Shown here piece by piece: positions 1 to 42,650 of a stretch of DNA of 42,650 nt. Made by a program: the position numbers and the translations under genes. The notes under the pieces are model-generated. The model was not told the DNA's origin. It worked only from the letters and a program-made list of their open reading frames with translations, and did no database searches. How positions within the stretch are numbered: position 1 is the stretch's first letter; each line of letters opens with the position of its first letter. The stretch spans positions 1 through 42,650 of the forward strand of contig JAEOTC010000148.1 in the NCBI GenBank assembly GCA_016840035.1. The letters are read 5' to 3'. The DNA is from Candidatus Hodarchaeota archaeon. Lineage in GTDB: Archaea; Asgardarchaeota; Heimdallarchaeia; Hodarchaeales; Hodarchaeaceae.

Positions 1-921
1 GCAACCTTCATTCTTGGTGATGATAAAAGCATAGCACCTTCAAACCTAGGCCAAGGATATGTTCTTCGGAGATTCATTCGAGGGATAATTCGTCAAGGTA
101 ATTTACTGAATATCAAGCAACGATTTCTACCAGTACTTGCGGAAATTGTAATTAAAACCTACTCTGATACCTATTCTGAACTTGAAAGAAACAAGGACTT
201 TATAATTGATAATTTAACTCAAGAGGAAGAGAAATTTTCTACAACTCTTAGAAGAGGATTAAAACGCTTAGGAAAAATTTTAACTGAAACTGGAACACTC
301 ACAGGTCAAGATGCATTTTTATTATTCACTTCCTTCGGTTTTCCTCTAGAAATGACATTAGAGATCGCGAAGGAAAAGAACATCACAATTGACACACAAG
401 CTTTTCAAAAAGAGTTCTCTCATCATAAAGATCTATCTAGAAAAGCTACATCGGGAACGTTCAAAAGTGGTCTTGGCGATCATACAGAAAAAACCACACG
501 ACTCCACACAGCTACTCATCTACTGCAACAGGCATTAAGAGATGTCTTAGGTGATCATGTAGAACAAAAAGGCAGTAACATCACGCCTGAAAGGACAAGA
601 TTCGATTTTACTCATCCTGAAAAGCTCACACCCGAAGAAATCAAGAAAGTAGAACAAATCGTTAATGAAAAGATTAACGAGGGCCTTTCTGTTAAAAGTG
701 AAGTTCTCACACCCCAGGAAGCAAAAACGAGTGGTGCTCTTGGATTCTTTGAGGATAAGTACAAAACCAAAGTATCTGTCTATTCAGTTGGAAATTTTTC
801 CAAAGAGATCTGTACAGGTCCCCATGTGAAGAACACAAAAGAGATTGGGAAATTTACAATTCAAAAACAGAAGAATATCGGAGTAGGCTTGATGAGAATT
901 CGAGCAAAAATCGATCCTTAA
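1..921 (+). CDS. alaS: Alanine--tRNA ligase, 3' part (gene starts upstream of the window); short form ending after the editing domain
   Basis: Frame 1 is open from base 1 and reads ATFILGDDKSIAPSNLGQGYVLRRFIRG (AlaRS PSNxGxGYVLRR motif), then SFGFPLEMT. Editing motifs HTATHLL, QKGS, RFDF and EICTGPHV follow. The track's start at 352 is an internal Met. Confidence 0.96.
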   Translation, partial: ATFILGDDKSIAPSNLGQGYVLRRFIRGIIRQGNLLNIKQRFLPVLAEIVIKTYSDTYSELERNKDFIIDNLTQEEEKFSTTLRRGLKRLGKILTETGTLTGQDAFLLFTSFGFPLEMTLEIAKEKNITIDTQAFQKEFSHHKDLSRKATSGTFKSGLGDHTEKTTRLHTATHLLQQALRDVLGDHVEQKGSNITPERTRFDFTHPEKLTPEEIKKVEQIVNEKINEGLSVKSEVLTPQEAKTSGALGFFEDKYKTKVSVYSVGNFSKEICTGPHVKNTKEIGKFTIQKQKNIGVGLMRIRAKIDP

Positions 922-927
922 TAAGTT

Positions 928-1689
928 TCAGTACTTTACCAATTTTATCCTTGGAGGGGTGTCGGTGATTGATAATACAGACTGATTTGGGATTTCATTC
1001 CAGTAACTTTCGTTAATATGGTTTAAACTAAGTTTTTCTGAGCAAACCACGACCCCTGAATTAGTTTGATAGTAAAAAAGGGAATAGTATTCATGGTGCT
1101 TTGCTGCACTGCGTATAATATACATCTCTGATCCATTACTCAATATACAATTTAAGGCTGAATAGTTGACTTTAATCCGAGTAAGATGGTTGATTAATTT
1201 TTGGATCAGACGTTCTTGTTTCCTTTCCTCTGCAATATCTTTGAGTAAATAATGGAAGTAATACTCCGAATCGGAATGATCAGATGTAATTGGGTAAGAA
1301 GTAATTTCATTCAGAGTTTCTGCATCATAAACTGTCCCATTATGGATAAACGCCCAATTTAACGCAATAAAAGGTTGGCTATTAGGTAGTGAGATTCGAA
1401 TCGTGGGACTGGCTTTTCGAAGATGACAGAGGAACACTTGGGGTTGAGAGCTAAAAGCAAAGACTTTTTCTTTGTATTCAGGGGCTGCTAATGCGTTTCC
1501 AAGATATTTTCCTATAAGCTCCATACCTAAATTGTCAGATTTTACACTTGCCATTCCCCATCCATCAACATGCCCAGGTTCAATATTTGGAATATCTGGT
1601 ATCTTCCCTTTTTCTGCTAATTGCTGAAACTGTAGAAGAAATTCCTGCCAATTATCAACAAACCCATATATCCCAAGAAGACGGCACAT
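928..1689 (-). CDS. Class II glutamine amidotransferase (Ntn hydrolase, YafJ/EgtC-like)
   Basis: N-terminal MCRLLG with nucleophile Cys2, plus H-x-DGWG, HLRKAS, N-x-QPF, FIHNG, DSE and SEKL motifs. Confidence 0.9.
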   Translation of the reverse strand: MCRLLGIYGFVDNWQEFLLQFQQLAEKGKIPDIPNIEPGHVDGWGMASVKSDNLGMELIGKYLGNALAAPEYKEKVFAFSSQPQVFLCHLRKASPTIRISLPNSQPFIALNWAFIHNGTVYDAETLNEITSYPITSDHSDSEYYFHYLLKDIAEERKQERLIQKLINHLTRIKVNYSALNCILSNGSEMYIIRSAAKHHEYYSLFYYQTNSGVVVCSEKLSLNHINESYWNEIPNQSVLSITDTPPRIKLVKY

Positions 1690-1729
1690 AATAATACCAA
1701 ATCTCTATCTCATATTTCGGATTAATGCG

Positions 1730-2587
1730 TTATATATGTTTTGGTTTTGTCAAAGGAACGCGCCAATCAATATTAGGCGTCCGTACTCCTAGCTTAAATA
1801 TAATCGGCCCTCTCCGCTTGTGTTCGCTCCTATAAATCATCCTACGTATTTTCTTAATATCTGATAATGAAATCTTTGTATGTTCATGAATCTGTTCCTC
1901 TGTTTGGAATAGTTCAAGTCCATACAGAATGGAATCCAGCTCCGCATAGCTCATTCCGATTTCCGCTTCGTCTGTCTGCCCTTCGCTCAATCCTGCACTT
2001 GGAGGTTTATTTAAAAACGATTTGGGAAGCTTTAAATGTTTCGCAAGTTGAAAAACATGAGTTTTATATACATCTCCAATGGGTAAGATATCTACTCCTC
2101 CATCTCCATACTTTGTGAAGTAGCCAATCATTAATTCACTTTTATTTCCTGCTCCACACACTAAATATTCCTTTTTATTCGCAAAAAAATATAAATAAGT
2201 CTGTAAGAGTCTAGGTTTAACATTCATCCAAGCCAATTCGGATGAAACCTCTTTTTCATCGATAGTGACTGCCAGCTGATCGATGACATTTTGAATGTCA
2301 AATTGGTTTAACTTTAGGTTTAACTGCTTACAAAGGATTTTGATATCTTTAATATCGGTCTCTAAGGAGTTACTATTTCGTAAAAATATGGGAAAAACCT
2401 TTTTAGCTCCTAGGGCTTTAGTAGCAAGAGTTACTACGACTGCGGAATCGATCCCTCCACTCAATCCCATAACTACACCATTCACACTAGCCTCTGTAAC
2501 TCGGGTTTTTATGAAATCTTGAATGAGCTTACTTGTAGTTTCAAGATCAATGGGAGGAATGCTGTCAGTTTTTTGTTTAGATGTCAT
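1730..2587 (-). CDS. nadE: NAD+ synthetase (single-domain NadE)
   Basis: GLSGGIDS PP-loop, NVKPR, NKSE-xx-GYFTKYGDG, PIGDVYKT, KPPSAGL-x-EGQTDE and SEHKR. Confidence 0.96.
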   Translation of the reverse strand: MTSKQKTDSIPPIDLETTSKLIQDFIKTRVTEASVNGVVMGLSGGIDSAVVVTLATKALGAKKVFPIFLRNSNSLETDIKDIKILCKQLNLKLNQFDIQNVIDQLAVTIDEKEVSSELAWMNVKPRLLQTYLYFFANKKEYLVCGAGNKSELMIGYFTKYGDGGVDILPIGDVYKTHVFQLAKHLKLPKSFLNKPPSAGLSEGQTDEAEIGMSYAELDSILYGLELFQTEEQIHEHTKISLSDIKKIRRMIYRSEHKRRGPIIFKLGVRTPNIDWRVPLTKPKHI

Positions 2588-3407
2588 AATAACTCTCTTC
2601 TAATTGTTTAAATATCCAAGGAGGGAGATCCTTTAAAGTTGGGACAAAATTCTTCGCTTTTTGGGAACTTTCTGTTGTTAATGTGCAATGTGCGAAATCA
2701 GGTTCATTATATATTAACTTAGCAATCTGTTTTCCTGTAGCAGATCGTACCTCTGATCCACCCCAAAATATTAGGTCATCTTGGATCCCTGATTGGTTCA
2801 CATAAACAAAATTAATGGTATTCTCCATTGCTCTTGCTGGAATAAATGTTTCGAAATATTGGCGTCGTACACCTGGTGAAGCGGAGATACATATACTTGT
2901 ATGAGCCCCTAATAGAGCATGAGCTCGTGTTATCTCTGGACTGAAAATGTCATAACAAATTTGCATTCCAATCTTACCCATCGGAGTATCTAAAACATTA
3001 ATTACTGGAGATGTTCTGAAATATCTTCTTTCATTAAATACCGAATGGTTGGGAAGGAAAATTTTACGACTTTTCCCAATAAATCCCTTTGGGCCAACCA
3101 TAACTGCGGAATTGTAAAGCAACCCTGGAACGGATGATTCTGGTAATCCTGCAACTAAGTAACAGTTGTTCTTTTTAGAGATTTTTATTAATTCCTGAGT
3201 AAGAGGACCAGTAGGAACTGGTTCTGCAAGCTGGAATATATCATCATGCATCAAGTACCCAGTTACAGATAATTCAGGAAATACAAAAATTGTATCTAAA
3301 TCATCATTGATCGCATTTTCATTGCAAATATTAGAAATGATTTCTAAATTTGAACTAGGATCTGCCTGGCGAGAATGAATCTGAGCTAACGCCACACGAA
3401 ACTTCAA
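2577..3407 (-). CDS. Carbon-nitrogen hydrolase (nitrilase fold); probable stand-alone glutaminase subunit for NadE
   Basis: Catalytic triad motifs FPELSVTGY, RKIFLPN-x-VFNERRYF and ICYDIF, then SASP. KxxLPNxxVFxExRYF and SASP resemble the NadE glutaminase domain. Overlaps nadE by 11 nt. Confidence 0.88.
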   Translation of the reverse strand: MKFRVALAQIHSRQADPSSNLEIISNICNENAINDDLDTIFVFPELSVTGYLMHDDIFQLAEPVPTGPLTQELIKISKKNNCYLVAGLPESSVPGLLYNSAVMVGPKGFIGKSRKIFLPNHSVFNERRYFRTSPVINVLDTPMGKIGMQICYDIFSPEITRAHALLGAHTSICISASPGVRRQYFETFIPARAMENTINFVYVNQSGIQDDLIFWGGSEVRSATGKQIAKLIYNEPDFAHCTLTTESSQKAKNFVPTLKDLPPWIFKQLEESYYDI

Positions 3408-3425
3408 GTTTATCGTCTTCCACTA

Positions 3426-4703
3426 TTAGACATCGATATACTGCTTCCAATCCCAATCAGTCACTTGTGTTGAATACTGGAGCCATTCTTTCTTTTTTAT
3501 CCTGAGGAAATGGTCAAAAATATGGGAACCCAGTGCTTTTTTTATAACACGATCTTTTTCTAAATACGTTAACGCTTCAAACAGATTTCCCGGTAGAATT
3601 TTTATCCCTGCTTTTTCACATTCATCAAAAGTCATTTTAAAGATATTTGATGTAACAGGTGGTGGAAGTTCAAGCTTTCTTTCAATACCATCAATACCCG
3701 CAGCAATTAAAGCGGTCAATGCAAGGTATGGATTTGTACTTGGATCAGGACATCGATATTCAAATCGTGCAGTTTTAGGATCTTGAAACATCGGAATACG
3801 ACATAGTGCTGATCTATTTAAAGGTGCCCATGCAATATAGACAGGTGCTTCGAATCCTGGTACTAATCGTTTGAACGAATTTACAGTGGGTGCGACTATA
3901 ACGGTTAATGCTTCAGCATGATCTAGTAATCCAGCCATAAACTGCTGTCCGAGTGTTGAAATTTCACTTGGTTTATCTATTGCAAACAGATTTGTATCTC
4001 CTTCCCATAGGGATAGATGAAAATGCATTCCATTTCCACTCATACCCCCAAATGGTTTGGGCATAAAAGTCGCAGAATAACCGATTTTCGCTGCTAAAGC
4101 CCGTACAACTGCTTTGTATGTCACAATAGAATCAGCAGTGTGTAAAGCCTCTGAGTGCTTAATTTCAATTTCATATTGTCCTTCACCGACTTCGTGATGA
4201 TGGACTTTACATGTAATCCCTGCTTTTTCTAAATGAGATGGAAAACGTTTTATAACTCCTTCTGCGATAGCATTAGGAAACGTATCTGCATACGCCCCTG
4301 AATCCACGGGTTTATTATCTTGTAATAGAAAAAATTCAGGCTCTGGACCTACTTTTAGCGTCCAACCACGAGAAGCAAGAAGTTCTTGGATTACTGCCTT
4401 TAATCGAGACCGTGTATCCCCTTCAAAGACTTTATCATGCTGACGAACCTCACACATCACTGCAATCTTTGGTTCCTCTGTATAAGAAAGCTCAATAATG
4501 CTATCTGCTTCAGGAATTAAATGTAAGTCTGAATTTTCAAGAGGAGTGAATCCAGCAACAGAACTCCCATCGATATTTGCTCCTTCAGAAAATATTGGAT
4601 CAGATTGAGCCGTTTGAAGATCATGGATATTTACTGGCACATTCATTGCTTTGAGTTTGCCATGTATGTCAACAAAACGGATTTCTAGGACATTGAACAT
4701 CAT
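3426..4703 (-). CDS. glnA: Glutamine synthetase type I
   Basis: FVDIHG, DGSS, GPEPEFF, HHEV-xx-GQYE, ATFMPKP-x-GNGMH, NSFKRLVPGFEAP, NRSA-x-RIP and EYRCPDPSTNPYL. Confidence 0.95.
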   Translation of the reverse strand: MMFNVLEIRFVDIHGKLKAMNVPVNIHDLQTAQSDPIFSEGANIDGSSVAGFTPLENSDLHLIPEADSIIELSYTEEPKIAVMCEVRQHDKVFEGDTRSRLKAVIQELLASRGWTLKVGPEPEFFLLQDNKPVDSGAYADTFPNAIAEGVIKRFPSHLEKAGITCKVHHHEVGEGQYEIEIKHSEALHTADSIVTYKAVVRALAAKIGYSATFMPKPFGGMSGNGMHFHLSLWEGDTNLFAIDKPSEISTLGQQFMAGLLDHAEALTVIVAPTVNSFKRLVPGFEAPVYIAWAPLNRSALCRIPMFQDPKTARFEYRCPDPSTNPYLALTALIAAGIDGIERKLELPPPVTSNIFKMTFDECEKAGIKILPGNLFEALTYLEKDRVIKKALGSHIFDHFLRIKKKEWLQYSTQVTDWDWKQYIDV

Positions 4704-4748
4704 TAAAACCTTAAGTTTATCCGAGAAATCCGCTCTATTAAACCTAAG

Positions 4749-5645
4749 CTATATTTGTTTTCGCATAATATTTCGAATTTCACGATATCCAATGATGGTT
4801 ATATCCAGTTTATCAATCGAATCACGAAAAGATGCATCAGTAAATACCTCATAATCCTGATTACGCCATTCTGCTGAATCAGGAGTAATCGATTTTAACT
4901 CTGAACCCATTTTTGCAGGATGGAAGAGTAAGTGAGTTAAGCCAGGTTCTATACATTCTATTTGCTCCAAGAAATACTGATTTTTATTTGGATATACTCC
5001 TCCAGTATCTATTACCATATGATCAACTAAGGGAAATCCACTGGACTCAAGAGAATTCAATAGATCCTGATATATATCTGCATACTCACCTAATCCCATT
5101 AAAAATAACTGTTCTTTCGAAACTTTGGGAAGAAAAGCAGGGATATTAAATTCAGAAGAAAGTGTAAGGTATGATTGGATAAACTTTGGATCCATCACAG
5201 TTCCCATGTGCGTATCAATATGGGTAATATCAATACCTGATTGAATGGCATATTCAATCTGTGTTCGCATTTCCAATTCAGCTGCTTCAGCAGAGACATT
5301 ACGAACTACTTCCTCAGTTGTTTTCCAAAGACATCTATCATCAGCTAGTAAGCCACTACTAGGATTTACACTACTTAAGGCTCTCCATCTATAGGTATCA
5401 TATTCACAGGTTAAAGTTAGGTGAACTCCGATATCATACTTTGGATTCTTTTGGGCAATTGAAGCTACTTCTAAGAACCACGGTGCTGTAACAATAACAG
5501 AGCCACAAGACGCGATTCCAAAATCCAAACACTCAAAAGATGCTTCATTTGCAGCATGAGAGAATCCCATATCATCTATATGGAGTATTACCACTCTATC
5601 ATTTTTAGAAAAGCCTAATTTTTGGATTAAAGATTCAGATTTCAT
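4749..5645 (-). CDS. YdjC/ChbG-family carbohydrate deacetylase
   Basis: HIDDMG, GVHLTL, THIDTHMG and HP motifs. Confidence 0.88.
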   Translation of the reverse strand: MKSESLIQKLGFSKNDRVVILHIDDMGFSHAANEASFECLDFGIASCGSVIVTAPWFLEVASIAQKNPKYDIGVHLTLTCEYDTYRWRALSSVNPSSGLLADDRCLWKTTEEVVRNVSAEAAELEMRTQIEYAIQSGIDITHIDTHMGTVMDPKFIQSYLTLSSEFNIPAFLPKVSKEQLFLMGLGEYADIYQDLLNSLESSGFPLVDHMVIDTGGVYPNKNQYFLEQIECIEPGLTHLLFHPAKMGSELKSITPDSAEWRNQDYEVFTDASFRDSIDKLDITIIGYREIRNIMRKQI

Positions 5646-5656
5646 AATTATTGTCC

Positions 5657-6469
5657 CTACTGGAGTGATATGTATATAATTTCGTTAACCTGTTCAGGAG
5701 CTTCTTGAAAGACAAAATGTCCTACATCTGGAATTATAAATATTCGAGAGGTTCTGATATTTTCATGGAGATAGAGGGAGAATTTCGGCGGAGTCATCTG
5801 GTCCCGCGCTCCACATATAATTACAGTTGGGATATTAACTAGGGTCAGACTCTGTCTTACATCAAAATACCGACAGGCATCAAGATCATTATACAAAACT
5901 TCATATCCGTTTTTTGTAAGTATATCTTGATTTTTCTGTTTAATGGCAAGATCTGCGTTATCACCATAACTAAATTTCCCCATCAACTTTAAGGCTTCAC
6001 TAAAATCATCCTTAAGGAGATCAAAAAATACTGCCGCAACATTCAATTTTGCTCCAGTCCCAATGAGAAAAATTAATTTAGGTAAAGGAGGTGGATCTTG
6101 AAATACTCCGTTATTTATTGAAATAACTAAACTTAGTACTATTGCTCCTCCCATTGAATGCCCTGCTAAACAGTAATTCTTGATTTTCAAAGAAGATATT
6201 AGAACCGCAATATCATTTGTGTAGATCTTGATTAATTCTTGGCTCTCAGATTCTTGGTTAAGTTTAAGGTTATGATCAGAGTGGCTTTCTCCATGATTTT
6301 GTAGACTTATCGCTAATACTCCATAACCATTTTTAGAAAAAAAGTCAATTTGAGATTCCCATTGCCTTTTATCCCCCCCTGCTCCATGTAAGAATACTAA
6401 GTACGGAAAAGATGAATTTTTAGGTTGTACCTGATCGTAATCGAGTCTATCGACTACTTCCATATTCAT
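5657..6469 (-). CDS. Alpha/beta-fold hydrolase
   Basis: FLHGAGG oxyanion motif, GHSMGG nucleophile elbow, G-xx-DQMTP acid residue and GHF catalytic His. Confidence 0.92.
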   Translation of the reverse strand: MNMEVVDRLDYDQVQPKNSSFPYLVFLHGAGGDKRQWESQIDFFSKNGYGVLAISLQNHGESHSDHNLKLNQESESQELIKIYTNDIAVLISSLKIKNYCLAGHSMGGAIVLSLVISINNGVFQDPPPLPKLIFLIGTGAKLNVAAVFFDLLKDDFSEALKLMGKFSYGDNADLAIKQKNQDILTKNGYEVLYNDLDACRYFDVRQSLTLVNIPTVIICGARDQMTPPKFSLYLHENIRTSRIFIIPDVGHFVFQEAPEQVNEIIYISLQ

Positions 6470-6491
6470 TGGGTACTAACCCCCAGAAGGA

Positions 6492-7304
6492 TTATGATTG
6501 AAAGCCTTCCCATTTGTCTTTTTTCCACTCTGGTGCTCGTTTCTCTAAGAACGCTTTTAATCCTTCTTTTCCTTCAGGTGAAGTTCTAACTTCCGCAATC
6601 TCATTAATAAGAAATGATCTTACATCTTCAAAACTACTTATTCGATTTTTTTCAATCATCTGCTTTATGCGAGATATAGCGATGGGTCCACTTGCAAGTA
6701 AATGGTTTACAACAGTTGTGACTTTTTGATCCAGTTCTTCTATACCTGAGGCAATTTCATGAATAAGGCCTATTCTTAAAGCTGTGATAGCATCAATTCG
6801 TTCACCAGTTAAGAAGAACCTGGTTGCTTGAGAAAATCCAATTTTTGGTATTACATATGGACTAATAACTGCTGGCATAATTCCAAGATTTACCTCTGAA
6901 AACGCAAATATTGCCCTTTCTATCGCTACAGCAACATCACAAAGTGATACTAGACCTACTCCTCCACCAAATGCTGCACCATTAACTCGTCCAACAACAG
7001 GCTTAGAAGATTTATAAATGGTGTTAAAAAGTTTCTCTAGCTTCACTGCATCCTGTTTGTTTTCAGTTAACGTGAAATCTTTACTTGCCTCCATATATTG
7101 AAGGTCAGCACCAGCAGAAAATGATTTTCCATCCCCTGTAAGAATGATAACCTTAATTTTTGGATTTTTATCCTGCTTAGTGAATTCTTCCGTCAGTTCG
7201 GATATCATTCGAGGATTAAATGCATTATGAACCTGTGCACGATTTAGAGTAATGATACAAACACGATCTACTTCTTCAGATGTTATTGTTTCATATTCTG
7301 ACAT
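6492..7304 (-). CDS. liuC: Enoyl-CoA hydratase family, probable methylglutaconyl-CoA hydratase
   Basis: FSAGADL, GGGVGL-xx-CD, SEVNLGIMPAVISPYV and EGKEGLKAFLEKR. Lies directly downstream of the MCC beta subunit. Confidence 0.85.
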   Translation of the reverse strand: MSEYETITSEEVDRVCIITLNRAQVHNAFNPRMISELTEEFTKQDKNPKIKVIILTGDGKSFSAGADLQYMEASKDFTLTENKQDAVKLEKLFNTIYKSSKPVVGRVNGAAFGGGVGLVSLCDVAVAIERAIFAFSEVNLGIMPAVISPYVIPKIGFSQATRFFLTGERIDAITALRIGLIHEIASGIEELDQKVTTVVNHLLASGPIAISRIKQMIEKNRISSFEDVRSFLINEIAEVRTSPEGKEGLKAFLEKRAPEWKKDKWEGFQS

Positions 7305-7327
7305 AAAAATACCTTCTATGGCACTAA

Positions 7328-8932
7328 CTACATCCGGAAAACACCATAATTGGTGTCAGGTATTTCTGCATTCAAAGATGCTGATATGCAAAGGGCTAAG
7401 ATAATCCTTGTATCTGCGGGATCAATAATTCCATCATCCCATAAGCGTCCTGTGCTATAATAAGCACTTGATTCGACGTCATATTTAGCCCTAATAGGTT
7501 TCATTATTTCTTCCCGTTGCTCAGGAGAAAGTTTTTTTCCTTGAGATGCAAGTTGTGTTTCCTTTACGGTTGCCAGTACATTAGCAGCTTGTTCTCCACC
7601 CATTACCGAAATTCTCGCGTTCGGCCACATAAATAAGAATCGGGGGGAATAGGCACGACCCGCCATTCCATAATTTCCGGCTCCATAGGATCCACCAATG
7701 ACTATTGTAAACTTTGGAACTTGAGCATTACTCACGGCCATCACAAGCTTTGCTCCATCCTTAGCAATTCCTCCAGATTCTGCTTCACTACCAACTATAA
7801 AGCCAGTAATATTCTGTAGGAATATCAAAGGTAGATTTCTTTGTGTACAAAGATTAATGAAATGAGCACCCTTCAATGCACTTTCAGAGAATAAAACACC
7901 ATTATTTGCCAGAATCCCAACTGGATAACCCATTATTCGGGCAAAACCACATACAAGAGTCGATCCATACAAAGCTTTGAACTCATGAAAACGGGATCCA
8001 TCTACTAATCTCGCAATAATCTCGTGAACATCATAAGCTTGTCTGGCATCTTTGGGTAGAATTCCGTAAATTTCATCTATTTCATAGAGAGGAGGTTCTG
8101 GATTCTTAAAATCTAATGTTGTTTTGGGAGGTAAATTTAGATGCTCAATAATATTACGAGTGATTCGCAATGCATGTTCATCATTTGTTGCGTAATGATC
8201 AGCAACTCCAGAGGTACGACAATGGACATCAGCTCCGCCTAAATCCTCTGCAGAGACTTCTTCACCAGTAGCCGCTTTCACAAGAGGAGGACCGCCTAAA
8301 AATATAGTACCGGTACCCTTAACAATAACTGTTTCATCCGACATTGCAGGAACATATGCTCCTCCTGCTGTACAGGATCCCATTACTACGCTAATTTGGG
8401 GGATGGCTTTTGAAGACATTTGGGCTTGGTTATAAAAAATTCTGCCAAAATGATCCTTATCAGGAAATACTTCAGCTTGTAAGGGTAAAAACGCACCTCC
8501 CGAATCAACCAAGTAAACACAAGGAAGATTATTCTGTTCTGCTATTTCCTGAGCACGAAGATGTTTTTTCACGGTCATCGGAAAATAAGTTCCCCCTTTA
8601 ATTGTAGCATCATTAGCAATAAACATAATCTCTCTCCCTGCTACCAATCCAATACCAGTTACTATACCAGCATAAGGAGCAGCGTTATCATACAAATTAA
8701 AGGCTGCTAATGAGCTTAATTCCATAAAAGGTGTGTCAGGATCAAGAATCATCTTTATTCGCTGACGTGCAGGTATTTTCCCCCTTTCAAGATGCTTTTC
8801 CATCGCCTTGGGATTACCTGATCTCACCGATTCTAAAATATCTCTATATTCTTTGAGAACGGTTTGAAAGTGCTCGTAATTTTCTTGAAAATCTGATGAT
8901 TTTACATCTACCTTCGATTTTAATATTGCCAT
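7328..8932 (-). CDS. liuB: 3-methylcrotonyl-CoA carboxylase carboxyltransferase (beta) subunit
   Basis: [71 protein letters not shown] and C-terminal GVFRM. Confidence 0.93.
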
Positions 8933-9040
8933 TGATTGTACCTCTCAAAAAACATCTCTAGGGAGGAGATATGTTCTATGATTATTACTTAAAGAGTTTC
9001 TTGGAAGAATGAAGTCAATCATTTGTGGACGAGAATCAAT

Positions 9041-9574
9041 CTAACTTTCTTCACTAATTTCAGAAGGTTGAATTTCCATTAATGGAACATTAGCTTCGAT
9101 CTGATCCCCCTCTGAGTAGAATATTTCTGTTATACTTCCCTCGAATGGTGAAACGATTTTATTCTCCATTTTCATGGCTTCTACTACCAATAAATCTTCA
9201 CCTTTTTTCACCTCGTCCCCTTCTTTTACTAGAATTTTTACAATTCGTCCAGGCATAGGACTTGATAAACTCCCTTCATCCTCTGTCTCCTCGAAATCCT
9301 CTTCCTCCAATTCAGTAACTCTTCGGATTTCATAATCCGCCCCATCTAGATGTATAAACCTCAAATCTCCATCTTTTGCAACAGAGCATTTGTAGATGAC
9401 GTTATCAAGTGTAAATTGAAATTGGCCGGATCCTAAGACTTTAGCGGTAACTGTGATTTCTCTCTCATTATCTTCGTGATCTTTAATAATCACAAAATAC
9501 CCATTTTGTTCATCACGCCGGAGACGGACTTCAAACCGATTACTCCCGTCATCAAAATTAAAAATTTCACTCAT
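9041..9574 (-). CDS. Biotin carboxyl carrier protein with N-terminal BT-like beta domain (C-terminal part of a split MCC alpha subunit)
   Basis: SPMPG and EAMKMEN biotinylation motif, preceded by ~90 aa of beta-strand-rich sequence and an acidic linker. Confidence 0.92.
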   Translation of the reverse strand: MSEIFNFDDGSNRFEVRLRRDEQNGYFVIIKDHEDNEREITVTAKVLGSGQFQFTLDNVIYKCSVAKDGDLRFIHLDGADYEIRRVTELEEEDFEETEDEGSLSSPMPGRIVKILVKEGDEVKKGEDLLVVEAMKMENKIVSPFEGSITEIFYSEGDQIEANVPLMEIQPSEISEES

Positions 9575-9593
9575 AAGAAGTCCCTGTAAAGAT

Positions 9594-11303
9594 TCAATAT
9601 TTCCTACTACTCTTCTTATTGTGCTCCCATGCGCCTATTTTTTTCCATGGAGAATGAGGATCTAAATCCCTAATAAATGATGATTTTATATCATCGCTTC
9701 GTACAGGAATAATCTTCTTGATCGCCGCTTTCCCTTTTCCAATTGTACCGGAAACACGATCGCTTAGAACATCGAGACTCTCACGTCCCCAAGTGCCTAT
9801 TTTCTGCCAGGGGGAATGAGGATCGATTGTATTTAATATGGAAGCTGTTTCACCGTTTGTGTTGCTACTCATGAATGGTTCCATGACTTCAAACAGCGCT
9901 GCGGCTAATAACACTTGAAATGGAGTTTCTGTTTTTCCATTTTTCCATTTGTGGTAATGTTCAGTTACAAAATCGGTATGAGTATTGCCAGAAACAAAAT
10001 CTGGATGATTCAAAACTTCTCTTAGGAAGGTGATGTTTGTTGGAATCCCCAAAGCTGCGTAATTTCTTAAAGCCCATTTCATTTTTTGGATTGCATCATC
10101 TCGTGTTTCTGCGTGAACAATTAATTTTGCAATCATTGGATCGTAAAAAGTTGAAATTTCTCCTCCAGTAGTAGAAATCCCCAGATCATTTCTGATATTC
10201 ACTCCTACTGGCACTTGTACGGTTCTAATCTTTCCTGAAGTGGGGAGAAATTGTTTCTCTGGATTTTCAGCATAAATTCTAAATTCCAGTGAATGACCAC
10301 GACTAACAATATCTTCTTGCTGTACCTGCAGCTCTTGTCCTGCCGCAATTTTGATTTGCCACCGCACTAGATCGATTCCTGTAACGGCTTCCGTAATCGC
10401 ATGTTCTACCTGTAGACGCGCATTAATCTCCAAGAAATAGAACTTATTGTTTGTATCATCGAGAACAAACTCAACTGAACCAGCGTTAGTATAATTAACA
10501 GCCTTTGCTGCAGCAATAGCCACTTCCCCCATTTTATTTCTCAAATCATCGTCTAAGGCGGTTGAGGGGGTTTCCTCAATGATTTTTTGATGACGGCGTT
10601 GAATAGAACACTCTCTTTCATTTAAATGAATAATATTCCCAAAATGATCCCCTAAAATTTGAAATTCGATATGTCGAATATGTGTAAAGTATTTCTCTAA
10701 GAACACATCTCCTTTCCCAAAAGCATTTTTGGCTTCACGTCGTGCGCTTTCATATGCTGCAGAGAATTCATGTTCAGAGTTAACAATTCTCATTCCACGT
10801 CCACCTCCTCCGGCTGTGGCTTTTATGAGAAGGGGATATCCAATTTCTTTCGCTTTTTGTTTTAAGAATTTTTTATTCTTGGATCCACCATGGTAACCAG
10901 GAATTACTGGAATTTTGGCAGCTTTCATACTCTTTTTAGCTTGAATTTTGTCTCCTACCGCATGAATGGCTTTTGGATTAGGTCCAATCCAAATTAATCC
11001 TGCTTCCTGAACACGTTTTGCAAACTCAGCGTTCTCAGACAAAAATCCATATCCAGGATGAATGGCCTCAGATTTACTCTCTAAAGCAATTGCAATGATT
11101 TTATCCATATTTAGATAACTTTCAGAAGGAATAGGATTCCCTAGTGGATAAGAATAATCAGCAGCATGAACATGTACGGATTCCTCATCGACTTCAGAGT
11201 AGATTGCCACTGTTTCAATCCCCATCTCTTGAGCACCTGCTATGATACGACTCGCGATCTCTCCACGATTCGCGATAAGAATTCGGTTAAACATCCTAAT
11301 CAC
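9594..11303 (-). CDS. Biotin carboxylase (N-terminal part of a split MCC alpha/LiuD subunit)
   Basis: ILIANRGEIA, HPGYGFLSEN, KATAGGGGRGM, ERECSIQRRHQK, RLQVEH, RIYAENP and YDPMIAKL. No biotinyl domain in this ORF. Confidence 0.94.
   Translation of the reverse strand: MIRMFNRILIANRGEIASRIIAGAQEMGIETVAIYSEVDEESVHVHAADYSYPLGNPIPSESYLNMDKIIAIALESKSEAIHPGYGFLSENAEFAKRVQEAGLIWIGPNPKAIHAVGDKIQAKKSMKAAKIPVIPGYHGGSKNKKFLKQKAKEIGYPLLIKATAGGGGRGMRIVNSEHEFSAAYESARREAKNAFGKGDVFLEKYFTHIRHIEFQILGDHFGNIIHLNERECSIQRRHQKIIEETPSTALDDDLRNKMGEVAIAAAKAVNYTNAGSVEFVLDDTNNKFYFLEINARLQVEHAITEAVTGIDLVRWQIKIAAGQELQVQQEDIVSRGHSLEFRIYAENPEKQFLPTSGKIRTVQVPVGVNIRNDLGISTTGGEISTFYDPMIAKLIVHAETRDDAIQKMKWALRNYAALGIPTNITFLREVLNHPDFVSGNTHTDFVTEHYHKWKNGKTETPFQVLLAAALFEVMEPFMSSNTNGETASILNTIDPHSPWQKIGTWGRESLDVLSDRVSGTIGKGKAAIKKIIPVRSDDIKSSFIRDLDPHSPWKKIGAWEHNKKSSRKY
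9627..9824 (-). repeat. Intragenic duplication of a 36-nt/12-aa motif (DPHSPWQKIGTW at 9789-9824, DPHSPWKKIGAW at 9627-9662)
   Basis: Two near-identical peptides (10 of 12 residues) in the biotin carboxylase tail, also similar at DNA level. Confidence 0.85.
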
Positions 11304-11413
11304 TTATTCACTGTGTAGAAGTAGAGAATGGGGTTTGAAAGGACTTCTTGACAGTATAAATTCTATCTATCTCCTATCCAAGAGAGGAAATAAATGCTAT
11401 TAGTTATACACAC

Positions 11414-11486
11414 CACTATAGTGAAGTAATTATTAAGTTTCGATCATCCTTTAAAAAGACTGAGATGAAATCTCTGATTTATCTCA
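11414..11486. promoter_or_regulatory. Palindromes in the divergent promoter region (candidate operators)
   Basis: Perfect palindrome CACTATAGTG (11414-11423) and imperfect inverted repeat TGAGATgAAATC-tct-GATTTATCTCA (11461-11486). A TATA-like AAATTATAAAA lies near 11507-11517. Confidence 0.35.
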
Positions 11487-11546
11487 CCCCTTGTTCTGGG
11501 TACTAAAATTATAAAAGGACCGATAAATCTAAAGTAATCGAGTATC

Positions 11547-12308
11547 ATGTCTGTAATAGATGTCCCCTTACTTCTCCTCATTTTAAAACAGATCTGCTTT
11601 GGAAGTTTGATTTCAGGTTTATTGATCTTCTTTTTAACTTTGATTCTTCAAGGAAGTCATCTTTTTGACCATGATACAGACTTAGATCATGATATTGACC
11701 ACGATTTCGACCATGGTGTGGGAATTGACCACGGTATTGGTGATATTGAACTTGATACCGATGTAGATATTGATTCAGATATAACAGTCGGTATAGATAA
11801 AGATATTCATGTGGGTATTGATAAAGATGTGGATTTGACTGATCACGGATTTGATGCTGATACCCCGGCCCCCTTAATGCTTCTACTAGGCACTTTTATG
11901 ATTTCTTTTGGAGGAACTGGAGTTATCTTAATTGACGACTCCATTCACATTATTGTTTTATTAGCAGTGCTCATATTAATTCCTGTTGGAACAACATACC
12001 TTATCTCCAAAGTATGGGCAAGAATTGCTGTATCTGAGATCTATGAAACACCTTTAGAAACAATAAAAGTTGACGATGAGGTAAAAACTCTCACTACTGT
12101 GGATACTTATGGAGGGTTAGTGCTGATCCAAACAAGTTCAATCCATGGACCTGTTAAAATGTCTGCAAAGACAGAAACTGGGGCCATCGCGAAAGGCATG
12201 GTTGCTTACGTTATGAAAGTTGAAAAAAATTCCTTAATCATTGATGAATGGCCTTCAACAGAAAAATCGAAAAAAGAATCTCCCAAGGGATCGATTGCTT
12301 GGGAATAA
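11547..12308 (+). CDS. NfeD/YuaF-like membrane protein (flotillin partner) with Asp/His-rich loop
   Basis: N-terminal TM segments, a low-complexity DHD/GID repeat loop, two further TM helices and a C-terminal OB-fold-like domain. Sits 19 nt upstream of the SPFH gene. Confidence 0.75.
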   Translation: MSVIDVPLLLLILKQICFGSLISGLLIFFLTLILQGSHLFDHDTDLDHDIDHDFDHGVGIDHGIGDIELDTDVDIDSDITVGIDKDIHVGIDKDVDLTDHGFDADTPAPLMLLLGTFMISFGGTGVILIDDSIHIIVLLAVLILIPVGTTYLISKVWARIAVSEIYETPLETIKVDDEVKTLTTVDTYGGLVLIQTSSIHGPVKMSAKTETGAIAKGMVAYVMKVEKNSLIIDEWPSTEKSKKESPKGSIAWE

Positions 12309-12327
12309 TCTAAAAGAAAAGTAAAAT

Positions 12328-13599
12328 ATGGGTGATAAAAACAAAATGGTGAAATTATTCTTCTTACAAGGGAGTACAGGAAACGCGTTACTGGACAATC
12401 TCTGGTTAGTAATTGTCTTAGCATTTGTAATTTTCTTCTTATTTATCATATTCTTTGTATCACGTTATCGAAAATATAAAACAAATGAGTATGTTATACA
12501 TTTCCGTCGTGGAAAAATCAAAAGGGCGGGAACAGGTGGTACAGTAGTCTTATGGCCAGTATTTGATGAAGTTATTGTGATTCCTACCACTGTTCAACAA
12601 ACTTTACTAGAAGCAAGAGAAAAGGTAGTAAGTTATGAATACCAGGATGTGGCTCTAACTGCATTTGTTTATTGGCGTGTTACCAATCCGGAGGTATCCT
12701 ATTCGAAAGTAAGCTGGAATCCTGCGCGATCAGATTACGTTGAAAAAGCAATTAAAAATGCAACTGAAGCTATCATACGAACAACTTGTGCGAACATGAA
12801 AATTGAACAGATTATTCGAAATAGGGTTGAGATCATCAAGAACGTCACCAGTGAACTACATCACCTTGCTGGAGATTGGGGAATAACAGTCGAATCCGTT
12901 GAAATTAGAGACGTTGAAGTTTTAGATCAACGCCTTAAAGATAATCTTGAGGCTGTAAAGAAGATCGAAGAAGCTCAAACAGCTCAATTAAGACAAGCAG
13001 AAATGGAGGAAAGTGTCCAGCTAAGGAATTTAGATGTTCGTCAGCGGACAGGTGAACAAGATCAGACAGTAAAGTTGACTATTGAGAGGAAAGCCAAAGA
13101 ACGAGAGATTCAAATTGTACAGCTTGAACAACAACGAGCGATTATTGCAGCAGAAACAGTACGAAAACAAAAGCAAATCGATTCAGAGGCAGAGAAATAT
13201 CTCAGAGTTACTCAAGATGTAGGAGTCGAGGTCGAACGAATTCGTCAACAAGCCCTAGCTCACAAAGATCAACTACTTGCAGAAGCTGAAGGTGAGGCTG
13301 CGAAAATTAGTCAAACACAGATTGCTTACGCTCAAGGTATCTTAGAACAGGCAAAAGCGTTGAGTAAAGCAGATGAGAAATATATTCAAATGAAAGCAAT
13401 TGAGATGCTCCCTGATATTTTCAAAAATGTCGCAGTAGACAAAATGATATTACTTGGGGAAGGACAAGATGCCTATAAATCCATTGCACAAATGGTAATT
13501 CCATTCCTGGAAGTTGCTAAAGAATTAGGTTTGGCTACGAATGGAAAACCATCTGATGACAAGGAAAAAAAGCAGATCAGAAAGCGTACATCTAGCTAG
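12328..13599 (+). CDS. SPFH/band-7 family protein, flotillin-like
   Basis: Single N-terminal TM helix, SPFH core (WGITVESVEIRDV) and a long coiled coil with AEAEGEAA-type flotillin repeats. Confidence 0.9.
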   Translation: MGDKNKMVKLFFLQGSTGNALLDNLWLVIVLAFVIFFLFIIFFVSRYRKYKTNEYVIHFRRGKIKRAGTGGTVVLWPVFDEVIVIPTTVQQTLLEAREKVVSYEYQDVALTAFVYWRVTNPEVSYSKVSWNPARSDYVEKAIKNATEAIIRTTCANMKIEQIIRNRVEIIKNVTSELHHLAGDWGITVESVEIRDVEVLDQRLKDNLEAVKKIEEAQTAQLRQAEMEESVQLRNLDVRQRTGEQDQTVKLTIERKAKEREIQIVQLEQQRAIIAAETVRKQKQIDSEAEKYLRVTQDVGVEVERIRQQALAHKDQLLAEAEGEAAKISQTQIAYAQGILEQAKALSKADEKYIQMKAIEMLPDIFKNVAVDKMILLGEGQDAYKSIAQMVIPFLEVAKELGLATNGKPSDDKEKKQIRKRTSS

Positions 13600-13608
13600 T
13601 CAACAAAT

Positions 13609-13641
13609 CATTAGGATTATCATTTCTAATGGTTTTTTTTT
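13609..13641 (+). terminator. Hairpin plus T-tract terminator between convergent genes
   Basis: CATTAG-N11-CTAATG stem followed by G and a run of 9 T, about 10 nt after the flotillin stop. Confidence 0.55.
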
Positions 13642-14664
13642 CTAAAGATCTCCGAAAAGCATATTTCGTGATATCCGAATAGATTCTTTTCGTTCCCTCA
13701 TCCTTGAGAATCCTCCTTCGACCCAGTTCTTTGCTTCTTGATCTCGACCTAGCTTTCGGTATATAGAGCCGATTGTAAGATATAATACTGAATCATCTTT
13801 TAGTTGATTAGCCCTGATATAAAACTCCACAGCTTTTTCATATTCAAGTACCTGTTGAGATTTGATTGCCTTCCAGTAGAAAAGATTGCCTATTCGTACT
13901 AGTACAGAAACTTCAACGATTTCCTTCACGGTCTCTTTGTCTTCTCCATCCAAACGAGCCAAGATCTTCTCGTAACGAGATATTTGGGGAATAATTTTTA
14001 CAAAATCTTCGGGTTTGATGGTGGGACGCATGTAAAATGCTCCCTCCAGAATTGGGGTATCAGTAAACACCATTGATTCATCTAATAGGTTTGTTAGCGA
14101 TGCTTGGATCTGAGTAACATCCCGAATAATGCTTGAGAGGATCTGGTGACGTTCATGATCCATCTGTATACGTTCTAAGTCTGAAGTAGATTGCTTAATC
14201 GCCGCGGGAGTACTTTGTCCCTCAACAGAGGAAATTGAACTTTCAATGTTTTTGTAAATAAGTTTAATGAAATCTAAGGTTAGATCATCTTGAGAAGCTA
14301 CAGCATTAATATCCCTAATTAAAATCCTTTCAATCATATTATAATTTGATAAAACCCTACTTTTTGAGTCTCGAAGGAATAAAAGAAATAATGTGCAGTA
14401 ACGACCGTACTCTTGAATCCTTGGGTCTGCAGAATTTGAAGATTTTACCGTGAAGGGAAATGCAATTGCGAGCTCCTTTCGACCTGGAACTGGGAAAGAA
14501 CCGTGCAATTGGTTTAACTGATCTTGACTTTCACCTAATCCAAGCGCAGTCATAAGACTGATACTCAGTTTCATCGAGCTAGTTTCATCTAGCTTGGAGA
14601 GATTTATCTCTGTGATTGGTCCAGTATCAGCCATAACCGATAAAAGTACGCCTTCAAATAACAT
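13642..14664 (-). CDS. Putative longin/uDENN-like domain protein with C-terminal TPR-like repeats
   Basis: The N-terminus (LLSVMADTGP...GSFPVPG...AFPFTV...DPRIQEYGRYCTLFLLF) resembles Asgard longin/uDENN-like domains as recalled. The C-terminus (IGNLFY...YEKAVEFYIRA...IGSIYRKLGRDQEAKNW) matches the TPR pattern. Confidence 0.6.
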   Translation of the reverse strand: MLFEGVLLSVMADTGPITEINLSKLDETSSMKLSISLMTALGLGESQDQLNQLHGSFPVPGRKELAIAFPFTVKSSNSADPRIQEYGRYCTLFLLFLRDSKSRVLSNYNMIERILIRDINAVASQDDLTLDFIKLIYKNIESSISSVEGQSTPAAIKQSTSDLERIQMDHERHQILSSIIRDVTQIQASLTNLLDESMVFTDTPILEGAFYMRPTIKPEDFVKIIPQISRYEKILARLDGEDKETVKEIVEVSVLVRIGNLFYWKAIKSQQVLEYEKAVEFYIRANQLKDDSVLYLTIGSIYRKLGRDQEAKNWVEGGFSRMRERKESIRISRNMLFGDL

Positions 14665-14893
14665 ATGAGAATCACTTGTTTATTTCGCTCTTACGTTTAT
14701 CAAGGGCATTTTTCTTGTTCTTTTTGAAATTAGAGGTTTTTCCTTCCTTGTTTTGCACGGATATTGGTATTTTTACCTATGTTATATTTTATATTCCTAC
14801 CGATTTAAACCATTGTCTTTTGATTTTTTATAAACTTTGGTAAATCCACCTACCTTCTGATTTGTTTCTGATAGTACCCGCAATAAATTCATA

Positions 14894-16456
14894 TTATTCT
14901 GTGATTTTCTTTTTCCCCTGTTTTCTAGGAGGACTGGGTAACTCCCGCTCGGTCATTTCCACCCTTCTTCTTGAGTATTCTGCAATAGAATTTGTCAATG
15001 CGGCTTGATTAGTCGATATTCGTTTATAACTTCCCAGTGTAGGTGTATAGAGTGATTTTATGTCTAAATTGTAATTATTGAGTAAATTCCAAGAATTCCT
15101 GATTGATAGAAGATCATATAAATAATAAGCTGAGTCCATACATTCAACTATCTGCTTACGAGTTTTTAAATCAAGGTTCATAACATTGGGTCGATTTAAA
15201 ATCTCTAATAATAATTGTAAAATCTCTACTAACTCGTTAAGATCCTCCTCTGCGGGATCTTTCTTCTCAAAATAAGCTACAAGTAAATTGATTTCGGTGT
15301 TTAATCTATCTAGCTGGTATGATAGTAATTGAGTGCTACGTACGAACTTTCTTTTATCTAATCGTTTTATTAAAAGTCGTAAAGTTCTCATAGAGGCTTC
15401 AGGTTTGTATGTTTTTGTACCTAACCGTCTTAAAAAGCGCGCTAACCTTCCACTAAGCTTGAGTTGATTTGACATCTCTTTTGTTGTGCTTAAACCTTGT
15501 TTGTAATGTCGCTCCATAATTTCAAGTACAAATTGAGGTTCAATTTCTGTCGGGTAACCCAATTCGGTCAGTAAAAAATACGATTCTAGAATACGCGTAG
15601 GATTTTCTATATCCGTTAATCGTTTCTTAAGAAATGAAGAGAGTAAAAGTCGATCACTTTCGGTAAGATCGTCAAGTTTTCCTAATCGATGTATTAAAAA
15701 TGTGAATCCTACTATAGAATCTTCCACAAGTGAGGTTTCTAGTCCCTGCTCTATCAATCGAAATACAAATTCTGATACAATGTCATTCAAATGTTCTTTT
15801 GGTCCGATAATCAACGATGAAATGTCCATTAATGTGCTAAGATTATTAATCTCCTGTGGAGAGTTAGAAAACCGTTGGACTATTCGATTCATTTCCTTCT
15901 CCCCTTCTGAAGTAATTTGTTTGACGAAAGAGTAATTTTCTAACTGTGTTATTGTATCATCAGGAACCCGAAACTCCTCAGCTAATTCATTCAAGACTTT
16001 CTCAGACTGCTTCTTTCCTTGTAAACGGCCCTCTAGTAGGCCTTGCAATAATTCTTGGGGAATTTCTTCGTTTGTTTCCTTTGCTATACTATAAGATAAT
16101 GGAATAGAAATTTTTTCAAGTAAAGATTCCACACGTTCAAGCTTGCCTAAGATCTGTTGGTGTTCGTCAGTCAATTGTGAGAGAGAGTTCGTGATAAGCT
16201 GATCAAGATCTCGACGTGATGAGTAGGCCCCGAGTTCTTCATGGACTACTTCTCGTATTTGTTTTAATCTATCAGGTGTTAATTTCGTTTTCAAAAAGTC
16301 TTTCCCAAATTTTGACTCAAGCTTTCCATCAATTCTCTCCACCAAATAGGACTGTGCAATTTTTTTACGTGAAATATTTGCTGTATACTCCGCTACGACT
16401 GCTTTAATGAGCGCTGCGACAGTTAATCCTGCAAAGCCTATAAAAGGGGCAACCAC
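14894..16456 (-). CDS. Hypothetical all-helical protein (520 aa) with N-terminal hydrophobic/amphipathic helix
   Basis: Long uninterrupted Leu/Glu-rich ORF with ATG start and no recognisable catalytic motif. Confidence 0.75.
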   Translation of the reverse strand: MVAPFIGFAGLTVAALIKAVVAEYTANISRKKIAQSYLVERIDGKLESKFGKDFLKTKLTPDRLKQIREVVHEELGAYSSRRDLDQLITNSLSQLTDEHQQILGKLERVESLLEKISIPLSYSIAKETNEEIPQELLQGLLEGRLQGKKQSEKVLNELAEEFRVPDDTITQLENYSFVKQITSEGEKEMNRIVQRFSNSPQEINNLSTLMDISSLIIGPKEHLNDIVSEFVFRLIEQGLETSLVEDSIVGFTFLIHRLGKLDDLTESDRLLLSSFLKKRLTDIENPTRILESYFLLTELGYPTEIEPQFVLEIMERHYKQGLSTTKEMSNQLKLSGRLARFLRRLGTKTYKPEASMRTLRLLIKRLDKRKFVRSTQLLSYQLDRLNTEINLLVAYFEKKDPAEEDLNELVEILQLLLEILNRPNVMNLDLKTRKQIVECMDSAYYLYDLLSIRNSWNLLNNYNLDIKSLYTPTLGSYKRISTNQAALTNSIAEYSRRRVEMTERELPSPPRKQGKKKITE

Positions 16457-16622
16457 ATTTATTCACTATTAACTATTAATTCCCAAGCTCTTTAAAATAT
16501 AACTCAACATACTACTTACAGAGGACGACAAGGTAAAAATTTTTGATTCAGCGGGATCAATGAGAAAGAAAACCCATCATGAAGGTAATTTGAATATCTT
16601 TCGTCGTTTAGAGGTATCTACA

Positions 16623-17480
16623 ATGAAGAAATACTCACTTATTGACTTATGGCTTCGCGTAATTCTTTTCTTTACAATATGTGTTATTTTAATATTTAGC
16701 TTTCAGAGTTTCGTGCTTCCACTAGTAACTACAGTTTTTAACAATGGAGAGGATTATCCTCTAATTATTACAATAAATATTCAACGAGCTATGAACGGAA
16801 TCGTAGGTATTGGACTTGTATATGTGTTCTTACGCTTTGACCGGTTAAAAATGGCAGTTACAGGATTTGAATGGGATAAATCTAGAGGGTATGAATGGAT
16901 TCTTTGGAGTATTCCCATCACTCTAGCAGGTTTAGTACCTACCGTTTTTATAGAAGCTATTTTCGATATTGTTGAGCCTATTGACATCAACAACCTTCTT
17001 GATATACCTGGGATACTTCTAACATTGATAGTGACGATTTTTTTTATTGGAATTGGCGAAGAAATACTCTTTCGCGGGTATCTACAAAGGATTTTGGAAT
17101 CACGGTACTCTTTTGAGACTTCAGCTCTAGTGTCAGCTTTTCTTTTCGGAATGTTGCATTTCTGGTTAGTAGCAGCGAGTAGGGGGGGCATTTTATACAT
17201 GACCGCGATTCTCTTTAGTGCTACAGTGATTGGATTAACTTTCTCCTATACATTTAAGATTACTGGCTACAATTTGATCTTTCCTGTTGCAATACATGGA
17301 TTCTGGGACTTTTTTCTATTTATTTTTCAAGTTGTTTTCAAATATGATACATGGTTAAAGGTTATATTGGAAATTTCCGCTTCTACAGTCGGAGCAGTAG
17401 TGATCTTCCTCTTAGTACGTTACTATGCTGAAAATTATCAAAAACTACCTAATCAAAACACAGAAGAATTACCCGCATGA
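16623..17480 (+). CDS. CPBP (Abi/CAAX protease) family intramembrane metalloprotease
   Basis: GEEILFRG, LFGMLH and HGFWD motifs in a multi-TM protein. Start placed at MKKYS after GAGGT; the track gives 16560. Confidence 0.9.
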   Translation: MKKYSLIDLWLRVILFFTICVILIFSFQSFVLPLVTTVFNNGEDYPLIITINIQRAMNGIVGIGLVYVFLRFDRLKMAVTGFEWDKSRGYEWILWSIPITLAGLVPTVFIEAIFDIVEPIDINNLLDIPGILLTLIVTIFFIGIGEEILFRGYLQRILESRYSFETSALVSAFLFGMLHFWLVAASRGGILYMTAILFSATVIGLTFSYTFKITGYNLIFPVAIHGFWDFFLFIFQVVFKYDTWLKVILEISASTVGAVVIFLLVRYYAENYQKLPNQNTEELPA

Positions 17481-18301
17481 GTAAAAAACTCAATATCTCC
17501 TTACTTCAGATGAATATCGAGGTTGGCAATGTAACTTCAAACCTCGCTAAAATAAAATCTCTCGTTTCCAGAAGTGTCACACCAGAATCTAAGAAATTTC
17601 CTCACATCATATGTCTTCCAGAATTAAGCACCACCGGTTTTGATTTACACAATTACAAAAAACTCGCAGAGAAAATACCAGGAGGAGACACTACTCGTTT
17701 TTTTCAAAAATTAGCCAAAGAACACTCTGTTCACTTGATTACAAGTGTTATTGAACAATTTAATGAATCCTACTTCAACTGTGCGTTAATTATTAATTCA
17801 TCGGGGGAGATAATGACAAAATATCGGAAAGTACATCTATTTCCTCTGAAACCAATGGAAGAAGCCGATTTTTTTGACAGTGGTGATCATTTAGGTGTTT
17901 CAAATAGACAAACATTTGTTGAGATCGGTGGAATGAATGTTGGAGTTTTGATATGCTTCGACATTCGTTACCCAGAGCTTAGTCGACGTTTAACCTTAGA
18001 AGGCGTAAATCTCTTGATCTATATCGCTGAATTTCCACGTCCTCGAGATGATGTGTGGAGTGTTTTACTCCAGGCAAGGGCAATGGAAAATCAAATTTTT
18101 ATTGCAGGAGTTAATCGTGTTGGTGGTAATAATGAGGCATCATTCTTTGGTAAATCAATGGTTATTGATCCATTTGGAAACCTAATTTTAGAAGGAAACG
18201 ATCAAGAACAAATATTATTTACCTCGCTTGATCCTGATCGTCTTTCTGAAGCTAAATCCTTTATCCCCACATTGGATTTACGACGACCAAGCCAATATTG
18301 A
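17477..18301 (+). CDS. Carbon-nitrogen hydrolase (omega-amidase/Nit/YafV-like)
   Basis: LPELSTTG, YRKVHLF, ICFDIRYPE and ARAMENQ. ATGA overlap with the upstream gene. Confidence 0.9.
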   Translation: MSKKLNISLLQMNIEVGNVTSNLAKIKSLVSRSVTPESKKFPHIICLPELSTTGFDLHNYKKLAEKIPGGDTTRFFQKLAKEHSVHLITSVIEQFNESYFNCALIINSSGEIMTKYRKVHLFPLKPMEEADFFDSGDHLGVSNRQTFVEIGGMNVGVLICFDIRYPELSRRLTLEGVNLLIYIAEFPRPRDDVWSVLLQARAMENQIFIAGVNRVGGNNEASFFGKSMVIDPFGNLILEGNDQEQILFTSLDPDRLSEAKSFIPTLDLRRPSQY

Positions 18302-18311
18302 AATATAAATG

Positions 18312-20498
18312 TTAGATTATTATTTTTGATCCAAGATGGGGAATTTTCATTGAACCTAGATCAAATTCTTCAATTTTTTTCTCGCGAGATCTTGTAAATG
18401 GGTCTTTGGTAAGCTCACCAAGATGCACTAATGCTTTCTTACCTTTTAGCGAAGAATAAAACTTGTCTAATGTAGCACTACTTGAATGGGCACTAAACCT
18501 TGCATATACGACTTTTTGTTTATAGGAGGGCTCCATTTTATGCAATAATCGATAGGCTAGCGTGTTTTTCGCAAGATATCCGCAAAGAATGACGGCTGTT
18601 TCTGGATCAGTTTTTGTTTCCTCGACTAGCTTACGGGCAAACCCACCATTTAACATTCCTCCTCCGGCAATTACTACTTCATTATCAAATGGTTGGTTAA
18701 ATCGATCACTTAAATGTGCTTTTGTTTTGATTCCTGAAATCCGTGCTACCTTAGAAGCCATACCTAATAAACTTACTTTATGATTTTTAGTAATTCCTTC
18801 ATTTTCGAGTTTCAACAAAATTTCTTGTGCTCTTCCCACGCTAAAAGCAGGAATTACTACTCTATTAGATTCATTTATTGTTTGAAATAATAATTTGTCT
18901 CGTGCAGTGGAGTCAACCTCTGGTTGATTAAAATACGTACTATCAACTATTGTCAAATCAGAATTCATGGGAATATCAGGAATTTTCTCTCGAAATAACG
19001 CACATGGATCAAAATTGATATCACCAGTAAATAATACCTTTTTCCCATTACTTTCAAGTTGATAAGCAAGTGATCCTTGGATATGGTGGGCATTGAATGG
19101 TTTAATTAGAATATCGGGTGTAATTTGGTATTCCTTACCTGATTTAATTGGAATAAACCGTTCCATCATCTGATAAACATATGATTCCTGGGAAAGAGCT
19201 TTAAACCGAAAATCGCTGTTTTGAACTGACTGTGAGAAATTTTGATGCATTAACTTCTGACTATCTAACAAGAGGAAGCTTGTCAATTCTTTTGTCATTG
19301 CACTCCCAAAGACGTATCCTGAATAACCTTGACTGAACAGGTATGGTATAGCTCCTGAGTGATCTAAATGGGCATGAGTGAGGAATATTGCATCAAGATT
19401 AGGTAATGCTTCGTCCCAATACGGTATTTGATAATTTGCTACCGATAATCCAAAATCTAAAAGAATATTAGACTTAGATGTTGATATCAAAATTCCCATT
19501 GTACCAATTTGGCTCCCCCCTAAGAATTTTACTTCTAAATCATCTTCCTTACTTAATACTGGATAAGCTAACCTTTCAAGATATCCAGGAAGAAGTTCTG
19601 TGGGAATGTTACCTGGTAATCCTGACGCGTGAACTGTACACGCTTTTAACTGTGTTATATATGGTTTTACAAATGGTTCGTGGCTTATGGGAATTGTATT
19701 TATTCGGTATCTTTTCCGTTTGGTTCGTTGAGCTTGAAAAAACTCCTCATTGGAATTATATTTTGTTGACTCCCATTCATGTACGAACTTCTTGATGACA
19801 TGTTTAGTTACCATATTTAATGTCGAATGATCAATCCAATTCTTCAAAATAGGGATAATTTGGTCATAGTCTAGCTTTTCAACCATTTCAGGTATATAAT
19901 CGGGGTAGTTTTGACATGTACTTATTGGTAATTCCGATATTTTCGTTATTGCTCCCTTTTGATTTGGAAATTTGTTTATAAAGTATTTAGCGAGCTCCTC
20001 AAATCCTTCTGGAGGAATTCCTATGAATCGAATCATTGAGATCAATTTTTCGATAGGTTCTTCTTTACTGGAGATAAAGAATTTGACAATATCAACAACC
20101 GATTTATTGATTTCTCTTATTGTCACATCTGGTTCAGTACTATGCGTGTAAAGGAATTTAACAACACTTCTAAAATCCTCTAAGTCTAAATAGGCAAGAA
20201 AAACTCCACTGAGTGTAAACGTCAACACTTGTTTCTGTTGCTCAAGTATATGATCTGTTTTTTCATACTCACTTTTGAAAATACTTCTAATAGAGTTATA
20301 ATAGATTTTCTCATTCTTAAAGCACTCCAGATCACTAATTTGTGTTTGAGATCCTAACCAGAATAACTGATACTTTTCGGTTCGAGGTAGGTCGAAAATG
20401 ACAGTTTCTAGCTTTGGTTCAGTAGGTTGTCCTAGATTTTCGTGCAATGTTTCGCTCAGTTTCTTAACTCTAGCAGATGGTATATCCAGAATCCTCAC
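18312..20498 (-). CDS. Beta-CASP metallo-beta-lactamase ribonuclease (aCPSF-like) with ~320-aa N-terminal extension
   Basis: FLGG-x-IG, LLDFG, THAHLDHSG, AHHIQGS, FTGD, DSTY, PAFSVGRAQE, GML-x-GG, FSAH and VH motifs. Confidence 0.88.
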   Translation of the reverse strand: MRILDIPSARVKKLSETLHENLGQPTEPKLETVIFDLPRTEKYQLFWLGSQTQISDLECFKNEKIYYNSIRSIFKSEYEKTDHILEQQKQVLTFTLSGVFLAYLDLEDFRSVVKFLYTHSTEPDVTIREINKSVVDIVKFFISSKEEPIEKLISMIRFIGIPPEGFEELAKYFINKFPNQKGAITKISELPISTCQNYPDYIPEMVEKLDYDQIIPILKNWIDHSTLNMVTKHVIKKFVHEWESTKYNSNEEFFQAQRTKRKRYRINTIPISHEPFVKPYITQLKACTVHASGLPGNIPTELLPGYLERLAYPVLSKEDDLEVKFLGGSQIGTMGILISTSKSNILLDFGLSVANYQIPYWDEALPNLDAIFLTHAHLDHSGAIPYLFSQGYSGYVFGSAMTKELTSFLLLDSQKLMHQNFSQSVQNSDFRFKALSQESYVYQMMERFIPIKSGKEYQITPDILIKPFNAHHIQGSLAYQLESNGKKVLFTGDINFDPCALFREKIPDIPMNSDLTIVDSTYFNQPEVDSTARDKLLFQTINESNRVVIPAFSVGRAQEILLKLENEGITKNHKVSLLGMASKVARISGIKTKAHLSDRFNQPFDNEVVIAGGGMLNGGFARKLVEETKTDPETAVILCGYLAKNTLAYRLLHKMEPSYKQKVVYARFSAHSSSATLDKFYSSLKGKKALVHLGELTKDPFTRSREKKIEEFDLGSMKIPHLGSKIII

Positions 20499-20522
20499 CT
20501 GTGAATTGTCTAATAAATAAAG

Positions 20523-21935
20523 TTATAATACTGGAGTAATTGTATAATCGATATAGCCTTTTACAAGTACTGATTCAACAGCAAAAAATTCCGTAGCTGG
20601 AATTAATCCTTCAAGAACAAGAGCTCGATTAATTAAATCGATTTTCCAATGTGATGTAGCTGCTGTTGTTCCACCACGATATTCTTGGTTTTCTTTTAAC
20701 CAGCTGACAACAACATCGCCCTCTAATCTTGCTTTAGAAACAAGAATCGCAATGAATTCATTTAGCGCTGGTATTCCATACATATTTTCGAGTACATCAA
20801 GTCCTATATTGATCAGAATTGTCTCTCCATTTTCTTCTCGAAACTTCTGTTTAATCTGTTCAATTTTGGAGAGTAATTCTTCGATTGTTTTTGGTAGTGT
20901 AATTCTATGTTTTTCTTCACCAGGCACAAATCTCTCGAAATTTACCGTTTGGTTTACCCAATTTTTATTTCCTGTGAAAACATCAAAATAGGGCTTTTTA
21001 GTATCGAATGTAATTCCCTCACGCAATATACTAATAACCGCACGTTTATTATTCAAATGATTAGTTATGAGAGGAAAAAGAATTATATCTAATCCATCGC
21101 CTACAATGGTAGAAACCTCAAATAAATTGTAAGATCCTTTTCGAAATCCACCACCTAAGAGAGTGTCAAAATCAGCGGAACCTGAAGAGATATGATGTTC
21201 ATCTGAGTCAGGAGTTGTTTTTGACTTTAGTAAAATCGCTGGAAACCGATATTTGAATGGAGGAAAAGTTTTCATCCTTCCTTTTGATAATGTAGTTAGA
21301 TAGGTCTCGTTAGTAATTTCAATGCCTCTCATCTTGGGAAAAGTAAGCTCTCGAATACGTCTTGAAATTCCATGTGGAGATACGATCTTTCTTTTACTCA
21401 ATATTGCATGGCCATCAACCATCCAATCTAGCGTAGAGTCTTTAATGCCCTCTTCAACAAAAATTATTTTGTCATTTTTTCCTTGAACTCTTTGAACTAT
21501 TGCTGATTCCCAATGGTGAATTTGTGTTTCTGATAAATTTCCAATAACCGCATTCCAACTATCTATAACAAATATTCGATTCGTTAGATCAGAACCTAAA
21601 GTAAATAGGTGTTGCACAAATTCAGGAATTGTCTCAAAATCCAATCTTTGGATGGATTTATTCTTTGTTGCCTTCCCAGAACGCGTCGCATCAATGAAAA
21701 ACGGATATTTTCGATTTTTCGGGATAATATCTTCCAACCATAAAGAATCTTCCACAATCGCCTCAGGATCAATACGTGTGCTTATGTAAAAAGAGTTAGG
21801 GGATCTAGCTACTAGTTCGAGAGCTAAACTTGACTTACCAGTCCCAGGGAGTCCTTTAATTAGTAAAGAATAGCTTTTATCTGTAATAGTAAAATTAGAA
21901 AACTCATCTGGTAAAATATTTTTGAATGTAGCCAT
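20523..21935 (-). CDS. GvpD/RAD55/KaiC-like P-loop ATPase with tandem RecA-type domains
   Basis: LLIKGLPGTGKS Walker A, YISTR, IFVIDSW Walker B and KMRG. A second domain begins ISSG-xx-DFDTLLGGG with a degenerate P-loop. Confidence 0.8.
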   Translation of the reverse strand: MATFKNILPDEFSNFTITDKSYSLLIKGLPGTGKSSLALELVARSPNSFYISTRIDPEAIVEDSLWLEDIIPKNRKYPFFIDATRSGKATKNKSIQRLDFETIPEFVQHLFTLGSDLTNRIFVIDSWNAVIGNLSETQIHHWESAIVQRVQGKNDKIIFVEEGIKDSTLDWMVDGHAILSKRKIVSPHGISRRIRELTFPKMRGIEITNETYLTTLSKGRMKTFPPFKYRFPAILLKSKTTPDSDEHHISSGSADFDTLLGGGFRKGSYNLFEVSTIVGDGLDIILFPLITNHLNNKRAVISILREGITFDTKKPYFDVFTGNKNWVNQTVNFERFVPGEEKHRITLPKTIEELLSKIEQIKQKFREENGETILINIGLDVLENMYGIPALNEFIAILVSKARLEGDVVVSWLKENQEYRGGTTAATSHWKIDLINRALVLEGLIPATEFFAVESVLVKGYIDYTITPVL

Positions 21936-21994
21936 CTTTTTACTCTCAAATTTTCCTAAAATTCACTGAATGGTTTCCTTCATCTGTCATTAGG

Positions 21995-22306
21995 CTACTG
22001 GTTCAAAAATTCTTGAAGTTGATCGAAATCATGGAATAGTTTGATTCTATCTGACAACGTAGGTTCCAATAAGTTGTTAATTGGGTCTAGTAATAATATT
22101 TGATTTTTAGTAATACGAGATAACTCTCTTTCCGCGGCTAATAGTCCTGTGAGGGTTTTACTGACACCTAGAGTATAATTCTTCTTACGAAATCTCTTTT
22201 TTGAGCGTAATTCTATTGATACGTATTTCTGATGTGAAGAAATTGCCTCGAGTTCAAAACCACAGAAAGAAACAGTTGATCGAATTTGATTGATAATTTG
22301 CTTCAT
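21995..22306 (-). CDS. Hypothetical protein (103 aa)
   Basis: ATG preceded by a GAGGT SD-like motif. Co-directional between mtnA and the ATPase and fills the gap. Confidence 0.65.
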   Translation of the reverse strand: MKQIINQIRSTVSFCGFELEAISSHQKYVSIELRSKKRFRKKNYTLGVSKTLTGLLAAERELSRITKNQILLLDPINNLLEPTLSDRIKLFHDFDQLQEFLNQ

Positions 22307-22409
22307 ATTTACGCTACCTCACTGTGTTGAATGCTGGAGTTCAATGCAATTATGTTGAATTAGAAAATCATCTTTTAAAAAGGTTCTATATAGAGGATAC
22401 TGGAATCTT

Positions 22410-23471
22410 CTAATTTGAGTAAATCCGAACAAGATCTTCCTTGGATAATATCCCATGGGGAGTAATATAACCACTTAACAATTCTGCGGGTGTAACATCA
22501 AACGCAGGATTGAAACAATGAGTATTTCTTTGATAAACCGAAATTGAAGTCTGTTCTCCCAATGTTTTAGAGTATCCTCTGACTTCAAAAATTTCCTGTT
22601 GACTTCTCTCCTCAATTTCAATTTCTGCTCCAGTGGGAGTATCGTTATCAAATGTGGTATCTGGAAAGGCCGAATAAAATGGAATAGAGTAATGATTAGC
22701 AATCACTGCAAGATTATGTGTTCCTATTTTATTTGCTACGTCCCCATTCCGAGTTACACGATCTGCGCCTAATATAATTAGATCTACTTTACCTGTAGCC
22801 ATTAAATACCCACTTGCTGAATCACAAATAACCGTATGGTCAACTCCATACTGGCTTAACTCCCACGAAGTAAGCCTTCCCTGCATTCGTGGACGAGTTT
22901 CATCGACATAAACATGAAACCGGACGCCATCCTTCCAAGAAGCGATTAGTGGTGCAATTGCAGATCCATGATCGACTAAGGCTAATGCTCCTGTATGACA
23001 ATGAGTAAGTACATTCATGTTTTCTCTGACAAGACTTTTTCCTACTTCTCCAATCTTTTTTCCTTGCATTGATATGTTCTCAGCAAACTTTTCAGCATAT
23101 ACAATTGCTTCCTCTTTTGAAACTGACCAAATTTCCTTTACATAATCAAGACCAGTTTTTAAATCAACAGCTGTGGGTCGTGATGCCAATAATCGTTCAT
23201 ACGCACCTTGGATTTTCTTTGAGTAATCAGATTCACCCCAAAATTCATTAATTGCTAGTGCTAACCCGTATGCCGCAGCAGCCCCAATAGAGGGAGCTCC
23301 ACGAATTTTCATGGTTTTGATGGCTTTTACAACATCGAGATAAGAAAAGCAAGAATGAACTGAAGTGAGAAATGGTAATTTCGTTTGATCAATGAGTTGA
23401 ACTATTTTCTGCTCAGAATTCCACCAGACTGCTGGTAAATCAGCTTCTTCTCCGTTAACGATTAATTTCAT
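22410..23471 (-). CDS. mtnA: S-methyl-5-thioribose-1-phosphate isomerase (eIF-2B family)
   Basis: IDQTKLP, IRGAPSIG, SRPTAV, LTHCHTGALA, DETRPRMQG-RLTSWEL, GADR, NKIGT, IEER and NPAFDVTP. Confidence 0.92.
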   Translation of the reverse strand: MKLIVNGEEADLPAVWWNSEQKIVQLIDQTKLPFLTSVHSCFSYLDVVKAIKTMKIRGAPSIGAAAAYGLALAINEFWGESDYSKKIQGAYERLLASRPTAVDLKTGLDYVKEIWSVSKEEAIVYAEKFAENISMQGKKIGEVGKSLVRENMNVLTHCHTGALALVDHGSAIAPLIASWKDGVRFHVYVDETRPRMQGRLTSWELSQYGVDHTVICDSASGYLMATGKVDLIILGADRVTRNGDVANKIGTHNLAVIANHYSIPFYSAFPDTTFDNDTPTGAEIEIEERSQQEIFEVRGYSKTLGEQTSISVYQRNTHCFNPAFDVTPAELLSGYITPHGILSKEDLVRIYSN

Positions 23472-23595
23472 GTTAAATTGAACTCCGTAGTAACATTTAT
23501 AGAGAGGAGGATTGGTAACGAAGATTTATTTCATAAAACCATAAATCCACCTGCATAAAGGTAATTTGACTAGAAATATTTTGGATGATTCTTTA

Positions 23596-24597
23596 ATGAT
23601 TTTTATTCTTGTAAAACTTGCACGATTTGTTACCCCTAAAGAACAGGAGCTTATTGCCAACGATTTATTGAAAACTCTTCGTGGACATTCTATACCAGTT
23701 ACTATTATCAATGATTCATGGGGTAGTCGCCGTCGATTACTTATTCAACTAAAGGATAAATCTCGCTATTCTCCGAACATACAAAAGCTCATCCTGCAAA
23801 CCCCTGGAGTGAATAGTTTGATTTTGTTTTCACAAAGCGACTTTGAATTTGAAACCACCTCATTAACTGATCTGTTAGCACATTTAGAAGATTATATTGT
23901 TAACAAAATTAGAAGTAACACTGTTTTCATTACTTACCAAGCTTTTGGCCGTATTCCTTTCCATAAAAAGGCTATTCTAGATAGGTTAAAACGAAAACAC
24001 ATTTTCCACACAGGTGACGCGAAACATAACCTATATATTGAAGTAAAACGAGATAAACAGACCAAAGAAAAACAACCCGTCATTAAAGTACGTTTAGGGG
24101 AAAAAATCGGATCGACTCCTATTCGTAATAAGAAAATAACTTCTCCCACGTTGATTTTATATTCTCCATTTACTATTCAAGAAGTTGCAGATTTTTTCCG
24201 ATTGGCGTTGACATTTAAAGCACGAGTAATTTTTACTAATGAAAATAAGATGGTTGAAAAGATCATTGAACAGGTAGAAGAGACTTACTTCAAAGGCCTC
24301 TCTAAAGTCGAGCATCAAATTATTCCCAATCTCGATTCTATTATGGAAAATAAGGAAAGATCTCTCTTCTATGGGTTTTCTTTATGGGGATCCGATCCAA
24401 TTACTAGCTTACGAGAAAAAATCGAATCCTCTGGGAAAAAAAGGGAGGAAATTTTCTTTATATTTGGTAACGAAGAGAAAGGGATTCCTTTAAACGTGAG
24501 AAAGATGATTCTCACATTTTATATTGGAGTTAAGGCTTCAGAACCCCTTCGTGCTTCTCAAGCTGCAGCCTATGCACTTGGAATTCTCAATATTTAA
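23596..24597 (+). CDS. Putative SPOUT (SpoU/TrmH-like) RNA methyltransferase with N-terminal extension
   Basis: C-terminal knot motifs FIFGNEEKGIP and PLRASQAAAYAL. Start placed at MIFILVK; the track gives 23566 TTG. Confidence 0.7.
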   Translation: MIFILVKLARFVTPKEQELIANDLLKTLRGHSIPVTIINDSWGSRRRLLIQLKDKSRYSPNIQKLILQTPGVNSLILFSQSDFEFETTSLTDLLAHLEDYIVNKIRSNTVFITYQAFGRIPFHKKAILDRLKRKHIFHTGDAKHNLYIEVKRDKQTKEKQPVIKVRLGEKIGSTPIRNKKITSPTLILYSPFTIQEVADFFRLALTFKARVIFTNENKMVEKIIEQVEETYFKGLSKVEHQIIPNLDSIMENKERSLFYGFSLWGSDPITSLREKIESSGKKREEIFFIFGNEEKGIPLNVRKMILTFYIGVKASEPLRASQAAAYALGILNI

Positions 24598-24621
24598 TAT
24601 AGGATCCATTGAAACGAGCTT

Positions 24622-25674
24622 TCACTCTTCTAAGAGTTTAGAAACAGGCATTTCGTGAATGAAAAGTTGTCCTAATTTAATTAAAACTTCCGCGATATGT
24701 TTTTCCCAGAGTCCTGCTCGAATAATTAAATGACTCCCGAGGAAAAAATCAATCGGTAACCGAGAATAAATTTGAGAAATATCATAAGTCTGTTTGTAGG
24801 CAGTTAGGATTAATGGAACCCAAGAACGAGTGATGGAAGAGCTTAATGTCTTAATATCAATTCCAATTGAAATATTTTTGGCCACTTCCTCTTGGACTAC
24901 ATGACTAAGTATATACCCGATATCATCCATTCTATCAAGTTTGGGAAGCATAATTGAGTCTATCCAAGCAATACTTGAAGGCGAAACCAGAATATTACTC
25001 ATGTGACTATCCCCGTGGATGAATTCAACTCCTCCCTTTGATTGTTCTAATACAGCAATCCAGTAGTCAATATAACGTTCATCTATATATTGTCTTAATA
25101 ATTTAAACAAGGGGCTATATAATTGAACACTGGTTTGACTCTGTTCTGATCCATGTAATCTAGCCAGGGCATATCCTGCATATCCCCATCGATCATTTGG
25201 TTCCAATGTATGCTGGAGCAGTGGATTAAAGCCACTTAAAAATTCCAGAATCAATGCTTTTACCTCTGGAATTACCTGTATTACTTGGGGAGAAAAAACA
25301 TGATCAGGATATCGACGAATCCGTATTGGAAGGTCATGATTCTCTTTCCATTGTTCCCAATCTCTTTGACGGATTGCTAAATGACGGGCTAACCTTTCCG
25401 CGTTATCTACTTCAGCATCTAAATCGTTGGCAAACTTTAATACGATCCCTCCATCTATTTCTCCAGCCAGTGAAGTTGATAAGGCAGCTTCGATAACATA
25501 AGTTCTGCCACCAGCTCCAGTGAAGCAGCGAATTTGTTTGAGTCTAGTATCTGATATTAATCCTGTGACTACTCTGACATTTGCGGTAATTTTTTCACTA
25601 GATTGTAAAATGATTGTTCGAACGCGATCGTGAATTTTTTGTTGTTTCTCCGTTGATTCCTCAAAGTTACTCAT
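24622..25674 (-). CDS. Protein-kinase-like / aminoglycoside-phosphotransferase family protein
   Basis: Gly-rich loop GAGGRTY, VLKF Lys, LARLH, catalytic HGDSHMSNIL and metal-binding WID. Confidence 0.8.
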   Translation of the reverse strand: MSNFEESTEKQQKIHDRVRTIILQSSEKITANVRVVTGLISDTRLKQIRCFTGAGGRTYVIEAALSTSLAGEIDGGIVLKFANDLDAEVDNAERLARHLAIRQRDWEQWKENHDLPIRIRRYPDHVFSPQVIQVIPEVKALILEFLSGFNPLLQHTLEPNDRWGYAGYALARLHGSEQSQTSVQLYSPLFKLLRQYIDERYIDYWIAVLEQSKGGVEFIHGDSHMSNILVSPSSIAWIDSIMLPKLDRMDDIGYILSHVVQEEVAKNISIGIDIKTLSSSITRSWVPLILTAYKQTYDISQIYSRLPIDFFLGSHLIIRAGLWEKHIAEVLIKLGQLFIHEMPVSKLLEE

Positions 25675-25690
25675 TATACATTTACCCCTC

Positions 25691-27085
25691 TTAATATAGG
25701 TATTTCTGTAAAATGCGACCTCTTTCGACTAATGCATACATTCCATCTACTGAATCCTCAGCGGTTCGAAATACAGGGATCCCATATCCCTCAAATTCCG
25801 CATTTACTGTAGGATCAGGAAGATTATAAACTAATATCGGTTTCTTAGGAAATTCTTGCTTAAGAAGTGCTATTCTTGCTGGAGCATCTTTCGATACAAC
25901 TGGTGCATCACTTCTAGGAACAACTATTAGTCCAGATACACTTTCATCCTTTAAGAATATTCTAGATATTTCAGTAATGACTTGAGTTGTTGCCGATCCT
26001 GTTAAATCCACAAAAGCAAGTGGATCATTGTTTTTATCCCTCGAAACAGAAGTCTGTACCGCATGTTTCTTAATTACATCCTCTGTTTCGGTTACGACAT
26101 TCCTAGGTAACTTAGCTAACTCGAGTTTATATCGATTCATTCGATATAAGGCCATCGCAGCTGGACCTCCCGTATTTGTAACTAACGCAATGCTATTTCC
26201 ATATGCAGGAGGTTGTGTATAGAGTGCTTTAATAGAGTTGATAAATTGAGAGGTACTATCACACTGAATAATACCTGATTGTCTTAGAATTTCTTTATAA
26301 ATCCCCATAGTACTAGCAACTGCACCTGTATGCCCCTTAGCTGCCATAGAAACATTCTCTGTTGATGGTAGTTTAAGAACAACAATCGGTTTCTTCCGTG
26401 CAATTGCTTTTGATACTTTGATGAATCTTCGGCCAGCTTTTACTCCCTCAATATACGCTCCAATTACTTTTGTATCAGGATCTTGACCAAAATATTCAAG
26501 GAAGTCAGTTTCGTTCAGATCTGCTGCATTACCATAAGAAACAAAACGTTTGAGCCCAATTTTATTCTGTTGAAGGGCCAACAGGAGATCGATCGCAAGA
26601 GAACCAGATTGCGATATCAAAGAGACATTTCCTTTATCAGGAAGTTCAAAATTCGGAAATAGAGTATTGATCTGGGAATGAGTATCCACAATACCAAGAC
26701 AATTAGGTCCAATTAATCGTGAATCGCCTAATGCGGCTACTAGTTCATCCTGTAGATCATTTCTTCCAACTTCTGAAAATCCTGCTGTGATACATACGAT
26801 AGCGGGTATTCCTCTTTTAGAAGCATCTGCTACAGCTTGAATAGCTAGTGTTGTGGGCAATACTATAACGGCCAAATCCGGGACTTCTGGTAAATCAAAT
26901 ACACTTTTATAACATTTAATTCCCATAATTTCTTTGACACGAGGATTAATGGGAAATACTCTTTCAAAGTAAGGAACAACAAAATGATTGAAAATTAAAC
27001 GCCCGTACTTTTTTTCGTCCGAAGAGGCACCTAGAATTGCTACCGATCTTGGTTCAAAGAAAAAGTCAAGCATTTTGAAATTCAT
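25691..27085 (-). CDS. acdA: Acyl-CoA synthetase (ADP-forming) alpha subunit
   Basis: FFEPRSVAILGAS, PINP, AGFSE, GPNCLG, ISQSG, SYGN, YIEG, phospho-His motif GHTGA and TNTGG. Confidence 0.9.
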   Translation of the reverse strand: MNFKMLDFFFEPRSVAILGASSDEKKYGRLIFNHFVVPYFERVFPINPRVKEIMGIKCYKSVFDLPEVPDLAVIVLPTTLAIQAVADASKRGIPAIVCITAGFSEVGRNDLQDELVAALGDSRLIGPNCLGIVDTHSQINTLFPNFELPDKGNVSLISQSGSLAIDLLLALQQNKIGLKRFVSYGNAADLNETDFLEYFGQDPDTKVIGAYIEGVKAGRRFIKVSKAIARKKPIVVLKLPSTENVSMAAKGHTGAVASTMGIYKEILRQSGIIQCDSTSQFINSIKALYTQPPAYGNSIALVTNTGGPAAMALYRMNRYKLELAKLPRNVVTETEDVIKKHAVQTSVSRDKNNDPLAFVDLTGSATTQVITEISRIFLKDESVSGLIVVPRSDAPVVSKDAPARIALLKQEFPKKPILVYNLPDPTVNAEFEGYGIPVFRTAEDSVDGMYALVERGRILQKYLY

Positions 27086-27141
27086 CCAATTATTTCAGAG
27101 GAATATTTTTATCAACACTCATAGGTAATAATTTCCTCCTC

Positions 27142-27354
27142 TTAAATAAAATTCTTGTTTCGAGAGGGTTGGTAGGATTGACAAAAATTTGTTACTTTTC
27201 GATTTACTTTAATGAATGATATAGGATTTCCACAATTACTACAAAATTGATCCCCTTTAAGATGTGCTTCGAATAATTTCTTCCTCCAGAACCTTTGATT
27301 TTCTAATTTCTCTGTAGATTCTAACCACTCCCGAATTCTAGATTCTACATGATC
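27142..27354 (-). pseudogene. Remnant of an Fpg/Nei DNA glycosylase (C-terminal zinc-finger region)
   Basis: Manual translation gives *DHVESRIREWLESTEKLENQRFWRKKLFEAHLKGDQFCSNCGNPISFIKVNRKVTNFCQSYQPSRNKNFI*. This fits the Fpg CxxCGxxI...TxFCxxCQ finger with the fourth Cys replaced by Tyr. No start codon, and an in-frame stop lies immediately upstream. Confidence 0.7.
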
Positions 27355-27502
27355 TTAAACGTCCTTACGTGATTATTCTCATCCAACACAGTCATTTTCA
27401 GCCTTTTCGGAGTCCCCTCTCTCTGAGAAATTTAGAAGGAAATCCCCTCTAGATATCTGTGAAGAGAGGTGATTACTAAAAGAAGAGAGAAAAAGCTCTT
27501 TA

Positions 27503-28240
27503 ATGAGTCATCTGGACAGGATTTCTCAATTACATCAAAGTAAATGGAATTTGTGGATTGATATTATGGTCGCTGATTGGATAGCAACTAAAAAATGGAA
27601 ATCGATGGATGTTCAATCTATTAGAGACTCATTAATGACTCTTCCAAGATGGTTATTAGGAATATGGATCGCAGTAAATTTAATAATCCCTTTCTACGGT
27701 GCTCTCCTCTATTATTGGCAATACGCATATTATCACCCAATCTTTTGGATTTTTATCCCAGACTCAAGTACATTCGCAATTTTATTCGGTATCTTTCTTA
27801 TTATCACTCTGGGGTACAAGAAAAATATTCAGGTGCTAAATTTAACAGCATTTATTGGTCTTATTAGGGCATTTTTGGGGTATATTGTTGTTTTTACTGT
27901 GCAACCCTCCTTTTTTGATATTGTCTCATTATTAGCTCACACATTTGAATTGTGTGAAGGATTGATACTATTATTGTTCATAAAGGTTGATCGAAAGAAC
28001 TTCACCGTTGCAGCTGTTATTTCTTTAATTGATTGGTTTTTTGATTTTTTAAATCCTTTCGATTTACCTACATTGGTGTTATACCCGTTTGATGCTGATA
28101 TAAATCCAAATAATACCGCTCCCTTTATTTTAGTCTTTGCTATTGTATTTTTTATTAGTATTATTGGGTGTTTGACTTATATACGGTGGAAACATTGGGT
28201 TCAAGAAGGGCAAGAAGTGAAATGGATCTATGACCTATAA
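27503..28240 (+). CDS. DUF1405-like multi-pass membrane protein
   Basis: About six TM helices with N-x-G-xx-YYW-Q, FWIFIPDS, a later His and a DW-x-F pattern. The true start may be a downstream Met. Confidence 0.65.
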   Translation: MSHLDRISQLHQSKWNLWIDIMVADWIATKKWKSMDVQSIRDSLMTLPRWLLGIWIAVNLIIPFYGALLYYWQYAYYHPIFWIFIPDSSTFAILFGIFLIITLGYKKNIQVLNLTAFIGLIRAFLGYIVVFTVQPSFFDIVSLLAHTFELCEGLILLLFIKVDRKNFTVAAVISLIDWFFDFLNPFDLPTLVLYPFDADINPNNTAPFILVFAIVFFISIIGCLTYIRWKHWVQEGQEVKWIYDL

Positions 28241-28260
28241 CATCTAAAATTAAAATTGAC

Positions 28261-28992
28261 CTATAAAGAGGCAACAATTTTGCTCTTTAATCGAATTATT
28301 TCTTTGAGAGCTTTTTCTCTACTTTTTTTTCTCACAATAATAATAACAACGTATTTACGAAAGCGATCTACAAAAACCATGTAGTCTCTACCCAAAGAAA
28401 ATTGGAGCTGTTCAATCTCCTGACCAATTAAGATACTGGACTCAATAATCACCTTACACATCTGTGCAAGAGTATTAGCATGAGGATGAATATCAGGAAT
28501 TGAAATAGTTGTAAAGACTTGATGAAAATTCGGTTTTTCAAGCAATATGTAGTCAGAGAAAAATGAACTATCCATTATATCAATAATCTTACTCAATCCA
28601 ACGACGTCAATCGATATTAAGGAATTATACTCTCTCTTCAAGAAATCGTTGAAATCGACAAACTGGTGATCATCGAAAGATAGTTCGTCCTTTAGCTCTT
28701 TCTTGAATTTCGCTTCAAAACGTCGAAGAGTCGTATTAGCGAAGTTCATCTCTTTTAGATCATGTTCATGTGAAAAGAAAATTCCATAGGTATACTTGCC
28801 CTCAATTATATGCACAATGTACTTCCCTTGATCAATTGTTTTTATACCAGAATCATCTGTTTCCTTAACAGCATTGAGAACAGCGCTCATTAAACCTGCA
28901 CGTAAATCTTCATCAACGTCCGAGAAACCTGGCATAAATGAATAGGAGAAAAGTAAAAGTCCATTTTTAGTTGTTATGTTGACACCTATCAA
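28261..28992 (-). CDS. Longin-like domain protein with a second longin/roadblock-like domain
   Basis: IGVNITTKNGLLLFS...DEDLRAGLMSAVLNAVKE...IKTIDQG...RFEAKF follows the longin pattern. The C-terminal half has a helix/beta-meander/helix pattern. TTG start. Confidence 0.72.
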   Translation of the reverse strand: MIGVNITTKNGLLLFSYSFMPGFSDVDEDLRAGLMSAVLNAVKETDDSGIKTIDQGKYIVHIIEGKYTYGIFFSHEHDLKEMNFANTTLRRFEAKFKKELKDELSFDDHQFVDFNDFLKREYNSLISIDVVGLSKIIDIMDSSFFSDYILLEKPNFHQVFTTISIPDIHPHANTLAQMCKVIIESSILIGQEIEQLQFSLGRDYMVFVDRFRKYVVIIIVRKKSREKALKEIIRLKSKIVASL

Positions 28993-29263
28993 GAATATTA
29001 CCTAGAACCGATTATATTGCAGAATTTAATAATTAATCATTTATCTTTTAGAATAGTTGCAGTAAATTACTTGTTTAACGCCTTTTGATAATTAGATAAC
29101 TCACTGGAATGAAAATGATGTAGTTTATGAGCTTTATCGGACCACTAAAATAATTTTAGTTAAAATCTCAAAATCCTTCTCATTGCTAGTCTTTCAAATC
29201 ACTACTTTCATTTTCGGCCTATCAAAAATCTTGAATACGCGATGGTTTTTTGGATACCTGAGG

Positions 29264-30505
29264 ATGACAGTGCTAATTATTGATTCCAGTAATTCAGGGG
29301 CGGCAGGAGATATGTTAATAGCCGCCTTATTAGATATATGCTCCGAAAAGCAACGCAATCAGTTTTGTGACACATTTACATCTAGTCTGATAAAACATGA
29401 TCCTCAATTTCAGTTACAATGGAAGAATGTCACAATTGAAGGATTTTCAGGAATACAGCTTGTCACAAATGCCAAAAAACGCTTCTCCCCCTCTGAATTA
29501 AACACAATTTTACATGATTCGAGTAATACACTTTTGAAAAAGGAAATTTCTATTCAACGAGCCATACAGGCTTTAAACCACCTCAAGAAAGCAGAAATGA
29601 AAGTTCATGGAATTGAAAAGGAGGATCATAAGCTTCATTTCCATGAATTAGCAACAATTGACACAATTCTCGATATTATTGGATTTTACTTTCTTTTGGA
29701 GTTACTTGAAGTAGAAATATCCAGTGTAAATTTATTGCCCATAGCTATAGGGGGGGGAAACAAAATTATTTCTCATGGACTAGTTTCTGTTCCCACACCT
29801 GCCACGAGCGAAATTATTAGAAGAGGAGAATTACCAATTCAAGGAGGTCCTGTGAATGGAGAGCTATTAACACCTACAGGTGCAGCTATCCTGGCGTCTT
29901 TACAGGCGATATCGATTCAATATTTACCAAGTATGACGGTAAAGAAAATTGGTCGAAGCTTTGGTACTATTCCTCCAGAGAATGGACAACAGCCTTTTCT
30001 AAGAATATTACTTGGAACTGAAAAATCTCTTTTGCACACAGAAGAGATTGTTACTCTTGAGACAAATGTTGATGATGTAGATGGAGAAACCATCGGGTAT
30101 CTATTCGATATACTCTTTCGGAAGGATTTGGTCTTAGATTTTATTGTAATTCATACAATCATGAAAAAAAATCGACCTGGGTATCTTCTTCAAGCTATTG
30201 TTGAACCTAGGAAAGTTCAGGAAGTGTCATTACTTCTAATGCGAGAATTGGGTACATTAGGTGTAAGAGCATTGTCAGGATTCAGACATATTATCCCAAG
30301 AAACTATACTACCCAAAAATTTAATGTTGGAGAGGGAATGAACGAAGTTAAAGTTAAACGTGGCTATTTTGGGGATGAAATGATTACCGAAAAGGTTGAA
30401 TATGAGGACTTAAAGCGAATTGCCCTCGAACAGGAAAAACCACTCCGTAAGGTTCGGAAGGATATTACTTCGGATATTATTAAGGAGAGTGAGACCAATG
30501 AATGA
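29264..30505 (+). CDS. larC: Nickel pincer cofactor biosynthesis protein LarC (nickel insertase)
   Basis: SGAAGDMLIAALLD, AEMKVHG, HFHE, HG-x-VPTPAT, GELLTPTGAA, ETNVDD, MKKNRPG, TLGVR and EYED. Start placed at MTVLIID. Confidence 0.93.
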   Translation: MTVLIIDSSNSGAAGDMLIAALLDICSEKQRNQFCDTFTSSLIKHDPQFQLQWKNVTIEGFSGIQLVTNAKKRFSPSELNTILHDSSNTLLKKEISIQRAIQALNHLKKAEMKVHGIEKEDHKLHFHELATIDTILDIIGFYFLLELLEVEISSVNLLPIAIGGGNKIISHGLVSVPTPATSEIIRRGELPIQGGPVNGELLTPTGAAILASLQAISIQYLPSMTVKKIGRSFGTIPPENGQQPFLRILLGTEKSLLHTEEIVTLETNVDDVDGETIGYLFDILFRKDLVLDFIVIHTIMKKNRPGYLLQAIVEPRKVQEVSLLLMRELGTLGVRALSGFRHIIPRNYTTQKFNVGEGMNEVKVKRGYFGDEMITEKVEYEDLKRIALEQEKPLRKVRKDITSDIIKESETNE

Positions 30506-31274
30506 TTTAGAAGAAATTTTAAGAAAAGTAAAAGAAGGAGAAATTGATATAGAAGATGCAATAAAGACAATCAATCTTTTTGGTCTTGATTTCGTTGGTG
30601 AAGGAGTAAAAATGGACACGAGCCGTCAAATTAGACGTGGAATTCCCGAAATTGTGTTTGCAGAGAGAAAGAGACCTCAAATGGTAGTTGATATTGTTTC
30701 TTCAATAATGGAGACTCAACAGATATGTCTCCTCTCACGTGTACTAGATAAACACTTATCTCTTCTGAAGAAGCAATTTACTCCGACTTATGATCTTGAT
30801 TTCTCTTCAGATTCAGAACCGTATACAGTTACAGTAAAGAGAAAAGATTATTCTCCCCCTGAACCCAGGCAGAATATTGGTATACTTACAGCTGGTTCCT
30901 CTGATATTCCAGTTGCAGAGGAAGCAGAGGCAATTGCTCGTATAATGGGTGTGGGGGTCATATCATATCATGATGTTGGAATTGCAGGAGTTCATAGGTT
31001 ATTTACACCTTTAAAGGAGCTTGTAAAGTACAATGTGAAAGTTGTCATTGTTGTAGCCGGAATGGAAGGCGCTCTTCCTGCTATTGTTTCAGGATTGGTC
31101 AGAGTCCCTGTAATTGGTGTACCTGCGTCTACAGGATACGGATATGGAGGAAAAGGAGTAGCTGCTTTGATGTCCATGCTTCAAAGTTGTTCTCCTGGAT
31201 TAGTTGTAGTGAACATCGATAATGGAATAAACGCTGGAGCTACAGCGGCATTGATTGCTAAACAAAGTAAATAA
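30498..31274 (+). CDS. larB: Nickel pincer cofactor biosynthesis protein LarB (PurE-like carboxylase/hydrolase)
   Basis: RRGIPE, AGSSDIPVAEEA, DVGIAGVHRL, AGMEGALP, PASTGYG, MLQSCSPG and VVNIDNG. Start at MNDLEE overlaps the larC stop. Confidence 0.94.
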   Translation: MNDLEEILRKVKEGEIDIEDAIKTINLFGLDFVGEGVKMDTSRQIRRGIPEIVFAERKRPQMVVDIVSSIMETQQICLLSRVLDKHLSLLKKQFTPTYDLDFSSDSEPYTVTVKRKDYSPPEPRQNIGILTAGSSDIPVAEEAEAIARIMGVGVISYHDVGIAGVHRLFTPLKELVKYNVKVVIVVAGMEGALPAIVSGLVRVPVIGVPASTGYGYGGKGVAALMSMLQSCSPGLVVVNIDNGINAGATAALIAKQSK

Positions 31275-31346
31275 ATATTGGGTATCGCAAAATCAAATGA
31301 GAATACACTTTGATTGATATACAAGATTGAGTGAGGTTTCAGGTAA

Positions 31347-32021
31347 ATGTCGGATGAAAAATCAGATTTGAAACAAGAGGAAGGAAAAAAAGAGGAAACT
31401 ATAGCAATAGAAGAGGAAGAAGCAGAATTGACTCCTCCAGCTGAAGAAAAGCCACCAAAGAAGAAGTATGTCTTCAATTGCACGAAATGTGGACAATGTT
31501 GCGAAAAACGAGAATATATTCCAGTATCTTTTGATGATATTAGAAAATGGACTCAATCTGGGATCATAAATACAGTCTTTCCTAATCTGAAAATGCAAAC
31601 TTTCCCCGCTCAAGTTCAGGGAGAAATGCGGGAAGTGATCTCAATAGTCATTGCTGCGTCAGATGATGGAGGATGCCCTCTCTATGATAAGGAAAATAAA
31701 TTATGCAATATTTATCACTCAATGCCCTTAGAATGTCTTGCTTTTCCTCTTGGTTTTAATGGTAATCAGTATTTTATTAAAGATAAAACTGTCCCTGGCA
31801 TCGGTAATGGGACCATGACCAAAGAACAGCTTATCAATGATCGTGATAATGCCAGAAAAGACTTTGAAGCAAGAGTTGAAACACAAACTCTCCTCCCATT
31901 CACATATACACTTTTCATGCAGAATCTAATTGAGCAACAACAGAAAATCAGAGACGAAATGTCAGAAGAAAAGAAAAAACAATTAGATGACCTCTTGCAG
32001 GCCGAATCTAAAGAAGAGTAG
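31347..32021 (+). CDS. YkgJ-family cysteine cluster (Zn/Fe-S) protein
   Basis: FNCTKCGQCC, CPLY, CNIY and P-x-EC-xx-FP motifs, with an acidic N-terminal tail. Confidence 0.85.
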   Translation: MSDEKSDLKQEEGKKEETIAIEEEEAELTPPAEEKPPKKKYVFNCTKCGQCCEKREYIPVSFDDIRKWTQSGIINTVFPNLKMQTFPAQVQGEMREVISIVIAASDDGGCPLYDKENKLCNIYHSMPLECLAFPLGFNGNQYFIKDKTVPGIGNGTMTKEQLINDRDNARKDFEARVETQTLLPFTYTLFMQNLIEQQQKIRDEMSEEKKKQLDDLLQAESKEE

Positions 32022-32027
32022 CCCCTT

Positions 32028-32771
32028 TTATTTATATGTGGGTGAATAATCACATTTCGAACAGATCCACCTAGAGAAGGGAAGAATTAAATCATCTCTT
32101 CCTTCCTGTTCCATTTTTTCAGAATAAGGCAGGAGATGTCCTACCCCACATTCAGGACAGGGCGGAGTAGTTATTATACTTGTATCTTGAGGTATAAAAT
32201 TGTCAAGGGAAGTAATTTCTTGGGATCTACGAGGTTTGGGAGTAATCTTTTTTGTACTTGAGGTGGTTTTCTTCTGCTTGGTGGTATTCTTCTTTTTTTT
32301 CGCAGGTGTTTTTCGTGTGGGAGCTTTTCGAGTCGATTTCGCTTTAGATCCAGTTGTACTTGCTTTCTTTGTTGTAGCTTTAGTCTTTTTAGCTTTAGTG
32401 GTTATTTTTTTTGTCTTAGAAGATTTAGGCTTTTTTACTTTCTTATTTTCTTCCTGTCCCTCTGCTAGTTCTGGTACAAGTCCACCCTTTGGGATAGAAT
32501 CAATAGATTCCGTAAATTCCTTTGTTTCTTCACCTTGATCTATAGTCTGGACTCGATAGGTTAAACCATATATTCTCCTGATCTCAGTTGCAGCAGTAGA
32601 AGATATAAAACGAGTTTTGACAGCAGCACCTTTCCCTATCCAGATCCATATCTTTCTCTTTTCATCATCAACAATAATAAAAACAGATTTTGCCTTAAGG
32701 TCTTTAGGAGAAAATGCTACTGGATCCCAATGGCCTTCAGGAGTCACTGAGTATGCTACAAGTCGAGTCAA
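32028..32771 (-). CDS. Gelsolin-like domain protein with Lys/Thr-rich linker and C-terminal zinc ribbon
   Basis: Residues 1-90 (L-xx-SVFIIVD...IWIWIGKGA...A-xx-I...TIDQGEETKEF) fit the gelsolin repeat pattern. Residues 110-182 are a basic linker, followed by CPECG...WICSKC. Confidence 0.78.
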   Translation of the reverse strand: MTRLVAYSVTPEGHWDPVAFSPKDLKAKSVFIIVDDEKRKIWIWIGKGAAVKTRFISSTAATEIRRIYGLTYRVQTIDQGEETKEFTESIDSIPKGGLVPELAEGQEENKKVKKPKSSKTKKITTKAKKTKATTKKASTTGSKAKSTRKAPTRKTPAKKKKNTTKQKKTTSSTKKITPKPRRSQEITSLDNFIPQDTSIITTPPCPECGVGHLLPYSEKMEQEGRDDLILPFSRWICSKCDYSPTYK

Positions 32772-32883
32772 TCAATCATCTGCCTTTTTACACTATTTGA
32801 AGTATGCTAGGCAGTGAGAGTTAAGATTTTCCCATCGGTTTCTATTTACTTTATATCCTCAGAATCTTTGGATTAAAGTAATT

Positions 32884-33489
32884 CTAAGAATCTCTGAGAA
32901 TTGCTCTCGTCCGAACAATAATTAAAGGAATATTCCTAATATCAACGGTTTTCTGATAGCGTATATGGGATTCTGTGTATTTGATTTTTTCACCAACAAG
33001 AAAATCGAAGACTCGCTTCTTTTCTGGATAATCCAGTGGTAGCGTAAGATAGAAATTCATTTCTCGAAGTAATAGCCCCTTCAAGGATGTGATTTTCCTA
33101 GTAATTCTGATGCTAGTATTCCCAATGTAGATTGTATACCCCCAAAAAGGAAAGAAGGATCGTCTTCCTTGAGCTTGTTTATTGATGAGTGTCTTAGAGA
33201 TTCCTAGACTTGATAATGCTGGGATATATGCAATAATGATTATGGAAGCAAATACGAGTGGTAATATGATCAAAGGTAAATTCATGACATAGAAGGAAGG
33301 ATTCATCAAACTTGCTTCGGCTCTATCAAATTCTTCAGTAATTGTTTGCGGGACAGTTCCTGATTCCGAAATAGTTAAGGAATTAATGTTATAAAACAAG
33401 ATAAGAGTAGATCCTGTGACAAAAAACGAGATTAATATTATGTAAATGAACTGACTCTGTCGAATACCTGAAATTGAACCGCGTAGCAT
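32884..33489 (-). CDS. Hypothetical membrane protein (two TM helices plus soluble C-terminal domain)
   Basis: Two hydrophobic segments. Lies 20 nt downstream of the wHTH gene on the same strand. Confidence 0.7.
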   Translation of the reverse strand: MLRGSISGIRQSQFIYIILISFFVTGSTLILFYNINSLTISESGTVPQTITEEFDRAEASLMNPSFYVMNLPLIILPLVFASIIIIAYIPALSSLGISKTLINKQAQGRRSFFPFWGYTIYIGNTSIRITRKITSLKGLLLREMNFYLTLPLDYPEKKRVFDFLVGEKIKYTESHIRYQKTVDIRNIPLIIVRTRAILRDS

Positions 33490-33509
33490 CTTTATTTTAC
33501 TCCAAGAGC

Positions 33510-33986
33510 TTATTTTTCTTTGATAATCTCATTTAATTCGCTTCCATGAATCGTGACTAGTTCAACGAGTCTGTTCATAAAGCGATTTTCTGCATTCGCA
33601 TATACTAATTTTAATCGTGGATGAATGTCCTCTGTTGAAACCAGATTTTGAGTGCGTAAATATTTTAAATCTCTGTAAATTGACTTACTTTTTTCTGATA
33701 TACCTAAACTTCTTGCTAATTCTATCCCTGAGCTTCCTTTGGGATATAAAGTGGCTAGTTGCATAAGAATTAACCGTTGATGTAATGAAAGCGGAGATGT
33801 AAATAGGTAAAGGATCGCTGCATAATAATCACGTGTTAACTCCTTTAGACGATTTGACACAGTATTCAGATAATCCTTTAATTCAGGTTTTACTTGAGAT
33901 GTTGTATTTAATGAATCAAGGATTTTTTCTAATGTATCGATATCTTTTTTTTCGTCCTCTATGCTTCTAAAAGACATATTTTCCAC
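33510..33986 (-). CDS. Winged helix-turn-helix protein with N-terminal coiled coil
   Basis: SGIELARSLGISEKSKSIYRDLKYL-xx-NLV is an HTH followed by a wing hairpin. Confidence 0.72.
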   Translation of the reverse strand: MENMSFRSIEDEKKDIDTLEKILDSLNTTSQVKPELKDYLNTVSNRLKELTRDYYAAILYLFTSPLSLHQRLILMQLATLYPKGSSGIELARSLGISEKSKSIYRDLKYLRTQNLVSTEDIHPRLKLVYANAENRFMNRLVELVTIHGSELNEIIKEK

Positions 33987-34117
33987 TTATCCTTTGTATA
34001 TTTTGGGGTTTATTAAGTCTAAAGGAGGTGTATTCTATCACACAAATAACCTCTTGATTCCTAAGAATAAATTTAGATTGGGTTCTAATTTGAAAAAGTT
34101 TTTTTGAGGATTCGAGG

Positions 34118-34615
34118 TTGAAGGTTTATTCAAAGAGAGTATTGGAAACTTTAGGAATGACGGTCAGCGAGGAGAAGGATCAGCCAATCAATTATGAAAC
34201 TGCGATTAAAGGTACAACGCTGGATGTCTATTTCTATTTATTAAGAAAAAAAGAAGCTGCGGGAGTTCGAGAAATACAACGTGGATTGGGGTTATCTAGT
34301 CCTAGTGTATCCAGTTATCACTTGGACAAATTAGAATCTTTAGGAGTTATCAAGAAAAACAGATTTGGTAATTTTGAAATTGCCAAAAAAGTCGATATCG
34401 GTGCGTTGAATCAGTTTATTCTGGTAAGAAATTACACACTTCCCCGATTTCTATTTTATGCGGTTTTTGTTTCCATTGTATTTATTGGTTATATCCTTTT
34501 CTTTTTTACTTTGCCCTTAACAACAGGAAAACTCTTCGCACTCATTTTTGGTGCTTTTGGTACAGGAATTTGCTGGATTGAAACCTATCTATCTTGGTTG
34601 AAACGTCCATTTTGA
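34118..34615 (+). CDS. Membrane-anchored winged helix-turn-helix transcriptional regulator
   Basis: GTTLDVYFYLL...GVREIQRGLGLSSPSVSSYHLDKLESLG wHTH, followed by PRFLFYA and two C-terminal TM helices. Confidence 0.82.
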   Translation: MKVYSKRVLETLGMTVSEEKDQPINYETAIKGTTLDVYFYLLRKKEAAGVREIQRGLGLSSPSVSSYHLDKLESLGVIKKNRFGNFEIAKKVDIGALNQFILVRNYTLPRFLFYAVFVSIVFIGYILFFFTLPLTTGKLFALIFGAFGTGICWIETYLSWLKRPF

Positions 34616-34622
34616 TAGAAAA

Positions 34623-35150
34623 TCAGAGAAATCTAACCCGTTCACTTATATCAATAGCGGGGAATTTCGGTTCTTGTTCTGTTTGTCTCCATAATTCTTC
34701 CAGTTTAAATTCATCAAGTAGAGCTGCAACTTCCTTAACAAAATGAATTAATTCCCGAATTTTCCGTGAAAAACGATACATTGAAACTTCATCTAGCCGA
34801 TACCCTAGGAATATTCGTAGATCCTCGTTGGGTCCCGTCGTTATTACTCTACTGGTGAAATATTTTCCCTGAATCTGAAGAACTCTCCTTAAAAAAGCTG
34901 TAACTGCTTCTTCTGATTCTTTCTTGAGACTAGTTAAACCATTTGAAAAGAAAGATATGTGCGTGAAATTACTTTCCAAAGCAATATGAATATCAGGACA
35001 GTTTTTTATGGGAAGAAGAATATTGAATGCATTATCATGAGTATCTTTTAAAAGTACGTGTTCTAATCCAAGAAGATCTAACCAGTGTTTAATTTGCTCT
35101 ACTTTCTGGGGAATTACCGTATGTGCTTTTACAGGTTGAGTAGCTCGCAT
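34623..35150 (-). CDS. Hypothetical protein, possibly YbjN/CesT-like fold
   Basis: 175-aa ORF with ATG start and a helix-beta3-helix-beta2-helix pattern. The fold call is tentative. Confidence 0.55.
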   Translation of the reverse strand: MRATQPVKAHTVIPQKVEQIKHWLDLLGLEHVLLKDTHDNAFNILLPIKNCPDIHIALESNFTHISFFSNGLTSLKKESEEAVTAFLRRVLQIQGKYFTSRVITTGPNEDLRIFLGYRLDEVSMYRFSRKIRELIHFVKEVAALLDEFKLEELWRQTEQEPKFPAIDISERVRFL

Positions 35151-35307
35151 TTTTTAATTTCTCTTGAGTTTCGATAGGACTTTATTGTCACAAATTGATT
35201 CGTTGATTAACTTAACTTCTCTTCCCCCCCTCCATAAATGTTTTCATTTCATTCTGTTTCTGATTAAAGGTAAAACAAGTAATTTCCGACTCTCCTCTCC
35301 TCCATTT

Positions 35308-35889
35308 TTAGGGAAAGATTGTGGAATTTAGATAGGGGACAAGTGCCATAGTCACACTTTGTTTAAGAATATCATAACGGGTAACAAAATTTTGACTGAA
35401 GAACCCTACGACACCTTGCTTCTTTTTAATATCTGGAACCCCACTCTTTTGTTCCGCAAGATCACCAAGCTCGTGGTAGGTATGACTAGTTAATAGATCG
35501 TACCATTCCAATGGTAAAGGTATTCCACATCCTCTAATTGTTTCGATAGCAATGTTTTGACCTACTGAGGAGTAAACAATTATTCTTGCACTATCCGAAT
35601 TTAACTTTACTATTCCTCCCTCAATACCTACATAGTAATCGTATGCAGGATATGTTTCACGAGCCTGTACAACTCTGAGTCTAGAATGATCTTTCGTTTC
35701 ATCCTCTCCAATAGGTTGAGAAGCATTAGCGGTTGGAACAACAACTTCTTTTGAATCAATCTTCAAATTTTTAAAAAATAGTAGAAAAGCATCGGTAGTT
35801 GCTTTTATTTTTACTGGATTCTTACTAGCCACTAAAACATTTATTTCTTTCAGGGGAATCACTTCTATCTCACAACAGTTGGTCTTCAA
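35308..35889 (-). CDS. yjjX: Inosine/xanthosine triphosphatase (YjjX/DUF84 family)
   Basis: VASKNPVK, QPIG-x-ET, VGIEGG, ELG, KQGVVG and VTR. Exact start uncertain. Confidence 0.88.
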   Translation of the reverse strand: MKTNCCEIEVIPLKEINVLVASKNPVKIKATTDAFLLFFKNLKIDSKEVVVPTANASQPIGEDETKDHSRLRVVQARETYPAYDYYVGIEGGIVKLNSDSARIIVYSSVGQNIAIETIRGCGIPLPLEWYDLLTSHTYHELGDLAEQKSGVPDIKKKQGVVGFFSQNFVTRYDILKQSVTMALVPYLNSTIFP

Positions 35890-36559
35890 GATTATGGATA
35901 ATACGAGAAGCTATTATCCATGCTGGTTTGGTTTCTTCATATAGGGAGATTTGTTGAAAATCTAAATTTGTGGGCAATTCTGCATTGAGTAAAAAGGATG
36001 ATTCACCAGATTGGAAACCTCCTATTAAAAATACAGAGTCGTCATCTACCTTGGTGTTAAATTTAAAAAACTCATTTGAAGTTTCAGTGAGTCTCTCTAG
36101 CAGGAAGATCCTATTCTGAGAGAAATTCTCTAATATTTGGTTCATTGTACAATTATCAACGGTTAAAAGCGACTTACCCTCAATGGGGATACGCTTTTTG
36201 TATAGTAGTTGGGAAAAAAGGCCAACAAATCGGTTATAGTTTACTGGAATTCTCCAATCCGAAGGAATATGAATACATCGATTGTTATATGTGTGAATAA
36301 TAATTTTTACTTTGTTATCAGATATAAGGGGAGAATATAGGAGGTTTAAGAGAGAATAGTAGATGATATCGGGTCTTCCTCGTTTCTCACGAGAGGGCAG
36401 ATCCTTCATCAAAGAGGCATGAATTGCATTATCTAAAAGTATTCCCCGATTCTTTTTACGGGTATTCGTTTTCCACTCTTTACGAATCAGTGGATGATTT
36501 CTCAGTGATTCAGGAATCAATTCGATTGCAGTTTCGAAAAAAATAATGGATATTACCAT
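35870..36559 (-). CDS. nep1: SSU rRNA pseudouridine N1-methyltransferase Nep1/Emg1
   Basis: E-xx-IELIP, LLD-xx-H, RGRPDII-xx-SLL, IHT, RIPVNYNRFVGL and IGGF-x-G. Confidence 0.92.
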   Translation of the reverse strand: MVISIIFFETAIELIPESLRNHPLIRKEWKTNTRKKNRGILLDNAIHASLMKDLPSREKRGRPDIIYYSLLNLLYSPLISDNKVKIIIHTYNNRCIHIPSDWRIPVNYNRFVGLFSQLLYKKRIPIEGKSLLTVDNCTMNQILENFSQNRIFLLERLTETSNEFFKFNTKVDDDSVFLIGGFQSGESSFLLNAELPTNLDFQQISLYEETKPAWIIASRIIHNLEDQLL

Positions 36560-36856
36560 ATTTTGTCGATTAATCCTTTTTGAGTGAAATTATTTGTTTT
36601 TAACCATTTATTTTCTACAGGTATTCATACGTTCGTCAAATTCTTGGAAATCCGACAATACACAATTTTTACCAAATAAAGCATTAATCATACTCACTAT
36701 CTGAATTAAATTATTCACATCAGAATATCCATCTTTTATTTTTGATAGAATCCACGTTCCAGTTACAGATAATTGGAGGACGAAATATATATTGGATTTC
36801 ATAGTCCTTTAATTAAATAAAACCCTAGATGATTCTTCTAAATAGGTGAAAAAGTA

Positions 36857-37039
36857 ATGTTGCGTAATTTCAAACTCCCAGGCAAACTTAAAACCATCCA
36901 ACATCCAGGAAAACGAGTTGAGATTTGGATTAATAGTAGAAAGGTGGAAGCTATTGAGGAATATTCTTTTCAGGATCAAGTATTTCTGAAAAAATTCATT
37001 TCAAATCTTGAGAATATGGGGTGGATTGTTTTAACTTAA
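36857..37039 (+). CDS. Small hypothetical protein (60 aa)
   Basis: ATG preceded by an AGGTGA SD-like motif. Protein-like composition and no overlap with neighbours. Confidence 0.5.
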   Translation: MLRNFKLPGKLKTIQHPGKRVEIWINSRKVEAIEEYSFQDQVFLKKFISNLENMGWIVLT

Positions 37040-37066
37040 GATGTGATGCTTCTAGAATGTAAGAAT

Positions 37067-38314
37067 TCATTCTGCATATCCATCTAGGATTGTGTGGAGA
37101 GGTCCAAATTCTTCATCTTCTGGGGTATGATCCTTAAGAATTGCAGCTAATCGCTTAACCAACTCTTCATCTTCTAATTTTGCGAAAAGTTTTTCATACG
37201 TGGAAGCTGGTACCTGGGCAAGAATGTCTCCGATTTCTGCATAATAATCCTCCGAAATTGACTCATCGGTAAGCAATTCAATTAAAATTGGAAAAGTAAC
37301 AAGTTTTTTATTCATGATTACATCCTTAATTGTTGATTTTTCTTCCTCTTGTGCAATTTCTAGGAATTTTATCAAAACCTCGTAAGCTTTTTTTGTCCCG
37401 ATTTCATGTAATGCGTAAATAGTCTGTAAGAGAGTATAATCTTCTGATGTAGGCTCATTCAGGAGTTTATCCAATGTTGGAACGGCATTCTCTGTACCAA
37501 TTTTTCCCAAGATTTCTACTAATGCACCACATTTCGTATCATCAGTGCATTCTTCAAGTGCTGTTGTCACATACGGAACTGCTAGATCACCGAATCTGGT
37601 GATTACTGCCCGCACCGTTGTTTCCTGACGTGCTTCTGTCTGTCCAAGTAATGCAAATAATGGTTCAATCCCTCTTTCCTCTTTCATTTCTGCTAAAGCA
37701 TACGCAGCTGATAAACGGACATCCATCTCATATAATTCCCCTGTTAAAACCTCCTGCATTTTCATACTGGCTTCATGAGCTCGCTCCTTCATTGCACCTA
37801 GAAGAAACGCTAATTGTTGTTGTTTTTTAGGAGGAAGAGTATCAAAAACACTAATTATAGAAGGTACCCTTTGTGACCAACAATCTAACCACATAAATTC
37901 TTTATGACATCTTTCCATTGCAGGGACATCAAATTCTTCAATTTGTTCAGCTATACAGGTGAAATTCAGATATCTCCTCTTAAGGAATGGACATTTCGTT
38001 TCATAGTTCATGTAAGGTAAGCCTGTACGCGATGATGCGGTTCTATATGCGATTACACTCATAAATTCACCGACTTTAGTGAAAGTAAACGTTAGAAAAA
38101 ACATCATTATGATGATCGAGGCAAAGAATCCCAACAGTTCACCCAATAATATGAAGAGAGAGGGGTAAACAAAGAAAAAGAATAAGTACCAGCCTAGTAT
38201 TACAAGAAATACCATACCTAATGATTCTATAAGATCAGACATGAATTCGGGTTCCGTCTTAGATTGTATTATTAAAGGATCAACTTGTTCATCAGACATA
38301 CTTAGATTCACCAA
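37067..38314 (-). CDS. Membrane-anchored HEAT-repeat (PBS-lyase-like) protein
   Basis: Two N-terminal TM helices, a four-Cys segment, then repeats such as VRLSAAYALAEM, LVEILGKIG-x-ENAVPTL and IYALHEIG. Confidence 0.8.
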   Translation of the reverse strand: MVNLSMSDEQVDPLIIQSKTEPEFMSDLIESLGMVFLVILGWYLFFFFVYPSLFILLGELLGFFASIIIMMFFLTFTFTKVGEFMSVIAYRTASSRTGLPYMNYETKCPFLKRRYLNFTCIAEQIEEFDVPAMERCHKEFMWLDCWSQRVPSIISVFDTLPPKKQQQLAFLLGAMKERAHEASMKMQEVLTGELYEMDVRLSAAYALAEMKEERGIEPLFALLGQTEARQETTVRAVITRFGDLAVPYVTTALEECTDDTKCGALVEILGKIGTENAVPTLDKLLNEPTSEDYTLLQTIYALHEIGTKKAYEVLIKFLEIAQEEEKSTIKDVIMNKKLVTFPILIELLTDESISEDYYAEIGDILAQVPASTYEKLFAKLEDEELVKRLAAILKDHTPEDEEFGPLHTILDGYAE

Positions 38315-38492
38315 AGAGAATTTCCGAAATAATAATTAGTCACTGAATTAAAACTGATTCGAGTAATAAATTTGAATATTTTCGTTGGTCTACTTAGGGA
38401 TATAATGCATCAATTGTGTTGATTGTCTTCAAATGAACATTATAATTGTTAAAACTGACATTCTAGAACTACTATTTTGGAGAAATCTTGTA

Positions 38493-39986
38493 TTAAACAA
38501 TAAATTTCTTTTTATCCTTTTTACAAATCAACTGGATTGCATGCCGTCCCGAAAATATAGCTGTAGGAACACCACCCATGGACATAGACCAATGACCTGC
38601 CATATAGAAGTTGTCTAATCCTGGAAGGGTCTTTTTAAATTGTTCTAAGATAGATTCAGCAGTTGGTGAGAATCCCATGATTGATCCTTTATGTGACCTG
38701 GTGTAACGCCAATAAGTATAGGGTGTAGCAACATCGGTTATTTCAACAGTTTCAGTAATTCCTGGATAAATTTCTTCTAATTTTTTTAATGCAACACGTG
38801 AAATCTTTTCTTTTTCTAATTTATAGGAATCTTGATCGTCTTTCAAAGTATTCCAGAAATCCCATTCGGTTTCAAACATTGCTTGGATTACTGTTTTTCC
38901 TTCAGGTGCAAAAAAGTCACTATAGTTGAAAATACGGTAGGTGAATTCAAATATATCCTGTTTTCCAATTTTAAGAGGTCTTTCGAGTTTTTTAAAAACG
39001 AGCCAAGGTTCCTCCTTGAATTCCCTAGAGACCCCATAACTGACACATATATATGGTGGTAATTCCTTTTTTGGAATATAACGTTCATTGATCTCAGCGT
39101 TTGTAAATTGTCCATTAAGCATACTATAAATTGTATTATATCCATCTGCCGCGGAAATTATATAATTCGCAAATTTAGTTTCTCCATTTTCGAGTTCTAT
39201 TCCTACAGCAGTATCATTTTCAACTACAATTCTTTTTACTGGTGAATTATAGGATATTTTCCCTCCTAGACTAGTATATTTAGTTTCTATGCATCTTGCA
39301 AACTCATTAGAACCATTTCCAAGAAGACACATTTGGTCTGTGACTAAAGTAGAAAGAATCATAATTATAAACCAGTATGGAACGTCTGGTAAGAACAAAT
39401 ACATCAAAATATCTGTAAAAACTTCATTACTAACCCTTTTAGCTCTGGTTCTAATGGTTTCATTGTATTTACCTACAAAAAATTTTAAAATGCTCTTTGC
39501 GACCCAAATATCCTTAACTTTTTCTCTCAATCCAATTAGCTCGACTGGTTTATCAAAACCAAAGGTACTTAGGTCATGTTTTTTAAATTCATTTATATCG
39601 GATATCAGTTCTTCTATCATTGCCTGGTCTGAGGGAAATAATTTCAATAAATCATGTCTAATCTGTTGTAAATCATGAGTAAAATCAATCCTAATTCCTG
39701 TCTTCTCATCAATATACCGTGCGTAGGTTTTCATATCAACAAAATTATAGTTATTAGCACCAATTTCTGTTAATATTCGATAAAAATCAATATGAGGTTT
39801 GTGACCTGTTAAAAAATGAATACCACCATCAATATTATAATCTTTTCGCTTCCAAGTAGCTGCTAATCCTCCACAAACACGATGTTGTTCAAAGATTTTT
39901 GAATTATAGCCATTAGTCTGTGCATACACTCCAGTTGATAACCCTCCTAATCCTGCACCAATTATTATAATGTCTTTCTTACCCAC
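38493..39986 (-). CDS. FAD-dependent oxidoreductase, phytoene desaturase/CrtISO-like family
   Basis: IIIGAGLGGL Rossmann motif, E-x-GG, DGG-x-H, DVATP-x-T-xx-RYT, G-x-MG and NFYMAGHW...GGVP-xx-SGR. Confidence 0.88.
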   Translation of the reverse strand: MGKKDIIIIGAGLGGLSTGVYAQTNGYNSKIFEQHRVCGGLAATWKRKDYNIDGGIHFLTGHKPHIDFYRILTEIGANNYNFVDMKTYARYIDEKTGIRIDFTHDLQQIRHDLLKLFPSDQAMIEELISDINEFKKHDLSTFGFDKPVELIGLREKVKDIWVAKSILKFFVGKYNETIRTRAKRVSNEVFTDILMYLFLPDVPYWFIIMILSTLVTDQMCLLGNGSNEFARCIETKYTSLGGKISYNSPVKRIVVENDTAVGIELENGETKFANYIISAADGYNTIYSMLNGQFTNAEINERYIPKKELPPYICVSYGVSREFKEEPWLVFKKLERPLKIGKQDIFEFTYRIFNYSDFFAPEGKTVIQAMFETEWDFWNTLKDDQDSYKLEKEKISRVALKKLEEIYPGITETVEITDVATPYTYWRYTRSHKGSIMGFSPTAESILEQFKKTLPGLDNFYMAGHWSMSMGGVPTAIFSGRHAIQLICKKDKKKFIV

Positions 39987-40132
39987 ATTAACTACCTACT
40001 CAGATCATGTGTCTTCAAACAGATATTTTACGACACTTTATCTGGTTTATTATTCATAATCCTACAAGTTCCAAGAAGGAATTCCAGAAATCACAAATAG
40101 TGGGTCAAATTGACCTAAATTGGAAGAGATTT

Positions 40133-41953
40133 ATGTATGCTCCATCGCTTGTTTCTTTGAACATTACTGAAAATAAGGTTAAGCCAAAAAAAACTATCGA
40201 TCCCAAGGTAGTTGAGTTATTCCTTGGAGGAAGGGGGATTGCGGTATATTTAAGCTTTGAATCAATTCCTGTTGACACAAGTCCCCGTGGACCCGAAAAT
40301 ATAATTACTTTTGGAACAGGATTCCTAACTGGATCTACTTTTCCCTCTTCTGGTACTGCTATTGCCACATTTAAATCTCCTCATACCAATACACTGTGTA
40401 CAGCTACCAGTACAGGTCATTTTGGTGCTTTTTTAAAGCAAACGGGACACGATTTCCTCCAGATTCAAGGAAAAGCAAAATCTCCTCAATATATTTTGAT
40501 AGATGAATTTTCAGACATTTCATTTGAGGATGCTTCGAATATATGGGAGTATTCAATAGAGAAAACTGATAGATTCTTTAGAGAAAAATATGGTGATCGT
40601 ATCAGTATTGCTTGCATTGGGAATGCCGCTATAAATCAGGTTATCTATACTGGTGTTGTGGTTGATAGAAGGCATCAATTCCAACGTGGAGGATTAGGAA
40701 GCGTTTTTGCATCCAAAAATATTAAAGCAATTGTATTAACGGATCCTCCTCAAACTTCAGATCTTTCGGTATTGACAGAAGAGGAAAAAGTTAATTTTGA
40801 GTCAACACTCCTACATCATCCTTGGATTTCGATGTTAACGACTGAAGGAACATTTTCTACGATTCATTCTATGATCCAGGCCCAAATTGTGCCTACAAAG
40901 AATTGTACAAGACTATTTAAGCTTCAAAAAGAATCGGTTTCCTCATTTCACGGGTATGGTGAGACCTATAACTGTTGGCAATGTCAAGTTCAATGCAAAC
41001 GAAATTCTTCTCAAAGTTTTATAGCACTAGGACCAAACTTAGGGATAGTAGATCATAATTCCGTCCAAAAAGCTATAGAAAAGTGCGATGAAGAGGGATT
41101 AGATCCCATATCAACAGGGGCGGCTTTAGCATCATTATTTCAGATTCAAGAAGACAAAAGAAAGTTACTGAATATCAATCTAGGATATAATTGGGGAAAT
41201 CCACAAATCTATAAACTAATTGATGATATTATTAAGAAAAAGGGGCTGGGTGATCAGTTAGCTCGAGGGGAGGGATATTTGTATAAACAAACAAGTGAAC
41301 CCTCCCCAATGGTTAAGAACCAAATCCCTGGAATGTATTTCTTTCCAAATTGTCCAGTATTGAGCATGGATCTTTGTTCTGCCCCCTATGGGGCATCTGA
41401 TTTAAGAACAGGCAGTCTCTTTTATCCAGAAGTTCTTGGGTTCCCCTTCCAACTCTCCCGAAGATCTGTTAAAGGTAAAATTCAGTTAAAAATCTTGCTA
41501 GAAAATTTAGCTGCGGTCTTTGATTCCTTAGTTTTGTGTTCACGGTTTATGCCTACTTTTCTTAAATCAAGTATTCCTTTTAGAGTGCTTCCTTCAAGAT
41601 TAAGGGGCCTACTTCTAAACTATCTTCCAAAGAGAGTGATCGAAAACATGATAATTCGAGACTCGTTAATAGGTCCATTAATTCGTAAATCTATTCAATT
41701 AGAAAACTCTAATAGAAATATTCTTGAGATTGGGAACAGAATTACTCTACTTGAGCGACTTTTCAACACACGCACTGGATTATTACCTTCAAGTGATTTA
41801 ATTCCACGGTATCTTGAAGGTTACAATGAATTCTATAAACAACAGAATGAGCTCCTTGTTTCTTACTATAAGCTAAAAGGACTCAATTCCGAAGGGTTGA
41901 TCACATTAAAAACATTGAAGAAAGCTAAACTTCTGGGATTACTCAATATCTAG
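40133..41953 (+). CDS. Aldehyde:ferredoxin oxidoreductase family protein (divergent)
   Basis: FLGGRG, KSPHT, RGGLG-xx-SKNIKAI, CWQCQVQC, D-xx-GLDPIS, DSLVLC, ERLFN and YY-xx-G. Start placed at MYAPS; the track gives 40007. Confidence 0.85.
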   Translation: MYAPSLVSLNITENKVKPKKTIDPKVVELFLGGRGIAVYLSFESIPVDTSPRGPENIITFGTGFLTGSTFPSSGTAIATFKSPHTNTLCTATSTGHFGAFLKQTGHDFLQIQGKAKSPQYILIDEFSDISFEDASNIWEYSIEKTDRFFREKYGDRISIACIGNAAINQVIYTGVVVDRRHQFQRGGLGSVFASKNIKAIVLTDPPQTSDLSVLTEEEKVNFESTLLHHPWISMLTTEGTFSTIHSMIQAQIVPTKNCTRLFKLQKESVSSFHGYGETYNCWQCQVQCKRNSSQSFIALGPNLGIVDHNSVQKAIEKCDEEGLDPISTGAALASLFQIQEDKRKLLNINLGYNWGNPQIYKLIDDIIKKKGLGDQLARGEGYLYKQTSEPSPMVKNQIPGMYFFPNCPVLSMDLCSAPYGASDLRTGSLFYPEVLGFPFQLSRRSVKGKIQLKILLENLAAVFDSLVLCSRFMPTFLKSSIPFRVLPSRLRGLLLNYLPKRVIENMIIRDSLIGPLIRKSIQLENSNRNILEIGNRITLLERLFNTRTGLLPSSDLIPRYLEGYNEFYKQQNELLVSYYKLKGLNSEGLITLKTLKKAKLLGLLNI

Positions 41954-42650
41954 TTAACTCGAGCCTTTACCTGGTCTAAGAGACGGACCTTTCAATAAAT
42001 TTAGCATATTTAATAGATAAGTAACAAATTTTTCATCGAATGTCATGAATCCGACATCATCAGGTAAAACAACCGCTTGATCATTATCTTTTACCGCTAA
42101 TACTCCTGTGATATTACCAGCACCTTTTGATTTACGTAAGTTTATATTTACCTGGTTTCCTATTTCATTAAACCATTTTTTTCCTTTTTTACTAAAATCA
42201 TAACTAGTAAAAATCCAAATCCGTTTTCCAGACGGTACTGACTTAAGATCCGATGTTGATAAAATTGTTGGATCAGACATAGATAATGTAACTGGTTTTG
42301 ATGCATTATTTATGAATTTGATCAAATAATCATTAATTGCATGACTAGTTGATAGTTTTAACAACCGTATATATGAAATAGGATCACGATCAGATAATTC
42401 TGTCTCTAATGATCCTAGAACTTCAGCTTGCTTGGCGTGAGAGTCGTTTATTCCACTTAGAACTTCATTGGTTCGGTTTAAAAACTCCGAAAGGTAAGTT
42501 TCTATTTCAGAATTTAAGGTCTGAATAAACTTCGTCATATTTCCTTTGTTTTCTAATATTACCTTTTCAATATCATTATTGTACGATTCTAAGTCTGTAG
42601 ATATATTTTTTGATAAATCACTGCTCATTCCATCAACTTTACTTCCCATA
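41954..42650 (-). CDS. 3' end of a coiled-coil protein with a C-terminal alpha/beta domain (gene starts beyond the window)
   Basis: The frame is open to the window edge. About 90 aa of heptad-like helix precede a globular domain loosely resembling the TrmB middle/PLD-like fold. Confidence 0.65.
   Translation of the reverse strand, partial: MGSKVDGMSSDLSKNISTDLESYNNDIEKVILENKGNMTKFIQTLNSEIETYLSEFLNRTNEVLSGINDSHAKQAEVLGSLETELSDRDPISYIRLLKLSTSHAINDYLIKFINNASKPVTLSMSDPTILSTSDLKSVPSGKRIWIFTSYDFSKKGKKWFNEIGNQVNINLRKSKGAGNITGVLAVKDNDQAVVLPDDVGFMTFDEKFVTYLLNMLNLLKGPSLRPGKGSS

Follow-up and report, generated by a model that had tools for sequence, protein, structure and literature searches.

A one-domain Asgard gelsolin with a polybasic tether and a C-terminal zinc ribbon in Hodarchaeales

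The protein P0001, encoded in a window of 42,650 nucleotides from a Candidatus Hodarchaeota archaeon (the whole stretch of DNA analyzed here), belongs to the '1DGelX' class of Asgard gelsolins and is confined to one lineage, Hodarchaeales going by source names. Its gene and its three parts are as follows:

32028..32771, minus strand: P0001, complete coding sequence of 247 residues with a TTG start and a TAA stop (open reading frame list and translation)
32472..32771, minus strand: single gelsolin-homology domain of the ProGel/1DGelX type, residues 1-100 (Pfam, phmmer against the PDB, AF2 and Foldseek)
32184..32471, minus strand: disordered tether, residues 101-196, with a K/T/S/A/P core at residues 110-182 (pLDDT and composition)
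32031..32183, minus strand: C4 zinc ribbon, residues 197-247, with the consensus ITTPPCPxCxxGHLLPYS-(12)-LPFAKWxCSxCxYSP (alignment and domain model)

The overall design is known; what is new is the use of one gelsolin domain rather than two, the polycationic tether, and a YgiT/MqsA-shaped ribbon that is not clearly homologous to the zinc domain of the Loki proteins. In our estimate there is an even chance that P0001 is a calcium-independent actin regulator in which the tail adds a second contact. We prefer this reading because it is the most economical extension of the behavior measured for the class.

The reading frame is bounded directly upstream of its TTG start by an in-frame TGA codon. 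Orthologues begin at the same residue as P0001, but with ATG (MTRLVAY...), which supports the assigned start. A word-seeded search of 5.8 billion proteins returns 54 homologues at E ≤ 3.7e-39, nearly all of them full length, and their source labels, where named, are Hodarchaeales, Hodarchaeota, Heimdallarchaeota and, in one case, Hermodarchaeota. About 50 carry all three parts, so the loss of the basic linker and zinc ribbon from orthologues, which the original prediction had named as an outcome that would undo it, is not what we see. When a family profile is run against 301 Asgard genomes, head and ribbon are matched together in about 18 of 21 genomes of the genus or family from which the window comes (by source names, Hodarchaeales) and in no others. 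Elsewhere among the 301 the gelsolin head alone is matched, within open reading frames of 280-340 residues that have other tails. Three genomes of the genus appear to lack the gelsolin gene, and we rejected this absence as an artefact, since the gene would lie at a contig end in one (G062) and the orthologous place is occupied by masked bases in the other two (G217 and G241). No RNA runs are listed for this stretch, which is represented in marine-sediment DNA runs only.

The N-terminal domain had been proposed to be a gelsolin repeat on the basis of three short motifs, and these are present in the 247-residue translation as SVFIIVDD, KIWIWIGKG and DQGEETKEF. The Pfam Gelsolin model (PF00626) matches residues 17-86 with 21.6 bits, a borderline pass against the cut-off of 21, and a precomputed PF00626 match is listed for 15 of the 54 homologues. 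Searching the PDB with phmmer retrieves Thor 2DGel3, Loki 2DGel and Heimdall 2DGel at E-values of 4e-6 to 2e-5. In an AF2 model of P0001 built from 52 homologues, residues 1-95 are predicted with a pLDDT of 80-89 and have gelsolin topology, with strands at residues 4-9, 15-18, 30-35, 40-45 and 73-78 and helices at residues 51-68 and 84-91. This arrangement, in which a central mixed beta-sheet lies against one long and one short helix, is that of the gelsolin/cofilin fold (AF2, Foldseek). The top Foldseek match to the model is Thor ProGel (7c2f_B), with an E-value of 1.6e-7, a TM-score of 0.92 and an rmsd of 1.1 Å over 87 columns. Foldseek finds 97 matches in the PDB at E ≤ 1e-3, and the best 50 of these 97 all belong to the gelsolin superfamily (gelsolin, villin, adseverin, fragmin and CapG). 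Because AF2 and Foldseek both show the gelsolin fold, the original prediction also survives the other failure that it had foreseen, an N-terminal domain of some different fold.

Conservation within the family falls where actin contacts would be expected in a gelsolin. In the 52-sequence alignment of the gelsolin-linker-ribbon family, the strongest conservation is in the WxG strand and the long helix (residues 51-68), which together form the actin-contacting element in solved complexes of ProGel and of gelsolin G1 (PMC7444086). The WxG motif, which serves as a gelsolin signature in PMC9433394, is W44-I45-G46 in P0001, and W44 and G46 are invariant across the 52 homologues. Invariant residues of the gelsolin domain comprise W44, G46, V51, F55, I56, S58, A61, I64, R65 and G69.

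The calcium ligands, by comparison, have been replaced. Their positions were read by aligning P0001 with the two domains of the 2DGel encoded in this genome: K28/S29 replaces the type II Asp, T53 the type II Glu and R65 the type I Asp. The type I and type II ligands that characterize calcium-regulated gelsolins (2DGel and the eukaryotic G1-type) are thus absent, which agrees with the published generalization that calcium sites are missing from Asgard gelsolins of one domain (PMC7444086). The P0001 head is 35-39% identical to the ProGel and 1DGelX paralogues of the same genome, versus 22% to either 2DGel domain, and it shares with those paralogues both the helix start V[KR]x[KR]F[IV] and the loss of calcium ligands.

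The three-part architecture was presented as one not known to have been described when it was first noticed in this sequence, but close forms have been published. In the 1DGelX of Akil et al. (2020), a domain X comes after a single gelsolin domain, and the authors proposed that the extension makes a filament-side contact (PMC7444086). Across 52 aligned homologues, P0001 has the composition of this class, one gelsolin domain and then a non-gelsolin C-terminal region. Thor 1DGelX and P0001 both have a single ProGel-type domain, a C-terminal non-gelsolin extension and no calcium-binding residues; compared by description, however, domain X was modeled as a coiled coil (PMC7444086), whereas the P0001 extension is a disordered polybasic tether with a C4 ribbon. 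Thor ProGel (7c2f), the best structural match to residues 1-95 and likewise without calcium sites, is a bare domain of ∼90-120 residues and lacks the tail that P0001 has. Akil et al. (2022) reported a second relevant form, Loki 2DGel, in which two gelsolin domains, a linker of 69-79 residues and a zinc domain follow one another; the zinc domain is C-terminal and of the (CxxC)2 type, and a tyrosine in its loop is conserved (PMC9433394). In the literature consulted on Asgard gelsolins with a zinc ribbon and on Hodarchaeales gelsolins, we found no published account of the gelsolin-tether-ribbon family to which P0001 belongs.

Actin binding by P0001 is predicted from homology. Thor 1DGelX severs and nucleates actin independently of calcium and binds rabbit actin with a Kd of 7.7 µM, and every Asgard gelsolin-domain protein tested acts on actin (PMC7444086, PMC9433394). 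Lokiactin co-precipitated five gelsolin homologues in L. ossiferum. On the other side, the Pfam score is barely above threshold, identity to structurally characterized gelsolins among the Foldseek matches is only 17-29%, Thor ProGel, the closest structure, binds actin weakly (Kd 337 µM; PMC7444086), and the gelsolin fold is also found in proteins not known as actin binders, such as Sec23 (PMC7444086). P0001 might therefore be an unrelated adaptor that puts the fold to a non-actin use, as in the Sec23-type precedent; with the long helix and the WxG motif both retained, we regard this as very improbable. If P0001 is instead an actin regulator of the kind we prefer, its gelsolin domain would bind the actin cleft between subdomains 1 and 3 via the long conserved helix, and would do so without calcium control, like Thor ProGel and 1DGelX.

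The tether that follows the gelsolin domain is unusual in composition. AF2 places most of residues 101-196 below a pLDDT of 50 (101-122, 132-140, 151-155, 157-178 and 180-196) and assigns them no secondary structure. Residues 101-190 have a net charge of about +26 and contain 28 K, 18 T, 9 S, 7 A and 5 P, with one TPAK; the background in the proteome is 10.3% K+R and 11.9% D+E. The figures given originally for the core are exact: residues 110-182 (nt 32226-32444) are 73 residues with 32 K/R and 0 D/E, and TPAK lies at residue 155. A six-frame scan of the 4.3-Mb genome finds 13 open reading frames with 20 or more K/R and no more than 2 D/E within 60 residues, and just three of these, P0001 included, have a comparable K/T/S tract free of acidic residues. 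Such a composition is exceptional and far from what chance would give. Linker matches to DNA polymerase III tau, a sigma factor, mucin and others (NCBIfam, Pfam) were discarded as low-complexity noise.

Among the homologues it is the charge of the tether that is kept. The tether is net positive in all 52, ranging from +1 to +29 with a median of +15, while its length varies from 46 to 94 residues and its sequence is scarcely alignable. Retention of charge despite variable length and sequence is the pattern expected under selection for charge. A distant relative, P0068, has the same three-part Gel-linker-Zn plan with a linker that is acidic and rich in Pro and Glu, and basic charge is thus not universal to the architecture.

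The tether had been called histone-H1-like, and this description holds for composition only. Like the C-terminal tail of H1, the P0001 tract is Lys-rich, disordered and acid-free, and its TPAK may be a counterpart of the S/T-P-x-K motifs of H1; but the tract connects two domains instead of ending the protein, is Thr- and not Ala-rich, and has neither a winged helix nor sequence homology to H1. No match to a linker-histone winged-helix domain (GH1/GH5) appears in Pfam or the PDB at E ≤ 10. The proposal that the protein tethers actin to DNA, RNA or anionic lipid fares similarly and receives hints only. In the family linkers [ST]Px[KR] occurs 54 times versus 25 ± 4.6 in composition-preserving shuffles, an enrichment of ∼2-fold among sequences that are mutually related, and [ST]P[KR] is likewise enriched ∼2-fold. 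The two other open reading frames with an equally extreme K/T/S tract are aIF2-gamma (by Pfam) and a protein with a sub-threshold Rad21/Rec8 match (E 0.088). The ribbon also has a weak, non-significant likeness to eS31/S27a and TFIIS/RPB9-type ribbons. From such hints one can construct a coupler in which an SPKK-like tether, with or without the ribbon, would bind DNA or RNA non-specifically and link a chromosome, plasmid or RNP to actin monomers or filaments. We consider this distinctly unlikely. P0001 has no homology to nucleic-acid-binding domains and its zinc-ribbon matches are all below significance, a linker-histone domain is absent, the P0068 linker is acidic, and the gene neighbors have no link to replication or segregation. 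Moreover, polycations bind any polyanion, so composition cannot tell such targets apart.

For the calcium-independent regulator that we favor, the tether would hold on to a polyanionic surface electrostatically and so add a second contact to that made by the head; the side of the Lokiactin filament is the simplest such surface to propose. With this contact, a one-domain protein that binds weakly could become a severing, capping or bundling factor associated with the filament side. Two observations temper this mechanism. Since the P0068 linker is acidic, the tether cannot have served originally to bind filaments through positive charge. The electrostatic argument is also weakened by the genome's own actin: it has a net charge of -7, but its N-terminus, MSLAEGITGK, is unlike the acidic N-terminus of eukaryotic actins.

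The C-terminal ribbon is the second most conserved part of the protein, behind only the long helix in the 52-sequence alignment. The CPEC...CSKC pattern noted at the end of the protein is present there; three of its cysteines, C205, C237 and C240, do not vary, and the fourth, C208, is found in at least 90% of the 52 homologues. The full set of invariant ribbon residues is T202, P203, C205, P206, G211, L213, P215, S217, W235, C237, S238 and C240. Modeled alone, residues 193-247 have a pLDDT of 87 and form two long beta-strands; the hairpin lies between two CxxC knuckles, is exposed at the surface and is strongly conserved. The closest shapes are YgiT/MqsA-type and rubredoxin-like ribbons, which match weakly (Foldseek E 0.26 in the PDB, VIA-align Z ≤ 2.9, Atlas TM 0.5-0.6). 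With YgiT/MqsA-type proteins (3hi2, 3gn5) the P0001 ribbon has in common a CPxC knuckle, a long beta-hairpin and a CxxC knuckle; it differs in having no sequence homology to them, no HTH domain and no nearby toxin partner, and the match stands at a Foldseek E-value of 0.26, a Z-score of 2.7 and a TM-score of ∼0.5. These comparisons indicate a ribbon of a generic YgiT/MqsA-like or rubredoxin-like type, as modeled, that belongs to no specific family. The N-terminal domain of MqsA was solved with a protein partner, MqsR (PDB 3hi2, entry title).

Sequence searches, run both with the single ribbon sequence and with the family profile, return sub-threshold eS31, rubredoxin and L37a knuckle matches as the only solved candidates. 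A profile of the ribbon alone, searched against 1.84 billion representatives, finds beyond fragments of the family only P0068 and small stand-alone ribbons; the latter are 47-86 residues long and carry no informative names, and one lies on a phage-like contig. We rejected a view of the ribbon as a common Asgard targeting module, because the genome has no second copy.

The zinc domain of Loki 2DGel (PDB 7whg) is the nearest published analogue of the P0001 tail. Both proteins have a gelsolin head, a non-conserved linker of ∼70-80 residues, a C-terminal (CxxC)2 domain and a conserved aromatic residue. The heads differ, however, as Loki 2DGel has two calcium-binding gelsolin domains and P0001 has one without calcium sites, and so do the linkers, the P0001 tether being strongly basic whereas in Loki they are acidic, with a pI of 4.6-4.7, or consist of PEPVQV repeats (PMC9433394). 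Knuckle spacing is 28 residues in the P0001 family versus 30 in the Loki type (a span of 28-30 over the two sets of zinc domains), and the conserved Tyr occurs in different elements, LLPYS in the P0001 family and DYPRxYG in Loki. The family profile of the ribbon does not retrieve 7whg_G from the PDB at E ≤ 10, and hhalign aligns the P0001-family ribbon with two Loki-type zinc domains over 40 columns with a probability of 52% and a P-value of 1.4e-4. Judged from these alignments, the resemblance may be convergent. The Loki zinc domain is not consistently found outside Loki and did not co-sediment with F-actin (PMC9433394); the latter result counts against the mechanism that we prefer for P0001. 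In that mechanism the ribbon may dock the protein on, or localize it to, a partner, a role that its conservation and the MqsR-bound structure of MqsA speak for.

A candidate partner is suggested by the gene neighborhood, where the gelsolin gene closes a series of three co-directional genes. The other two are:

32884..33489, minus strand: upstream, co-directional gene for a 2-TM protein of 201 residues with a conserved C-terminal domain of ∼100 residues
33510..33986, minus strand: gene for a protein of 158 residues, first of the trio, with a weak HTH_11 match (E 0.013)

The 2-TM gene is separated from the gelsolin gene by a gap of 112 nt. The two TM helices of its product were read by eye from the sequence, and Pfam gives no match for the protein even at E ≤ 10. 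Of 21 other genomes of the genus, 18 contain this gene, which adjoins the gelsolin gene wherever coordinates for both are listed, lying upstream on the same strand at ∼100-195 nt. With this query it was not found in the 59 genomes of the class outside the genus. In the three genomes of the genus where the 2-TM gene is undetected, an intact gelsolin gene is undetected too, and the gelsolin gaps look artefactual. The gene for the 158-residue protein has counterparts (50-85% identity) in 19 of 21 genomes of the genus and adjoins the 2-TM gene where coordinates are comparable. On the other side of the gelsolin gene, and convergent with it, lies a gene for a CxxCxxCC protein, and beyond this come LarB- and LarC-like genes.

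These data bear on whether P0001 works at the membrane. In such a case the tether would lie on anionic archaeal lipids, the ribbon would dock on the cytoplasmic domain of the 2-TM protein, or both, for example in protrusions. The apparent restriction of the 2-TM gene to the gelsolin-bearing genus, its adjacency and its lack of detection in the same three genomes all speak for this arrangement. In eukaryotic gelsolin, polybasic stretches beside the gelsolin domains bind PIP2, and dynamic actin-filled protrusions are known in both Hodarchaeales and Loki cells. Yet the order of a block of ∼10 genes is kept in three relatives (L009, L010 and L012, whose gelsolin proteins are 67%, 43% and 38% identical to P0001), and the block includes unrelated EMG1, NTPase, LarB and LarC genes, so the adjacency of the 2-TM and gelsolin genes may reflect shared ancestry only. 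The 2-TM protein also diverges fast, with 25-53% identity among relatives, and its apparent restriction to the genus may for that reason be a limit of detection. The co-occurrence of the two genes is suggestive, with common descent and the rapid change of the 2-TM sequence as confounders. P0068, for its part, has different gene neighbors and no 2-TM gene beside it. A complex prediction for the ribbon and the C-terminal domain of the 2-TM protein scores 0.00, which is evidence neither way. Taken on this balance, a membrane-proximal regulator seems to us rather unlikely.

More broadly, P0001 might be an adaptor that joins the Lokiactin cytoskeleton to a non-actin target, either the chromosome or RNA through the tether and ribbon or the membrane through the 2-TM neighbor, and this we consider doubtful but conceivable. 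If it is true, the family would exemplify a forerunner, with gelsolin as its head, of proteins that link actin to cargo or to membranes. If P0001 does no more than modulate actin, it simply adds a paralogue to a toolkit already known. In either case the family bears on a question raised in PMC7444086 and PMC9433394, namely which functions tails confer on one-domain gelsolins, and it is a clean natural example in that it combines a head, a tether conserved in charge and a highly conserved docking-type ribbon. The conserved neighbor genes and the genome-wide rarity of polybasic tracts provide specific, testable hypotheses. Hodarchaeales is the lineage proposed to be closest to eukaryotes and is now in culture, in strains where actin filaments are visible, which makes localization and pull-down experiments feasible.

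The remainder of the genome shows the setting in which a calcium-independent P0001 would act. Control of actin in Asgard archaea appears to be exerted mainly by profilins and gelsolins, and this genome has one actin and at least six gelsolin-domain genes besides P0001, with its own ProGels situated on other contigs. Three of the other gelsolin genes encode Pro/Thr/Lys-rich linkers that lead to unrelated C-terminal domains. These paralogues with low-complexity linkers and varied tails point to a modular design of actin-binding head, tether and targeting tail.

The gelsolin-Zn gene, whose product joins a gelsolin domain to a polybasic linker and a zinc ribbon, belongs to a conserved trio that runs in one direction, together with the genes for a 158-aa weak-HTH protein and a 201-aa 2-TM protein. 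The three genes lie side by side wherever coordinates allow comparison, and the 2-TM gene, whose product matched no known family, is seen only where the gelsolin-Zn gene is present. The trio partners and other nearby genes in the window are as follows.

Window 32884-33986, minus strand: weak-HTH gene and 2-TM gene, upstream of the gelsolin-Zn gene
Window 34118-34615, plus strand: 165-aa winged-helix protein
Window 29183-31274, plus strand: ORFs with Ni_insertion (LarC-like, 440 aa) and AIRC (LarB-like, 284 aa) domain matches

Divergent from the trio and retained within the syntenic block, the 165-aa gene encodes an N-terminal winged-helix domain (weak matches to HTH_20, TrmB and ArsR) and a C-terminal half that is apparently hydrophobic and possibly membrane-spanning. 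The LarC-like and LarB-like ORFs, which as listed share 86 nt of overlap, appear to be genes for making the nickel-pincer cofactor; the pair is kept beside the gelsolin-Zn locus in relatives. Two genomes of the genus, each a single contig, contain the orthologous position.

G241:C1:1945000-1951000 (locus L016)
G217:C1:335000-341000 (locus L017)

Both loci contain runs of withheld bases (N) at the position orthologous to the gelsolin-Zn gene, and the readable part of the gene in these genomes comprises the linker and ribbon only. At the G217 locus, a small-GTPase ORF overlaps the expected place of the gelsolin head.

This architecture, or a part of it, recurs in the following proteins.

L020:1083-1682 (JGI metagenome contig): P0068, 199 aa, gelsolin domain, linker and zinc ribbon
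L019:5001-5171: P0063, 56-aa stand-alone zinc ribbon
G000:C122, L007:916-1773, minus strand: 285-aa gelsolin protein, Pro/Lys linker
G000:C2, L008:781-1740, minus strand: 319-aa gelsolin protein, Pro/Thr/Ser linker
G000:C35, L001:1084-2337, plus strand: 417-aa two-domain gelsolin, acidic Pro-rich linker

The distant P0068 follows the same plan as the gelsolin-Zn protein, but its linker is acidic and Pro/Glu-rich rather than polybasic, and its gene neighbours differ (ATP-grasp-like and ABC-permease-like, judged by eye). In a profile search P0063 matches the ribbon profile of the gelsolin-Zn family (E 2.6e-9); its gene sits among ∼25 tiny co-directional genes, an arrangement characteristic of phages or mobile elements. 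The 285-, 319- and 417-aa proteins, from the window's own genome (G000), each carry a low-complexity linker and an unrelated C-terminal domain. A small Rab/Arf-like GTPase gene adjoins the 319-aa gelsolin gene.

Polybasic tracts also occur elsewhere in G000.

G000:C184:107591-109102 (L030), minus strand: aIF2-gamma (Pfam GTP_EFTU, GTP_EFTU_D2, eIF2_C)
G000:C70:6042-7169 (L029), plus strand: 375-aa protein with polybasic N-terminus

The aIF2-gamma bears an N-terminal extension of ∼90 aa, including 60 residues with 27 Lys/Arg and no Asp/Glu, and shares its K/T/S/A polybasic composition with the gelsolin-Zn linker. In the 375-aa protein, a ∼65-aa K/T/S polybasic N-terminus precedes an acidic stretch. 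Its sole domain match is a sub-threshold one to the Rad21/Rec8 C-terminal domain (E 0.088), so it is a possible kleisin-like protein.
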